Source: an uncultured Actinomycetota bacterium (lineage in GTDB: Bacteria; Actinomycetota; Actinomycetes; JAHEKZ01). Taken from it: 64,000 nt of DNA. The DNA lies in NCBI GenBank assembly GCA_963829525.1, contig CAWHIJ010000003.1, positions 1,024,001 through 1,088,000 on the forward strand, in the 5' to 3' direction. The notes under the pieces were generated by a model. It saw nothing but the letters and a program-made list of their open reading frames with translations, did no database searches and had not been told where the DNA came from. The number at the start of each line of letters is the position of its first letter. Within the stretch, counting starts at the first letter, position 1. Positions 1 through 64,000 of this stretch are shown here, in pieces. The position numbers were made by a program, and so were the translations under genes.

Positions 1-285
1 CGTCTGCTCTACGTCGGGGCTTTCGTCGTCGTCACCTACCTTGAACTCATCGGGACCCGGCTAGGTACCTGGGAGTGGCAGCCCTACGACCCGACCGGCC
101 TAGTGACCATGGGCAACCCACCGAGTGGTGCCGCGGGTGGCTACGGGTGGTTCGACCTCGCAGCCATCACGCTCGCCCCGTTGCTGCTCGGCTGGTGGCA
201 GCGGCCAGGCTCAGGTGAACTCCCCCAGCACCGCGGGGTGGAGCAGGCCGTTCGTGGAGACAGCGTTCCCGCCGACCAGGGGTGA
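1..285 (+). CDS. Membrane protein, 3' part (runs off window start)
   Basis: Frame 1 is open from base 1: RLLYVGAFVVVTYLELIGTRLGTWEW...GNPPSGAAGGYGWFD; hydrophobic. Confidence 0.6.
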   Translation, partial: RLLYVGAFVVVTYLELIGTRLGTWEWQPYDPTGLVTMGNPPSGAAGGYGWFDLAAITLAPLLLGWWQRPGSGELPQHRGVEQAVRGDSVPADQG

Positions 286-1002
286 AGAGCCATCGAGCGC
301 GGTGATGGTGCCGCCAGCCTCCTCGACGATGGGCACCAGCGCAGCCATGTCCCAGGCGTTCAGCTCGGGCTCGAGTGCCGCATCGGCCGAGCCCTCAGCG
401 ACCATCATGTGCGACCAGAAGTCGCCGTAGGCCCGAGACCGCCAGGCTGAGCGAAGCAAGCGGTCGAATGAGGCGCGGCGGTTCCCGATCTCCCACGCCG
501 GGTCGTTCCACTCTGAGAACGACAGTGACGCGTCACTGAGTGCGGAGACGCCGGAGACGTGGATCGGAACGGGAGCCCCACCCGTTGTCAGCCAGGCTCC
601 GGCCCCTCGCGAGGCCCACCAGCGCCGGCCCAGTGCCGGAGCGCTGACCACCCCGAGGGTGATCGACTGGGTGTTGGTGAACGGAACCTCGTTCGCGAGC
701 GCGATCAGGGTGGCCCACACCGGCACACCGCGCACGTAGTTCTTGGTCCCGTCGATCGGGTCAATGATCCAGTTGCGATCCGCTAGCCCTGACGCACCGA
801 ACTCCTCGCCGATCACGGCATCGCTCGGGTGCGCCTCGGAGATCAGGTTTCTGATCAGTTCTTCGGCTGCTCGGTCTGCGTCGCTCACCGGCGTGAGGTC
901 AGGCTTGGTCTCCACGCGGAGGTCAAGTGCCCCGAACCGCTCGATGGTGAGCGCGTCGGCGGCGTCGGCGAGGCGGAGGGCGAAGGCGAGATCGTCGGTC
1001 AC
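211..1002 (-). CDS. hisN: Histidinol-phosphatase, inositol monophosphatase family
   Basis: ETKPDLTPVSDADR, GEE, WIIDPIDGTKNYVRGVPVWATLIAL, GDFWSHM, WDMAAL motifs; next to rsgA. Confidence 0.9.
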   Translation of the reverse strand: MTDDLAFALRLADAADALTIERFGALDLRVETKPDLTPVSDADRAAEELIRNLISEAHPSDAVIGEEFGASGLADRNWIIDPIDGTKNYVRGVPVWATLIALANEVPFTNTQSITLGVVSAPALGRRWWASRGAGAWLTTGGAPVPIHVSGVSALSDASLSFSEWNDPAWEIGNRRASFDRLLRSAWRSRAYGDFWSHMMVAEGSADAALEPELNAWDMAALVPIVEEAGGTITALDGSSPLVGGNAVSTNGLLHPAVLGEFT

Positions 1003-1082
1003 GGCCAGCAGAGTATCCGCCCGATTCGCCCGCGGCGGCAGGTGAAGCGGGGTTACCCTGCGCTAGAAGTTGAGGAGGTCAG

Positions 1083-1547
1083 GTGCCTGAGACGGTCTTC
1101 GGTCTGCCGCTGCACCCGCTCGTCGTGCACGGCGGGGCTGTTCTGGTCCCGCTGACGGCATTTCTTGCCGTGATCATCGCGGTCAGCCAGGAGAAGCGGG
1201 GGCGATGGGGCGCCCTGACGTGGCTTATGGCGACGGCGGCCTTGGGCGCAACGATCGTCGCCAAGCTGAGTGGCGAGGCGCTTGCGGATTCTTTGTACCC
1301 GGAGGTCAAACCGCTCGCGACGGCCCAGCATGCCGGCAATGGATCATCTTCGGTCTGGTTCGTGCTCGCCCTCTGGCTGGCCGTTTCTGCCGTGCTGCTG
1401 ATCGACCTGGACAGGCAACGTCGCGGCGGGGTGGGCAATGCGATCCTGCCCACTGTCGTCGCCGTCCTGACGATCGTTGCTGCGATGGCAGCCACCGGTC
1501 AGATTGCGCTGACCGTCTGGACCGGAGCCGTATCCAGGTGGGGCTGA
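1083..1547 (+). CDS. DUF2231-like membrane protein (paralog 1)
   Basis: GLPLHPLVVH start, SGE..L, conserved His, 4 TM segments; SD GAGGAGG. Confidence 0.75.
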   Translation: MPETVFGLPLHPLVVHGGAVLVPLTAFLAVIIAVSQEKRGRWGALTWLMATAALGATIVAKLSGEALADSLYPEVKPLATAQHAGNGSSSVWFVLALWLAVSAVLLIDLDRQRRGGVGNAILPTVVAVLTIVAAMAATGQIALTVWTGAVSRWG

Positions 1548-1632
1548 ACGCCGGTAAAGCGAGGGTTAACAGGTCCCTATCGCGGCACGTTGGTTCTTGC
1601 CTCGCTGACCGGTGACTGGCTGAATACCCTCC

Positions 1633-2091
1633 ATGCCGGAAACCATCGGGGGGATCCCCCTACACCCGCTCGTCGTCCATGCCGTTGTGGTCCTCATCCC
1701 GCTTGCGGCCGTCGGAGTCATCGCCATATCGCTGGTACCCAAGTGGCGTAGCCGATTCGGGATTCTGGTCGTCGGTGTCACGGCCTTCGGGACCGTGATG
1801 GTGCCGGTCGCCACCTCGACCGGTGAACAGCTCCAAGAGAGCAGAGGTGAAACCGCGCTCATTGAGCGGCATGCAGAGCTCGGCAACGCGGCGCTCTACA
1901 GCGCCATTCCGCTGTCGATCCTGGCCGTAGCGTTGTGGTGGCTTGGCCGCCGCGCCGAACAACGCGCCCCCGTTCCTCGGTGGCTCAACTTGCTCGTCCC
2001 GGCCCTCGCGGTCGTGGTTGCCGTCGTTGCCATCGTGCAAATGGTGCTTATTGGCCACTCTGGTGCTGAGGCGGTCTGGTCTACCCGGTAG
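1633..2091 (+). CDS. DUF2231-like membrane protein (paralog 2)
   Basis: GIPLHPLVVHAVVV, TGE.L, HAELG, GHSGAEAVW. Confidence 0.8.
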   Translation: MPETIGGIPLHPLVVHAVVVLIPLAAVGVIAISLVPKWRSRFGILVVGVTAFGTVMVPVATSTGEQLQESRGETALIERHAELGNAALYSAIPLSILAVALWWLGRRAEQRAPVPRWLNLLVPALAVVVAVVAIVQMVLIGHSGAEAVWSTR

Positions 2092-3088
2092 CGGTGCTCG
2101 TCGAGTCACCACGACTGGCTAGGAGGCGGCGCAGTGACACCAGCCGTGCGGGGTCGGCCCCGCCGGTTGACACGTAGCGGTCTAGGGCGCAGTGCTCATC
2201 GGTGTGTGCGCACCCGCGCGGGCACTCACGGGTACCCGCTTGAAGATCGGGGAAGGCTCGCATGAAGCGGTCGAGATCGACATGGGCCAAACCGAACGAT
2301 CGAATGCCCGGAGTATCGACCACCCAGCCCCGAGGTTCGAGCGGGAAGGCGACCGCTGACGTCGAAGTGTGACGCCCCCGGCCAGTGACGGCATTGACCA
2401 CTCCTGTAGCACGAAAGGCCTCAGGGACGAGCGAGTTGACCAGTGTCGACTTCCCGACGCCAGAGTGGCCAAGGAGGACCGTGGTATGACCGTCAAGCAG
2501 CTGGTGGACGGCATCCATGGGGTCGCCCTTTGCGCGAGCGAGCACGGTGATATCGAGCGGTGCGTAGCGCTCCACCAGCCCTGCGGCGCTGGCAAGATCG
2601 GTCTTGGTGACGATCACGACGGGCTTGAGTCCGCCATCAAAGGCAGCGATCATGGCGCGGTCCACCAAGCGGGGCCGCGGTTCTGGGTCTGCAGCAGCGA
2701 CCACGATGGCCAGCTGCTCAGCGTTGGCGACCACGACCCGCTCGACGGGATCGTTGTCGTCAGCGGATCGGCGCAGCACGGTCGTCCGCGGCTGGCGGCG
2801 CACGATGCGGGCGAGTGCGTCCCCGCCGCCGGCGATGTCTCCGACGAGGTCGACCCGGTCGCCCACCACGACCCCCTTGCGGCCGATCTCGCGTGCCTTG
2901 ATCGCATAGACCAGTCGTGTCGGATCGTCGTCGAGAACCGCTGTGAAGCGTCCGCGGTCGACGGCGGTCACCAGCGCCTCAGAAGCATGCTGGTGGTCAG
3001 GACGAATCTTGCTGCGCGCGCGTGACTTGCCCTTGCCCGGGCGCACTCGAACGTCGTCCTCATCAAGGTGGTCGTGGCGCTTGCTCAC
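2081..3088 (-). CDS. rsgA: Ribosome small subunit-dependent GTPase A
   Basis: Circularly permuted GTPase: TKTDL, GHSGVGKSTLVN, GRGRHTST, DTPGIR, C-terminal CPRGCAH..C zinc site. Confidence 0.95.
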   Translation of the reverse strand: MSKRHDHLDEDDVRVRPGKGKSRARSKIRPDHQHASEALVTAVDRGRFTAVLDDDPTRLVYAIKAREIGRKGVVVGDRVDLVGDIAGGGDALARIVRRQPRTTVLRRSADDNDPVERVVVANAEQLAIVVAAADPEPRPRLVDRAMIAAFDGGLKPVVIVTKTDLASAAGLVERYAPLDITVLARAKGDPMDAVHQLLDGHTTVLLGHSGVGKSTLVNSLVPEAFRATGVVNAVTGRGRHTSTSAVAFPLEPRGWVVDTPGIRSFGLAHVDLDRFMRAFPDLQAGTRECPRGCAHTDEHCALDRYVSTGGADPARLVSLRRLLASRGDSTSTATG

Positions 3089-3111
3089 CGCCTCAGCCTA
3101 GGGTGAAGTCC
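3089..3111. promoter_or_regulatory. Overlapping divergent -10 elements for leaderless rsgA and SRAP
   Basis: TAGGGT (3099-3104, +) lies 7 nt before ATG 3112; TAGGCT (3100-3095, -) lies 6 nt before GTG 3088; no SD for either. Confidence 0.6.
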
Positions 3112-3930
3112 ATGTGCGGACGCTACGCATCGGCCAAAGATCCCGATGCGCTCGTTGAGGAGTTCGAGGTCGAAGAGTCTCTCGTCGACAAACCTCTGAA
3201 CGCCGACTACAACGTCGCACCCACTAAGCGGGTATACGCGGTGGTGTCCCGACAGCCAGAGGGTGCACCGGACGATGCTGCCGCAGAGCGTCAATTGCGT
3301 GTCATGCGGTGGGGACTCGTCCCCTCGTGGGCAAAGGACCCGTCGATCGGGTCACGCATGATCAATGCACGCGCGGAGACCGTTGCCGAAAAGCCTGCAT
3401 TTCGCCGAGCGTTCGGGAAGCGGCGATGCCTGTTGCCTGCCGATGGCTACTACGAGTGGTACACGCCAACCGGTGACAATGTTCCGCTGACATCGCGAGG
3501 CAAGCCTGTCAAGCAACCCTTCTACATCCACCGTTCAGATGGCCAGAGTCTCGCGATGGCAGGTCTCTACGAATGGTGGCACGACAAGACCAGGGAGCGC
3601 GATGACCCTGAGGGCTGGCTGCTCACCGCGACCATCATCACGACATCGGCAACCGACGCAGTAGGTCGCATTCATGACCGCATGCCGGTGGTGATTGCTG
3701 AACAAGACTGGCAGCGATGGCTTGACCCCACTGTCGCCGAGCGCTCAGTGGTCGAGCAGCTGATGGTGCCAGCGCAGAACTCGGAGTTGTCTGCATATCC
3801 CGTTTCGATTCGGGTCAACAGCGTCCGCAACAACGGTCCGGAGCTGCTTGACCCACTGCCACTCGACGAAGCGACCCCAGGATCAGTCGGCGCCGACGGC
3901 CTTTGGCCACCGCCCGGCAATGACAGCTGA
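3112..3930 (+). CDS. SOS response-associated peptidase (SRAP/YedK family)
   Basis: MCGRY N-terminus, YNVAPT, WGLVPSWAKD, INARAET, GYYEW, HDRMP. Confidence 0.95.
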   Translation: MCGRYASAKDPDALVEEFEVEESLVDKPLNADYNVAPTKRVYAVVSRQPEGAPDDAAAERQLRVMRWGLVPSWAKDPSIGSRMINARAETVAEKPAFRRAFGKRRCLLPADGYYEWYTPTGDNVPLTSRGKPVKQPFYIHRSDGQSLAMAGLYEWWHDKTRERDDPEGWLLTATIITTSATDAVGRIHDRMPVVIAEQDWQRWLDPTVAERSVVEQLMVPAQNSELSAYPVSIRVNSVRNNGPELLDPLPLDEATPGSVGADGLWPPPGNDS

Positions 3931-3946
3931 GGGTTACGACTGGCAC

Positions 3947-4609
3947 ATGAGCAAAGTCGTGGACGTCCTGACGCGGCATGGCCCGGCCCGCTGGCACGTC
4001 GACGAGCCGGCTGGGCGAGCGATGGGCGACTTTGCGCTGGGCCATGGGGCTGGTGGGGGAGTCAGTTCACCGGACGTGGTCATGTTGGCTGCCACGATGG
4101 CGGCTGCTGGTTTCCGGGTCGGAAGGTTCGAGCAGCCGTGGCGAGTGTCCGGACGCCGTGTCGCGGCCCAGCCGGCTCAGCTCGACGAGGCGTGGTGCAA
4201 CGCGATGCCACGCTTTGCCAGCGGCTCGATGCCCCTTCTTGTGGGTGGCCGCAGCGCCGGGGCCCGTGTTGCCTGCCGCACTGCTGGAAAGCTCGGCGCC
4301 GCCGGAGTCGTCGCACTGGCCTTCCCGTTGCACCCGCCCGGCAAGCCGGACAAGTCCAGGATGGCTGAGATCCCCTCCTCGATCCCAGTTCTGGCGATCC
4401 AGGGGGACCGCGACGCTTTTGGCACCGCGGACGAGGTGATCGAGGCCGCAGCAGGTCTACCTCTCCTGACGGTGCTCGCGGTCACGGGCGCTGACCATTC
4501 GCTGCGGGTCCGGCGGCAGGGCCCGATCACCCAGGGTGAGGCCGACGAAATTGTGATGATCGCTGTGCGTCGCTGGGCCCTTCGGGCCGCGCGGGGGAAT
4601 CATCGCTGA
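3947..4609 (+). CDS. Alpha/beta hydrolase
   Basis: [14 protein letters not shown] nucleophile elbow, [22 protein letters not shown]. Confidence 0.85.
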
Positions 4610-4623
4610 CCATCCCGGTGTTG
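4596..4623 (+). promoter_or_regulatory. SigR/SigH-type autoregulatory promoter
   Basis: GGAAT (4596-4600)-N19-GTTG (4620-4623), matching GGAAY-N18/19-GTT, just upstream of in-frame ATG 4632. Confidence 0.7.
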
Positions 4624-4631
4624 TGCGTGAC

Positions 4632-5282
4632 ATGACCGTGGCCACTGACCTCGCGCTACCCTTGCGCCCAATGAGCCAAGAAGATGCACCCACGGAATCC
4701 GTTGACGAGCGCGCCGCAAGGTTCGAGCGCGATGCCCTGCCGTTCCTCGACCAGTTGTACGGCGCAGCTCTGCGCATGACGCGCAACGCCAGTGATGCCG
4801 AGGACCTCGTCCAAGAGACCTACGCCAAGGCCTTTGCTGCATTCCACCAGTACAAGGACGGCACCAACCTCAAGGCCTGGCTCTACCGCATTCTCACCAA
4901 CACCTTCATCAACACGTACCGCAAGAAGCAGCGCGAGCCCCAGCAGAGCGGCGCGGACGAGATCGAGGACTGGCAGTTGGCGCGTGCTGAGTCGCATACC
5001 TCACGTGGACTCCGCTCGGCTGAGGTCGAGGCACTCGACCGGCTGCCTGACTCCGACGTCAAGGACGCTCTGGCTGCTCTGTCTGAGGACTTCCGGATGG
5101 CGGTCTACCTGGCCGACGTCGAGGGATTTGCCTACAAGGAGATCGCCGAGATCATGGACACACCCGTGGGAACAGTCATGTCCCGGTTGCACCGCGGCCG
5201 CCGTCAACTGCGGGGGATGCTCGAGGAGTACGCCAAGGAGCGAGGGTTTGTTCCTGCTGGAACCGGCGGTGACCTCACATGA
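4632..5282 (+). CDS. sigR: ECF sigma factor SigR/SigH (thiol-stress)
   Basis: [58 protein letters not shown]; followed by ZAS anti-sigma. Confidence 0.92.
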
Positions 5283-5563
5283 CCACCCACGATGCCCGCG
5301 GTCATGACCTCGATTGCTCAGACGTAGTTGAGGCCGTCTACCTCTACATTGACGGTGAGCTCAGCGCCGATGTCATCGACAACATCCGCAGCCATCTCGA
5401 CGACTGCTCGCCGTGCCTCCAGGAGTACGGGATCGAGCAGGAGGTGAAGGCGTTGATCGCACGCAGTTGTTGCGAGACGGCGCCAGATGCACTGCGGGCG
5501 TCGATCGTTTCACGCCTAGAGATCGTGAGAACCGAGATGACCATCAAGTTCGACCGCGACTGA
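5279..5563 (+). CDS. rsrA: Zinc-binding anti-sigma factor RsrA/RshA
   Basis: HLDDCSPC (HxxxCxxC) with upstream Cys and C-terminal CC..AP..LR; ATGA overlap with the sigma gene. Confidence 0.92.
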
Positions 5564-5607
5564 GGTCGGCCACGATCTCAACCGACTTCTGAACTGCCCA
5601 CCCAACT

Positions 5608-5682
5608 TCAGGACGTGGGGCGGTTGCCGTGGTTGGCCTTCTTCTTCTTGCGGTCGCGACGCTTGCGGGCGCGCTTGCTCAT
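5608..5682 (-). CDS. 50S ribosomal protein bL37 (24 aa, absent from ORF track)
   Basis: MSKRARKRRDRKKKKANHGNRPTS with AGGAG SD; K.NHG.RP signature and position after rsrA. Confidence 0.88.
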   Translation of the reverse strand: MSKRARKRRDRKKKKANHGNRPTS

Positions 5683-5753
5683 CGTGACTCCTGCTGCTGG
5701 CTACTGGGGGGCGCCGCATCTGCGGCATGTCATGGTCCCACATAGGCCAGGCG

Positions 5754-6449
5754 TCAGCCCAATCGGCGGTTGACCGCCGCCAGCACTGCCCTTGCCACGG
5801 CATCGGTCTCGTCCCCCCGGATCACCGCGCTACCTGCCAGCGACTGAGCGCCGAGCCTCGGAACAGACAAGGTGATGACCACGAGGGCGACGGCATGAGT
5901 GCCCGTGTCGACGACGGCTGAGCTTTCGACAGCAGCCGGGAGCCCGAGCAGCTCGTCGAGCGCGCTGAGGGTCGCCGACGCCACCAGACGTGGGCGGGCG
6001 CTTGCCGCGGCTGCGCCCCGTTCGATGCCCACGAATGTGTCGCCGTCGAGCTCGAGTCGTACCTCGACCTCGATCTCCGACCCGGTACTGCGTATTCCGA
6101 TCTCGCTGATCATCGGACGCGCTTGCGCCTCGATCTCCTCGAGGATGTCCGCCGCAGGTGCCGGACCCGCTTCGGACATGTCGATGACGGTTGAGCCAGC
6201 ATCCTCAGTGGATGACTCGTCCTCGATCTGGACGACACTGACGATCCGGTGGTCGAGGTCGATGTCGAACTGGGCCATTGCCAACGACTGAACGTCGCGG
6301 ACAACCTGTTTCGCGGGCTTACCGGGGGCAGCTAGGACGTGCACCTCGGTCGGCTGTGCGTGGGCGTCGGTCACCACGCTGACCGCTCTGACTCCGGGGA
6401 TCTGCCGGATCGACTCTTCGAGGTCCGGAAGTAGGCGCAGGCTCGGCAT
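5754..6449 (-). CDS. Conserved hypothetical protein; C-terminal half resembles the LeuA allosteric domain
   Basis: EVHVLA..KPAKQVVRDVQS N-domain, acidic linker, then beta-beta-alpha pattern ending DAVARAVLAAVNRRL. Confidence 0.65.
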   Translation of the reverse strand: MPSLRLLPDLEESIRQIPGVRAVSVVTDAHAQPTEVHVLAAPGKPAKQVVRDVQSLAMAQFDIDLDHRIVSVVQIEDESSTEDAGSTVIDMSEAGPAPAADILEEIEAQARPMISEIGIRSTGSEIEVEVRLELDGDTFVGIERGAAAASARPRLVASATLSALDELLGLPAAVESSAVVDTGTHAVALVVITLSVPRLGAQSLAGSAVIRGDETDAVARAVLAAVNRRLG

Positions 6450-6511
6450 AAAGGTGAGTCTCTCTCGGGTCAGGGGCACGGTGGCGTCACAGCTTCACGA
6501 TCGGCGGGCAG

Positions 6512-6931
6512 TCATGGAAGGGTCCCACGGTGGGCGGGGTCGGGCAGCGGTCGTAGTCCAGCCACGAGCAACCGGTAGGGCTGAAGCTGGCGGACAGGGG
6601 CCGGCTCGGCTTGGTCGATGACGTCCGCCGGGTGTTGGTCATCGGCCCACACAGGGGCCACCGGGGGTTCAATCAGGGCCTGTTCGGCCGCGTTGGCTTG
6701 GAGTGCGACCAGGGCAGGTGGGAGAACGGCTTCGGCGTGTTCGACGATGGCGCGTTCGCCGGCTCGCTGGAGCCAGCGAAGCCGTCGAGCGAGGTCGTCG
6801 GAGATGCTGCCGGCCGCAACGGCCTCGGTGAGGGCCGCGTCGAAGGCCCGTGTCGGCCCCGATCCCCGAAGATCGAGCACCGCGGCGACCAGATCGGCGT
6901 AGGCCGTGAGACGGCTTGGCTCAGCGTTCAC
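6512..6931 (-). CDS. Hypothetical protein
   Basis: 139-aa ORF, SD GGAGGGGG, typical high-GC codon use. Confidence 0.6.
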   Translation of the reverse strand: MNAEPSRLTAYADLVAAVLDLRGSGPTRAFDAALTEAVAAGSISDDLARRLRWLQRAGERAIVEHAEAVLPPALVALQANAAEQALIEPPVAPVWADDQHPADVIDQAEPAPVRQLQPYRLLVAGLRPLPDPAHRGTLP

Positions 6932-7191
6932 GGTCCCCCTCCCCAGTGGTCGTCTACCCCCCGGGGAGCAGGTTACGGCGTACTGGTGGGGCCGCGAGGA
7001 GGAGTCCGATGACTACATGCTCCAAACGGGTTCAACATGGTTCTTTCTAGCCCTCCGCGATAGCCTAATTGGGCTAATCATGGTCAAGGTTCGGCCTCAG
7101 AGGCCCCTGCTCCTTGACGTTCACACCTGTCACACCCTTCACTTCCGTTTCGGTGGTCTTTTCTTTTCTGAGCGGCCATCAGACAACTGAA

Positions 7192-7432
7192 GAGGGTGGA
7201 TCGGGGATCGGCAGCGGAAGTGCTGCTTTATCTCGTGTCGTTCCTTTGGGAGCACACACCTTGAGCGGAGCGGATGCCGCATGAGCCATAGCGGGGCTCG
7301 TGACATCTCAGGCAAGGGGTGATTCCCACACAATGAGCAAGCTTGTTTCCGCGGTTGAGCGTTTCCTTTCCAGCGGTGCTGGTTGGTCATGGCACTAGAA
7401 ACCGTTGCGCTGCCGATCCCCGATCCCCCCTC
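7192..7432 (+). repeat. Long-range 25-bp inverted repeat enclosing a small ORF
   Basis: GAGGGTGGATCGGGGATCGGCAGCG (7192-7216) vs CGCTGCCGATCCCCGATCCCCCCTC (7408-7432): 24/25 complementary. Confidence 0.9.
7333..7398 (+). CDS. 21-aa small peptide MSKLVSAVERFLSSGAGWSWH
   Basis: Near-perfect SD AAGGGGTGAT (7314-7323) 9 nt before ATG; TAG at 7396-7398; directly upstream of the HD-GYP operon. Confidence 0.65.
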   Translation: MSKLVSAVERFLSSGAGWSWH

Positions 7433-7456
7433 ACCCTTCCCCCAGGAGTCGACCGC

Positions 7457-8896
7457 ATGCTGCAGCTGCGTCCAGCAGCGAAGGTGTACCTGACCGTCGT
7501 TACGGTCGGTGCCCTCGCTGCGCTGATCGCTGCCACGGTGCAGATAGTCGAAAATCCCGAGCACCTCAGTGTGCTGTTGGTGCTGGCCCCAATCTTCATT
7601 CTGTCGATCTACCTGAAGTCGCGGATGACGCAACAGGTAGACCTGTCGGCGAACGTGCCGATCTTGATTGCCGCCTACCTGATCGGTGGGTGGCAAGTTG
7701 CTTGTCTTGTCGGAGTCTCAGCTGTCGTGCTTGATCGGCGCAAGGCCCTGTCGCGCGTTCTCTTCAACAACGCGCAATGGGTGCTGATGGGCTTGGCTGG
7801 CGGGCTGATCTACGACGCGATGGGCGGCATCTCGATGCAGATGCTGCCCGGTGGAGGATTCCCTACGTATCTGCTTGGCGCGATCGTCGTCTCGATCGTG
7901 GCCGTGATCGGCGTCAACGCTGCGCTCATGCTCGGCATCTTGGCGACTCAGGAACAGATCAAGGCCAGCACGATCTGGCGAAACATGGTGCTCACCTCTG
8001 TTGGTCCCTACTTCGCCTACATGCTGCTGGGCTTGCTGATGGCCGTCCTCTGGTCGATCGGCGGAGGCTTTGCGGCTGCCCTTGTCCTCCTTCCACTGCT
8101 TGTCGCCCGCCGTGCCTGGAACCAGTACGCAGAGCAACGTGAGGCGTACGAGTCGACGATCAGGGCGCTGGTGCAGGCGGTGGAGACCAAGGACCACTAC
8201 ACGCGCGGTCACAGCGAGCGGGTGTCGCGCGCCTCGGTGCTGATCGCGCGAATCCTTAACATGCGCGAAGATCGCGTCGAGGCGCTGCGGTACGCGGGCA
8301 TCCTGCACGATGTCGGCAAGCTGGGCGTGCCAACCAGGGTGCTGCAGAAGACCGGACCGCTGAGCGACATGGAGTTCGCCGCCATCAAGCGCCACCCCAG
8401 GAACGGTACCGAGATGGTCCGCGGAATCGCCTTCCTCGAGGAGGCCTACAACGGCATCATGCATCACCACGAGCGGCTCGACGGTCGTGGCTACCCCTTG
8501 GGTCTGTCCGGAAACGACATCCCTGAGTTTGCCAGGATCATTGCGGTTGCCGACGCGTTCGACTCCATGACGTCGACGCGTTCCTACCGAGGAGCGCGAG
8601 ACGTGTCCGAAGCCCTGAGAGAGCTTGAGAACTGTGCGGGAACGCAGTTCGACCACGCCATGGTCCAGGCGTTGATCACGGCGCTGCAACGTGATCCGTG
8701 GACGACGGTGGCTCCATCTGAGAAGCGTCAGGTAGACGTCGAGCTGGGGTCGCCAACGTTCGACCACGACGACCCGGCGGCGAACCTGCCGACCGAGCCC
8801 GATGTCCAGGTGGCCGCCGAGGCGGCAGCCTCGGAGGCGCTCAACGCGCGAATGCTGCACAGGCGCGACGTCTTGCGTCGAGGTGATTGGTCATGA
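7457..8896 (+). CDS. Membrane-bound HD-GYP c-di-GMP phosphodiesterase (intact motifs)
   Basis: About 7 N-terminal TM segments; KDHYTRGHSERV, LHDVGK, HHERLDGRGYP, ADAFDSMTS.RSYR; SD CAGGAG before ATG 7457. Confidence 0.9.
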   Translation: MLQLRPAAKVYLTVVTVGALAALIAATVQIVENPEHLSVLLVLAPIFILSIYLKSRMTQQVDLSANVPILIAAYLIGGWQVACLVGVSAVVLDRRKALSRVLFNNAQWVLMGLAGGLIYDAMGGISMQMLPGGGFPTYLLGAIVVSIVAVIGVNAALMLGILATQEQIKASTIWRNMVLTSVGPYFAYMLLGLLMAVLWSIGGGFAAALVLLPLLVARRAWNQYAEQREAYESTIRALVQAVETKDHYTRGHSERVSRASVLIARILNMREDRVEALRYAGILHDVGKLGVPTRVLQKTGPLSDMEFAAIKRHPRNGTEMVRGIAFLEEAYNGIMHHHERLDGRGYPLGLSGNDIPEFARIIAVADAFDSMTSTRSYRGARDVSEALRELENCAGTQFDHAMVQALITALQRDPWTTVAPSEKRQVDVELGSPTFDHDDPAANLPTEPDVQVAAEAAASEALNARMLHRRDVLRRGDWS

Positions 8897-10180
8897 GACG
8901 AACGTGGGCTGATGAGTTCTCCGGTGGCTCGGTGCTGGTTGTTGTCGGTGGCCTGCTGCTTGCCGTCGCCGGCAGTTGCCGCCACAGCGTCCCAACCGGT
9001 TCTCGACCCGCAGATAGCTCTGGCGTTCGGTGCCTTGATCGCAGTTGGTGAGCTGGTCAGGGTGAACCTCCCCGGTGACCGTTCGGCTGCGCCGATCGGG
9101 GCGGCCGGCGGACTGGCCTACGCCTTGCTCGGCGACTTCCCTCAGGCGGGACCTGACGATACGACCTACGGGGTACTCCAAGTCGTGGCGGTCACCACGA
9201 TCGCCATCCTCGTCGGGGCCGTGCCGCACATGGCAGTCGGGCAGCCGCCGCGCCTTGAGTCGCTGGCCCGCCGCGTGCTGATCGTCGGGTTTGCCGCTCT
9301 GCTCTTCCGTCCGCTCTACACCAACGGAAACCTCGATGGGCTCGCTGACCCGAAGTGGCAGCTCCCGGCGTTCATGCTCGCCATCGTGCTCCTCTGCGGC
9401 TTGGTCGACGCGCTGCTGGCGGCCCTTGCCCGCTCAGGTCGAGAGCGCAGTCCGTTCACGGCCGCCGCACGCGACGAGTTCGGAGCGCTGCTCGGGATCG
9501 GTTCGGCGATCGGCGCCACCGGCGTCCTCATCGCGCTGGCTGCCGGGGTCATGGGTTACTGGGCGCTCCCCCTGTTCGCGCTTCCGCTGCTCGTGGCGCA
9601 GTTCTCGTTCCGTCGCTACGCGAGCATCCGGGCCACCTACGACCAGACGATCCAGGCGCTCTCCCGAGTCACCGAGGTGGGCGGCTACACCGAGACGGGG
9701 CATTCCCAACGGGTGGCCCAGTTGTCGGTCGCCGTTGGACGCGAGATGGGGCTCTCTGAGGACGACATCAAGGACCTGAAGTACGCAGCTCTGATGCACG
9801 ACATCGGGCAGCTCTCGCTCACCGACCCGATCTCCGGCGGTGCCACGACGCTGATCGCCCGTGACGAGCAGCGACGCATTGCGGCGTACGGGGCTGAGGT
9901 GATCCGGCAGAGCGGGATGGACCGGGTGGCGCACATCGTCGAGCAGCAGACCGAGCCTTTCCGGCGTCCTGGGCAGCCGTTCGACGCCAACATCCCCGTG
10001 GCCAGCCGCATCATCCGGGTGGCCAACGCTTACGACGACTTCGCTGGCGGATCGATGGAGAGCGTGCAGCGCATGTACGCCCTCGGCCGACTGCGCGAAG
10101 GAATGGCTGAGGAGTACGACCCCACGGTGGTCGACATCGCCAGCCGGGTTGTCGAGCGCACCATGCTGGTGGATGTCTGA
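8893..10180 (+). CDS. Membrane-bound degenerate HD-GYP protein (probable 1-nt frameshift near 8970)
   Basis: ATG 8893 overlaps the upstream stop, has SD GAGGTGA and reads MRRTWADEFSGGSVLVVVGGLLL, then joins ORF 8912-10180; GHSQRV and HDIGQ present but HHExxDGxGYP replaced by QQTEPFRRPGQP. Confidence 0.8.
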
Positions 10181-10255
10181 GGTTGGTTAAGTCCAAGACC
10201 TGGGCTGACGTCGTGGTTGGATGGGGCGCCGACGTCGGCTGGAGGGAAGTGACTC

Positions 10256-10471
10256 GTGACTGAGCAGATCCGCGCAGAAATGGTGGCGAATGTGCTGTCG
10301 CTGCTGGTGGGCGCCGGCGACGTGGTCGAGCCAGGCCAGGCTGTCGTGATCATGGAATCGATGAAGATGGAGATTCCCGTTCTTGCCGAGCGCGGTGGGA
10401 CGGTGAGCGCCGTATCGGTCGCCGAGGGCGATGTGGTCCAAGAGGGCGATGTCATGGTCGAGATCGCCTGA
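10256..10471 (+). CDS. Biotin/lipoyl carrier protein (TB7.3-like)
   Basis: AEMVANV, MESMKMEIPV biotinylation motif. Confidence 0.9.
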   Translation: MTEQIRAEMVANVLSLLVGAGDVVEPGQAVVIMESMKMEIPVLAERGGTVSAVSVAEGDVVQEGDVMVEIA

Positions 10472-10501
10472 TCCCAAAGGACTAGCCTGCTCGGCCTAAA
10501 G

Positions 10502-11716
10502 GTGGCACTTCCTGACGTCGAAGTCTCCCTCGTGGAGACCACTGACATCGATTACGAGCAGCCGACGGGCTCGGACGACCCTGTTGTCGCGGAGGCGGTA
10601 CCGGCCCCGGTGGCAGCCCCGGCGCCTTCAGGGCCCCAGTCGGTCGAGCCGTTCCTGAAAGCGCTCGTCGAAATCGGTGGCTCTGACCTTCATTGCAAGA
10701 CCGGGTCCCCGCCCCGGGTCCGTATCGATGGCCGGCTTCGCAAGTTGCAGGCGCCGTCACTGACGAACATCGACACCGAGAGCATGGTCTCCGAGGTGCT
10801 TCGCGAGCGCCCCGACCTCTGGCAGGAGTTCGTCAACACCAACGAGGCCGACTTCGCCTACTCGATGTCAGGCGTCGGACGCTTCCGTGTGAACGCCTTC
10901 CGTGCCCGGGGAGCAGCTGGCCTGGTGTTCCGCCGAGTCTCGGTTGGGGCAATCGGCCTGGACGACCTGGGTCTGCCTCAGGTGGTCAACGCGCTGGCGA
11001 TGGAGCCGCGCGGACTGGTGCTCGTCACCGGACCAACCGGTTCTGGAAAGACGACGACGCTCGCCGGGATGATCGACCACATCAACCAGAACCGCGAGGT
11101 ACACGTGGTCACGATCGAGGACCCGATCGAGGTCCTCCACTTCGACAAGCTTTCGATGATCAACCAGCGCGAGGTCAAGCTCGACACCGCCGACTTCGCG
11201 ACGGCATTGCGTGCCGGTATGCGCCAGGACCCCGACGTCATCCTCGTCGGTGAGATGCGTGACCCGGAGACCGTGAAGGCGGCCTTGGCCGCGGCTGAGA
11301 CCGGTCACTTCGTCATGTCGACCCTGCACACCACGGACGCGGCTGAGACCGTTAACCGCATCATCGACTTCTTTCCCCCGCACGAGCAGAAGCAGATCCG
11401 CATGACGCTGTCAGAGTCGCTTCGGGGCATCCTGTGTCAGCGTCTCGTCCCGCGCTCAGATGGCTACGGTCGTTGCGTGACGATGGAGGTGCTGGTCAAC
11501 ACCGGCCGCATCGCCGACGCGATCGCAGACCCGGAGAAGACCGGCACGATCACCCAGCTGATCGGCGAGGGCTCCTACTACGGCATGCAGACGTTCGACC
11601 AGCATCTGGTCTCGTTGATCCGTGACGGCGTGATCACGCTCGAGGCCGCCATGCTGGCATCGAGCAGCCCGCACGACCTCACTGTCGAGCTCCGTCGACT
11701 GGGGCTCGTGGCCTGA
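10502..11716 (+). CDS. pilT: PilT/PilU family type IV pilus retraction ATPase
   Basis: SDLH, GRFRVN, GPTGSGKTTT, TIEDPIE, RQDPDVILVGEMRD, AAETGH..STLHT, GMQTFDQ. Confidence 0.88.
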   Translation: MALPDVEVSLVETTDIDYEQPTGSDDPVVAEAVPAPVAAPAPSGPQSVEPFLKALVEIGGSDLHCKTGSPPRVRIDGRLRKLQAPSLTNIDTESMVSEVLRERPDLWQEFVNTNEADFAYSMSGVGRFRVNAFRARGAAGLVFRRVSVGAIGLDDLGLPQVVNALAMEPRGLVLVTGPTGSGKTTTLAGMIDHINQNREVHVVTIEDPIEVLHFDKLSMINQREVKLDTADFATALRAGMRQDPDVILVGEMRDPETVKAALAAAETGHFVMSTLHTTDAAETVNRIIDFFPPHEQKQIRMTLSESLRGILCQRLVPRSDGYGRCVTMEVLVNTGRIADAIADPEKTGTITQLIGEGSYYGMQTFDQHLVSLIRDGVITLEAAMLASSSPHDLTVELRRLGLVA

Positions 11717-11734
11717 CGGGCCTACTCTGGCGCC

Positions 11735-12121
11735 ATGGCGCTCGAGGTGGGACTGCAGGCGGCTCTGGTCCACGTCGTCACACCCGACGACACCGCATCT
11801 GCCGTCGGCAGCGGGGACGTTCCGATGTTGGCCACCCCTCGACTCCTCGCCCTGGCTGAAGCTGCCTGCATCGCGGCCCTGGGCGATGCCGGGTTACCTC
11901 CAGAGAGCACCACGGTTGGCACCCGCGTCGAGCTCGAACATCTGCTTGCGCTGCCGGTCGGTGAGACCGTTCGCGTCGCGGCGCGCCTTGAGCATCTCGA
12001 CGGTCGACTGCTGCGGTTTGAGGTGGTTGCTACCGATGACGGTGATCGGCTGGTGGCCCGAGCCGTCATCACACGTGTGCTCGTCGACACGCAGCGGTTC
12101 TTGGCCCGAGCAGGCCGCTGA
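11735..12121 (+). CDS. Hotdog-fold thioesterase (FlK-like)
   Basis: TASAVGSGDVPMLATP..ALAE, TTVGTRVELEHL. Confidence 0.85.
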   Translation: MALEVGLQAALVHVVTPDDTASAVGSGDVPMLATPRLLALAEAACIAALGDAGLPPESTTVGTRVELEHLLALPVGETVRVAARLEHLDGRLLRFEVVATDDGDRLVARAVITRVLVDTQRFLARAGR

Positions 12122-12163
12122 CCCGACATCTGCCGGGTCAGCTGGTAGGTGGCTCAGGCCTGG

Positions 12164-12328
12164 TCAACGGATGCCGAGGCGGCTCCAGCTCAGCTCGGCG
12201 TCCCGCCAGTCTGACCGCGAGCCAGGCGGGCACCCTGGCCGGTCGGAGCGGATCGTGCGGGCGGTCGCCAGGAGCACCGCTCCGAGCGTGATGACCAAAG
12301 CGGTCATGATGATCAGTGACGCGTCCAT
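12164..12328 (-). CDS. Small membrane protein (54 aa) divergent from the AraC regulator
   Basis: MDASLIIMTALVITLGAVLLATARTIRSDRPGCPPGSRSDW..., SD GAAAGGA. Confidence 0.65.
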   Translation of the reverse strand: MDASLIIMTALVITLGAVLLATARTIRSDRPGCPPGSRSDWRDAELSWSRLGIR

Positions 12329-12419
12329 GATCGTCCTTTCTGAGGTGACTGGCGGCGCCGCCGTGGGGTCTGGGCCGCCAGAATGGAGAGGGCTAACGGG
12401 CTGGGGCTGAATCGGTACA

Positions 12420-12492
12420 TGGCAGTTAGTTTGCGTTAGTTCAGTACCTGCCACCAGTGGCACCCTTGACAGGGTAGGCAAACTTTCTGCCA
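12420..12492. promoter_or_regulatory. Symmetric operator with four TGGCA half-sites
   Basis: TGGCAGTTAGTTTGC (12420-12434) and inverted TGGCAGAAAGTTTGC (12492-12478) flank palindrome TGCCAC-CA-GTGGCA (12449-12462). Confidence 0.6.
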
Positions 12493-12502
12493 TACTTGCG
12501 GC

Positions 12503-13471
12503 ATGCTGCAGAACGTGGCCGTGCTGGCCCTGCCCGGTGTCGCCCCCTTCGAGCTGGGAGTCGTCTGCGAGGTTTTCGGGATCGACCGCAGCGACGTCGG
12601 CCTGCCCGCCTTCGACTTCGCGGTCGTGTCCGAAGATGGCGCGCCCGTGACGACGTCGGCCGGCTTCACCGTCGCCACCGAGCACGGCCTGGAGCGCGCC
12701 GCGCAGGCTGACCTCATCTGCGTTCCAGCATCGGACACCGACCGCGGCGTCAGCCCTGCCGTCAGCGAGCTGCTGCATCAGACCGTCGCGCGTGGCGGCC
12801 GCATCCTGAGCGTCTGTAGCGGCGCATTCACACTGGCGGCGGCCGGCTTGCTCGATGACCGTCCGTGCACCACACATTGGTTCCACATGGAAGAGTTCCA
12901 GCAGCGGTACCCACGCGCACAAGTTGTTCCCGACGTCCTGTACGTCGATGACGGCCCCATCATCACGAGCGCAGGGTCGGCAGCCGGGATCGACGCGTGC
13001 CTGCACTTGGTGCGCCAAGAGCTCGGCGCAGCCGTCGCCAACGGGATCGCCCGACGCATGGTGGTGCCCGCCTACCGAGAGGGCGGACAAGCTCAGTTCA
13101 TCGAGCGGCCCGTGCCCGATACCGACGCGGTGACCCTCGGGCCGCTGCTGGACTGGATGACCGAAAACGTCGACGTCGACGTCTCGGTCGACGAGTTGGC
13201 TGCCCGCGCCCACATGTCACCGCGTACCTTCGCAAGGCGGTTCAAGGGCGAGACTGGCAGCACCCCGCACGCCTGGCTGACCCAGCAACGCGTCCAGCAC
13301 GCTGAGCGCCTGCTGGAGGAGACCGATGAGCCCATTGAGCGGATCGCGCAGCTCTGCGGCTTCGGCTCTGCGACGCTGATGCGTCACCACTTCGTCCGGC
13401 AGCGGGGCACGACACCTCAGGCGTTCCGCCGGGCCTTCCGGAACTGTGGACGGGACTCCGGCGCCGCCTGA
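12503..13471 (+). CDS. GlxA/AdpA-like AraC family regulator (DJ-1/PfpI domain + HTH)
   Basis: FELGVVCEVFG, SVCSGAF, TTHW, TSAGSAAGIDACLH, REGGQAQF, MSPRTFARRF. Confidence 0.92.
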   Translation: MLQNVAVLALPGVAPFELGVVCEVFGIDRSDVGLPAFDFAVVSEDGAPVTTSAGFTVATEHGLERAAQADLICVPASDTDRGVSPAVSELLHQTVARGGRILSVCSGAFTLAAAGLLDDRPCTTHWFHMEEFQQRYPRAQVVPDVLYVDDGPIITSAGSAAGIDACLHLVRQELGAAVANGIARRMVVPAYREGGQAQFIERPVPDTDAVTLGPLLDWMTENVDVDVSVDELAARAHMSPRTFARRFKGETGSTPHAWLTQQRVQHAERLLEETDEPIERIAQLCGFGSATLMRHHFVRQRGTTPQAFRRAFRNCGRDSGAA

Positions 13472-13492
13472 CCCCGCGGAGCCTCGCCGGGC

Positions 13493-13990
13493 CTAGTTTC
13501 CCTGGGGAACGGGCCACCGCCACACCTGCAGCGTGACGTCGGGGACCGGTTGCCAGTCGCGTTCTGGGACGCGGGCATATCGCAGCCGCTCGTAGAACGC
13601 GACCGCGCTCACATTCGTCTCGACCACGGAAAGCACGACGGCGCAGAACTGCTCGGCCCGCGCAGTCTCGTGGACTCGCTGCATCAGCTGGGCGCCGATG
13701 CGTCGGCCTTGAGCTGCAGGAGATACCGCCAACATCCGGACCTCCAGCTCGTCGGCCGTGGCGATCTCGGCGTAGCGGCTGGCCGGCCGGCAGATGGTCA
13801 CGGTGCCGACGAGCAGGTCGTCACAGGTGGCCGCCCAGAGCTCGGCTGCAGCGGCGCGACCGGCTGCGTCCACGAGGGTTCGGCGGTAGGGGTCGGACTC
13901 GCCGAACGTCAGAACGGGGGCGTAGGCCTCGGCCGTGAGGTTTCCGATCGCCGCGTATTCGCAAGGCAAGGCCCCGCGGATGGTCAGCAC
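13493..13990 (-). CDS. GNAT N-acetyltransferase
   Basis: RMLAVSPAAQGRRIG motif A; AVAFYERL.Y. Confidence 0.85.
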   Translation of the reverse strand: MLTIRGALPCEYAAIGNLTAEAYAPVLTFGESDPYRRTLVDAAGRAAAAELWAATCDDLLVGTVTICRPASRYAEIATADELEVRMLAVSPAAQGRRIGAQLMQRVHETARAEQFCAVVLSVVETNVSAVAFYERLRYARVPERDWQPVPDVTLQVWRWPVPQGN

Positions 13991-14000
13991 GGGTGCGGGG

Positions 14001-14246
14001 TCAGACGTTGGTGCGTATCCGGCTGCGGCGCTTCATGGCGCGGCGCTCGTCCTCGGAGAGGCCGCCCCAGACGCCGGCGTCCTGACCGGTCTCGAGCGCC
14101 CACTCAAGGCATGGTTCGATTACCTCGCAGCGTCGGCAGACGGCCTTGGCCTCTTCGACCTGGAGCAGTGCGGGGCCGGTGTTGCCGATGGGGAAGAAGA
14201 GCTCGGGGTCTTCGTCACGGCAGGCGGCACGGTGGCGCCAGTCCAT
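14001..14246 (-). CDS. whiB1: WhiB1/WblE Fe-S transcription factor
   Basis: MDWRHRAACRDEDPELFFPIGNTGPALLQ..AKAVCRRC..CL..GVWGG; SD GAGGAG. Confidence 0.93.
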   Translation of the reverse strand: MDWRHRAACRDEDPELFFPIGNTGPALLQVEEAKAVCRRCEVIEPCLEWALETGQDAGVWGGLSEDERRAMKRRSRIRTNV

Positions 14247-14494
14247 GCGGATGCACACTCCTCAGAGGATCAACGGGGCGTCCGCCGGAGGGCTGCACCG
14301 GGCGACGCACCATTCCGCTCGTCCCTCGGGGGGTCGGAGACGAAACGGCCTTCTCCACCCTTACAGATGGTGGGTCCGACCACAAGACGATCTCCGGGAT
14401 CATTGGGTCGTCGTTATGTCGGATGCGTCACATCCGCGCAGGTCGCGGGGTGGTGAGGGCTGGCGGCGTGATTTCCGTTACGGGCGGGCTGAGG

Positions 14495-15424
14495 TCACGC
14501 GATCACCTGCAGGGCCTTGGGTACCGCCTCGAAGGTGACGCTGGAGCGCTCGCCCAGGTAGTCGCCGTCGACCTGGAAGGCGACCGGCTCGTCGGCGGTG
14601 ACGGTAAAGCTGGTCAGATCGTGGCGGTGGACCACCCCGGCTCCCGTCGGCGGGCGGTCCCGAGAGCTCAGCGACTGGCGGGCAACGCGCAGCGTTCGTC
14701 GGACGCTCACCCGCTCGAGGGCCAGCAGGTCGAGCCCGAGGTCGAAGGACGCCCCGGGGAAGGGATCGACCGGCAGGCGCCCGAGGTAGGTCCATGGGGA
14801 GGTGTTGCCGACCAGGACCATGCCGACGGGTTCACCCACAGCCTCGTCCAGACCAGAGAGGTGCAGGGGCGGGCTGTGGCGGGCCGAGCGCCTGGCCACC
14901 GAGCGTGCTGCCGTCCGCACGTAGAGCGCGTGGCTGGAGCGGCGTCCGGCGGACCGCTTCTGCTCGACCTGCGCGACGACGTCTGCGTCCAGGCCCAGGC
15001 CAGCGGTGAAGGTGAACCAACGGTTGTCAGCGCGGCCGAGGCCGATGGTGCGCGCAGTTCCGGCGCGCAGAAGCTCAAGCAGGTATCCGGTGGCCTCGAC
15101 CTGGTCGTCGGGCATGCCCAGGGATCTGGCGAAGACGTTGGTGCTTCCTCCGGGGACGACAGCAAGGGTCGGCGCTCCTGCGTCGACGCCGTCCGCCAGC
15201 AGACCGTTGACGACCTCGTTCACGGTTCCGTCGCCGCCAAGGACGAGCACCAGGTCTACGCCAGAGCGAGCGGCGCCTGCGGCGAGCTCAGCTGCGTGCC
15301 CCCGTGCCCCGGTTTCGGTGATGTCGAGCGAGAGCTCTGAAGCGAGTGCCTGGGTGAGCACGTCGCGGGCGCGTGGGCTGGTGCTGGTCGCCCTGGGGTT
15401 GACGATGAGCCTTGCCCGCTGCAT
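14495..15424 (-). CDS. Diacylglycerol kinase family lipid kinase
   Basis: IVNP.AT, GGDGTVNEVVNG, PGGSTNVFAR, QVDGD. Confidence 0.9.
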   Translation of the reverse strand: MQRARLIVNPRATSTSPRARDVLTQALASELSLDITETGARGHAAELAAGAARSGVDLVLVLGGDGTVNEVVNGLLADGVDAGAPTLAVVPGGSTNVFARSLGMPDDQVEATGYLLELLRAGTARTIGLGRADNRWFTFTAGLGLDADVVAQVEQKRSAGRRSSHALYVRTAARSVARRSARHSPPLHLSGLDEAVGEPVGMVLVGNTSPWTYLGRLPVDPFPGASFDLGLDLLALERVSVRRTLRVARQSLSSRDRPPTGAGVVHRHDLTSFTVTADEPVAFQVDGDYLGERSSVTFEAVPKALQVIA

Positions 15425-15459
15425 GAGCCTCAGCCTACGCCTCCGGCTACGCTCCGCCC

Positions 15460-15882
15460 GTGACCCCTGACTCCTCCAAGATCGAGTCCTCAGGTCCGCT
15501 ACCGGCGCAGGTGCGGATGTTGTCGATCGCGGTGTTCGTCGAGGCGATGGCGATGATCGCCTTCATCGCCGTTGACGTCGTGAGCGCTGCGCGCAGTGAC
15601 TCAGCCGAGTGGGGGGCCGTCTGGTTCGTTGCGGTCGTCCTTGGGCTGTGGAGTGTGGGGCTGTTCCTGGTTTCGCGCGGGGTCCTAGCCGGCCGACGAT
15701 GGGCGTTCACGCCCATCCTGTTTACCCAGGGGCTGTTCGGCATCGCAGGAATCACCTTCTTCGGCGCCGCCGCTCCCGTCGCTCGCATCGTTTGGGGAGT
15801 GGTGATCGTCGGCGCCGTCGTTGTCCTGCGGCTGCTCTTCAGCCGTGAGGTTCGCGAGCATCTGATCTACGCCAACGCATAG
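15460..15882 (+). CDS. Membrane protein
   Basis: 4 TM segments, GRRWAFTP; syntenic with the membrane gene beside DAGK-whiB1 in other actinobacteria. Confidence 0.7.
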   Translation: MTPDSSKIESSGPLPAQVRMLSIAVFVEAMAMIAFIAVDVVSAARSDSAEWGAVWFVAVVLGLWSVGLFLVSRGVLAGRRWAFTPILFTQGLFGIAGITFFGAAAPVARIVWGVVIVGAVVVLRLLFSREVREHLIYANA

Positions 15883-15938
15883 GCTCGCCGGTGACCCGAA
15901 GCACTCTGGCCCCGGGCCACCAAGCGTTCTCAATAGCG

Positions 15939-16355
15939 TCAGGTGTCGGTGTCCAGGCCGAAACTGCCCTTGGCAACTAACGTTCCACTGTGGGTGCGGA
16001 TCTTGACCCAGTCGCCCTTGGAGGCGCGGGGAATGGCGTCACCGTGGTTGGTGTCCCATTCGCGGTGCGCCCAGCCACTGTTCGCGACGTGGATGCGTCC
16101 CACCTTGGTTCCGGCGACGTACACAAACACGTACCGGTCGGCCAAGCGGTTGATGTTGTTAACCGTGACCTCTAGTTCACGTCCGGTGCTGCCGCGCTCG
16201 TACTCGGCCACGCCGTTCGCGTTGGGGAATGAGCTGCTGTGGTGCAGCCGGGTGAACAAGTCCAACTCGTGGCTTGCCGAGGCGGGCGCGACACCCATTG
16301 TTCCCGCAATGAGAAGCGACCCGACAACTGCTGATGCTCGGTACAGGGCCCTCAT
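15939..16355 (-). CDS. Secreted hypothetical protein
   Basis: Signal peptide ending APASA; beta-rich mature part; SD GAGGAG. Confidence 0.65.
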   Translation of the reverse strand: MRALYRASAVVGSLLIAGTMGVAPASASHELDLFTRLHHSSSFPNANGVAEYERGSTGRELEVTVNNINRLADRYVFVYVAGTKVGRIHVANSGWAHREWDTNHGDAIPRASKGDWVKIRTHSGTLVAKGSFGLDTDT

Positions 16356-16592
16356 GAGTACTCCTCTGAAAAACTTCGCGATCCCTCCACCTCCTTCCTA
16401 GCCGAGAAGCGATGATGCCAACAGAGGCTTGCGACAGGGGCTCACCCTTCGGGGTCGTCGGCCTCGTCGAGACGGCCGGCCGTGATGTTCGCACGGGTGC
16501 GACCGAGCATCGGGCGGACGCCCGCTGTTGACGATTCTGCTTGGGATGTGGGTGCGGAAAGTGCTGCTAGAGCACCAGTTGGCGCACCCAAA

Positions 16593-16718
16593 CTCGCTGA
16601 AACGGCTCAGCGCGTGAAGCGGGTCAGCACCGGGTCAGAGTGCACACTCGCTGAACCGGCTCAGAGTGTGAACGGAGTCGGCACCGGCTCGGCGCGTGAA
16701 CGGAGTCAGCGCCGGGGT
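16593..16718. repeat. Intergenic degenerate tandem repeat, about 28-nt unit (REP-like)
   Basis: AACGGCTCAGCGCGTGAAGCGGGTCAGC / ACCGGCTCAGAGTGTGAACGGAGTCGGC / ACCGGCTCGGCGCGTGAACGGAGTCAGC plus two ACTCGCTGAA copies. Confidence 0.7.
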
Positions 16719-17263
16719 CACACTGCTTCGGGGTCGCCGGTGTCGTCGAATCGGCCGGATGCCAGTCGCTCCAGGGCTGTGCCGGTCAGTCGGTTCACGG
16801 TCCAGTCGTCCATCGAGATGGCACCGATCCGCTGGTAGAAGTCGACGGCGGGATTCCAGTCGAGGACCCACCAGTCGAGGCGCGGGTAACCGCGATCGAC
16901 GCAGATCTGCGCGAGGTGCTGCAACAGCGCCTTGCCGTAGCCGAGCCCGCGGTACTGCTCGCGGACGTACAGGTCGTCGAGGTAGATCGAGTGCTTGGCC
17001 GTCCAAGTGAAGAAGTTGCGGAACCAGATCGCCATGCCGGCGATCTCCCAGTTGGCGTGCTCCGCAGGGGTGTCGTCCTTAGCGTGGTGCTCCAGGATGG
17101 AGCACCAGACGGCTGGTTCGTCACAGAAGAGCGCCTCGGTGAAGAGCTTTTCGCTGGACTGCACCTCGTGGCGGGCCTTTTCATACTCAGCCAGCTCGCA
17201 CACCATCGCGAAGATCTCGGGGACGTCGTCGGGGCGGGCGCCGCGGATCCGGTAGCTCGTCAT
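16718..17263 (-). CDS. GNAT acetyltransferase (diamine acetyltransferase-like)
   Basis: ELAEYEK, IYLDDLYVREQYRGLGYGKAL, WVLDWNPAVDFY. Confidence 0.88.
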   Translation of the reverse strand: MTSYRIRGARPDDVPEIFAMVCELAEYEKARHEVQSSEKLFTEALFCDEPAVWCSILEHHAKDDTPAEHANWEIAGMAIWFRNFFTWTAKHSIYLDDLYVREQYRGLGYGKALLQHLAQICVDRGYPRLDWWVLDWNPAVDFYQRIGAISMDDWTVNRLTGTALERLASGRFDDTGDPEAV

Positions 17264-17357
17264 GGCTCGATCTTGGCGCAGGCGCGGACAGACATAGGAA
17301 CGCGGGGTCGCTCCCGAGAGAACGACCCCGCGTCCAACGCCGTGGGCTGTGCGTGCG

Positions 17358-17750
17358 TCAGGCCTTCTTGGTCTCCCAGAAGATGTTGGCGATCTCGTCG
17401 ATCTTGCCAAGCAGCTGGTCGGCAACGGCAACGTCGTTGCTGCCTTTGGTGCCACCGGCGCCGGCGAGCTTGGTGGCGTCGTTGAAGAGCCCGTGCAGCT
17501 GGGGATACTTCTCGAAGTGCGGGGGCTTGAAGTAGTCAGTCCAGAGCACCCACAGGTGCTCCTTGACCATGTTGGAGCGCTGCTCCTTGATGGAGACTGC
17601 GCGCGCCTTGAAGTCGGCGTCGTCGCTGCCGTGGTACTTCTCCATGCACGCCTTCACCGACTGGGCCTCGATCTTGGCCTGAGCAGGGTCGTAGACGCCG
17701 CACGGCAGGTCGCAGTGGGCACTGACCTCGGCGATGAGCCGGAGAGCCAT
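17358..17750 (-). CDS. sodN: Nickel superoxide dismutase precursor
   Basis: Ni-hook HCDLPCGVYDP after a short propeptide; HLWVLWTDYFKP; SD GAAAGGA. Confidence 0.97.
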   Translation of the reverse strand: MALRLIAEVSAHCDLPCGVYDPAQAKIEAQSVKACMEKYHGSDDADFKARAVSIKEQRSNMVKEHLWVLWTDYFKPPHFEKYPQLHGLFNDATKLAGAGGTKGSNDVAVADQLLGKIDEIANIFWETKKA

Positions 17751-17799
17751 GGGTGGGTCCTTTCGACGCAGGTCTGGGATGTCAGCGACACTACCCCTC

Positions 17800-18165
17800 A
17801 TGTCACGCGCACGCAGATCCCCCTCCGAGCACGAACTTGGGGCGGTCGTTGCCGGGCGAGCCATCGTCCGCGTGCGAGGGGCGTCCATGGAGCCGACGCT
17901 GCGCGACGGGGACCTGCTGTTGGTGCGAGTCGGCCTGGAGCCGGCACCCGGCAGCCTCGTTGTGCTGGCGCTGCCAGGACGCCATGGGCTGGCCGTCAAG
18001 CGGGCTGTGCGCTTGGAGCCGGAGGGCTGGTGGGTCGAGCGCGACAACCCGCGGGAAGGCGTCGACTCTTGGGTGGTGGGGGCCATCCCGACCCGTGACG
18101 TGGTGGCGCAGGTGGTGCAACGTGTTTGGCCGCTTCGGCGCATCAGGCCAGCTCCGGCCCTGTGA
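17800..18165 (+). CDS. sodX: Ni-SOD maturation protease (S26 family)
   Basis: VRGASMEPTL..GD, AVKRA, DN...DSW..G; divergent from sodN. Confidence 0.85.
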   Translation: MSRARRSPSEHELGAVVAGRAIVRVRGASMEPTLRDGDLLLVRVGLEPAPGSLVVLALPGRHGLAVKRAVRLEPEGWWVERDNPREGVDSWVVGAIPTRDVVAQVVQRVWPLRRIRPAPAL

Positions 18166-18203
18166 CACGATGGTCGATCCGCCCACCTTCGGAAGCGTGC
18201 TCC

Positions 18204-19379
18204 GTGACAACCTCTGACTTGCCCATCGACCCGGTCTTCGCGCTCCACCGCGGCGGAAAGATCGAGATGCGCTCGACCGCTCGGGTCCGCGATGCCGAGG
18301 GCCTGGCCCTGGCCTACACGCCGGGCGTCGCACGGGTGAGCGAAGCTATCGCCGCCGACCCTGGCCTGGCCGACACCTATACCTGGCGCTCGCATGTCGT
18401 CGCCGTCGTGTCTGACGGCACGGCTGTTCTCGGTCTGGGTGACATCGGCCCGCTTGCGGCGTTGCCGGTGATGGAGGGGAAGGCGTTGCTCTTCAAGGAC
18501 TTCGGTGGGATCGACGCCGTGCCGATCGTGCTGGACACGAAGGACACGGACGAGATCGTTGAGACGGTGGCGCACCTTGCGCCAAGTTTTGGTGGCATCA
18601 ACCTGGAGGACATCAGCGCCCCGCGCTGCTTCGAGATCGAGAAGCGGCTGCAGGAACGGCTCGACATCCCGGTCTTCCACGACGACCAGCACGGCACTGC
18701 GATCGTGGTGCTCGCGGCGCTCGAGAACGCCATGCGATTGATCAACCGGCCACTTTCAGATCTTCGTGTCGTCGTCTCCGGTGCTGGCGCGGCGGGTGTT
18801 GCCGTCACCAAGATCCTGCTCGAGGCGGGGATCGGCGACATCGCTGTCGGCGACAGCAAGGGGATCATCCACGCAGGACGCGGCGAACTGGAAGGCATGA
18901 AGGAGCGGATCGCCGGCGCCACCAACTCCGCTGGCCTGACCGGATCGATCGAAGAGGCCATGCGGGGTGCCGACGTCTTCATCGGTGTCTCTGCCGGCAA
19001 GGTCTCCGAGGCTGCTGTCGCGTCGATGTCGTCCGACGCGATGGTGTTCGCGCTCGCGAACCCCGACCCCGAGGTGGATCCGTCGATGGCAGCCAAGTAC
19101 GCCAGGGTCGTGGCCACCGGCCGCAGCGACTTCCCGAACCAGATCAACAACGTGCTCGCGTTCCCCGGCATCTTCAAGGGTGCGCTCGAGGTTGGAGCCA
19201 CCCAGATCACGAAGGGGATGAAGCTGGCGGCCGCCAACGCGCTGGCGAAGGTGGTGGGCGACGACGTCGCCTTTGACCACGTCATCCCCAGCGTCTTCGA
19301 CCAGCGGGTTGCGCCTTCAGTTGCTGAAGCCGTATCCAAGGCTGCCCGCGAGGATGGCGTCCTGCGCCCGCATCACTGA
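18204..19379 (+). CDS. NAD(P)-dependent malic enzyme
   Basis: AYTPGVA, DGTAVLGLGDIG, PVMEGK, NLEDI, FHDDQHGTA, GAGAAG, TGRSDFPNQINNVL. Confidence 0.95.
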   Translation: MTTSDLPIDPVFALHRGGKIEMRSTARVRDAEGLALAYTPGVARVSEAIAADPGLADTYTWRSHVVAVVSDGTAVLGLGDIGPLAALPVMEGKALLFKDFGGIDAVPIVLDTKDTDEIVETVAHLAPSFGGINLEDISAPRCFEIEKRLQERLDIPVFHDDQHGTAIVVLAALENAMRLINRPLSDLRVVVSGAGAAGVAVTKILLEAGIGDIAVGDSKGIIHAGRGELEGMKERIAGATNSAGLTGSIEEAMRGADVFIGVSAGKVSEAAVASMSSDAMVFALANPDPEVDPSMAAKYARVVATGRSDFPNQINNVLAFPGIFKGALEVGATQITKGMKLAAANALAKVVGDDVAFDHVIPSVFDQRVAPSVAEAVSKAAREDGVLRPHH

Positions 19380-19389
19380 CCGGCGTATA

Positions 19390-19460
19390 CGTGAGCACTA
19401 GGTACATCCTCGGCCCGTGGGACGCCCCCGATCTGTACCTAACTCTCACGCGAGTGAGGG
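19390..19460. other. Long imperfect hairpin between convergent genes (terminator or structured RNA)
   Basis: CGTGAG..TAGGTACA (19390-19406) pairs with TGTACCTA..CTCACG (19434-19450); alternative hairpin CTCTCAC-GCGA-GTGAGGG. Confidence 0.5.
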
Positions 19461-19551
19461 TGGCGGTCCAGCGGGCGTACTGCCACGTCAGGGATGGCGG
19501 TGGCCGGTCAGAGGATTGCTAGTTCGTGGTCCAAGAGTGTGACGACCCTGG

Positions 19552-20025
19552 CTACTCCGGGTCGGTGACGTCCGCGATCTGCGCGTGAAGCGCCGCTAGC
19601 GCCTCGTCGGCATCGACAGCGATAGCGGTGTTGTTGACGCCGGCCCCAAGAGTGATGGCGCGTCCGGCGAGCAGCTCATCGGCGATCACGGGTAGCGCAG
19701 TCTTGGCGCCGAAGGGTGTGATGGTGCCCCTGGGGTAGCCGGTGACAGCCAACGCCTCGTCAGCATCGGGCATAGAGAGGCGGTTGACGCCAAGCAGGGT
19801 GCGCAGCTTGGGCCAGCTGATCACCCGGTCACCTGGCACCAGCACGAAGACAAAGTCGCCTTCGCCGCGGCGCACGACCATGGTCTTGACGACATCAGCG
19901 GCATCCACGCCTCGCGCAACGGCCGCTTCAGCGAGGCTGCGCACCGACCCATGGCGGATGACACGACGCGCCAGCCCCATCTGCTCAGCAGCCACCGCCC
20001 CGGGCGGCAGGTCTTCAGCCGTCAC
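19552..20025 (-). CDS. YbaK/EbsC aminoacyl-tRNA deacylase family protein
   Basis: VVKTMVV, LVPGDR.ISW.KL, TGY.RGTITPFG; GTGA overlap with the aldolase gene. Confidence 0.85.
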   Translation of the reverse strand: MTAEDLPPGAVAAEQMGLARRVIRHGSVRSLAEAAVARGVDAADVVKTMVVRRGEGDFVFVLVPGDRVISWPKLRTLLGVNRLSMPDADEALAVTGYPRGTITPFGAKTALPVIADELLAGRAITLGAGVNNTAIAVDADEALAALHAQIADVTDPE

Positions 20026-21059
20026 AGCGACGCTGGCACGACCTCGGCGACCAGACGCGCGAACGAGTCGATGTCGTCCTCGGTGGTGTCCCACGAGCAC
20101 ATCCAGCGCACCTCGTTGCGGGCCTCATCCCAGGCGTAGAAGGGGTAGGCCTCCTGCAGCTTGGCGATCGCTAGCTGGGGAAGGATGGCAAAGACACCGT
20201 TGGCCTGCACCCTCTGCGTGATGGTCACGCCGGGGATGTCGACGACGGCATTGTGCAGACGCTGAGCCATGGCGTTGGCGTGCGCGGCGTTGTGGCGCCA
20301 CAGGTCGTTCTCGAATAGCGCCAGGAACTGTGCAGAGATGAAGCGCATCTTGCTGGAAAGCTGCATCCCTTGCTTGCGGATGAAGGGAGTGCTCTCGGCG
20401 AGCTCCGGACGGAAGTAGACGATGGCCTCACCGCCCATGAGGCCGTTCTTGGTGCCGCCGAAGGAAAGGACGTCGACGCCGGCATCTGCTGTGGTCTCCC
20501 GGATCTGAACTCCCAGGGATACGGCGGCGTTGGAGATTCGGGCGCCATCCATGTGGAGGTACATGTCGAGCTCGTGCGCAGTGTCGGCGATCGCCTTGAC
20601 CTCGTCGACGGAGTACAGCGTCCCGAGCTCGGTCGACTGCGTGATGGCGACGACCCTTGGCTGAACGTGATGCACGTCGCCGCGTCCGATGTAGGCGGCG
20701 CGGATCATCTCGGGGGTCAGCTTGCCGTCCGGTGTCGGTACGTCCCAGAGCTTGCTGCCGAGGAAGCGCTCAGGTGCTCCGCACTCGTCCCAGTTGATGT
20801 GGGCGTTCTGGGTGCAGATGACGTTCTCCCACGGCCGCAGCAGCGACTGCAGGGCGGTGACGTTGGCACCGGTGCCGTTGAAGACGAAGAACACCTCGAC
20901 CTGCTCACCGAGCATCGAGCGAAAACGCTCAACGGTCTCTTCGGTATACGGGTCTTCGCCGTAGGACACGACGTGTCCCACGTTGACCTCGGCCAGCTTG
21001 GCGAGGACGTCGGGGTGGACGCCGGCGTAGTTGTCGCTGGCGAAGCCGCGGTGGTTCAC
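20022..21059 (-). CDS. Low-specificity L-threonine aldolase (PLP)
   Basis: FASDNY, FNGTGAN, DECGAPE, HMDGAR, SFGGTKNG, SKMRF. Confidence 0.9.
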   Translation of the reverse strand: MNHRGFASDNYAGVHPDVLAKLAEVNVGHVVSYGEDPYTEETVERFRSMLGEQVEVFFVFNGTGANVTALQSLLRPWENVICTQNAHINWDECGAPERFLGSKLWDVPTPDGKLTPEMIRAAYIGRGDVHHVQPRVVAITQSTELGTLYSVDEVKAIADTAHELDMYLHMDGARISNAAVSLGVQIRETTADAGVDVLSFGGTKNGLMGGEAIVYFRPELAESTPFIRKQGMQLSSKMRFISAQFLALFENDLWRHNAAHANAMAQRLHNAVVDIPGVTITQRVQANGVFAILPQLAIAKLQEAYPFYAWDEARNEVRWMCSWDTTEDDIDSFARLVAEVVPASL

Positions 21060-21769
21060 GAGGGCCCTCCGGAGTAGAGGCGGATGCGTTGTCCGTTCAT
21101 CTTGGCGCCAGCGGGGGAGGAGAGGTACACCAGGGCGTCGGCGATCTCCTCGGCCGGGACAAAGGTGCCCCAGTCCTTGTCTGGGTTCTTCTCACGCATG
21201 GCCGGTGTGAGGATCGCGGGTACAACCACGACGTTGGCGGTCGCCGTCGTGCCCTTGAAGCCGTTCGCCAGCGCCAGCACGACGGCCTCTGACGCAGCCT
21301 TGGCCGTCGCGTAGGCGGCGTTCTTGCTCGTGGGCGCTTGCGCCTCCTTGGCGGAGATGATGGCGAACCGGCCCTGTTCGGACGTCACGAGCGGCTCGGC
21401 GAAGGCGCGCACCACGTGCACCGTGGTGCGCACCAGCAAGTCGTGCAGCCACTCCCAGTCCTCCAGCGGTTGCTCCTGAAGGGGGGTGCCACCCCGCCAC
21501 CCACCCACGAGGTGCCACACGGCGTCGACCGGTGCCGACGCAGTGACGTCCGCAGCGAAGACACGGACCGCATCGTCGTCGAGCAGGTCGACGACGTGCG
21601 TGCTCTCAATGGAGTCGCTGAAGCGGGCCGCGAGCGCGTCGAGGCGATCCTGCGCGACGTCCACCAGAATCAGACGTGCCCCTGCCGCGCCGGCCGCCGC
21701 GACGACCGTCGGACCAAGGCCGCCAGCTGCGCCGGTGACGAGGACGCGACGACCAGCCAGCGGCGTCAC
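21056..21769 (-). CDS. SDR family oxidoreductase
   Basis: VTGAAGGLG, HLVGGWRGG, YATAKAA; GTG 21769 overlaps the corrected upstream stop. Confidence 0.85.
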   Translation of the reverse strand: MTPLAGRRVLVTGAAGGLGPTVVAAAGAAGARLILVDVAQDRLDALAARFSDSIESTHVVDLLDDDAVRVFAADVTASAPVDAVWHLVGGWRGGTPLQEQPLEDWEWLHDLLVRTTVHVVRAFAEPLVTSEQGRFAIISAKEAQAPTSKNAAYATAKAASEAVVLALANGFKGTTATANVVVVPAILTPAMREKNPDKDWGTFVPAEEIADALVYLSSPAGAKMNGQRIRLYSGGPS

Positions 21770-23851
21770 GCGGCTGCTCCGCTGGCCGACTCGATCGTGG
21801 GGAGCAGCTTGGCGCCCAAGCGATTGGTAGAACATGCTCAGCGGGAACTCATCAGGGTTGACCAGGTTGACCCACGCCTTGTGGTCGGCCTCGTCGCGTC
21901 CCGTACGCGCCTCCGGCGTCCACTGAGACGCGAGGTTTGGCTGGACGTACTTGCTCACGAGGTCGTGAGCGGCGATCCAGTAGCGCACCTTCGAGCTGCT
22001 GATGCCAGTGCGGTACAGCGCCTCGATCTCCAGCCGCAGCTCGTTGACGCCATCGGGCAGGCGGGCCCAGTCGATAGTCAGAGTGTTGTTGCGCCACGTG
22101 AGGATGCCGTTGTTGTGCAGGTATCCGAAAAGAACCTGGCCTGCCAGCCCGTCGTAGTTGCGGACGCGCCCACCGGTGAGTGGGAATCGGAAGAGGCGGT
22201 CGAAGAGGACGCCGTACTGCACGTACTCGGCGAACGGGAAGTCGCCAGCGATCTCGCCCGCCTGGTGAAAGGCGGTGAGGTCACACCGCAGCTCTTCCAG
22301 CGAGTACATCCAGAACGGAAGTCGCTTACGGATCATGAACGGGTCAAAGGGCAGTTCACCGTGGCTGTGTGCCCGGTCGTGGATGAGGTCCCACAGCTCG
22401 AACATGTCGCGGGTCATCGGCTCACTCGCGAGGAGCGCCGAGAGTGCGGGCGGCAGCTCAAGGGCGGTGATCTGCACGGCTTCGCCCACCACTCGCTGGT
22501 AGCGAGCTGCCTCGCGGTCGCAGAAGATGCCGCCAAAGGTGTTAGCGGCCTCACCGACGACGCTGACCGTCTCGGGGAAGAAGACCGCACATTCGCTGTC
22601 GTAGCCAGCGGTGTTGTCGACGAGGTGAACCGGAACGAACTTGTCGTTGGCGAACTGCGTGCTCTCCAGCTCAGCGATCCAGGCTGGCCATGGCACGCGA
22701 ACGATGAGGGCCTCGAAGCGGACATCGAGTGAGCCGTTGGGGGTGTACATCGGGAAGAAGGCGAGGTGCTCGACTCCGTCCGCACGCTGCAGCTCGGGGC
22801 GGAAGAGCGACAGCGCAGGACCGAAGTTGGGCTTGCCGCATCCGCCTTCGATCCAGGCGTCCAGGTCGACGATCACCTGTGCGAGGTACTCAGCTTGGTG
22901 GGGGAAGTACGGGGAAAGCCCCGCGACTGCAGCGCCGACGCGATCAGCGATCGCGCGCACCTGCTCCACCGGTGTGGCTGCGAGGTCGACAGTGGCGTCG
23001 GCGGCCTGCAGGGTCCTTAGCTCCTCTGTCGCCGCTTTCAGCTGAGCCCAGTTCGGGTCAGCGGCAGCGGCGGAGACGTGGTGGTCGACTTGTGACGCGA
23101 ACGTGGGCAGCGCGGCCCAGTAGGCCATGTTGACCCAGAGCTGTGCGTGGTCGAAGTCATCGATGCAGTCGTCCCCGAAGAGGTCGGAGTCGGCGGCAAC
23201 GACCACTCTGCCCTTGCCGGCGGTCGTGGCCGCGAGCAGCGGGGCCGCCGCCGGGGCGGCTGCCTTGCTCGAGCGGGCCAAAACGGTGACCTCGTCGTTG
23301 GGGCTGAGCGACCCCGCCCGGTAGAAGACCAGCTTCTCGACATCGGTGAGCAGCGGGTGGGCGGTCGCGATCTCAGACTCGACCCAGCTCGGTGCCTGGT
23401 GATGGCTTTGGTAGTCCTGAACGGTGGCGTGCTCGACGGTGATGCCAAAGCTGGCAGCGATGTCGGCAAGGTTGGAGTCGTACTTGTCCTGTTCGGACTC
23501 GGCCAAGATGACGAGCCCGCCGCCGGCCGCCACGAACGCGTGAATGGCCGCGACCTCGTCGTCGTCGTAGTGGGCCGATCCGACGCCGGTCGTCGCTTCG
23601 AACTTCGGCGAGCTGGCGTGTGGGAGCACAAGTACCGAGATGTCGGCGAGGGTCTCTGGTGTCAGGCGTCCCGTGGTCAGTGCCTCGACGACGAAGTCGC
23701 GACGGCGAAGCAGCCCGGCGGCCTTGGCGTACGAGCTGTCGCCTGGGTGTGCCGGCTGCATCTGGGCGGAGATGTCGGGTCGGATTGACCATGCTTGCTG
23801 GTGGGCCTCGTCGACGAGCACGCGGACGGACGCTGGACGGACGACGGACAT
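21766..23851 (-). CDS. DUF6421-like protein with an N-terminal GATase-like/DUF4350-type domain (probable 1-nt indel near 21815)
   Basis: N-domain VLVDEAH, FVAAGGGL, GKGRVVVAADSDLFGDD; C-domain FPMYTPNG, FCDREAAR, WDLIHDRAHSHGELPFDPF, LEELRCDL, RNYDGL; SD GGGGAG. Confidence 0.75.
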
Positions 23852-24001
23852 GGTCACTCCCCTGTGAAAGCAATGTCGTAGTGGCGATTCAGTCTCAGGC
23901 AACCCGGCTGAAAGGCAATTCTGCGGTATTCAGTCTATCTGACCGGAATATTGCCCGCCTAGAGACCATTGGCCCGCCGAAACAGATAGACGCCGGTCGA
24001 G

Positions 24002-24175
24002 TCAGTCTTCGTCGTCGAGCCTCGCGAGCCAGGTCGCGAACCGCTCGATGGCGGTCTCGAAGTCCGGGTTGAGGTCGACGAACACCTGCAGCTGGTCCGC
24101 GAGCCAGGCGAGACTGACCTGCTCTTCGCCACGCCGCGACGAGAGCTCCTCGATCCCGCGGTCGGTGAAGTACAT
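24002..24175 (-). CDS. DUF6104-like small protein
   Basis: MYFTDRGIEEL..RRGEE.V...WLA..L..FVDLNP.FE...ER.ATWLARLDD, typically found after kgd. Confidence 0.85.
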   Translation of the reverse strand: MYFTDRGIEELSSRRGEEQVSLAWLADQLQVFVDLNPDFETAIERFATWLARLDDED

Positions 24176-24185
24176 GACGGCCCGC

Positions 24186-27100
24186 TCAGCCGGCGGAGAA
24201 CGCACGCTCGACCAATGCGCGTTGCTCGTGGTCGTGGGCATGCGCGGAGCCGGTGGCCGGCGCCGAGCTGGCTGGACGCGAGACAGGACGGATCGGTTGG
24301 CCGAGTGCCTCGGTGAGGGCGAGCCCCATGAAGGGCCAAGCACCTTGGTTCGCGGGCTCTTCCTGAACCCATCGCAGCTCTGCCTGCCCGTACTTTGCGA
24401 TGGCGCGGAACGTCTCGTTGGTAGGCAGCGGGTAGAGCCGCTCGACGCGGACGATGGCGGTGTCGGTCTGCCCGGTCTCCTCGCGGTGCTTCAGCAGGTC
24501 GTAGTACACCTTGCCGCTGCAGAGCAGGACGCGACGGACGCCGTCTGCGGTGAGGGAATCGTTGGTGTCGGGATAGACGGGGTTGAAGTGTCCTGAGGTG
24601 AAGTCTTTGGTGGCAGACGCCGCGGCTTTGAGTCGGAGCATCGACTTCGGGGTGAAGACCACGAGAGGGCGTCGTACGGGCGACAACGCCTGCCAGCGCA
24701 ACAGGTGGAAGTAGTTCGCAGGTGTCGTGAGGTTGGCGATCGTCATGTTGTCCTGCGCGCACAGCTGGAGGAACCGCTCGATCCGAGCCGATGAGTGGTC
24801 GGGGCCCTGGCCCTCGTGACCGTGCGGCAGCAGCAGCACGAGCCCGGACTGTTGGCCCCACTTCTGCTCACCGGGCGCGAGAAACTCGTCGATGATGGTC
24901 TGGGCGCCGTTGACGAAGTCACCGAACTGGGCCTCCCACATCACCAGGGCCTCAGGGCGCGCGACGCTGTAGCCGTACTCGAAGCCCATTGCCGCAAACT
25001 CCGACAGAGGCGAGTCGTATACGTAGAGCTTCGCGCCCTTCTCGTAGCAGCGCTTCAGTGGCTTGTAGGCCCAACCGGTCTTTCGGTCGATGATCACCAT
25101 GTGCCGCTGACCAAAGGTCCCGCGGCGCGAGTCCTGGCCGGCGAGGCGCACCGAGATGCCGTCGCTGAGCACCGAGCCGATCGCCAATGTCTCACCCATG
25201 GCCCAGTCGATCGTGTCGTCCTCCACCATCTGGGCGCGCCGCTGCAGCTGTGGGGCGAGTCGGGGGTGGACCGTGAACCCGTCGGGGAGCTGAAGCTGGG
25301 TCTGGACGACGCGATCGACGGTCTCGCGGTTGATCGCCGTGACCACATCTCGTTCGGGTGTCTGGGGCGCCAGGGTGACCTCGCCGCGCTGCTCGACCTC
25401 GCTGGCCGGCTCAGCCATCTCGTCGGTGCTCTCGGCGGCCTCGCGCGTCTCGCGGAAGACCTTCTCGAGCTGCTCCTGGTAGTTGCGCAGGGCTCCCTCG
25501 GCCTCTTCGACGGTGATGTCACCGCGTCCGATCAACGCCTCGGTGTACAGCTTGCGGGCCGAGCGTTTGGCATCGATGACGTTGTACATGAGTGGCTGGG
25601 TCAACGATGGGTCGTCGGCCTCGTTGTGTCCGCGTCGGCGGTAGCAGACGAGGTCGATGACAACGTCCTTCTTGAAGGCACGGCGAAACTCAAAGGCCTC
25701 CTGAGCCACGCGAACGACGGCTTCGGGGTCGTCGCCATTGACGTGGAAGATCGGTGCCTGGACGGCGCGCGCGACATCGGTGGCGTAGACGCTGGACCGT
25801 GCGGCAGCGGGTGACGTGGTGAAGCCCACCTGATTGTTGACGACCACGTGCACGGTTCCGCCCGTGCGATAGCCACGCAGCTGGGAGAGCTCGAGCGTCT
25901 CGGCGACGACCCCTTGCCCGGCGAAGGCGGCATCCCCGTGCATCAGCACGGGCAACACGGTGAAGCCGGACTCGCCAAGGCCGAGGGTATCCTGCTTGGC
26001 GCGGGTGAACCCCTCCAGGACTGGGCTCACCGCTTCGAGGTGGCTGGGGTTGGAGACCAGCGAGACGTTGATCGTCGATCCGTCGGGAGCGGTGAAGGTT
26101 CCGTCGGCTCCGAGGTGGTACTTGACGTCTCCTGAGCCCTGCACGGCCTCGGTGTCGAGGTTGCCTTCGAACTCGCGGAAGATCTGGGCGTAGGACTTGC
26201 CGACGATGTTCGCCAAGACGTTCAGGCGGCCACGGTGTGGCATGCCGATGGCGACCTCGTGGAGGCCGGTGTGCGCAGCGGACGTGATGAGCTCGTCGAT
26301 CAGCGGGATGACCGACTCGCTGCCCTCGAGCGAGAAGCGCTTCTGACCGACGTACTTGGTCTGCAGGAAGGCCTCGAAGGCCTCAGCGGCGTTGAGGCGC
26401 CGAAGGATGTGCAGCTGCTCCTCCGCCGTGGGGCGGCTGTGTCCACGTTCGAAGCGCGCTTGGATCCACTCGCGTTGCTCGGGGTCCTGAATGTGCATGT
26501 ACTCGATGCCGATGGTGCGCGCGTAGGAGTCGCGCAGCACGCCCAGGATGTCGCGCAGCGTCATCAGCGGCTCGCCGCCAAAGCCGCCAGTCGCGAACTC
26601 GCGGTCGAGGTCCCAGAGCGTCAGCCCGTGGTTGACCAGGTCGAGGTCGGGGTGGCGACGCTGCTCGTACTCAAGCGGGTCGGTGTCTGCCATCAGGTGA
26701 CCGCGCACACGGTAAGCGTGAATCAGTTCTTGTACGCGCGCCGTCTTGTTGATGTCGTCCTCGTGGGACGCGCTGATGTCGCTCACCCAGCGGATCGGCT
26801 CGTAGGGGATCCGCAGTGCGGCGAAGACGCCGTCGTAGAAGTCGTCCTCGCCGAGCAGCAGCTTGTGGATTCGCTTCAAGAACTCGCCCGACTGGGCACC
26901 CTGGATGATCCGGTGGTCATAGGTCGAGGTCAGCGTCAGCGTCTTGCTCACCGCGAGTCTGGCCAGCGTCTCAGGTGACGCCCCTTGGTACTCGGCTGGG
27001 TACTCAAGGGCTCCGACGCCGATGATTGCCCCCTGCCCCTGCATGAGGCGAGGAACCGAGTGGACGGTGCCGATGGTGCCCGGGTTCGTGAGACTGATCG

Positions 27101-27908
27101 TCGTTCCGACGAAGTCGTCGACGCCCAGCTTTCCTGCTCTCGCCCTGCGGATGAGGTCTTCGTACGCCGACCAGAATCCGGTGAAGTCCATCATCTCGGC
27201 GGCCTTGATGGCCGGCACCATCAGCTGGCGGGTTCCGTCGGGTTTGACCAGGTCGATGGCCAGGCCGAGGTTGATCCGCTCTGGACGCGCGATCACCGGC
27301 TTTCCGTCGAGCTCGGCATAGCTGGCATTCATCGCGGGCATCGTCTTCAGCGATTGGACGACGGCCCAGGCGATCATGTGGGTGAACGAAACCTTGCCGC
27401 CACGGCTACGACGCAGGTGGTTGTTGATCACGGTGCGGTTGTCGATCAGCAGCTTGGCGGGGATCGCGCGGACGCTGGTCGCGGTGGGGACCGCGAGCGA
27501 TGCCTCCATGTTGGTGACGACCCGGGCAGCGGGCCCACGAAGCACCTGGGTGTCGACGTCCTCGGCCACGGAGGTGGGCCCGTTTGTTGATGCCGGAGCT
27601 GGCGGGGAGGCCGGCGTCGGGGTCCTCGAAGGCGGAACCGGAGCTGCTGGGGCCGGGGGAGGTGGGGTGGGGGGCGGTGCGGTCGGAGACGGTGGCGCTG
27701 GTTCTAGATGGACGGCACCAGGGTCGGTGGGAGGCACCGGGACGGCGGCGGGGCCACCCGTGCCGTCGCCGGGGCGATAGTCCTCGAAGAAGCCGTGCCA
27801 GGCCGGGTCGACCGACGCTGGGTCGGCGAGGTACTGCTGGTACAACTCGTCGACAAGCCACTGGTTCGGCCCGAACTCCGCTGCCGCTGACTGCTGCTGA
27901 GTGGTCAT
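24186..27908 (-). CDS. kgd: Multifunctional 2-oxoglutarate decarboxylase/dehydrogenase (E2-E1 fusion)
   Basis: [66 protein letters not shown]. Confidence 0.96.
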
Positions 27909-28033
27909 CCTCGCGTTGCTGCCCCTCGCTGATTCGTCGTCTCGACCGTCAGGGTATCCCCGCAACAGTGCAGACACCGGGTCGGACGTCCCGTGCGTTT
28001 GCACGCCTGTGCTTCCTCCCCCACGGTGGGGGA

Positions 28034-28750
28034 ATGGAATCTTCCAGGATCGCCCTCGTGACGGGGGGCAGCAGAGGGATCGGTCGAGCAGCGGCAACTG
28101 GGCTTGCCGAACACGGCTTCACCCTCGTCATCGTCGGTCAGGACACGCACCGGGTCATGCTGGCGGCACAAGAGATGGTCGCGGCCGGCCACGATGTGAT
28201 CGGCCATGTCTGTGACGTCACCGATGCGGCAGACGTCGCACGGCTCCGCGCAGACCTTGTGGATCTTGGGCCGGTGGAGGTACTTGTCAACTCCGCCGGG
28301 GTGATGAGCGATCGGACGGCCAAGACACTGCGGGCCACCCCAGACGAGTGGCGCCGGGTCATCGACGTCAACCTCTTCGGCGCCATCCACCTCATCGGCC
28401 AGTTTGGCCCGGAGATGGTCGAACGTCGGCGCGGACGGGTCATCAACGTCTCGGCGTGCCTGGGCCGGTTCAGCGGCCCAGGGTTGGCCGGCGGGCTAGC
28501 GCCATACCGGGTGAGTAAAGCCGCGCTGAACGCGCTCACCCGAAATTTCGCAGCTGAAACTGGGTTCGGTCGCAGGGGGATCCTCGTCGATGCGATGTGT
28601 CCGGCACACTGCCGCACCGACATGGGGGGTCCAGAAGCTCCGCGCTCGGCTGGGGAAGGAGCCGACACCATCGTCTGGCTCGCGACACGTCACTCCGATG
28701 GCGTGGAGACTGGCCTGTTGTGGGAGGACCGGCAGCCCATCGCCTGGTGA
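28034..28750 (+). CDS. SDR family oxidoreductase
   Basis: [25 protein letters not shown]. Confidence 0.88.
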
Positions 28751-28763
28751 AGAGCCGACCGCG

Positions 28764-30692
28764 TCAACTCGCGGTGCGGAAGCCAACCCGGATGTCGGCG
28801 ATGGACCGCTCTCCAACAGTCCGGAGACCGTTGAGTACGACGGAGTAGGTGCGCGTCGAGCCCAGTTGAGCGTTTGGCGTGAGCGTTAACGATCTTCCCG
28901 AGACGGTAACCGAGCGCCCAACGGGTCGGCCCGTCTCTCCGTCGACCAGTTGGACCGACCGGGGGCTGACGCTGCCTGGTTCGACGACCGAACCGAGCAG
29001 CAGCTCGATGACGGCAGTGCGCGCAGAGTCGTACGACTCCGGAAGAGGGCTCGCCTCGACCAGCTCCGGGCGCGGCTGACCACCCACCTGGACGTTTCCG
29101 GGACTCGCGGACGCGGTGTCGATGCCGAGCCTGACCGTCGACGGCCACCGGGTGTCCCTCAGGTTTCGCACCCGGACGTAGACGGAGCGATTCACTACCG
29201 CACCTACGGTCTCGCGTCCGGCGCCGGACCGTGCGTCAGCAACGTCTAGTCGCCCGAGGGAGCTGTCGAAAAGACTGAGCTCGATGTCCCCCCGTCGAAC
29301 GCCCTTCTTGGCAAGATCGATGTCGGCCGAAACCGCAACTTTGGTCGGACTCGTGATCACAAGACGGAACCAGCGGTCGGTGCCCTCCGGGTTCGTTGTG
29401 GGAACTTCTGAGTCACGGCGTAGCGGTTGAGCCGTCACCGGAAGCGTGCCGGGCGTCGGCCCTGTGCTGGAGACTGCCCGCTTGGCGGCCCCGCCGACCA
29501 TGCCGTCAACGTCGAGGACTCCGTGGCCGGTGAAGGGGTCCGGCCCCACCGGGCCAGCATCTGCGGCGCCACGGATCAGGGCTGCCCGAAGCTGGTCGAC
29601 CGACCATCTCCGGTGATCGGAGAGGGCCAAAGCTGCTGCTCCGGCCACCAGCGGCGAGGAGAAGGACGTCCCTGCGCCGATGGCGTACCCGTTGCCCGGA
29701 ACGGTGGAGGCGATGCCCACGCCGGGGGCGACCACGTCGAGCCAGCTGCCGTGGTCGGTGAACCAGGCCATTCGGTCGTCGATGTCGGTGGCGCCCACTG
29801 CGACAGCCTGCGAGTACGCGGCCGGGTACATCGGACGGGTCCCACCGCTGTTCCCGCTGGCAGCCACCACGAGGCTTCCCCTGCGAGTGGCATAGCGGAC
29901 GGCGTCCTTGAGGATGCGGCTGCTTCGCCCGCCGCCGAGCGACATGTTGATGATGTCGGCACCCTCGTTTGCGGCCCACCGGATACCGCGAGTGATATCG
30001 GAGTCGCGGCCGGACCCTCGGGCGTTGAGCACCCGCACCGGGAGGATTGATGCGCGGCTGACTCCGGCGATGCCAAGCCCGTTGCTGCGTCGGGCGGCGA
30101 TCACGCCGGCGACGAAAGTGCCATGACCATTCTCGTCGAAAGCGTTGGCGCCACCAGAAACGAAGTCGCGCCCCCGCAGCAGCCTTGGCAGGTCTTCATG
30201 GCGGGGATCAACCCCGGTGTCGACGACCGCGACTGTGACTCCGCGTCCTGAGCTCCGCTTCCAGGCCCGGTTCACGTCCATGGACGCGCGCAGGTACGGC
30301 TGATAGCGCTCGTAGTAGGGGTCCCCAAAGGCGTGGCGAATATGGTCGACCTGTACGGCGCGCACGCTTGGGCTTGCCGCGAGGGCTGCCCGCGCCTGGG
30401 CAACATCTTCGACGCCGCGCAAGAGGAACCAGTTACCTCCCAGGGGCTTGGGCCTCTGGCTCGAGACGCGTGACGCTTCCCGAGAAGCGGCTGTTCGCGC
30501 TGTGGCAGCTGGGGAGTCGGCGATCTTGATGACGAGCCGGTCGGCCGGCGATTGCCTTGCGGTGGGGCTCGGCGCCAGGTCGTCGAGGGTGGCCGACGAG
30601 GCGCTGGGAACGAGCGCCGACATCGTGGCAGCGATGGCCACCGTCAGCGCTCCCGACCACACCACCGACATTCGCAAAGGCATGATTGGCAT
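28764..30692 (-). CDS. Secreted S8 subtilisin-like peptidase with C-terminal Ig-like domain
   Basis: Signal peptide; VAVVDTG, HGTFVAG, AASGN, GTSFSSP triad; start may lie a few codons downstream. Confidence 0.9.
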   Translation of the reverse strand: MPIMPLRMSVVWSGALTVAIAATMSALVPSASSATLDDLAPSPTARQSPADRLVIKIADSPAATARTAASREASRVSSQRPKPLGGNWFLLRGVEDVAQARAALAASPSVRAVQVDHIRHAFGDPYYERYQPYLRASMDVNRAWKRSSGRGVTVAVVDTGVDPRHEDLPRLLRGRDFVSGGANAFDENGHGTFVAGVIAARRSNGLGIAGVSRASILPVRVLNARGSGRDSDITRGIRWAANEGADIINMSLGGGRSSRILKDAVRYATRRGSLVVAASGNSGGTRPMYPAAYSQAVAVGATDIDDRMAWFTDHGSWLDVVAPGVGIASTVPGNGYAIGAGTSFSSPLVAGAAALALSDHRRWSVDQLRAALIRGAADAGPVGPDPFTGHGVLDVDGMVGGAAKRAVSSTGPTPGTLPVTAQPLRRDSEVPTTNPEGTDRWFRLVITSPTKVAVSADIDLAKKGVRRGDIELSLFDSSLGRLDVADARSGAGRETVGAVVNRSVYVRVRNLRDTRWPSTVRLGIDTASASPGNVQVGGQPRPELVEASPLPESYDSARTAVIELLLGSVVEPGSVSPRSVQLVDGETGRPVGRSVTVSGRSLTLTPNAQLGSTRTYSVVLNGLRTVGERSIADIRVGFRTAS

Positions 30693-30701
30693 GATGTCAC
30701 G

Positions 30702-31784
30702 GTGCCTCGCTTCCGAGATCTAGATGTAGCAGTCGGTGTCCTGCCCGCCGGGCCGACCAACTCGATGCTCGACGTTCCGGGCGTCGGTGTCGGTCATGCC
30801 ACTGTGTGGCGTGACGAGCCGGCGCCGCCCGAGGGGCGTGGAGTTGCTCGCACCGGGGTGACAGTCGTTGACCCCGGTGGTGACACCTTCGGCATGCCGA
30901 TGCCCTTTGGTGCCGTGGTGCTGAACGGCGCTGGTGAGATGACCGGGTTCCTGACTGCCGGTGAATGGGGCCTGCTCGAGTCGCCCATCTTCTTGACGTC
31001 CACGATGCAGCTGGGCCGCGTCTATGACGCAGCGTGCCGGTTGCTGATCGCAGAGAACGCGACCGTCGGCCGTGATGATGTGATGATCCCGGTCGTCGCG
31101 GAGTGCGACGACTCGTTCGTCAACGAGCCGCGCGCCATGCAGGTCGAGGAGTCTGACGTCGCGGATGCGCTGGACGCGGCGCGCGCTTCCATCGGCTCTG
31201 CGGAGCCACCAGCAGAGGGGGCTGTCGGCAGCGGCACAGGAATGGCCTGCCTGGGTCACAAGGGCGGGATCGGTACGTCGTCGCGGGTCCTGCAGTCCGG
31301 ACACACCGTGGCCGTGCTGGTGATGTCGAACTTCGGCGAATTCGGTCGGCTGACCGTCGACGGCATCCCCGTGGGACGTCGGATACCCAACCCGGCCGAG
31401 GCCGCTCCTGAGGTGGCGGCCGACCCTGGATCGAAGGGTTCCTGCATCGTGATCGTTGCCACCGACGCTCCGGTCGACCATGCCGGGTGTGAGCGGCTCG
31501 CACGGCGCGCCGGCCTTGGTCTGGCCCGCACCGGGTCGACAGCGCATCACGGCAGCGGTGAGATCTTCATGGCGTTCGCCACTGGGTTGCGGAGGCCGCG
31601 CGGCACCGTCCCGTCGACAGCTCCGGTGGCTGGGAGCGAGCTCAACCCGCTTTTCGAGGCGGTCGTGGACGCTACCGAAGAGTCGGTGCTCAATTCGATG
31701 CTGATGGCGCCGACGGTGACCGGACGGAACGGCAACACCCTTTACGGCTTGGACGCCGACGTGGTCCGCGCACTGCTGCGCTGA
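30702..31784 (+). CDS. DmpA-like aminopeptidase (P1/S58 family)
   Basis: DVPGVGVGH, RTGVT, NGAGEMTG, PVVAECDD, KGGIGTSSR, GSCIVIVATDAP, GSGEI. Confidence 0.9.
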   Translation: MPRFRDLDVAVGVLPAGPTNSMLDVPGVGVGHATVWRDEPAPPEGRGVARTGVTVVDPGGDTFGMPMPFGAVVLNGAGEMTGFLTAGEWGLLESPIFLTSTMQLGRVYDAACRLLIAENATVGRDDVMIPVVAECDDSFVNEPRAMQVEESDVADALDAARASIGSAEPPAEGAVGSGTGMACLGHKGGIGTSSRVLQSGHTVAVLVMSNFGEFGRLTVDGIPVGRRIPNPAEAAPEVAADPGSKGSCIVIVATDAPVDHAGCERLARRAGLGLARTGSTAHHGSGEIFMAFATGLRRPRGTVPSTAPVAGSELNPLFEAVVDATEESVLNSMLMAPTVTGRNGNTLYGLDADVVRALLR

Positions 31785-31812
31785 TCGCCACCGATTGATA
31801 GCGTCCTGACTC

Positions 31813-33894
31813 ATGAGTCAGCCCCCGGTAGCGCCACAGCACCCGTACACCCATATCGAGCACGGTGTCGAACGACCCGATCCGTATTCCTGGTTGAAGG
31901 ACAAGACCTCCGAACAGTCTCTGGCCTACCTACGCGCCGAGCGGGCGTACTACGACGAGCAGATGGCGCCGTTGCGGTCTCTGGTCGAGGAGCTTACGCA
32001 GGAGATGTCCTCACGCGTTCCCTCAACCGAGACGTCGGCGCGATGGCGAGAGAACGGGTACGAGTACTTCACGCGTGAACCCGAGGGACAGGAGCACCCG
32101 CAGCTGTGCCGGGTGGACGGCGGTGGCAACGAGTCGATCGTCCTGGACCACAACGCACTGGTCGAGCCGGGTCACTACGTCGAGGTAGGGGTTCGATCTG
32201 TGAGCCCCAACGGCAAGTACCTCGCGTACTCCGTTGACGAGACTGGGGACGAGGTCTACGAACTGCGGTTCCGGGACGTCGCCACGGGCAAGGACCTGCC
32301 CGACACGGTTGCGCATACCTACTATGGCGGCGCCTGGTCTGCCAACAGCGAGACCTTCTTCTACGTCGTCCACGACGAGGTCTACCGCCCATACCAAGTG
32401 TGGCGCCACAGTCTCGGCACTCCCTCGGCCGAGGATGTTCTCGTCTACGAAGACCTCGACACCCAGTACGACGTAGTGGTCTGGGCTGATCGGGCCGGCG
32501 AGCTGATCGTGATCTCCACCTTCAACCGAAACACCTCTGAAGTCTGGCTCGTCGACGCGCATCGCCCTGACGAACCGGCGTGGGTGGTGGCGCCTCGTCG
32601 CAGGGGAGTCGAGTACACGGTGGCGCACCTGCCTGGTGAAGGGCGCGGTGAGCTGTTGATCGTCACCAATGATGGCGCTCAAGAGTTTCGGCTCATGGTT
32701 GGTTCGGCAGCAAGCTCGTCGCCGGACGGGTGGACCGAGGTTGTCCCGGGAAGTGCAGACACGCGCCTGCACGAGGTGAATGTGTTTGCCCGACATGTGG
32801 TTCTCTCCTCGGTGACCAATGGGCGGCAGCTTCTGCATGTCGTGCCCCGCAAGGACGTGGTGTCTGGTCAGCCGGCGACGCTCGCGGACGTTCTCACCAT
32901 CGAAGCGGGGATACCTGGCGGTCTCTTGACGCTCTGGCACAACGAGGAACCGGATGTAGACGCAATCCTGATCGAGGTGCAGTCGTACACCGAGCCTGGG
33001 CAGTGGCTGCGGATCGATCTCGACTCGGGACAGCGAACCGTGGTTCGACGCCGCGAGCTCCCCAACTACGACATCGACAACTACGTGACCGAGGTGCGGT
33101 GGGTCACTGCTCGCGACGGTGAGCGGATACCGGTCAAGCTGGCTCGCCACAAGAGCACACCGCTCGACGGGTCCGCTCCCACGCTGCTCTACGCCTACGG
33201 CGCCTATGAGAGCTCTTTCTGGCCCGGCTTCGACGGATCACTTGCCAGCCTTCTCGACCGCGGTGTCGTCTTCGCGCACGCCATGATTCGCGGGGGTGGC
33301 GACATGGGCCGCCGTTGGTATCTCGATGGCTGCATGTTGAACAAGCGCAACACGTTCACCGACTTCATAGACGCGGCCGACGCACTCGCAACCGAAGGTG
33401 TCATCGACGGTTCGCGGATCGTTTCCCGCGGACTCTCTGCCGGCGGCCTGCTGCAGGGTGCTGTCTACAGCATGCGCCCTGATCGCTGGCGGGCCGTTGT
33501 CGCCGAGGTCCCGTTCGTCGACGCGATCAGCTCGATGCTCGACCACAACGTCCCGCTCACTGCGAACGAGGTCGACGAGTGGGGTGACCCACGGATCAAG
33601 GAGCAGTTCGACTACATGCTGTCGTATTCCCCCTATGAGAACGTTCCAGCTGGGAGGCGCCCTGAGCTGCTGGCAACTGGCGCGCTGAACGACCCGCGCG
33701 TCATGGTTCACGAACCAGCCAAGTGGGTGGCGCGGATTCGAGAGACAGCGCAGCCGGGCGACGCGCGGACGCTCTTCCGGGCTGAGCTTGGCGAGGGTGG
33801 ACACCACGGTCCTGCTGGGCGCTACGCCCACCTGGCCTACGAAGCCGAGGTGGCCGCATTCATCCTCGCCGCCGTAGACAAAGTGACCAGTTGA
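31813..33894 (+). CDS. ptrB: Oligopeptidase B (S9A)
   Basis: DPYSWL, YGAYE, IRGGGDMG, KRNTFTDF, GLSAGGLL, EWGDP, DPRV..HEPAKW, GGH. Confidence 0.9.
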   Translation: MSQPPVAPQHPYTHIEHGVERPDPYSWLKDKTSEQSLAYLRAERAYYDEQMAPLRSLVEELTQEMSSRVPSTETSARWRENGYEYFTREPEGQEHPQLCRVDGGGNESIVLDHNALVEPGHYVEVGVRSVSPNGKYLAYSVDETGDEVYELRFRDVATGKDLPDTVAHTYYGGAWSANSETFFYVVHDEVYRPYQVWRHSLGTPSAEDVLVYEDLDTQYDVVVWADRAGELIVISTFNRNTSEVWLVDAHRPDEPAWVVAPRRRGVEYTVAHLPGEGRGELLIVTNDGAQEFRLMVGSAASSSPDGWTEVVPGSADTRLHEVNVFARHVVLSSVTNGRQLLHVVPRKDVVSGQPATLADVLTIEAGIPGGLLTLWHNEEPDVDAILIEVQSYTEPGQWLRIDLDSGQRTVVRRRELPNYDIDNYVTEVRWVTARDGERIPVKLARHKSTPLDGSAPTLLYAYGAYESSFWPGFDGSLASLLDRGVVFAHAMIRGGGDMGRRWYLDGCMLNKRNTFTDFIDAADALATEGVIDGSRIVSRGLSAGGLLQGAVYSMRPDRWRAVVAEVPFVDAISSMLDHNVPLTANEVDEWGDPRIKEQFDYMLSYSPYENVPAGRRPELLATGALNDPRVMVHEPAKWVARIRETAQPGDARTLFRAELGEGGHHGPAGRYAHLAYEAEVAAFILAAVDKVTS

Positions 33895-33982
33895 GGGACT
33901 CTCGCGGCCCAGTCGCTGAGCAGGCTGCGTGTCACGTCCCGCAACTGTTGTGTCGGGGGTCACTCGACCGCACCCTGAACCC

Positions 33983-34873
33983 ATGTTCGAAGAGGGACAG
34001 CTCTACGCACCGGTCACCCGTAAGGGTGACGAGGTCACCGTGCACTTGGCTTCTGACCATCCGGGGGTGGCCGACCCTGAGTACCGCGAGCGCCGCAACG
34101 CGATCGCAGCCGCCGCGCTGGACTGGCATCTCGGCGACCCGCTGCCACTGATCGAGTACACCGAGGACGAGCACCGTGTATGGCAGATCGTCTGCCGTGA
34201 GCTGCACGCCAAGCATGAGCGCCTTGCGCCGCGCGAGGTGGTCCATGCCGGTGAGCAGCTGAGGTTGCCCGTTGACCACATCCCACAGCTGGACGAGGTC
34301 AACACACTGCTCGCACCGCACACCGGTTTTCGGTACCAACCTGCAGCGGGTCTCGTGCCGTTGGCCGAGTTCTACGGCTCGCTGGCCGACGGCGCCTTCT
34401 GGTCGACGCAGTACATCCGTCATGCCTCGCTCCCGCTGTACACGCCAGAGCCTGACATCATTCATGAGGTGATCGGCCACGCCACGACGCTGGCCAGCCC
34501 CAGGTTGGCTGCCATCTACCGCGCGGCTGGTGGGGCGGCGAGACGCTGCCTGACACCGGAGGCGCTCGAGTTCGTCAGCAAGGTGTTCTGGTTCTCACTG
34601 GAGTTCGGGGTGCTGCGTGAGAGCGGTGCGCCGAAGGCCTACGGCGCAGGGCTTCTCTCCAGCTACGGAGAGATCGAGGAGTTCGTCAACGCCGACCTTC
34701 GTCCGCTGGACATCCGAGCGATGGGCACTGTGACCTACGACATCACCCACTATCAGCCGGTGCTGTTCTGTGGCGACTCTCTCGAGCATGTCGAGGACGT
34801 CATCGGCGGATTCTTCGAAAGCGTCGACGATGCCCTGGTCGACGAGCTCACGGCGGTCGTTCCGGCCCCTTGA
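33983..34873 (+). CDS. phhA: Phenylalanine 4-monooxygenase
   Basis: STQYIRH, YTPEPDIIHEVIGH, WFSLEFG, AYGAGLLSSYGE, YQP. Confidence 0.9.
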   Translation: MFEEGQLYAPVTRKGDEVTVHLASDHPGVADPEYRERRNAIAAAALDWHLGDPLPLIEYTEDEHRVWQIVCRELHAKHERLAPREVVHAGEQLRLPVDHIPQLDEVNTLLAPHTGFRYQPAAGLVPLAEFYGSLADGAFWSTQYIRHASLPLYTPEPDIIHEVIGHATTLASPRLAAIYRAAGGAARRCLTPEALEFVSKVFWFSLEFGVLRESGAPKAYGAGLLSSYGEIEEFVNADLRPLDIRAMGTVTYDITHYQPVLFCGDSLEHVEDVIGGFFESVDDALVDELTAVVPAP

Positions 34874-34943
34874 TCAGCAAGCGAGTGATGGCACAGGCCA
34901 GCCCATAAGGCAAAGATGACGGAAGGCCCTCCCACGCGGGAGG

Positions 34944-36779
34944 ATGGAAAGCGTGAATGCCTCGCCTCCAGAATCGTTTGCCGATCTCGGTCTCCATCCC
35001 AAGCTGCTCGCCGCGCTGACTGCGCTCGGCTACGAGGAGCCGACGCCGATCCAGCGAGAGGCGATCCCACTCCTGATGGACGGCCGCGACGTTCTCGGTC
35101 AGGCTGCTACCGGAACGGGCAAGACCGCTGCTTTCGCGCTGCCGATTCTCCACCAGCTGCCCGAGGGTCGTCGCGGCGACCGCCCCTCAGCGCTCGTGCT
35201 CGTACCGACGCGCGAGCTCTGCGTCCAGGTCTCCGAAGCGCTGCACCGGTACGGCAAGGGCCGTGACGCCAGGGTGCTGCCGATCTACGGTGGTCAGCCC
35301 ATCTATCGGCAGCTGCGTGAGCTGAAGAACGGTGTTGACGTCGTTGTCGCAACGCCCGGGCGCGCACTCGATCACATTCAGCGTGGCACGCTCAACCTCG
35401 ACTCGGTTGCCACTGTTGTCCTCGACGAGGCCGACGAGATGCTCGACATGGGCTTCGCCGACGACCTCGAGGGGATCCTGTCGGCGGCGCCGAAGCCACG
35501 CCAGACGGTGCTCTTCTCGGCCACGATGCCGTCTCGCATCTCCAAGATCGCCCGCACCTACCTGTCCGACCCGGTTCGGGTCGAGATCGAGCGCGAACAG
35601 GTCGCCGCTGGTGAGAGCCCCAAGGTGCAGCAGTCGGCGTACATCGTCCCGCGCTCGCACAAGCCAGCGGCGCTCGGTCGCATCCTCGATGTCGAGTCAC
35701 CCACAGCTGCGATCGTCTTCTGTCGCACGCGCGCCGAGGTCGAGTTCCTCGCCGAGTCACTGAACGGTCGCGGCTATCGCGCTGAGGCGCTGCACGGTGG
35801 CATGGACCAGAAGCAGCGAGACCGCGTGATGAGCCGGCTGCGCTCGGAGAAGGCTGACCTCATCGTCGCGACCGACGTTGCAGCGCGTGGCCTTGACATC
35901 GAGCAGCTCACGCACGTCGTCAACTATGACGTTCCGTCAGCGCCCGAGTCGTACGTGCACCGCATCGGCCGCATTGGACGCGGAGGGCGAGAAGGCGTTG
36001 CGATCACGCTGGCCGAACCGCGCGAGCACCGCCAGCTGAAGACGATCGAACGGGTCACGAAGAACAAGATCGCCGTCCAGAAGGTGCCGACCGTCGCCGA
36101 CCTGCATGCCCGCAGGCTTGAGGCCACCAGGGCTGCCCTCGAAGACATCCTGATCTCAGGCGACCTCGGCCATGTCGGCGTGGTCGTTGAGTCACTCACC
36201 GACGAGTACGACGTCATCGAGGTGGCCATGGCTGCCGTCAAGCTGGCACACGAGGCGGTGGCTGGGCCGGCAGATGATGACGAGATCCCAGAAGCTGCCG
36301 CATCAAGCGAAGCGGACTCCGGACGAGGCAAGCACAAAGGCAAAGGCAAAGGTGCAGGTAACGCTAGAGGCAAAGGCGCGTCGAGCGCGCGCGGAGACCA
36401 CAAGGACCGACCACGGCCGTCGACCGGCGGGACGGCCCGGGTCTACGTCGGAGCTGGCCGTACCGGGGGCGTTCGACCGCAGGATCTCGTCGGTGCCATC
36501 GCAGGTGAGACGCGGCTGACCGGCCGCGACATCGGCGCCATCGAGATCACCGATCGTTTCTCGCTCGTCGAGGTGCCGTCAGACTCGGTCGACGAGGTCG
36601 TCGGCGCCCTGCGCGCTACACGGATCAAGGGTCAGAAGGTGCAGGTCCGCCCCGACCGCGACGCGCCGTCATCGTCTCGGCCGCCGGCGCGATCGTCGGC
36701 TAAGCCGGGCAAGTCGTCCCCCCGCCCGCCGGCCAAGAGCTCCGGCAAGGCAGCGCCCCGGCCGCGTGGCGGCCGCTAA
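34944..36779 (+). CDS. DEAD-box RNA helicase (DeaD/CsdA-like, with DbpA-type domain)
   Basis: PTPIQ, ATGTGKT, PTREL, DEAD, SAT, ARGLD, HRIGRIGR; C-terminal RNA-binding domain. Confidence 0.93.
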   Translation: MESVNASPPESFADLGLHPKLLAALTALGYEEPTPIQREAIPLLMDGRDVLGQAATGTGKTAAFALPILHQLPEGRRGDRPSALVLVPTRELCVQVSEALHRYGKGRDARVLPIYGGQPIYRQLRELKNGVDVVVATPGRALDHIQRGTLNLDSVATVVLDEADEMLDMGFADDLEGILSAAPKPRQTVLFSATMPSRISKIARTYLSDPVRVEIEREQVAAGESPKVQQSAYIVPRSHKPAALGRILDVESPTAAIVFCRTRAEVEFLAESLNGRGYRAEALHGGMDQKQRDRVMSRLRSEKADLIVATDVAARGLDIEQLTHVVNYDVPSAPESYVHRIGRIGRGGREGVAITLAEPREHRQLKTIERVTKNKIAVQKVPTVADLHARRLEATRAALEDILISGDLGHVGVVVESLTDEYDVIEVAMAAVKLAHEAVAGPADDDEIPEAAASSEADSGRGKHKGKGKGAGNARGKGASSARGDHKDRPRPSTGGTARVYVGAGRTGGVRPQDLVGAIAGETRLTGRDIGAIEITDRFSLVEVPSDSVDEVVGALRATRIKGQKVQVRPDRDAPSSSRPPARSSAKPGKSSPRPPAKSSGKAAPRPRGGR

Positions 36780-36844
36780 GGGGGGTACGGCAGACTCCAG
36801 GGTGCGCCGGGAGAGGGCGTAGCACCGACTGCATCGGAGGGGTC

Positions 36845-38308
36845 ATGTCTGACAGCCACCGCATCTCGCTTCCAGCGGACGGGATCACCGCGGTCCCGGT
36901 CGCCGGAGAGGCGGTAATCGGCACGAAGTCGTCGCAGGTGTCGTCGCCCTTTGACGGTGCCCGCCTCGGCGATGTGCCGCTGCTCGGCAATGCCGAGGTG
37001 GATCGGGCTGTTGCTGCCGCGAAGTCGGCGCTGCACGACCAGCCCCTGGCGCCATGGCAGCGTGCCGAGATCCTCGAGCGGGCCGCGACCTTGCTGCGCG
37101 AGCGGCAAGAGGAGTTCGCCCAGATCGTCTCGCACGAGGCGGCCAAGCCGATCAAGACCGCCCGCGTCGAGGCAGACCGGGCGGCGGGAACATTCGCCTT
37201 CGCCGCCGTCGAGGCGCGCAAGCTGGCCGGTGAGGTCATTCCGATCGCCGCCGCCCCTGGGGGTGACACCAAGGTTGCCTACACGATGCGCGTACCGATC
37301 GGCGTCGTCGGCGCCATCAGCCCGTTCAACTTCCCGCTCAACTTGGTGGCCCACAAGCTCGCGCCGGCCATCGCTGCCGGCTGCCCAGTGGTCCTCAAGC
37401 CCGCGGGACAGACGCCGTTCAGCGCGATCGCCCTCGCCTGGCTGCTGATCGAGGAGTGCGGCCTCCCGGCGTCGTACCTCTCGGTCGTCACCGGCCCGGG
37501 GTCGGTCGTCGGCAACTCCATCGTCGACCACCCTGACATCGCACTTATCACGTTCACCGGATCGCCTGAGGTCGGTTGGGGAATCAAGTCACGGGCACCG
37601 CGTAAGCACGTCGGGCTCGAGCTCGGCAACAACGCTCCGGTGATCATCGCCGAAGACGGCGACTGGAAGAAGGCCGCTGACAAGATCAAGATTGCCGGCT
37701 TCTCACACGCTGGGCAGTCGTGCATCTCGACGCAACGCATTTTGGTGCACCAGTCGGTGGCTGACGAGTTCACCGAGTACCTCGGCTCGATGGTTGCCTC
37801 ACTGGTCGTCGGTGACCCGGCGAGCGACGAAACCGATGTCTCGGCGCTCATCTCGCACAACGAGCGCGACCGCGTCAAAGGCTGGGTCGACGAGGCTGTG
37901 GCGCAAGGCGGTCGCATCGTGGTCGGCGGCGACATCGATGCCAACGGCGTCCTCGCCCCCACCGTGATCGCCAACGCCAAGCCCGAGATGCAGGTCTGTA
38001 TCAATGAGGTCTTCGGACCTGTCGTTGCCATTCAGGCGATCGACTCAGTCGATGAGGGTTTGAAGATCGCCAACGACACGGCGTACGGCCTGCAGGCGGC
38101 GATCTTCACCCATGACATCTCCACGGCGTTCGAAGCCGTTCGCACGCTCGACTTCGGTGGCGTCCTCGTCAACGAGGTGCCGACGTGGCGCGCTGACCAG
38201 ATGCCCTACGGCGGAATCCGCGACTCGGGCAACACCCGAGAAGGCCCGGCCTATTCGGTCCAGGAGATGACCGAGACTCGCCTTGTCATCATCGAGACCT
38301 CCCGCTAA
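36845..38308 (+). CDS. Aldehyde dehydrogenase
   Basis: SPFNFP, FTGS, LELGNN, GQSCIS, EVFGP, YGLQA. Confidence 0.92.
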   Translation: MSDSHRISLPADGITAVPVAGEAVIGTKSSQVSSPFDGARLGDVPLLGNAEVDRAVAAAKSALHDQPLAPWQRAEILERAATLLRERQEEFAQIVSHEAAKPIKTARVEADRAAGTFAFAAVEARKLAGEVIPIAAAPGGDTKVAYTMRVPIGVVGAISPFNFPLNLVAHKLAPAIAAGCPVVLKPAGQTPFSAIALAWLLIEECGLPASYLSVVTGPGSVVGNSIVDHPDIALITFTGSPEVGWGIKSRAPRKHVGLELGNNAPVIIAEDGDWKKAADKIKIAGFSHAGQSCISTQRILVHQSVADEFTEYLGSMVASLVVGDPASDETDVSALISHNERDRVKGWVDEAVAQGGRIVVGGDIDANGVLAPTVIANAKPEMQVCINEVFGPVVAIQAIDSVDEGLKIANDTAYGLQAAIFTHDISTAFEAVRTLDFGGVLVNEVPTWRADQMPYGGIRDSGNTREGPAYSVQEMTETRLVIIETSR

Positions 38309-38384
38309 CCCAAGAACGACGCATTCACCCGCACTGGTGCAACAACCGCCGCAGCCATGCTGGGGATAACTGGTGGCGGGGAGT

Positions 38385-39290
38385 TCAGTCGGGCTCGATG
38401 CCTAGCCTGCGGTAGGCCAGGTCAACGGCGCGCGAGCGTGGCCCGAGCACGGCCTGCAGCGATCGAAGCGTCGTCGCGCAGACGGCCCTGTCAACCTTCG
38501 TGATCGCTGATGGCCTGGTGCTGGTGCCGAGGGCTTCGTGCGCCCAGTCGGGCAGCAGGTCCGTTGATGCGCGGACGAGGATCTCGTAAGGGCCCCAGGC
38601 GCCGACCGGAAGGGCGCGGCCGGGAAAACGCAGGAAGCGCGCGACGGCATGAGCCTCCGGTCCGCCGCCGACCTCGTCCCGGAACGAGTCGAAAGCCTCG
38701 GCCAGCTCGCTGACGGTCGTCGGCGGGTTGGCCACTCCCAGTGGCCGCGCGAGCTGGGCCATCTCCGCCACGTACTGGTCGGCGTCCACCGTTCCGCGTC
38801 CGTAGCGCTGGTAGGCCACGAGCATCGAGTCGGTGAGTCCGATGTGCACCCAAAGCAGCAGGCGGGGATCTTGCGCCGAGTAGGGGCGTCCATCGGGTGC
38901 GGTGCCCGAGACTCGCTCGTGGACGCCGCGCACCATGGCCGCGGTCTGCTCGGCCTGCGTGGTGGAGCCGAAGGTGGACGTCGTCACGTAGAGGTTGGTG
39001 CGTTGCAGACGGCCGAGCGGGTCGGTGCGGTAGGTGGAGTGCTGTTCGACGCCGGCGAGAGCCAGTGGATGGCAGGCCTGCAGCAGGAGCGCCCGCGGGC
39101 CGCCGACAAGGGTTGCCAGCGAGCCATTCACCTGCCAGGCGGCGCTGTCTGGGCCGAACCATCCGGCGTCCCCCGGGGCTCCGATCGCCTTGACCCATGG
39201 AGGTTCGCCGTCGGGGTCACCGGACAAGATGACGCGAAACGTGCGTCGGACGACGTCGCCTGCTGGCGCCAGAAGGGGCAGACTGCTCAT
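38385..39290 (-). CDS. MpaB/DUF2236 oxygenase family protein
   Basis: GWFGPDSAAWQV, RALLLQACHP, RLQRT, YSAQDP.LLLWVH. Confidence 0.85.
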   Translation of the reverse strand: MSSLPLLAPAGDVVRRTFRVILSGDPDGEPPWVKAIGAPGDAGWFGPDSAAWQVNGSLATLVGGPRALLLQACHPLALAGVEQHSTYRTDPLGRLQRTNLYVTTSTFGSTTQAEQTAAMVRGVHERVSGTAPDGRPYSAQDPRLLLWVHIGLTDSMLVAYQRYGRGTVDADQYVAEMAQLARPLGVANPPTTVSELAEAFDSFRDEVGGGPEAHAVARFLRFPGRALPVGAWGPYEILVRASTDLLPDWAHEALGTSTRPSAITKVDRAVCATTLRSLQAVLGPRSRAVDLAYRRLGIEPD

Positions 39291-39338
39291 CAGACAAGGA
39301 TGCCGATCTCTTGGCGATGCTGCAGGTCGAGGAGCGCG

Positions 39339-39803
39339 ATGCACCCGAGCAATGTTCGAGTCCAGGAGGCGCTGGACGCTGCCGGCGTCACCGCCGACGT
39401 CCGCCGCCTGCCGGAGTCAACGCACACAGCGGCGGCCGCTGCCGAGGTACTCGGGTGCGAGATCGGAGCCATCGCCAACAGCTTGGTCTTCATGGCTGAC
39501 GATTCCCCCATCTTGGTGATGGCCAGTGGTGCCGCGAAGGTCGACACCGAGCTGCTGGCCGAGACCATCAGTGTGACCCAGGTGCGTAGGGCTACGGCTG
39601 AGGAGGTGCGCAGTGCGACCGGATTCCCGATCGGGGGAGTGGCGCCGGTCGGCCACCCGGCGCCGCTGTCGACCTGGATCGACGTCGATCTCGAGCGCTT
39701 CCCCGAGATCTGGGCGGCCGGTGGGACGCCGGACAGCATCGTCGGCCTGACGTACATGGGTCTGATAACAGCAACCGGTGGTACCCCCACCAGGGTGCGT
39801 TAA
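39339..39803 (+). CDS. YbaK/EbsC family protein
   Basis: THTA..AA, AIANSLVF, TGFPIGGVAPVGH, WAAGGTP. Confidence 0.88.
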   Translation: MHPSNVRVQEALDAAGVTADVRRLPESTHTAAAAAEVLGCEIGAIANSLVFMADDSPILVMASGAAKVDTELLAETISVTQVRRATAEEVRSATGFPIGGVAPVGHPAPLSTWIDVDLERFPEIWAAGGTPDSIVGLTYMGLITATGGTPTRVR

Positions 39804-39807
39804 CGGC

Positions 39808-40068
39808 GTGCCACGACTGATCCACATCAACGGACCACCTGCCATCGGCAAGTCCACGATCGCCGAGCTCTACACCGCGGACCACCCGGGGACGCTTCTG
39901 CTGGACATCGACCGAGTGCGCATGTTGGTGGGCGGCTGGCAGCAGGACTTCGTCGGGATCGGTGAGGTGGGTCGCCAGCAGGGAGCGGGCCATCGTCGTG
40001 CAGAGCGCGCGGGGAACTCGGAGGGGACGTACCGGGAGGTACTTGCGACGTTGACCGACCATCGGTGA
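39808..40068 (+). pseudogene. Internally deleted P-loop (AAA_33/kinase-like) gene
   Basis: LIHINGPPAIGKST Walker A and LDID.VR..GGW, but only 86 aa. Confidence 0.55.
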
Positions 40069-40076
40069 CGGCATGC

Positions 40077-40135
40077 TGGTGGATTTCCTGCGTTTTCAGG
40101 CCCCATTTCGCAGTGAAACCGCAGGTAATCCGCCA
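40077..40135. terminator. Long inverted repeat between convergent genes
   Basis: GGTGGATTTCCTGCGTTTTCA vs TGAAACCGCAGGTAATCCGCC, 18/21 complementary. Confidence 0.55.
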
Positions 40136-40220
40136 TTTCGGCGGCGTCCACCTGATAGTGAGCGACCCGCCTGCGCTAGCGGCCGCAGGGGGTCCTCCTG
40201 CACTCGGTGGGCTGGGGCGG

Positions 40221-41090
40221 CTAGCTGCGGATCGCTGCCAGGACGTCTACGCCGACCTTGAGGAACTTCTTCCAGTCGCGCGGCTCGGGCGGGTAGAAGA
40301 TGAACTCGTTGAACCCCAGCGGCGCGAACTTCTCGACGAGGGCTGGAACCGCCCCGGGATCGCTCCAGGCGTCGAACGCCTCGTCGAGGGCAAGCAGTGA
40401 CCGCGTCAACGTCGCGGGGTCGCGTCCGATCTCGGCCAGGTAGTCGTCGAGCATGGCGGTGCGTTCGCTGATCTGGCGACGGAACTCGTCGACGTCGGTG
40501 ATGTCGATCCAGGCGTTCCAGGTGTCAGCCACCCGTGCGGCCATCTTGGTGATCCGCGGCCCGTTACCGGCCAGGGCAATAGGTAGCCGTGGTCGCTGGA
40601 CGCAGCCAGGAGCCATGGCAGCGTTCTCGTACTGCGTGAATGTCCCCGTGAAGTCGCTGGTGTCCTGACGGAGCAGTCGGTCGATCACGGCCGTGCCCTC
40701 TTCGAGCCGGTCGACCCGCTCCTTGGCGGGCATCTCGTACGTCGAACGCCCCACCATGAGTTGGTCATCGACCTGACCGCAGCCCAGGCCGAGGATGAAG
40801 CGCCCGTTGCTGAGCTGGTCGACGGTCATGGCGAAGCGCGCGATGTGAACCGGGTCACGCCAGGCCAGGTTGGTGACCATCATCCCGAGCTCTAGGTTGT
40901 CGGTCTCGGTCGCGAGAGCCCCCAGCGTGATCCAGGGATCCAGCAGCGGTGCGCTGCGCTGACGCCAGTCGCCCAGGGTGTCGCCGATCCAGGCGGTGTC
41001 GAACTCTGTGTCCTCCATGCGGAGAGCAAGGTCCTGGCCGTGCTCAGGGTCGCGGGGGAGGACATAGACACCGAAGGAGAGATCTGGCAT
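40221..41090 (-). CDS. LLM class flavin-dependent oxidoreductase
   Basis: FDTAWIGD, LDPWITLGALA, VDQLSNGRFILGLG, PIALAGNGP, ADTWN. Confidence 0.88.
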   Translation of the reverse strand: MPDLSFGVYVLPRDPEHGQDLALRMEDTEFDTAWIGDTLGDWRQRSAPLLDPWITLGALATETDNLELGMMVTNLAWRDPVHIARFAMTVDQLSNGRFILGLGCGQVDDQLMVGRSTYEMPAKERVDRLEEGTAVIDRLLRQDTSDFTGTFTQYENAAMAPGCVQRPRLPIALAGNGPRITKMAARVADTWNAWIDITDVDEFRRQISERTAMLDDYLAEIGRDPATLTRSLLALDEAFDAWSDPGAVPALVEKFAPLGFNEFIFYPPEPRDWKKFLKVGVDVLAAIRS

Positions 41091-41133
41091 GCCCGTGATC
41101 GTGCCACAGTCACACTCGTGCAGACTGGTCCCC

Positions 41134-42090
41134 ATGCGTCTTCGAAGCTCCGCTGTTGCGGCTGTCGTCATGTTCGCCATCCTCTGGGGCGCAGCTGGCG
41201 CCACGACGGTGCAGGCCACCGGACCTGACTCTGCGGCGAGGCCCGACCCCAAGGTGTCTCGCCTGGTCGCGGTCGGCGACATCGCGTGCGACCCCAACAG
41301 CCCCAACATCGGCGCCTCTGGGCTATGCCAGCACGCGCGAGTCGGAGCGCTGGTCAAGAAGATGGTTCGCCGAGGTGCGGACAACTTCGTCACCCTGGGT
41401 GATGCGCAGTACGAGAACGGCAGTTACAGCGCCTTCATGGCCGAGTTCGACCCGGCCTTCCGCGCAGTGCGTTCGGTGACGAGGGCCGTCGCCGGTAACC
41501 ATGAGTACAAGACCAAGGACGCGAGCGGACACTTCCGGTACTGGGGCAAGCGGGCCGGCACCAGGAAGCACCCGTGGCGCACCTTCACCCCCGTCGCAGG
41601 ATGGCGAGTCGTTCTCCTCGATTCCAACTGCGAGTACGTCGGTGGCTGTGGACCCAAGTCGCGGCAGGGCAAATGGTTGCGTCACCTGCTCGCCAACAAC
41701 ACTCGCCGCTGCACCGTGGCCATGTGGCACCACCCACTGCAGACGTCCGGTGAGTACGCCGGCAGCGCGGACAGCCAGTCGCGGGCGCTCCCGCTCTGGA
41801 AGATGGTCAACGCAGGTGGCGTCGACCTCGTCCTCAATGGTCACGACCACATCTACGAGCGGTTCGCCAAGCGCAGTGACGTCCAAGAGTTCGTCGTCGG
41901 AACCGGTGGAAAGAGTCACTACGACATCACGACAAAGGCCCCCGGCAGCAAGAAGCGCATCAACGATCGCTACGGCGTCCTGCGTCTCGACCTCGCGAGC
42001 AATGGCACCTACCGCCATGCCTTCGTCACCACGTCCGGGAACGTCGTCGACAGCGGCCAGGCCAGATGCACCAACCGGCAGTCCCGCTGA
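41134..42090 (+). CDS. Secreted calcineurin-like metallophosphoesterase
   Basis: Signal peptide; VGDIA, LGDAQY, GNHEY, WHHP, NGHDHIYER. Confidence 0.88.
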   Translation: MRLRSSAVAAVVMFAILWGAAGATTVQATGPDSAARPDPKVSRLVAVGDIACDPNSPNIGASGLCQHARVGALVKKMVRRGADNFVTLGDAQYENGSYSAFMAEFDPAFRAVRSVTRAVAGNHEYKTKDASGHFRYWGKRAGTRKHPWRTFTPVAGWRVVLLDSNCEYVGGCGPKSRQGKWLRHLLANNTRRCTVAMWHHPLQTSGEYAGSADSQSRALPLWKMVNAGGVDLVLNGHDHIYERFAKRSDVQEFVVGTGGKSHYDITTKAPGSKKRINDRYGVLRLDLASNGTYRHAFVTTSGNVVDSGQARCTNRQSR

Positions 42091-42097
42091 CCCCAGG

Positions 42098-42301
42098 TCA
42101 GTTCGCGACAGCGCGCATCGCGCGGTGCGGGCACGCCTTGGCGGCTCGTTTGGCCTGCCGAACGAGGGATGCGTCCGCTGCGGGATCGATGACGGGGAAA
42201 CCCCAACGATCGAGCGTCACCAGGTCAGGGGCAACGAGCGCGCAGATCCCGACGCCGTCACATTTGGCCGCATCGAGCTGCAGGGCTGCTTTCTTCATCA
42301 C
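42098..42301 (-). CDS. Ferredoxin
   Basis: CDGVGICA, LDRWGFP, ACP. Confidence 0.85.
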   Translation of the reverse strand: MMKKAALQLDAAKCDGVGICALVAPDLVTLDRWGFPVIDPAADASLVRQAKRAAKACPHRAMRAVAN

Positions 42302-43498
42302 GCTGCCTCCTGACCGGGAACGAGGATGTCGTGCCGGCGCGTGCAGCGCCGGTTGCGGCGGTGCGCCGGCAGTTCGTCGGCGAACACGTCCAGCGCCGAG
42401 CCGAGCATCCGGATGGCGCCGTCGGGGTGGTGGCAGGCACCGCGTCCAGCCACCTCGGCAGAGATGCGTTCGAGCCGCGCGACGTCGCTGCGACGCGCGT
42501 GCCCGGAGGCGACCCGCTGCATGACCTCAGCGAGCGAGTCGAGCCCGAAGAGGCACGGGCCACACTGACGGGCGCTGGAATCGGCGGCGTACTGGACGAT
42601 TTGTGCGCTGACCGCGATCCCACAGCTGGACCGAGGGAGCACGATCACGATCCCGGCGTTGGCCAGCGTCTCCAGCGCACGAATGGGTTGGTCGGCGACG
42701 TCCTCCCAGCGATACCAAGTCCCGCCATATCCGCCGAGCAGCACGGCGGAGGTGTTACCACCACCGAGACGCTCGACGAGCGACGCGAGGATCTCGCTTG
42801 GGTCGCAATCTACGACCATGCGTCCGGACGACGTTGTCACGGTCAGCAACCGGCTCTGGGTCGGGTCGAACCCCGTCGCCAGCAGGCCTACCCGCGCCAA
42901 GGTCTCGATGTTGTGGACCAGAGTTGGCCGACCGTCGACGCCGCTGATCGCGGCGGGAACGGGCATCGCGTGGGGGAGTGCAGGCCCACCCGAGAGGGCG
43001 CGGATGATCGCCGTCGACTCTCCGCTGAGGTAGCGCGCGGGGCCCTCGACGATGCGGAGCGGAACATCGGTGACGCCAGCTGCGCGACGCTCAACCATTG
43101 CACGCTCGATGGAGACTCGACTGTGCTGTGCGCCCTTGTGCAGCCAGAGCACCGCCTCGGTGCTGCCAGTTGCTCGCACAGTGGCCTTGAGGCCGTCGAG
43201 CACCAGGTGTGGTCGCAACTGCAGTAGCGCGGCGTCTTTGCCGCTGGCCGGCTCGCTCTCTGCGCCGTTGGCCACGACGATGCCTCGGCCCCCGGCGTCG
43301 ATGGCTGCCTGCCACTTGCGGGCGACGGGGAAGAATGCCCCGCCGTAGCCACGGAGTTCGACGTCGGCGGCACGCTGGAGCAGATCCTGAACCTCCAACT
43401 GGCCGGGACGCCGAGCGCGGTGTTCGGTCAGCGACTCAGCCGACGTCGAGAGCCACTCGGCCAGAGCCGACCGGAACGGGGGAGTCGAAGATGGTCAT
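42298..43498 (-). CDS. NuoF-like FMN/4Fe-4S oxidoreductase (probable 1-nt indel near start)
   Basis: LRGYGGAFFP..K, NGAESEPASGKD, YLSGE, HNIETL, QCGPC..G, GACHHPDG; coupled ATG at 43498 is out of frame by 1 nt. Confidence 0.85.
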
Positions 43499-44244
43499 GA
43501 CCGCGCGCCTCCGTGGGAAGACCGAATGGGATCGGTGGTGTAGCGGCTGATTGCCGTGGCGATCACCAGGAAGCCAGATCCCACGTAGAAGAAGGTCAGA
43601 GCTGCAGAGTCAGTGCCAGCGAGGACGCCATGCGCCCACACCGCGGCATAGATGGCGAGGGTGGTGTGATGCAGCGGCCACCAGATCCGGCCGATTCGTC
43701 CGGCGAAGCGCGCGGTGATCCCGGCGACCAGACCGGCGTAAAGGCCGAGCCAACCAAGGGTCACAGGAAGGGGCCGGTACTCGGCGCCCAAGGGAAGAAG
43801 GGCACCCTTCCAGCCGACGCCCGCATAGCTGTCGAGGGCAAGCACAACCACGTGCAGAACGATGAACATTGCGGTGAACGACGCGAGGGCGACGTGGATG
43901 CGCAGCATGGTGGCGCGGGGCAACGACCGCAACGCGGTGCCGCGCGGATGCGCCAGCATGAGACCCAGCAGCACGAGCCCGGTCAGCAGGACGAGTGACG
44001 CGATGCCCGAGACACGCGCGAGCAACCACTTCGGCGCCGCGTCCTGGCTCACCTGAATGGCCACCCACCCGATGGTCCATCCCGCGATCATTGAGCTCAC
44101 CGTCACGATGAGCGCTGACAGCCAGGGATGCCAGGCGGATGTCTGATCTGCCGCAACCACGCGTGAGCGGGTAGTCATGGGTACCGGCGCCGCCTTCGGG
44201 ACTGGAACGGGTGCGTGCTTGGGGATCTGTGCGACGTCAGGCAT
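43495..44244 (-). CDS. Ferric reductase-like / MsrQ-like transmembrane cytochrome b
   Basis: WLLARVSG, His pairs (RIH..LH; LHH..AHG), 6 TM segments. Confidence 0.8.
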   Translation of the reverse strand: MPDVAQIPKHAPVPVPKAAPVPMTTRSRVVAADQTSAWHPWLSALIVTVSSMIAGWTIGWVAIQVSQDAAPKWLLARVSGIASLVLLTGLVLLGLMLAHPRGTALRSLPRATMLRIHVALASFTAMFIVLHVVVLALDSYAGVGWKGALLPLGAEYRPLPVTLGWLGLYAGLVAGITARFAGRIGRIWWPLHHTTLAIYAAVWAHGVLAGTDSAALTFFYVGSGFLVIATAISRYTTDPIRSSHGGARS

Positions 44245-45202
44245 GGTTGCTGCGCTCCCAGATGAGGTATGGGTCGAGTGCCGGACTGTGAGCTGTTTCA
44301 CCGGAGTCGGTGACCCAGTAGGCGGCAAGCTGGTGCTGCCCGCACAGCGCATCGATCTGGTCGCGACCGGCGATGAGCAGTGCCTTGCTCCAGGTTTCCG
44401 CTGTGACGGTGGAGTCTGCGATGACGGTCACTGACTGCAGGCCGCCGGCAGCCGGGCCCCCGGTTCGTGGGTCGATGAGGTGGTGACGCTCTTGGCCGCC
44501 TTGAATCCACCGCCGCCGGCCGGTCGAGGACGTCGCGCAGCTTCCGGCGTGGAGCTGTAGGACGGACAGGGTCCGGGTCGGGTCGCGCGGCCCTTCGACG
44601 GCAACCGTCCAGCCGTCACCGTCGGGACCGTCGCCGGCAACTGCGAGATCGCCACCAGCGTTCACCAGGAATGCGGGGAGCTCGGACGCGAGCATGGCCG
44701 CGGCCGCATCGACGGTCCAGCCCTTTCCGATTCCGCCTAGGTCGATCGGAGTATCGCCGAGGGTGATGACGCGTTCGGTGGAGCTGATGGTCGGCTGCCA
44801 CCTGCCACGGAGTGGGACCTCCGTACCGGGCCGAGGTGCGACGGCTTCGGCTGTTGCGACCTCCGCAAAAGTGCGGTCATATCCCACGGCCAACAGGCGG
44901 TCGAGGATGCGGGGGTCGAAGAGGCCACCCGTAGCCCGGTACGCCTCGTGTGCGGCCCCAACGATCGCCACACACTCCGGTGCCACCTCATGTGCTGTTG
45001 CCGGATCGGCGTTGGCTCGCATGAGATCGCTGCGCTCGTCGAACCTCGTGCAGGAGCGCTCCACCCGTCCGAACAGGGTCTCCACCCGCCCGAGCAGGGT
45101 GGTGGTGTCGCTGCCATCTGGCAGCGACACCACCACAACAGTGCCCATGGCGGCGAAGGTGTGTTTGGTCCAGGACGCCTGGAGGGCCTTGACCGTCATC
45201 AC
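44237..45202 (-). CDS. apbE: FAD:protein FMN transferase
   Basis: AMGT, TGGLFDP, DLGGIGKGW, VNAGGD, ATSS, HHLIDPRTG. Confidence 0.92.
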   Translation of the reverse strand: MMTVKALQASWTKHTFAAMGTVVVVSLPDGSDTTTLLGRVETLFGRVERSCTRFDERSDLMRANADPATAHEVAPECVAIVGAAHEAYRATGGLFDPRILDRLLAVGYDRTFAEVATAEAVAPRPGTEVPLRGRWQPTISSTERVITLGDTPIDLGGIGKGWTVDAAAAMLASELPAFLVNAGGDLAVAGDGPDGDGWTVAVEGPRDPTRTLSVLQLHAGSCATSSTGRRRWIQGGQERHHLIDPRTGGPAAGGLQSVTVIADSTVTAETWSKALLIAGRDQIDALCGQHQLAAYWVTDSGETAHSPALDPYLIWERSNHA

Positions 45203-45677
45203 GAACCGCTAGTGCTCGTGTTCGAAGCCGGCGGGTTCTTGGCGGGGGCCGGCGCAGGGGCAGGCGCGCTCCCCGACGATGAGCCACCCGAGCTGCTAGA
45301 GCCGCTGGAGCTGCTCGAGCTCCGGAGCTGGTCCAGCCGCTCGAACTGGACGAGCTGCTGTAGCCCGAACTGCTCGAAGTCGGCGAAGACGACAGCACTA
45401 CGACCCGCTTCTCACGGACCGACTCGAGATGGCTGCGAGCCTGGTGCACCGCCTGCTGGAGATGGTGGATCTGGGCACGCTCCCGGCCGATCGCCTTCCT
45501 GAGCGCGTGCAGCGTGGGGTCTTTGCTCAGCGTCTTCGCCGCGTGGGACGCCTGAGTAGTCGGCGGCGGCGGGGTAGCGGCCGCTGGGGTGTTCGTGGTG
45601 GCCCATGCCGTGGTGGCGACCACAGCGAGCGCAGCCACGGGTGCGGTCAGTGCCAGGGGTGAAATGCGCTTAGTCAT
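45199..45677 (-). CDS. Secreted Ser/Pro-rich protein ending in a candidate flavinylation motif (frameshift near 45325)
   Basis: Signal peptide, coiled segment, poly-Ser; the corrected frame ends APAPAPAKNPPASNTSTSGS-stop, overlapping the apbE start. Confidence 0.65.
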
Positions 45678-46161
45678 CGTGGCTCTCGCTCTCTGACTCG
45701 TTGTCGTCGCTGGATGACTGGTTGTCATCGCCGGCGTCTTCGGACTCGTTCTCGTAGGCGTCGTCATCGCCCTGATAAGCGGCGCCACTGTCGTCACTTT
45801 GGCTCGCCGCCGGTGCGGGGGCCGGGGCTGGTGCTGGGGCCGGAGCTGGAGCCGGGGCTGGGGCCGGGGCGTCGTTCACTGCGCTGCGCGCGATGACGAT
45901 GCTCTGATCCACCTGCTGCGATTTGCCGCGGATGCTCTCGAGCAGCTTGCGCAGCTTGTTCGACCGGGAGTCGAGTTGGGAAAGCTGACGGGTAAGTGCC
46001 CGAATGGCGGCGGGGTCGGTGGTGACCTCGGTGGAGGCCGCTGGTGCGGCTGCCTCAGCGTCGGTCGCGGATCCTCCGACACTGGCGAGGGCGAACCCGG
46101 CTCCAGCGAGGGTGACCGATGCAACGGCGAGGATCGTGGTGATTCGGCGAGTGGGGCTCAT
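45670..46161 (-). CDS. Secreted coiled-coil protein with (AP)n linker and acidic tail
   Basis: Signal peptide, about 11 AP repeats, D/E/S-rich C-terminus; SD AAGGAG. Confidence 0.7.
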   Translation of the reverse strand: MSPTRRITTILAVASVTLAGAGFALASVGGSATDAEAAAPAASTEVTTDPAAIRALTRQLSQLDSRSNKLRKLLESIRGKSQQVDQSIVIARSAVNDAPAPAPAPAPAPAPAPAPAPAASQSDDSGAAYQGDDDAYENESEDAGDDNQSSSDDNESESESHDD

Positions 46162-46283
46162 TGCTGCTCCTTTGATGGGGACAGATCCACCATCGCCCAC
46201 TTGGCGCCCCCCGCTTAGGTCATTAACCTCGCCTTAGGGTCAGCCACAGACAGGCACAACAGTGACCCCTTCAGGGAGGGGCC

Positions 46284-46478
46284 ATGGCACGTAAACCAGG
46301 GGCTCCTCGGTGGTTCGAGGACATCCCGTGGCGGGTGAATTACCGCGTCCGCTGGTTAGGTTTGGTCTTCTTCGGACCAGCTCAGCTCGACGATGACGCC
46401 GACCCGCTGCAACGTCTCAAGCGGGAGCGCCAGCGCCGGTTTGCCGTCCGGGCCGCTCGAAAGCGGCTTTCGGACTAA
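46284..46478 (+). CDS. Small hypothetical protein
   Basis: SD GGGAGG; FGPAQL...DP...L motif. Confidence 0.55.
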   Translation: MARKPGAPRWFEDIPWRVNYRVRWLGLVFFGPAQLDDDADPLQRLKRERQRRFAVRAARKRLSD

Positions 46479-46500
46479 GGGGGCTCTGCAGAACAATCAG

Positions 46501-46577
46501 TGGGGTGAGTGACGGGACTCGAACCCGCGACATCCGCGACCACAACGCGGCGCTCTACCAGCTGAGCTACACCCACC
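46501..46577 (-). tRNA. tRNA-His (GTG)
   Basis: Cloverleaf: G-1, GTGGGTG/CACTCAC acceptor stem, CCGCG-TT-GTG-GT-CGCGG anticodon arm, GTTCGAG, encoded CCA. Confidence 0.97.
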
Positions 46578-46634
46578 ACGGCCGTAATAGCCGAAGCAGA
46601 GTCTAGCGGCGCCAGGGATCGGCTTCGAATCGGC

Positions 46635-47264
46635 TCAGGCTGAAGGGGAGGCGGGAGTCGACTCGGAGACCCCGGAAAGTGTGGCGGCGATCGCCTTCGC
46701 AGTGGCGGAATCAGGCCCGGGCGGCGGGACGAAGACGGCAGCGCGGTAGTAGGCGAGCTCGTTGATCGACTCGGATATGTCGGCAAGCGCCCGGTGCCCT
46801 CCCTGCTTGGCAGGGGCCTGGAAGTAGGCGCGGGGATACCAACGCCGGGAAAGCTCTTTGACCGACGAGACGTCGATCATCCGGTAGTGCAGGAAGTTGT
46901 CGAGCGTCGTCATGTCGCGGGCGATGAAGTTGCGGTCGGTCGCGATCGAGTTGCCGGCCATCGGGGCCTTGCGGGGCTCGGTGACGTACTGGTGGATGTA
47001 GTCGAGGGCCTGTTGCTCGGCCTCGGCCAGCGTAATGCCGGCCGCGAGCTCGTCGAGGAGTGCGGATTTGGTGTGCATGTTCCGGACGAAGTCATCCATC
47101 TGTTCAAGCGCGGCATCCGGCGGCTTGATGACGACGTCGACGCCATCGCCGAGCACGTTCAGCTCGTCATCGGTGACGAGAACCGCCAGTTCGATCAGGG
47201 CATCGTGGACGAGGCTGAGCCCGGTCATCTCGCAGTCGACCCAGACCATGTGTGTTGCGCTCAT
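46635..47264 (-). CDS. orn: Oligoribonuclease
   Basis: [35 protein letters not shown]; adjacent to tRNA-His. Confidence 0.96.
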
Positions 47265-47300
47265 GGGAACGAAGGTTAGCGGGCCGCTACGACAGCGGGC

Positions 47301-48275
47301 CTATCCCTCGATGATGACGTCCTCGACGGGTCGCCGCGGTGTTGCGGGTGCGGCCGGCGCGTAACCGATTCGGAAGAGCATCTGCGGGAAGCCGATGGGC
47401 TGGTCGGGGTCGCGCACCAGCCAGCGAAGAGCGGGAGCCTCGAGCGGCTGGTTGGCGTAGGTGGCGACCAGGCCCTCAACGGTGGCGACCAGCAGCACCC
47501 GTTGCAGGGCTTGACCGGCGGCGACCCAGCATGCGCGGTCGTCGTGGGCGGTCGTCAGGACGGCGAGGGTCGGGTCATTCTCGAAGACGGCGAACCCTCG
47601 GCCAGAGATCACACGTCCGGGAGTCAGATCACGGTGCGGCGTGGACGGGCTCTGGGGGATCGGGCCGAGCGCGTCTGTGGGCACGCCGTCCGGACGGGTG
47701 TCGTCCACGCCCGTCCACTTCTTGGCCTCGGCCATAACCTCTGGGTCGGTCGTGGCGTCGGCGTCATGAATCAGGTCGACGAGCCTGCGTCGCTCAGCTG
47801 CTTCGGTGACCGGGTAGAAGATTGCGCCCTCTTGACTCGCAGCCACAGCGAGCGCTTCAAGCACCGCTGAGGGGACTGGACGGTCCTCGTAGGGGTTTCG
47901 GTTGGTGTGCCGGTGCGGAATGGCGGCAAAGAGCTCGTCCACCATGCCGGTGGAAGACGCCTGACCGTGCAGGTCGATTGTTGCGACGTGCAGGGGGTCG
48001 TCCTCGTTCGGGAAGATCGTGGTCGTACTGGTGTGTCCGAAGTGCTCCGCGGCCAGTCGCAAGTTGAGTAACGCGGCACCACACGACATGAGCAATGCTC
48101 GGCCGTCCGGATCTTGCGCCTGTAGCTGTCTGCTGGCGTCTCCGTAAAGGTGGATGACATCGTCGTCGATCCGGAAGAGCCAGGGCTGAGTGTTGTGCAC
48201 CGACGGCGCAGCAACCGCCGCGGCGATCAGCTGTCGCAGCAAAGCCTGAGTCAGGGTCGACGTCGAGGAGATCAT
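47301..48275 (-). CDS. Acg family FMN-binding nitroreductase-like protein
   Basis: APSVHNTQPW, SCGAALLNL, RHTNR.PY, AGQALQRVLL, TPRRP. Confidence 0.9.
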   Translation of the reverse strand: MISSTSTLTQALLRQLIAAAVAAPSVHNTQPWLFRIDDDVIHLYGDASRQLQAQDPDGRALLMSCGAALLNLRLAAEHFGHTSTTTIFPNEDDPLHVATIDLHGQASSTGMVDELFAAIPHRHTNRNPYEDRPVPSAVLEALAVAASQEGAIFYPVTEAAERRRLVDLIHDADATTDPEVMAEAKKWTGVDDTRPDGVPTDALGPIPQSPSTPHRDLTPGRVISGRGFAVFENDPTLAVLTTAHDDRACWVAAGQALQRVLLVATVEGLVATYANQPLEAPALRWLVRDPDQPIGFPQMLFRIGYAPAAPATPRRPVEDVIIEG

Positions 48276-49171
48276 GACGTCCCAGTCCCCGGTCGCACCA
48301 CCAGCACGGGGCACTGCGCGTGGTGCAGGAGCGATCTGCTCGTAGAGCCCAGCAGCATGCTGGTGAAACCACCGTGGCCGCGGGATCCCACGACGACCAG
48401 CGCAGCTCCGCGCGATGCATCCGCCAGAACCTTGGCCGGACGCCCCTGGCGCAACCGCTGCTCCACCTGCACGTCCGGGTACCTCTCGCCAAGACCAGCC
48501 ACGGTCTCTGCCATCGCCCGCAACTCGTCGGTGTGCGCCTCTTCAAGAAGCAGGGTGTCTGCCATCACGACACCAGCGGTGTCATAGGACGGGGCGTTCC
48601 AGACGTGCAGGAGGGTGAGCCCGGTGTGGCGCAGCGAAGCCTCTTCGAAGGCCAGGTGTGTGGCGTCCACCGATAGCTCGGAGCCATCGATACCCACCAC
48701 GACGCGACCGGCTTCGAGCCCTGGCTCATCGGCTTGGTGCGAGGGGACGACGGCAACTGGGCACGAAGCGTGGGTGACGACCTGTTGGGTGACCGATCCG
48801 AGGATGAACTCGGTGACCCGGTCCAGGCCGGAGCTGCCGACGACGACGAGAGTGGCATTCTCGGCCGCCTCGAGCAGCCCTGCCGCGGGTACGCCGGGGT
48901 AGAGCAACCCGTTGACGGTCACGTCAGGAGCCGTTGCTTGGAGTCGCGTGACTGCGTCATCGAGAACAGCCTGTGCGGCATCCCGAATACGATCGTCGGA
49001 GAGTCCAACCGGGGTCGGTCCGAGGCCCACTGGAGGCAGTGGGATCGACCAGCTGTGCACCACGTCGAGAGGCACATGGCGGCGAGCGGCGACATCCAGA
49101 GCCCAAGCAGCAGCGGTGAACGCCTGTTCTGAGCCATCGACACCAACGGCAACGGCAGGACGGTTCGACAT
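48272..49171 (-). CDS. Tandem-domain universal stress protein
   Basis: Two VGxDGS...VVGS.G....LGS...H..CPV.VV repeats. Confidence 0.93.
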   Translation of the reverse strand: MSNRPAVAVGVDGSEQAFTAAAWALDVAARRHVPLDVVHSWSIPLPPVGLGPTPVGLSDDRIRDAAQAVLDDAVTRLQATAPDVTVNGLLYPGVPAAGLLEAAENATLVVVGSSGLDRVTEFILGSVTQQVVTHASCPVAVVPSHQADEPGLEAGRVVVGIDGSELSVDATHLAFEEASLRHTGLTLLHVWNAPSYDTAGVVMADTLLLEEAHTDELRAMAETVAGLGERYPDVQVEQRLRQGRPAKVLADASRGAALVVVGSRGHGGFTSMLLGSTSRSLLHHAQCPVLVVRPGTGTS

Positions 49172-49223
49172 GGCATTCCTCCTAGGGGGACGCCTTCAGG
49201 ATCACCGGCGCCGGTGGCTGGAG

Positions 49224-49243
49224 GCAGGGACGTTAGTCCCGAG
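49224..49243. promoter_or_regulatory. DosR/DevR-type box upstream of usp-acg
   Basis: GGGAC-GTTA-GTCCC (49227-49240), one mismatch to the GGGACTWWAGTCCC core. Confidence 0.75.
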
Positions 49244-49308
49244 TAGGACCGGCGAAGGTCACCGAAAGCCCCGTCCGGCAGTTGCCGATGTCCTGAGACA
49301 TCACAGGG

Positions 49309-49381
49309 CGCCCCCGGCACGATTCGAACGTGCGGCCAACTGCTTAGAAGGCAGCTGCTCTATCCACTGAGCTACGGGGGC
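49309..49381 (-). tRNA. tRNA-Arg (TCT)
   Basis: GCCCCCG/CGGGGGC acceptor stem, TAGCTCAGTGGATAGAGC D-arm, CT-TCT-AA loop, GTTCGAAT; CCA not encoded. Confidence 0.96.
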
Positions 49382-49554
49382 GGGACGTGCGGAATTCCTT
49401 GTGGGAAACCTGCTGGACCCTGCCGCGATCTGGTCGGATCGGGGCGGATCAAGTCTAGGGGGCGGACTTCGGCGCTGGTTTGGCCGCAGATGGGGTGTCA
49501 GGGAGCGATTTCGTGGCTCTGAGCCGGTAGTGTGGGCGCGGTTGAGTCCAGGTG
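49373..49554. repeat. Element end, copy 1 (tRNA-proximal)
   Basis: TACGGGGGC-GGGACGTGCGGAATTCCTTGTGGGAAACC...GATCGGGGCGGATCAAGTCTAGGGGGC; homologous to 54523-54704 and 56683-56768. Confidence 0.88.
49452..49457 (-). promoter_or_regulatory. Outward-facing -10 (TAGACT) in the element end, candidate tRNA-Arg promoter
   Basis: TANNNT about 70 nt upstream of the tRNA; copy 2 has TACACT at the same position (54608-54603). Confidence 0.55.
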
Positions 49555-49579
49555 TGGCGATCGGTGTGAGTGCGGGGGG

Positions 49580-50017
49580 TCAGGCAGCCACTTGTGGCGG
49601 TGACTGTTGTCGGTCGATGGCGCGCTGCCAGGTGTGGCGGGCCCAGGCGTTCTGGGCGAGGGCGGCCATCAGCACGATGACGGTCTGGTTGTGGAGACCC
49701 CAGGCGGGGAGTCGCCGGTTGTAGAAGGCGCGCTCGAACTGAGCGTTGAGTGACTCGGTGTCGGCCCGCATGCCGTAGACGCGGGAGTAGTCGGGGTCGG
49801 TCGGGGGTAGGACGCGCAGGTAGTCGCTGCGATTGAACTTGTGCGCCTCGTCCGTTTGCGTGGGGGTGAGCGGCTCCCACCAGTCGTGGATGTCGTCGGT
49901 GGTTCGGCAGGTCAGGGTGTGCCGGGCGTAGAACGCCCACGTCCCATCGGTCTTGCGGTCTCGTTTGGTCTGGTGGCGGGTGACTTCGACGAAGTCGAGG
50001 CTTCCGTCGAACTGCGG
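49580..50017 (-). pseudogene. 5'-truncated DDE-like transposase remnant
   Basis: About 145-codon frame with no start: ...FNRSDYLRVLPPTDPDYSRVYGMRADTESLNAQFERAF...; Y-x2-R-x3-E resembles the IS4-superfamily YREK motif. Confidence 0.6.
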
Positions 50018-50163
50018 TCACGCGGCAGTAAGTGCATGACGGGGCGATCTCTAGTGCTGAAACTTTGATGCGAGGTTGGATGGCTCGAGAGGCCGCACCA
50101 ATTCGGGTTGACCTCCACCCTTCGAGGCCTTCTTCTGCGTATATGAGCGGAGGAAGGAGCCTG

Positions 50164-50700
50164 ATGAGCTCGGAGGCGTGGGCGGAGCTGCGGGATTTCG
50201 TTGCCGCGCGAGGCCTGGCGCTATCTCGGACGGCGTTCTTGTTGACTGGTAGTGAGGCTGCGGCCGAGGACTTGGTTCAGGACACGTATGTGGATGTGGT
50301 GCGGCGGTGGCGTCGGATCGATCATTCCAATCCTGAGCTGTATGTGCGTCGGATCATGTACAGCCGGTTTGTGGATGGATTGCGTCGTCGCCGCCTTCGG
50401 GACTGGGCATTCACCACTGGTGATGTTGAGAGGTTGCCGTCAGCATCGTCACCGGGTCCTGAGGCTGGCGTGGTGGATCGGTTGACGTTTGAGAGGGCAC
50501 TGCAACTGTTGACGCCGCGGCAGCGCGCGGTGTTGGTATTGCGTTTCTACGACGACCTGTCGGAGGCGCAGACGGCGGAAGCGATGAAGGTCAGCCGCAA
50601 CACGGTCAAGAGCCAGACGCGGCTGGCGCTCCGTCGACTGTGTGAGTTGGCGCCGGATCTGGTGCCGTCGGTGTCGGATCTGTCTGAGGGGGTGGGCTGA
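50164..50700 (+). CDS. SigE-family ECF sigma factor
   Basis: FVAARG.AL.RTAFLLTG..AAEDLVQ, LTPRQRAVLVLRFYDDLSE..TA..M....TVKSQ; SD AAGGAG. Confidence 0.9.
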   Translation: MSSEAWAELRDFVAARGLALSRTAFLLTGSEAAAEDLVQDTYVDVVRRWRRIDHSNPELYVRRIMYSRFVDGLRRRRLRDWAFTTGDVERLPSASSPGPEAGVVDRLTFERALQLLTPRQRAVLVLRFYDDLSEAQTAEAMKVSRNTVKSQTRLALRRLCELAPDLVPSVSDLSEGVG

Positions 50701-50701
50701 C

Positions 50702-51411
50702 ATGAACACCCCGTTGCGGGACCGTTTCCAGCAGACCGCGATGAAGGTCCACGAGTTGGGCGACATCGACCGGGCGATCACCGTTGGCGTGGGACAGCAG
50801 GAACCGTACTGTCGCCATCACGACCGCGATCGCAGTAGCTGCGGTCGTCCTACTCGCCGCAGTGATCGTGAGCAGCCCGCTGAAAGGTGCCACCCCCGAA
50901 CCACTCCAACCACCCACCCCGACGCCAGTGTTTGGCTCAGACGTCAACGGCTGGCCGAGCACCGGGCACAACGCGCCAGGTTTCTACTCGCTCGACAACA
51001 AGATGTGCGGATCGATATCCAGGGGTGGCTACTGCAATGTCGGGTGGATGCACAACGGATATGGGTCCGGTGACGTCCAGATTTGGATGGAGGTACGTCC
51101 TGAGGATGGGGGCATCGCGGACGTTGACCCGGGGAGTGGATACCTCGAGAGGCGGCACCCGCGTGGTCGTCGCCGGGTACGAGGGGGTCCACCAAAGAAT
51201 CGCTGACGGACACGAAAGATGGATCGTCGTCATCGATGGACGCACGATCGCCATCGATCTCAAGGCAAAGCCCCGTACCAGCCGGGCGGACCTGGCCGAG
51301 GCCCACACCATCATCGACTCGATTCGCACGGCACCAACAGACAACGTCCTTAACGACCTCGGATACAAGCTCGTCTTCACCCTCACCAACAACGACTGGG
51401 ACTCAGGCTGA
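50702..51411 (+). CDS. Membrane-anchored putative anti-sigma partner (two frameshifts)
   Basis: MNTPLRDRF.. joins a TM segment (TAIAVAAVVLLAAVIV) and an extracellular domain across ORFs 50642, 50784 and 50887. Confidence 0.55.
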
Positions 51412-52169
51412 TGTTGATACAAATAGTGAAGTTCGCCCTTCTTTGCACCGGCGTCGTGCTTGCCGGTGGGTGCTCATCCACCGCACAGGACAGCAACGCC
51501 AATGCAGCGGCGACGACGCCAACCGAGGTGCGCGCATCTGCGAGACCGAGGACAGCTTGCCCGACGGCGTGTTGCCCTTGCCACAGCCCAGCGGCGGCGA
51601 CGACTTCGCCGTCCTACCCGCGGGCCGCTACCAGGTCCCGATCAGCGACACTCTGGCCTACCAGATCGACCTGCCGCAGGGCACTTACGCGTACGACGGT
51701 AAGTACCTCGCCTTCGATCAGGCACGACCGCAACGAATCGCCGGCATCCTGTACGTGGATGAGGCAGGCGACGGGACGGGCGTCTCTCGCGAACCCTGCA
51801 CAAAGCAGGATGAAATCGTGCCGGCGGGGAAGACCTTGGCGGCTCGTCACCGCGATCACCAACCAGCCGATTCTCGATGTGAGCGAGCCCGTGACAGCCG
51901 AGCTCGGCGGAGCGCGGGGGCTCTACCTAGAGGTTCGGATCCCCAAAGACTACAACGCATCCCGCTGCGGTGATGGCGAGATTGGGCTGGTCGGACGTTC
52001 GGGAATGATCCGAAACGCGCTCCCCGGCTACGTCGGTACGTGGTGGGTCCTCAATGTCGACGGGGAACGGATTCTGGTCCAGCCGTACTGCCCCGGACCG
52101 TGCCCCGACAACTCGACCGAGCACCTTAACGAAGTGGCCGAAACGATCACCTTCACGAAGCTCGGTTGA
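51411..52169 (+). CDS. Putative lipoprotein (two compensating frameshifts)
   Basis: Lipobox-like VLAGG-C; the middle part reads in the 51236 frame (LPAGRYQVP...). Confidence 0.55.
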   Translation: MLIQIVKFALLCTGVVLAGGCSSTAQDSNANAAATTPTEVRASARPRTACPTACCPCHSPAAATTSPSYPRAATRSRSATLWPTRSTCRRALTRTTVSTSPSIRHDRNESPASCTWMRQATGRASLANPAQSRMKSCRRGRPWRLVTAITNQPILDVSEPVTAELGGARGLYLEVRIPKDYNASRCGDGEIGLVGRSGMIRNALPGYVGTWWVLNVDGERILVQPYCPGPCPDNSTEHLNEVAETITFTKLG

Positions 52170-52560
52170 CGGTTCCGCCAACAAACGCCAGGAGACAGGG
52201 ACTCGGCGGAAGGCACTTCGAGGAGACGGCACATCGGCAAGGGCCTCCCGAGCCACAGGTGGCCTCGACCACGCCGCGGCGTCAGCACGTCATCAACCTA
52301 ACCCCCTTGCCGCATCATGGGTGGGGGGCGTCGAGCCAGGTGCCGGTGGGGGTCGGGGGGGGGGGGGGGGCAGATACTTGTGGCGGTACCTGTTGTCGGT
52401 CGATGGCCCCACGGCCAGGTCTGACGGATCGAGAGAGTTGGCCGGGTCACAGGTGAACAAGACCATACGGTTGGCATAGCCCCACCGGACGGCACTTCGG
52501 GCGCATCGGTAACAGGGCGGCCTTCTGTCCCTTCTGACAAACAGTCCCTTGGCGGTGTGG

Positions 52561-53130
52561 TCAGCCGGTATGTGCGGACAGGCGCTTGCGCATGGTGACG
52601 AGTGGCACCGCGGTGCCACCCGCTGAGTCCTCCAGGTCCGCGATGGCCGTGAATCCCGCTGCCTCGTAGAGCGGTCGTCCCGCCAATGTGGACACCAACT
52701 CAAGCGTCCGGAATCCCTCCGCCGCTGCGTGGTCCTCGCAGGTCCGAAGCACGAGTCTCCCGACGCCGCGACGCACGTAACTCGGGTGGGTGTACATGGC
52801 GCGGACTCGGGCCGGGTCGGTTGCTGGGTCAAGGAGTGCGGAGTTGCGGCCGCCGGAGTGATCGCCGCCGTACATCGTGGCCCGTCTGCTCCACCCACCA
52901 CAGCCTGCGACGATGCCGCCGACCTCGACGAGGTAGTAGGTGCCGTCGGCAATGAGCTGTCGATCGATTCCCATGATGGCGTGACTCGAGGCGATCTGCG
53001 CGTCGTCGAGGAATCCCCGCTGGAGCACGTCGATGGCCAACTCGACCAACGGCGCCAGGCGGGACATGTCGTCGATGCGGGCCGGTCGGATCGTCAGGTC
53101 GTCCTCGGGAAGACGGTCAGTCTTGTTCAT
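52561..53130 (-). CDS. GNAT acetyltransferase
   Basis: GCGGWSRRATMYGGD, RAMYTHP..RRGVG, TLAGRPLY. Confidence 0.88.
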   Translation of the reverse strand: MNKTDRLPEDDLTIRPARIDDMSRLAPLVELAIDVLQRGFLDDAQIASSHAIMGIDRQLIADGTYYLVEVGGIVAGCGGWSRRATMYGGDHSGGRNSALLDPATDPARVRAMYTHPSYVRRGVGRLVLRTCEDHAAAEGFRTLELVSTLAGRPLYEAAGFTAIADLEDSAGGTAVPLVTMRKRLSAHTG

Positions 53131-54113
53131 TTCGGTGGTCCCCACAGGTCCGTGCTCAGGTACTTCATCCCCGAGTCGGCCAGAACAATCGCCACGGTTT
53201 CCCCGGCCCCAGGTCCGATCAGCCACTGCTCTGCGGCGGCGAGACATGCGCCGGCTGAGAATCCGGCCAGGATGCCCTCGTATCGCGCAAGCCGTCGCGC
53301 GGCTTCCATCGCTTCGTCGTCGTTGACCGTGAGGTAGCCGTCGACAAGGTGCTCCTCGAGCAGCGGTAGGTCCGTCATTGCGTAGCCACCGCCCTGGATG
53401 CGGTGTGATGGATCGGACGGAGGTTGACCCGCCAATACGGGCGCACCGGCCGGTTCAACTACCAGACAGGTGATCGCCTGCCTCTGCTCCTTCAGAAACC
53501 GTGCCACGCCGGCAAAGGTGCCGCCAGTGCCCACGAAGTCGCAGAACATGTCGACAGCGCCGCCGCTCTGCGCCCAGATCTCGGCCGCCGTGCGGTCGTG
53601 GTGAGCGGACGCGTTACCCGACAGATGGAACTGGTCAGCGCGAAAGGCGGCCCGCTCTGTGGCGGTGCGCGCCGCAACTTGTTCGACGAGAGCAAGGTCC
53701 TCGCCCGTCACATGACCGTCAAGCGATCCGTCGCCCTGGTCGACCAAGATCACCTCGGCACCCAGTGCGCGCATCATCTGCTCCCGTTCGCGTGAGTTTC
53801 CGGCCGACATCACCGCGACGAACGGATAGCCCTTCACCGCGCAGACCACGGCCAGTCCCGTGCCCGTGTTTCCGCTCGTGAGTTCGACCACGGTCTGCCC
53901 CGGTTGCAGCCTGCCGGATGTCTCAGCGTCTTCGATCATCCGCAGAGCGATTCGGTCCTTCTTCGACCCACCCGGGTTGAGGTATTCCAACTTCGCCAGG
54001 ATGCGACCGTTCAAGCCGCGACCGATCCGGACCAACTCGACCAGCGGTGTGTTACCGATGCTGGTGAGGACGGAAGGATCGACGCCACGACCCATGGGGC
54101 CTTCAACGGTCAC
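53127..54113 (-). CDS. PLP-dependent cysteine synthase family protein
   Basis: IGNTPLV, KLEYLNPGGSKKDR, ELTSGNTG, GTGGT, DSGMKYLST. Confidence 0.9.
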   Translation of the reverse strand: MTVEGPMGRGVDPSVLTSIGNTPLVELVRIGRGLNGRILAKLEYLNPGGSKKDRIALRMIEDAETSGRLQPGQTVVELTSGNTGTGLAVVCAVKGYPFVAVMSAGNSREREQMMRALGAEVILVDQGDGSLDGHVTGEDLALVEQVAARTATERAAFRADQFHLSGNASAHHDRTAAEIWAQSGGAVDMFCDFVGTGGTFAGVARFLKEQRQAITCLVVEPAGAPVLAGQPPSDPSHRIQGGGYAMTDLPLLEEHLVDGYLTVNDDEAMEAARRLARYEGILAGFSAGACLAAAEQWLIGPGAGETVAIVLADSGMKYLSTDLWGPPK

Positions 54114-54504
54114 CGCTCTAATGTACGGCCCTGCTGCCCGGGCCCCCCTGGGTTTCTAGCGCTGGCAGACCACGCGTGCCGCTGGGTATAGCTCGGTGTC
54201 GAGGGGGAACGCCCTTATGCGCCACTCGCGATCACACGTCCCAGTCCTCGAGGCGTCCGGTGATGTCTGTGTCGTTCACTTCCCGCGAGGGCGTGGCGTT
54301 CGAACCCCATGCGGGCCACCGGCTCGTCGCCGCGGCCATAGGTCCACATTTTTCCTGGCTGAGAGGCCTGCTCGCAGGGTACTGGACGCGTCGAGGGGAA
54401 TCCGATCGGACAGCGCTTGTGCTTCCGGATCCGGTTAGATCCACTTCCAAAGCTCCCTCGCGCCCTAGGGAACTCACTGGTCAAGTGGTTCGCCTGGGGT
54501 TTCA

Positions 54505-54704
54505 CGCACGTCCTACGGGGGCTACGGGGGCAGGACGTGCGGCAATTCCTTGTGGGAAACCCCTTGGAGCCTGCCGCGACCTGGTCAGATCGGGGCGGAT
54601 CAAGTGTAGGGGGCTGGATTCTGAGGTGCTTTGGCCCCAAGGCGAGTGTCAGCGGGTCGTTTCTCGACCCCCGGATCCGCGAGCGGGCGCGGCTGAGCCA
54701 GGTG
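54505..54704. repeat. A/B junction: inverted ends around a doubled target, plus element end copy 2
   Basis: CGCACGTCC-TACGGGGGC-TACGGGGGC-AGGACGTGCG; next 80 nt about 90% identical to copy 1 by eye, patchy similarity to 54704. Confidence 0.88.
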
Positions 54705-54806
54705 CCTTGGCGGCCCGCCTTTGGCTTCGATCCGATGTCGAGTTGTGGAAGCGGAGCCGCGTGATTGGCTGAACTCTTCCGGCGTGCGATCATCAGCCGG
54801 CCGCCA

Positions 54807-55555
54807 TCATGACGTCGGCGAGTGAGTCGACGCAAGCAGCTGGTCAGCCAGGTGGACGGCGATCTTCCGCTGGGCACGTGATGGTCGGACGACGCGGTCG
54901 CCGCTCGACACGATGAAACACCCGTGGCTCCCATCGTGCGGGACGATCGCCACCTCGACGCTGGTGGGTAGTCCGTCTCGGTCGACATCGACGACGTGGC
55001 TGTCAAGCCGTACCTGACCGTCGGACCCCAGCGCCGGCACCCGGGGATCCGTCGGAGCCTTCGACGCATAGCGACACGAGGAGACTCCGAGAACGAGTGC
55101 AATGCGGCTGGCGATCGCCGATGAGACCGTGGTGTCTCCCGCTGCGTTCTTCGCCAGAGTTGCGGTCTCGAGCACCCCGTCGAGGTATCCGGCCTCACGG
55201 CTTGCTCGCGCAGCCTGTCGTCGTCCCCACAGGGCGAGCTCGGTTGCGGCTGCCCCGATGACGACGAGCAGCACAGCCGCCTCGACCTCGTCCGGGTTGT
55301 CGATGGTCAAGGTCTGGTATGGCTGCGTGAGAAAGAAGTCGAACCAGATGCCCGCGCCTAGGGCGGCGACGAGCCCGGCAACGCGGTCGCCCGCCGCCGC
55401 GACGGCGAGCACGATGACGACTAGACGAGAACCGCCGTGGATGAGCTGATTGACTCGCGGGCCAGAGCCAGAAGAGCGGCGACCCCGAGTGGTGCTGCGA
55501 GGGCGAACCAGATCAGTCGCGTCCGCGGGATGGTGGCCGATGTTTCGGTGAGCAT
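54807..55555 (-). CDS. DUF4118 (KdpD TM-like) membrane protein (frameshift near 55425)
   Basis: G..AGLVAAL...WFDFFLTQPYQTLTI; N-terminus lies in the 55421-55624 frame. Confidence 0.7.
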
Positions 55556-55690
55556 GGGACCCTCCAAGCCGTGTCCGTATTCCGGACATCCCCAGTGTGA
55601 CGCGTTCATCACCCGGCGGCGCAATTCTTGACGTCATCCTTACGGGCGCGTCTCCACGGCGAACCCTCGAGCCGACAAGAGACTGGCCGC

Positions 55691-56648
55691 ATGCTGCGCA
55701 TGCAGGTGTTCGTCCCCACAGAGCTGACCGACGAGGTCACCGCAGTCTTCACAAACGAGCCGGCCGTCAGTGGACTGGCCGTGATGCGCGGGGCTGCAGT
55801 GCGTCCCGCCGGTGACGTGGTGCTGGCCGAGGTCGCCCGGGAGGCGGCGAACGGCGTGATCGACATGCTCCACGACCTCGGAGTGCACCGACGCGGCTCG
55901 CTCCACTCGAGCAGGTCAACGCCTGGATCTCGCGTGAGGGCCGGAGGCGGAGACCAGCGCACCCGGAAGCAGCGCGGACGCCGTCGCGCGGGCCGACGTG
56001 ACTCATCGCGCGTACGCGGACGCCGAGCTGAACTGGACCTATCTCGGCTTCATGACTCTCGCCACGCTGATCGCGGGAATCGCGATCGTGCTCGACTCGC
56101 AGGTCCTCGTCATCGGTGCGATGGTCCTCGGTCCCGAGTTCGGTCCGATCGCCGCGCTGGGGGTCGCTCTGGTTCGTCGCCGTTACCACCTGTTGCAGCT
56201 GTCGACTCGAACACTGCTGATCGGCTTCGCAGTCGCAATCGCTTTGACGACGCTTGCCTCGTTGCTGGGACGCTGGCTGGGATGGATCGAGCCCTGGCAG
56301 GTCAGCGGGGCTCGACCGCTCACCGCCTTCATCTACAGCCCGGACAAATGGTCATTCATCGTCGCGATCGTCGCTGCCGCCGCCGGTGTGCTGTCGTTGA
56401 CCTCCGAGCGAGTGGGGGGCCTCTCGGGAGTCTTCATCTCCGTGACCACGGTGCCCGCTGCAGGCAACATCGCTCTCGGCCTGGCGTTCGGCCAGTGGAA
56501 CGAGGTGCGCGGCAGTGCCGCGATGCTGGCCATCAACCTCACCGGCATGGCGCTAGCCGGTTGGGCCACGCTTGCCCTCCAGCAGGCGGTCTGGCACGGG
56601 GTGGTGTCGAGGCGTCGACGTCGAAGGCCTGCCGCGGGCACCGACTGA
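55691..56648 (+). CDS. DUF389 membrane protein (frameshifts near 55910-55990)
   Basis: DS.VLVIGAMVLGPEFGPI, GVFISVTTVPAA; N-domain EVAREAANGVI. Confidence 0.78.
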
Positions 56649-56670
56649 TCGTTCTCATTCGCCCACGGAA

Positions 56671-56768
56671 CACGCACGTCCAACGGGGGCGGGACGTGCG
56701 GAATTCCTTTGTGGGAAAACCGTTGGACCCTGCCGCCCGGAAGCACCGTGGGCGACTGGTCGGATCAA
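56671..56768. repeat. B/C junction: inverted ends around a single target, plus decayed element end copy 3
   Basis: CACGCACGTCC-AACGGGGGCG-GGACGTGCGGAATTCCTTTGTGGGAAAACC..TGGACCCTGCCGC...CTGGTCGGATCAA. Confidence 0.85.
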
Positions 56769-56813
56769 TGTCGTTCAACTCCAGGGGCCGGGCCCTTCGC
56801 CTGGGATCGGCAG

Positions 56814-57859
56814 ATGCTCCGGAGTTCCGCAAGCCCACGATCGAGCAGCTCGCGACGGTGATCAAGCCGATCTGGGAGGAGCTCGTCGGTGGCGGGGTAC
56901 GCCCACGACCGGCTGATGGAGATCTGGGCCGAGCACCGCCCGGACGTGATCGTCTCCGACAACGTGGTGGGCTTCGCGGCGGTGCCCCTGGCCGGTGTGC
57001 CGTGGGTTCGGATGGTCTCGGCGAACCCACTGGAGATGGAAGCCCCCGACCTGCCACCGCCGTTCTCGGGTCTGCCCACAGACGACCCACGCGGATGGGC
57101 GGAGTTCACGGCGGAGTACCGCCGACTGCACGACCCGTCGATCGCGGAGCTCAGCGAGCTTCAACGTGTCGGTGGGCGCCGACCCTTTGCCCGAGGGCCA
57201 CTTCCAGTACAACTCGCCGTACGCCAACCTGTACCTGTTCCCGGAGGTGATGGACTACCCGCGGCCGACCCGCTCGACTCCACGTGGACACCGCCTCGAC
57301 ACCACGGTTCGCACCGGCGAGGAGCCCTTCGACGTCGACTCGGTGCTGCCGGGTGACGGCAAGGTGGTCTACCTGTCGATGGGGAGCCTGGGCTGCAACG
57401 ATCTCGGAGCTGATGCAGCGACTCATCGACGCGCTCGACCAGACCCCCCACCGGGTGATCGTGAGCATGGGCCCGCTCGAGGACCAGATGGAGCTCGGGG
57501 AGCGGATGTGGGGCGGGAGTTCCTGCCGCAGCCGTCGATCCTGCCGCAGTGCGACCTGCTGATCACCCACGGCGGCAACAACACGGTGACCGAAGGGTTC
57601 AACTTCGGACTGCCGATGATCGTGCTGCCCGCTGTTCTGGGACCAGTACGACAACGCGCAGCGGGTGCAGGAGCGGGGCTTCGGTCGGCGGCTCGACACG
57701 TACGGGGCCACGCAGGACGAGATCGTCACGGCGGTGGACGAGCTGCTCGCCGACAGCGCCCTCAAAGCCCGGATGACGGAGATCTCCCGCCAGCTGCAGG
57801 CCGCCCCCGCCCAGGAACGGGCGGCAGATGTCGTCGAGCAGCTGGCCGACGGCACGTGA
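56814..57859 (+). pseudogene. UDP-glycosyltransferase (MGT-like), N-terminus missing, several frameshifts
   Basis: RPDVIVSDNV, VYLSMGSLG, LPQPSILPQCDLLITHGGNNT..E, WDQYDNA.R spread over three frames. Confidence 0.75.
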
Positions 57860-57995
57860 CTACCTAAGAGAGTCCGGTGGACGCGTGAGGAGTCGCTAGC
57901 GGTTCTCCTCGTCGATCACATCGAGGACCGGGCAGCCCAGGGCGGCGGTGGAGCACTGCCGGGGAGTGGCATCGCATGCCCCGACAGCGCGACCG

Positions 57996-58457
57996 TCAAT
58001 CCAAGCAGAACTCGTTGCCTTCTGGGTCGGTCATCACGATGTGCCCGGCGCTCATCGGGGGTTCGGGCTCGTAGCGGCGAACCCGCGTCGCCCCCAGCGA
58101 GACGAGTCGGTCGCACTCGACCTCCAACGCCGCCATCCGCTCCTCCCCCTCAAGCTCGGGAGCCGCCCGAACGTCGAGATGCACACGGTTCTTGGCGGCC
58201 TTGTCCTCGGGCACCTGCTGGAAGAACAAGCGTGGTCCATGTCCATCGGGGTCCTCAATCGCCGATCGCGTGTTGCGCTGGTCTTCCGGTACGCCGACCC
58301 TGGCCAGGAACTGATCCCACGCGGCCAGTGGGTCAGTGCCCCCCGGCAGGGAAACGCCGGGCGGACCTGGGTGGACGTAGTCCAAGACATCGCGCCAGAA
58401 CGATGACAGCGCTCGCGGATCGTGGGCATCGAAGGTGACCTGGAGATGACGGCTCAT
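57996..58457 (-). CDS. VOC/glyoxalase family protein
   Basis: QVTFDAHDP.AL..FW, PRLFFQQVPE.K..KNRVHLDV, DPEGNEFC. Confidence 0.9.
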   Translation of the reverse strand: MSRHLQVTFDAHDPRALSSFWRDVLDYVHPGPPGVSLPGGTDPLAAWDQFLARVGVPEDQRNTRSAIEDPDGHGPRLFFQQVPEDKAAKNRVHLDVRAAPELEGEERMAALEVECDRLVSLGATRVRRYEPEPPMSAGHIVMTDPEGNEFCLD

Positions 58458-58629
58458 GACAGGGAGGGTGCCAGAACAACCCCTTGGTAATCGAGCGCGT
58501 GTTCCCGATCAGCAAACCTCTCGGGCGGATCGGGGCATAGCTGCCGAGCCCGGCGCAGTAGCCTCCGGACATGCCCAAGTACGGACAGGTCGGTGAGGTC
58601 CCCCGCGACCTGGAAGGGCGGGTCGCACG

Positions 58630-59756
58630 GTGACAGACGGCCAGACGGAGGGGCCCGACGCCAACGGGGCGGATCCTGCATCGGCGCCACGAAGTCCGAC
58701 CGCTCGGTGGCCGCACGGATCCTGTTCAACCGACGCGTGGTCAAGGCCGTTGGGATACTCATCGTTATCGGCCTGATCTACTACTCCTTCTTCGTGGTGC
58801 TCCCCAGCGAGGTCAACTGGTCGGAACTGTGGGCCGACATCCAGGACCTCAGCGCCGGCGAGATTCTGAGCCTGACCGCCGCGGGGCTGCTGACGATGGT
58901 CGCTCTGGGCTGGGCATCCAAAGCGTCGCTGCCAAGGCTGAGCCCTGTACCGGGGTTCGAGTCTTCGGCGACCAGCCAGCTCAGTGCCTTCGCCTTCCCG
59001 CCACCTGCAGACCTCGCCATCCGCTTCGCGATGTACCGGACGTATGGATTCACCGACGAGCAGTCGGCGGTCGCCGTCCTGATCGCCATGGTGGCCCGCT
59101 ACGCGATCGTGGTTCTCATGCCGGTGCTCGGACTGGCGGCAGTGCTCGTCACTGGACAGGGCACCTGGACCGGGTTCTGGTGGTTCCTCGGATTGGGGAT
59201 CACCTTCGTGATTGTGCTGTGGCTGATCATCCGAGTGGTACGCAGCGAGGCGGCTGCGCACGCCACAGGACGATTGGTGCAGCGGTCCGCGAGCTGGGTG
59301 ATCACAAGGTTTCACCACACACCGCCCGACGACCTGGAGAACAGCGTTGTGAAGTTCGGTGCCCGGACCAGGGGCACGATCGACACCAACGGGCGCGCCC
59401 TCGTCGTCTCGAACCTCGCGTGGGGGCTGGCGAACGCGTTGGTCATGGCCTTGGCTCTGCGGTTCTCCGGGCTCGGTCATGAGGCGGTCACCAGCGCCGC
59501 TGTGTTGCTGACCACGGGACTGGTGATGGCGATCAACATGCTGCCGATCCCTGGCAAGGACGCGCTCGCAGTCACCTGGCTCGCCGGTGTCTTGAGCCTG
59601 ACGAGCAGCGCGGACTCGTCCGCGCTGGCAACTGCACTGCTGCTCTACCGCATAGTCACCTGGCTGTTGCCGATGCCGGTTGGCGGGATCACCTTCTTCG
59701 CGTGGCGGTACCGAGTGCGTCGGGACAAGGTGACGACGGTGTCGACAACCTCCTGA
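58630..59756 (+). CDS. Lysylphosphatidylglycerol synthase TM / flippase-like membrane protein (start uncertain)
   Basis: About 8 TM segments, ALLLYRIVTWLLPMPVG; probable indel near the 5' end. Confidence 0.7.
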
Positions 59757-59821
59757 CCCCGCGCTTGGATAGGCCGTGGGCGCCAGACGGAACAAGGAAC
59801 AAGGAACATAGGTGAGAGACG

Positions 59822-61846
59822 ATGAGAACACCGATCTACGTCGGAGGGCTCGACGTCTCCGCTCGGGCAGGCGCGCTGCTCGGGGCAGCGAGCACGGGCT
59901 TGTCGTTCCAGCCGAATCTGTTGTCCCGGGGGACCAGGGACCAGGCGATGATCAGCGGCGTTGCCGCGGCGACAGCGTTCGGGTGGGGCACGTCGGCTCA
60001 CTCTTTCTTGCGCTCCACGGCAGATCGGCTGCCGTTCGCGACGCGCTCGTCGACAGGTCGGATCATTTCCGGCCTGGTCGTTGACGCCACCGCCGCGGCG
60101 GTCGGAGCGGCTGCGCTTCGTACGGTTCCGGCACGCGAACACGAGTCGAACCGTCGGGCGCTGGCCCGGCTGGCGGCAACCGGTGCCATGGCCGCAGGCG
60201 CGGCCGGGATCGGTGCCGACCTGCTGGAGTTTCGGCGTGATCGGCCAGGTGGCCGATTGGCCACGTTGCTCACCGCACTGGCCAGCAGCGGTGCCTCCTA
60301 TGCCGCGACCCGTCCGCGACGGACGATGATCGGTTCGGTCACCCCCGGTGAGGGTCGAGGCGCACGAGAACGTGCACCGTGAGGTCTCGCCACCACAAGC
60401 GATCGCCTCGGGGGTGGCCATCACCCTTGTGCTGATCGGCGTTGCCCGAGGCGAGTCGGCTCTCAGCTCGGGTCTTTCCCGGGCCTCGGCGACACGTCCT
60501 CGGCGGATCGCCTCAGGACCACCGGGCGTTGGGCCGTCTGGGAGCTTTTGGCGCGTTGGCCGGACTGGGCTGGCTCGCGGTCACCGCGGCCAACCACAAG
60601 CTGTCAGCAGTCGGCGACGACGTCGAGATCGCGAACCTGCGGGCTCCCGATCTTGCCGAGGTCACTGGTAGCCCGGCGTCGCACATCCCGTGGTCGGACC
60701 AGTCGCGAGAGTCGAGCCGTTGGCTGTCGACTGTCCTGCGCCGCGAATCGATCTGCGCGGTCATGGGTGAGCCGGCCAACAGCCCATCCGCGTCTACGCC
60801 CCGCTGTCCAGCGCGGACACCGAGGAGCAACGCGCCGAACTGCTGCTGGCCGAGATCGACCGCACCGGGGCGCTGGACCACCCGTGTTCGCGCTGTTCTC
60901 CCCCACCGGATCGGGCTACGTGAACTACGTGGCCACCGACACGTTCGAGTACTTGGCGCGCGGCGACTGCGCGTCGGTCGGCATCCAGTACTCGGTGCTG
61001 CCCTCGGCGTTGTCCCTCAACAAGGTCGGAATGGGAACCCCGCCGACGAAGATGGTCGTCAACGGCATCATCGAGCGACTCCTGCAGCGCCCAGTGGACA
61101 AGCGCCCGCGGTTCGTCATGTTCGGCGAGAGTCTCGGGTCGCAGGTGAGCCAGGAGATGTTCCGCGGGCAAGGCATCACGGGTCCGGCCGGGATCGGGCT
61201 GGAGGCTGCGGTCTGGATCGGCACGCCCAACGCCACCGAATGGCGCGATGAGATCTGGGGCGACCGCTCGGTCTCGCAGGTGCCGTCCATCGGCCCGGGC
61301 GGCGCATTCCTGCCGCGGGCTGTGCGCGACTGGCACGGGCTGTCAGCCGAACAGTCCGCGCAGGTCAAGTACCTGCTGCTGCAGAACGGCGACGACCCGA
61401 TCCCGAAGTTCGGCCCGTCACTGTTGTGGCGCCAGCCGGCGTGGCTCGGTCCCGACGCCACGCGTCCCCCCGGTTCCCCACGCGGCACGGACTGGCGGCC
61501 GGTGGTCACCTTCTTCGCCACGTTCCTGGACATGCAGAACGCGCTGAGCCCGACGCCGGGGTCCTTCGACGAAGGTGGGCACGACTACCACCGCGAGATC
61601 CCGGAGGCCATCCGCACGGTGTTCGCGCTCGAGACCAGCGACGAGCAGTTCGCACGAGTGCAGCAGGCCCTGCGCCGTCGTGAGCTGATGTGGGAGACCG
61701 ATCGCCTGTGGCGAGCCGCCCAAACTACGTCGACACCCGAGCGGGAGGCGGCTGAGGAGGCCGTCATCACCAAGGTCGCGGGATGGACCGGCCGAGAGGT
61801 TGATCGAGCAGCGGTCGAGCAGATCGTGCTCGGCGACACCGACTGA
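59822..61846 (+). CDS. Membrane alpha/beta hydrolase (Abhydrolase_9-like), multiple frameshifts
   Basis: PTGSGYVN, QYSVLPS, FGESLG, DDPI, GHDY across ORFs 59822, 60348, 60442 and 60548. Confidence 0.72.
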
Positions 61847-61864
61847 GTGGTACCGGAGGCCGTC

Positions 61865-62547
61865 GTGAGCATTGAAAGCCGACGTGTCCTGTTCGTCTAC
61901 TTCTCGTACACCCAGCAGACTCGTCGTGTCGTAGACGCGATGGCCACGGTGCTCACGGCCCGGGACTACGAAGTGACCAAGGCGGCGCTTGAGTTCTCTG
62001 ACCCGCACTACGGGAAGCGCTTCTGCCAAGTTGCCGATGAGCTGGCCGATCGCCAAGATCGTTCGGGATGCTGCCGGCGCAGGTGCGACGGAAGACCGGC
62101 AACGGTCGGGATCCCGGCCGAAGCAGCCAGTGGCGACTATGACCTGGTGGTGATCGGGTCGCCGACGTGGTGGCTGACGACCTGCATGCCGGTCAGGTCC
62201 TACCTGCACGACCCCGCCGCTGCGAACGTCCTGAACGGCAGGCCCTTCGCCGTCTTCACCACCTCGCGTCGCTACTTACAAGAACAACATCAAGACGATG
62301 CGTGAGCTCGGCGAGAAGCACGGCGGGCGGTTCGTCGGTGACACGCCACTTCGTCTCGGACGGCAACCAGGTGATGTCGATGTGGTCGTGGCTCGTGTTC
62401 ATGCGGCACAACGTCGAGAAGCGCCGCTCGTATGGGGTGCCGCTGCCGAAACCAAACCTCTCAGAGGGCTTCGGCCGTGAGGCAGTCGATTTCATCACCC
62501 GGGTGTCCGCTGAGGCCCTGGCACAGTCGACGCCCGAGGCGAACTGA
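61865..62547 (+). CDS. Flavodoxin-like protein, frameshifted
   Basis: VYFSYTQQT, YDLVVIGSPTWW, PVRSYL, PFAVF. Confidence 0.68.
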
Positions 62548-62606
62548 TCGGAACGGGTCGCTCCGACGCGCCGTAGGCTGCGACTCGACATCGATGGAGG
62601 CTACGC

Positions 62607-63480
62607 ATGGCCAAGGCCAGAGCCAACCGCGGGGCCGTCGTCGTCACGGGAACGTCCACCGGGATCGGCGCAGCGACCGCCGCGCACCTGGCCGAGCTCG
62701 GGTTCACCGTCTTAGCCGGTGTGCGGACTCTCACCGACGACGAACCCCCCGGCGAGGCCAGCCAAGGCGTGACGCGCATTCGCCTCGACATCACGGACGA
62801 AGCGTCCGTTGCCACGGCGGTGCGCACGGTGTCTCGAGCCGTCGGTGAGCGGGGCCTGGTCGGCTTGGTGAACAACGCGGGGGTCGTCAAGCCCGCACCG
62901 ATCAGACTTCCAGCCGCTGGCCGACTTCCGAGAACAGCTCGAGGTCAACCTGGTGGGACACGTGTTGGTCATCCAGTCCTTCCTTCCGCTGATCCGGCGC
63001 GGGCACGGTCGCGTTGTCAACGTCGGCTCCATCGGCGGCCGGCTGGTTCTCCCCATCCACGGTGCCTACAGCGTGTCCAAGTTCGGCATGGAAGCGCTGA
63101 CGGATGCCCTACGACTGGAGCTTCGCCAGTGGGACATCCCGGTCAGCCTGGTCGACCCCGGGGCCACCGACACGGCCATCTTCGGAAAGACCCTGGCAGA
63201 GTTCGATCGTCTCGAGACGACGATCAGTGCCGACGGTTACCGTTTGTACGCTGAACAGATCGCGGCGCTGAGAGAGACCGTGGTGAAGACCTCCGAAAAC
63301 ACCGATCCGGCCCAGGTGCTGGCGAAGACAGTTGGTCGCGCGATGACATCGGACCGTCCGAGGACGCGCTATCTGGCCGGAAAGGGCGCCCGCAAGGCGG
63401 CGATCCTGGCAAGAATCGTCTCTGACCACGCCAAGGATCTTGCGATCGCGAAAGACGTCGGGCTCCCGAAACCGGAGTAG
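62607..63480 (+). CDS. SDR oxidoreductase, frameshift near 62900
   Basis: VTGTSTGIG, LVNNAG, NVGSIGG, YSVSK. Confidence 0.8.
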
Positions 63481-63551
63481 CTCGGTTCCGGGTGCGGCTG
63501 ACGTCCGGCGTCGAACCAATCATGGCCCGCACGGCACTCAGGAACTGACCG

Positions 63552-64000
63552 TCAGAGTCCTGTCTCTGCCTGGGCGCGACCGGTCTTCACAGCTTCCTTG
63601 AGCGCCGCGTAGTCATGCTCGTTCTGGTCGGCGTAGAGCTCAGCGAAGTCGGCGATGGCCTCGTCGAACTTGGTGGAGCCGCCCAGGTACGACGCTATGG
63701 CGAGGCGATCACCGGAGCGCGCATGGGCTCGGGCCAGCGTCCACGCGCAGAGTGCTGAGCGTAGAGATCCATGCCCTTGGGGATCATCCTTTCGATCGGG
63801 AAGGAGAACTTCCAGTCCCGCAACTGTAGGGTATCGAAATCCCGGTCGATTCCATCGGCACCGGTGACTCGATCCCAACCCAGAAAGATGTCACTCGTTG
63901 CTTGCATCAAGTGCTGACCGGCGACCACGCGTTGACCTTCATTGCCATACTTCGTGTCTCCGCAGAAACTTGATAGGACTGAGGGTTGGGCTTCCTTGCC
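63552..64000 (-). CDS. DUF2252 family protein, 3' part (frameshifted, runs off window)
   Basis: GQRVVAGQHLMQATSDIFLGW, QLRDWK, LCAWTLARAHARSGD, YADQNE.DY. Confidence 0.8.

Follow-up and report, generated by a model that had tools for sequence, protein, structure and literature searches.

The end of an unannotated site-specific transposon adjoins tRNA-Arg(TCT) in an Actinomycetota genome and probably supplies its promoter and leader

The tRNA-Arg(TCT) locus

The window, i.e. the whole stretch of 64,000 nucleotides analysed here, corresponds to positions 1024001-1088000 of one contig in a genome of 2.96 Mb with 66% G+C and carries a tRNA-Arg(TCT) gene on its minus strand. Of the 46 tRNAs encoded by this genome, it is the only one with a TCT anticodon; AGA and AGG are used at 2.2 and 4.8 codons per 1,000, respectively (497 long ORFs). 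ARAGORN assigns to this tRNA a span of 49306-49382 on the minus strand, its extra 5' base being the C at 49382, which is able to pair with G73, and the canonical +1 is most likely 49381. The initial annotation, which placed element sequence directly upstream of tRNA position 1, was therefore right about the adjacency and one base off in its figure. The next gene upstream of the tRNA leader encodes an ECF sigma factor (50164-50700) and is divergent. The features that adjoin the tRNA are the following:

49309-49381, minus strand: tRNA-Arg(TCT) (Rfam RF00005, 71.6 bits)
49373-49381, minus strand: first 9 nt of the tRNA (GCCCCCGTA); the left ends of elements carry a repeat of this target copy over 8 or 9 bp
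49382, minus strand: single C between the terminal repeat and the tRNA +1, present in all 25 tRNA-adjacent copies
49383-49417, minus strand: right terminal inverted repeat and conserved transposon end, with the 9-mer CGCACGTCC at 49391-49383
49452-49457, minus strand: TAGACT, a conserved -10-like hexamer, for which transcription is predicted to start at about 49444-49446 with a leader of about 63-65 nt
49583-50011, minus strand: C-terminal fragment (residues 372-514) of a DDE transposase-like gene of about 515 codons

A repeat family made of element ends

The ~130 nt that precede the tRNA, together with its first 9 nt, belong to a repeat present in seven copies in the genome:

Copy 1 (c1), genome position 1073374, window position 49374: adjoins tRNA-Arg(TCT)
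Copy 2 (c2), genome position 1078521, window position 54521: stranded
Copy 3 (c3), genome position 1080683, window position 56683: stranded
Copy 4 (c4), genome position 1107792, outside the window: stranded
Copy 5 (c5), genome position 1127810, outside the window: truncated
Copy 6 (c6), genome position 2727301, outside the window: stranded
Copy 7 (c7), genome position 2732133, outside the window: adjoins tRNA-Arg(CCT)

The two stranded copies of the window and the genes that lie downstream of copy 2 are organised as follows:

52561-54113, minus strand: PALP (cysteine-synthase-like) gene (53127-54113) and GNAT gene (52561-53145), downstream of copy 2 and about 490 nt from its hexamer
54505-54663, minus strand: copy 2, junction of two stacked elements, with TACACT at 54608-54603 and the right-end 9-mer at 54541-54533; its core is doubled (54531-54514) and precedes the left-end 9-mer GGACGTGCG (54513-54505)
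56673-56791, minus strand: copy 3, junction with a single core, whose right-end and left-end 9-mers occupy 56700-56692 and 56681-56673, respectively

Copies located away from a tRNA all display the same order, i.e. CGCACGTCC, a C or a T, a core and GGACGTGCG. The two 9-mers are inverted with respect to each other and enclose the first bases of the tRNA; their match is exact over 9 bp and extends up to 12 bp in some copies. The core matches the local tRNA: copies close to the TCT gene have GCCCCCGTA, and those close to the CCT gene have GCCCTCGTA. Some cores are doubled, exactly in copy 2 and one base short in copy 4, and the same pattern is found in another genome (L095). The claim of the initial annotation that everything upstream of tRNA position 1 belongs to the element is thus borne out, since positions 49383-49391 are the terminal 9-mer of this family, which numbers seven copies in the genome and many in relatives. 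The 54 kb that separate copies 1 and 5 contain many gene fragments and partial duplicates of genes located further along.

The boundaries of an element can be read in a relative (G016, locus L065) that carries a nearly full gene (residues 14-514, with two stops) within an element of about 2.24 kb. Its left boundary is made of GCCCTCGTA directly followed by GGACGTGCG, and its right end of CGCACGTCC, a single C and GCCCCCGTA, which continues into the tRNA. The target repeats of the two sides, GCCCTCGTA (left) and GCCCCCGTA (right), differ by one mismatch, and their length (8 or 9 bp) is ambiguous because base 9 of the tRNA is an A. A left end preceded by a copy of the core was searched in 13-14 distant loci without any convincing case. 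A GGACGTGCG sequence found at L069:5006 was considered as a left end and rejected: it has the HTH gene on one side, the recombinase-like gene on the other, and no core before it.

A transposase-like protein outside named families

The homology of copy 1 to the other copies, in this genome as well as in relatives, ends sharply at 50022; copy 6 retains residues 193-514. An ORF proposed on the basis of GC3 at 49580-50017 was rejected, its translation being an Arg/Pro-rich nonsense sequence, and the real frame is a neighbouring one. Among 20 genomes of the same bacterial family, copies were found in 13, all of them fragments or genes with stops, and were not found in the 7 others.

The 54 full-length homologues (490-531 aa) carry no Pfam domain (0/54); their source names are 'hypothetical protein' for 15 and none for 39. 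Six full-length proteins did not match any Pfam transposase family at E values up to 0.1. Using NCBIfam, the last ~50 residues match the IS1182 and IS1380 models with E values of 0.004-0.1, the scores of the full-length proteins (11.5-16.1 bits) lying far below the cut-offs of these models (180-270). A profile search against PDB sequences gave no match to the protein, and relatives at 28-30% identity, encoded by Mycobacterium and Streptomyces plasmids, are also annotated as hypothetical. Judged by its sequence, the transposase-like protein is outside every named family.

An alignment of 16 sequences includes three invariant acidic residues, D193, D295 and E457, which are candidates for a DDE triad. 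The AlphaFold model of the protein (pLDDT 84.9) has Tn5 transposase as its best structural match (Foldseek E 5.5e-6; VIA Z 15.8, rmsd 4.5 over 293 residues); further VIA matches include piggyBac (Z 10.2) and other DDE transposases (Z of about 6). The protein is therefore predicted to adopt an RNase-H-like fold of the Tn5 type.

Target specificity across Actinomycetota

A scan using one genome per species yielded 34 loci, in diverse Actinomycetota, encoding a relative of the transposase-like protein. In 22 of them, ARAGORN detects a tRNA gene about 190-210 nt past the gene, always on the same strand; these tRNAs are Arg(CCT) in 15 loci, Arg(TCT) in 5 and Lys(TTT) in 2. The 12 others correspond to contigs that run out, stranded copies facing the left end of another element, short partial matches, and a locus (L072) where the element end is followed by a tRNA-Lys-like start that was not called as a tRNA. 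Nocardioides is among the carriers, together with Jiangellales, Propionibacteriales and Streptomycetales records, with proteins about 50% identical to the copy found here. The same element end thus adjoins three different tRNA genes in distant Actinomycetota. Furthermore, in all 25 readable tRNA-adjacent copies, the sequence that adjoins the tRNA +1 is ...GGTTT(T/C)CC..CA......CGCACGTCC followed by one C.

An unannotated DNA transposon, both site- and orientation-specific, has left its right part, now decayed, in the 640 nt that precede tRNA-Arg(TCT). Its assignment to DDE transposons is based on the terminal inverted repeats, the 8-9-bp target repeat, the protein with a predicted Tn5-like DDE fold, and the stacked copies with doubled cores.

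Proposed mechanism of insertion

Such an element would insert by placing its right terminal inverted repeat and one C against the +1 of a tRNA-Arg or tRNA-Lys gene, and would duplicate the first 8-9 bases of the tRNA, so that the tRNA stays intact and is parted from its native promoter. Repeated insertions at the regenerated target would explain why decayed copies are stacked upstream of the tRNA, and the doubled cores would, by their appearance, be footprints left by cut-and-paste excision. The initial annotation described the arrangement as the mirror image of the classic restoration of tRNA 3' ends. The analogy holds for the outcome; the mechanism itself resembles the transposition of DDE elements, target duplication included, rather than recombination catalysed by an integrase.

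The genes carried by fuller elements bear on this point. In eight loci (L066-L072 and L084, among which L066 shares 85% identity with the window type), tblastx comparison of the upstream regions revealed only two further conserved genes, located directly upstream of the transposase gene; both have been lost from the copies of the window. One encodes a protein of ~290 aa that matches Phage_int_SAM_1 in 5/8 cases and Phage_integrase in 2/8 (Pfam), and whose model (pLDDT 88.6) matches the Brujita, lambda and XerA integrases (Foldseek E of about 5e-9). In the alignment of the eight sequences, read by eye against the XerD motif, the position of the nucleophile Tyr is variable, the first catalytic Arg is absent and the second Arg is present in 5/8 sequences; on these residues, this recombinase-fold protein appears to be catalytically dead. 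The other gene, on the opposite strand, encodes a protein of 73 aa without any hit in Pfam, which was read by eye as an excisionase-type HTH protein. In the Tn7-like element Tn6022, the target selector TnsF derives from a tyrosine recombinase that has been inactivated (Faure et al. 2023, PMC10293859). By analogy, a role of the ~290-aa protein as a target selector comparable to TnsF can be conjectured.

These accessory genes also suggest another route of arrival, namely site-specific recombination at a core with an inverted arm on each side, as in an att site, instead of DDE transposition. The structure of the junction, with 9-bp inverted arms around a spacer of ~10 bp, would suit such a recombination, as would the presence of tyrosine-recombinase-fold and Xis-like HTH genes beside the transposase-like gene in distant full elements. 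However, the recombinase-like protein has neither a conserved nucleophile Tyr nor the first catalytic Arg, its second Arg being found in 5/8 sequences; the doubled cores of copies 2 and 4 and of L095 resemble cut-and-paste footprints; and an integrase is absent from the 54-kb stack, since no match to tyrosine or serine recombinases (PF00589, PF00239) was found from copy 1 to copy 5. This route is considered rather unlikely, and it would change the mechanism by which the element arrives, not the proposal made below about the promoter.

An outward -10-like hexamer in the element end

The initial annotation had pointed out a minus-strand TAGACT at 49457-49452 and, in copy 2, a TACACT that keeps TANNNT. 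Both are indeed present, the second in the same register at 54608-54603, and the minus strand from 49383 to 50100 has no TANNNT other than TAGACT. A lone TAGACT in DNA with 66% G+C means little, but its recurrence in every lineage points to more than chance. Indeed, among 15 mutually diverged element ends (median identity of 57% over the 104 nt beside the conserved tip, 69% for the closest pair), the check proposed with the initial annotation, i.e. conservation of the -10 across element ends, gave a TANNNT starting between -74 and -83 from the last base in 15/15 lineages. Elsewhere in these ends (260 nt each), over 3,660 further positions, TANNNT was encountered just twice. The nominal binomial P is about 1e-33 for a window of 11 positions; it is overstated because this window was set after the data had been seen and because the lineages are related. 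The variants encountered are TAGACT, TAGAAT, TAGGAT, TAAAAT and TACACT, so that only positions 1, 2 and 6 are fixed. The same three positions are fixed in the pattern of sigma-A -10 elements.

Retention of the hexamer was compared in a set of copies retrieved with a loose pattern, which gave 50 matches, 12 of them being dropped as chance matches devoid of the rest of the end, and one stranded copy being cut by a contig start. The hexamer is in register in 25/25 tRNA-adjacent copies versus 9/12 assessable stranded copies (Fisher P 0.03, computed by hand on copies that are not independent). It has been lost in stranded copy 3, where the register reads TGGAGT (56783-56778), in L082 (TGGACT) and in L074 (TAGATA). 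As the hexamer is kept in 9/12 stranded copies, its retention alone is no proof of selection through the tRNA.

The following model would account for these data. An outward -10 of the sigma-A type (TANNNT, here TAGACT), located ~75 nt inside the right end of the element, would direct transcription from a start ~7 nt downstream of the hexamer, near 49445; the transcript would cross a leader of ~65 nt of element DNA, terminal repeat included, and enter the tRNA, and RNase P would then remove the leader. The element end probably supplies the promoter and the leader of tRNA-Arg(TCT), and the comparative support for this reading is strong. The replacement promoter proposed initially is thereby favoured by comparison of sequences, in which TANNNT is kept where its surroundings diverge and mutated in stranded copies only.

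A scan of positions 49250-50100 for E. coli-type promoters, which requires both a -35 and a -10, returned 0 promoters and 0 terminators, and no -35 box common to the 15 lineages was seen by eye. Many actinobacterial promoters are devoid of a -35 box. A stable hairpin follows the hexamer in 6/15 lineages (z below -1.5; mean z -1.14) and is not a general feature of the family; if it were a transcription terminator, it would count against a promoter placed before it.

Uninserted relatives and decayed elements

In a genome of another genus of the same family (G018; completeness 90%), no copy of the transposase was found, and the neighbourhood comprising tRNA-His, exonuclease, Usp and tRNA-Arg(TCT) genes is syntenic; the upstream flank is not syntenic with the genome studied here. 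Its tRNA-Arg(TCT) is preceded by a -10-like TACACT of its own, at -18 to -13, and lacks the terminal repeat. As this TACACT lies only 13-18 nt upstream, an insertion of at least 2 kb at +1 would cut the tRNA from a promoter placed there.

According to the initial annotation, finding the same upstream sequence in relatives without insertion would mean that the leader is native DNA that has been duplicated. The terminal ~56 nt are absent from such relatives; a stretch of 19 nt around the hexamer of G018 nevertheless resembles the element, with 17/19 identical positions (cccCTACACTTGGTCCGCC versus ccccTAGACTTGATCCGCC), a score reached by 2/300 shuffles. This likeness could be another fossil of an element tip, a captured host promoter, or a convergence. 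It is among the facts in favour of a purely native origin, i.e. a segmental duplication of host DNA together with the tRNA start, without any mobile element. Two tRNA-Arg loci of the genome have in common the leader, the gene fragment located upstream and, nearby, a paralogous amine-oxidase gene, and the same leader was found in all the g1, g3 and g4 relatives read. However, a native duplication accounts neither for the terminal inverted repeats, the repeated cores and the doubled cores, nor for the occurrence of the same end next to tRNA-Lys and in distant orders, with proteins of ~50% identity. It also fits poorly with the predicted Tn5-like DDE fold of the protein, with the 7/20 genomes of the same family in which no copy was found, and with the lack of the terminal ~56 nt in both G018 and G014. 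This explanation is largely refuted and can be regarded as extremely improbable.

Nine tRNA-Arg(CCT) loci of Nocardioides were arranged as a series of decay, the likeness of their repeats being judged by eye:

Intact element: 1/9 loci (N. agariphilus KCTC 19276, L069/L111, whose hexamer is TAGGAT)
Decayed transposase remnants and degenerate end: 1/9 loci (L120)
TAGACT and a degenerate terminal repeat alone, 42-49 nt ahead of the tRNA, the transposase being undetectable within 1.5 kb: 2/9 loci (L118, L119)
No recognisable repeat: 5/9 loci

This series fits an element whose promoter-bearing tip outlives the rest.

Other readings of the hexamer and of tRNA transcription

The tRNA could also be transcribed by read-through from further upstream, i.e. 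from the transposase gene, cargo genes or neighbour genes, the hexamer then being bound by the transposase or by a host factor, or belonging to the 3' signals of the transposase gene. The failure to find a -35 box would be in line with this, and the hairpin that follows the hexamer in some lineages is what would be expected of the terminator of an upstream gene. A search of sequencing runs retrieved 15 runs, none of them with more than 0.11 of the sampled words, and assembled contigs from four runs (three recorded as RNA and one guessed to be RNA) extend over the leader and the transposase fragment as well as the tRNA. As these contigs are mostly 88-95% alike, they come from relatives. Contigs from RNA libraries also cover DNA upstream of the predicted start, which would at most be weak evidence for read-through; contigs cannot show transcription starts, and this upstream cover could reflect read-through, DNA carry-over or other organisms. 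By contrast, the fixation of hexamer positions 1, 2 and 6 alone, with a variable middle, is the signature of a -10 and not of a protein operator, and the Nocardioides relics retain the hexamer after loss of the transposase gene. In the window, read-through is made less likely by the truncation of the transposase gene at 50022 and by the divergent orientation of the next upstream gene. On balance, read-through is an unlikely source of the tRNA transcript.

Alternatively, the outward promoter could be real and serve the element itself, by reading across junctions, or across an intermediate with joined ends, into the left end and the genes of the next element, the transcription of the tRNA being a by-product. 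Stranded copies do face the left ends of other elements and most of them keep the hexamer (9/12). Copy 2 has an intact hexamer that points towards a left-end remnant and, past it, towards the PALP and GNAT genes, which have the same orientation; on geometric grounds, copy 2 could fire into this pair, as initially proposed. Such an arrangement is not general since copies 4 and 6 face genes of the opposite strand. Moreover, the hexamer has been lost from 3/12 stranded copies versus 0/25 tRNA-adjacent ones, and relics without transposase retain it, all of which argues against a promoter kept for the element; a role of this sort as the main one seems very unlikely. The two roles are compatible with each other.

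Comparison with known systems

Outward promoters located in the end of an element drive adjacent host genes in the cases of IS10 (pOUT), ISAba1 and IS6110. The element described here would resemble them in having an outward promoter in its end, as read from its sequence. However, promoter donation by these IS is incidental and their insertion sites vary, whereas the present element always lies at a tRNA +1 in one orientation; therefore, its promoter would replace an essential one at every insertion.

Integrative elements that target tRNA genes rely on an integrase and restore the tRNA 3' end. The present element shares with them a tRNA landing site, a tRNA left in working order, and stacks separated by repeats of tRNA sequence. 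Unlike them, it targets the opposite end of the tRNA and has no active integrase, and its repeats correspond to the first 8-9 nt of the tRNA; the target duplication keeps the tRNA body, and the element has to supply the promoter and the leader. Homing to a region of transcription initiation is known for the yeast retrotransposon Ty3, which inserts at the transcription starts of tRNA genes, and DDE elements of the TnGBS/ISLre2 type reportedly insert just upstream of sigma-A promoters. Insertion of Ty3 or of these DDE elements takes place upstream and keeps the host promoter in charge, whereas the element found here lies between the promoter and the gene.

Among DDE transposons, Tn5/IS50 and other IS4-like elements are similar in the predicted fold, the invariant D/D/E residues, the terminal inverted repeats and the target repeat of 8-9 bp, the target duplication of Tn5 being 9 bp. 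The present family differs from them by the lack of any match to Pfam transposases, by its strict target and orientation, and by the two accessory genes of its full copies. It also resembles Tn6022, a DDE transposon with one conserved host site and, in TnsF, an apparently dead protein with a tyrosine-recombinase fold (Faure et al. 2023, PMC10293859). It differs from Tn6022 by a transposase that is predicted to be Tn5-like, by a target that is a tRNA start instead of comM, and by the conserved neighbours seen in its full copies, which are the HTH and recombinase-fold proteins and do not include TnsB, TnsC or TniQ. A full-text literature search, whose coverage lay outside subscription journals and ISfinder, did not find any bacterial transposon inserting at tRNA 5' ends. 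Globally, the finding can be classed as a combination of two known kinds of systems, the outward promoter of mobile elements and the site-specific DDE transposon.

Implications

The landing site being the first base of the tRNA gene, the element must replace the promoter. A broader scheme, which is conceivable and remains rather doubtful, would be a 'promoter-swap' family: a Tn5-like transposase would be guided to the +1 of tRNA-Arg or tRNA-Lys genes by the dead recombinase-fold protein, placing the genes of the element behind the strong native tRNA promoter and the tRNA under the substitute promoter of the element, and the last ~80 nt would persist as a host promoter after decay, as in the Nocardioides relics and possibly in G018. 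Under this scheme, the last ~80 nt could never be lost because the tRNA would depend on the substitute promoter, and many 'native' promoters of actinobacterial tRNA-Arg genes would be fossil ends of transposons.

If confirmed, the arrangement would show a new means by which a transposon can insert at an essential single-copy gene without harm, and the elements would constitute a family of DDE transposons that is new, unannotated and highly site-specific; DNA-insertion systems with such specificity are of interest as tools. The arrangement would also account for the accessory genes that are stacked upstream of tRNA-Arg genes in Actinomycetota, and would place the expression of a host tRNA, here the sole decoder of AGA, under the control of transposon DNA.

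The leader and the 5' end of the tRNA

The right end of the decayed transposon abuts position +1 of tRNA-Arg(TCT), and the last nucleotide of the element, a C at -1 (window 49382), is able to pair with G73 of the tRNA (49309); ARAGORN therefore draws an 8-bp acceptor stem. In some lineages a hairpin is located 3' of the -10-like hexamer, TAGACT here (hairpin region: window 49405-49450 and the corresponding positions elsewhere), with a z value below -1.5 in 6 of 15 cases, and the sequences are unrelated from one lineage to another. Possible roles include stabilization of the 5' end, termination of the transposase gene, or service as a binding site.

The hexamer region was also compared with the -10 region of the syntenic tRNA-Arg(TCT) of an element-free relative from the same family (G018):

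about 4743-4765 of locus L099 (G018 C1), -10 region of tRNA-Arg(TCT)
window 49440-49462, hexamer region of the element

These stretches share 17 of 19 positions, a score reached by 2 of 300 shuffles. This likeness could be the fossil of an old insertion, could reflect capture of a promoter by the element, or could result from convergence.

Decayed DNA and doubled cores

Upstream of the tRNA, a stretch of about 34 kb (window 49400-64000, continuing to position 1107800 of G000 C3, the contig that contains the window) has low coding scores and numerous truncated genes. Pieces of sulfatase, aminotransferase, amidohydrolase and complex I genes are among them, and the stretch also holds partial copies of intact genes found 20-50 kb further on, such as window 56816-57888, 92% identical to a glycosyltransferase gene at C3 1128279-1129351. 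An extra relic of about 107 nt inside 'element A' (window 52321-52427), 74.5% identical to 49532-49640, corresponds to the surroundings of the transposase stop codon and is devoid of leader.

At three junctions where a right end faces a left end, the core, i.e. the first 8-9 nt of the tRNA, is present twice:

window 54514-54531, copy 2, exact (9+9)
G000 C3 about 1107780-1107800, copy 4, 1 base short
about 2310-2327, locus L095 of another genome, 1 base short

The doubled core looks like the footprint of an excised middle element, with the two target copies joined on its excision.

A second tRNA-Arg locus

Outside the window, the 3' end of tRNA-Arg(CCT) is closely followed by a fragment weakly resembling the C-terminus of a tyrosine integrase (17 bits; G000 C3 2732352-2732432). 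Elements of different kinds may have used the two sides of this tRNA. Amine-oxidase paralogues, 82% identical over 1,617 nt, are located near both element-bearing tRNA-Arg loci (G000 C3 1129471-1131085 and 2718662-2720278).

Accessory genes of the full elements

The intact copy of Nocardioides agariphilus (L069) carries two accessory genes:

4656-4877, minus strand
5058-5924, plus strand

The same pair is found in L066, L067, L068, L070, L071, L072 and L084. In full elements it consists of an excisionase-like HTH gene (73 aa) and a gene of about 290 aa with a tyrosine-recombinase fold, whose catalytic Tyr and first Arg seem to be missing. On Streptomyces mirabilis plasmid pI (L125, 3010-5533), the gene that precedes and overlaps a distant transposase relative (28% identity) encodes a 318-aa 'hypothetical protein', a two-gene layout also seen in the chromosomal elements. 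By analogy with TnsF, the tyrosine-recombinase-derived target selector of Tn6022, the recombinase-fold protein of about 290 aa may act as a target selector.
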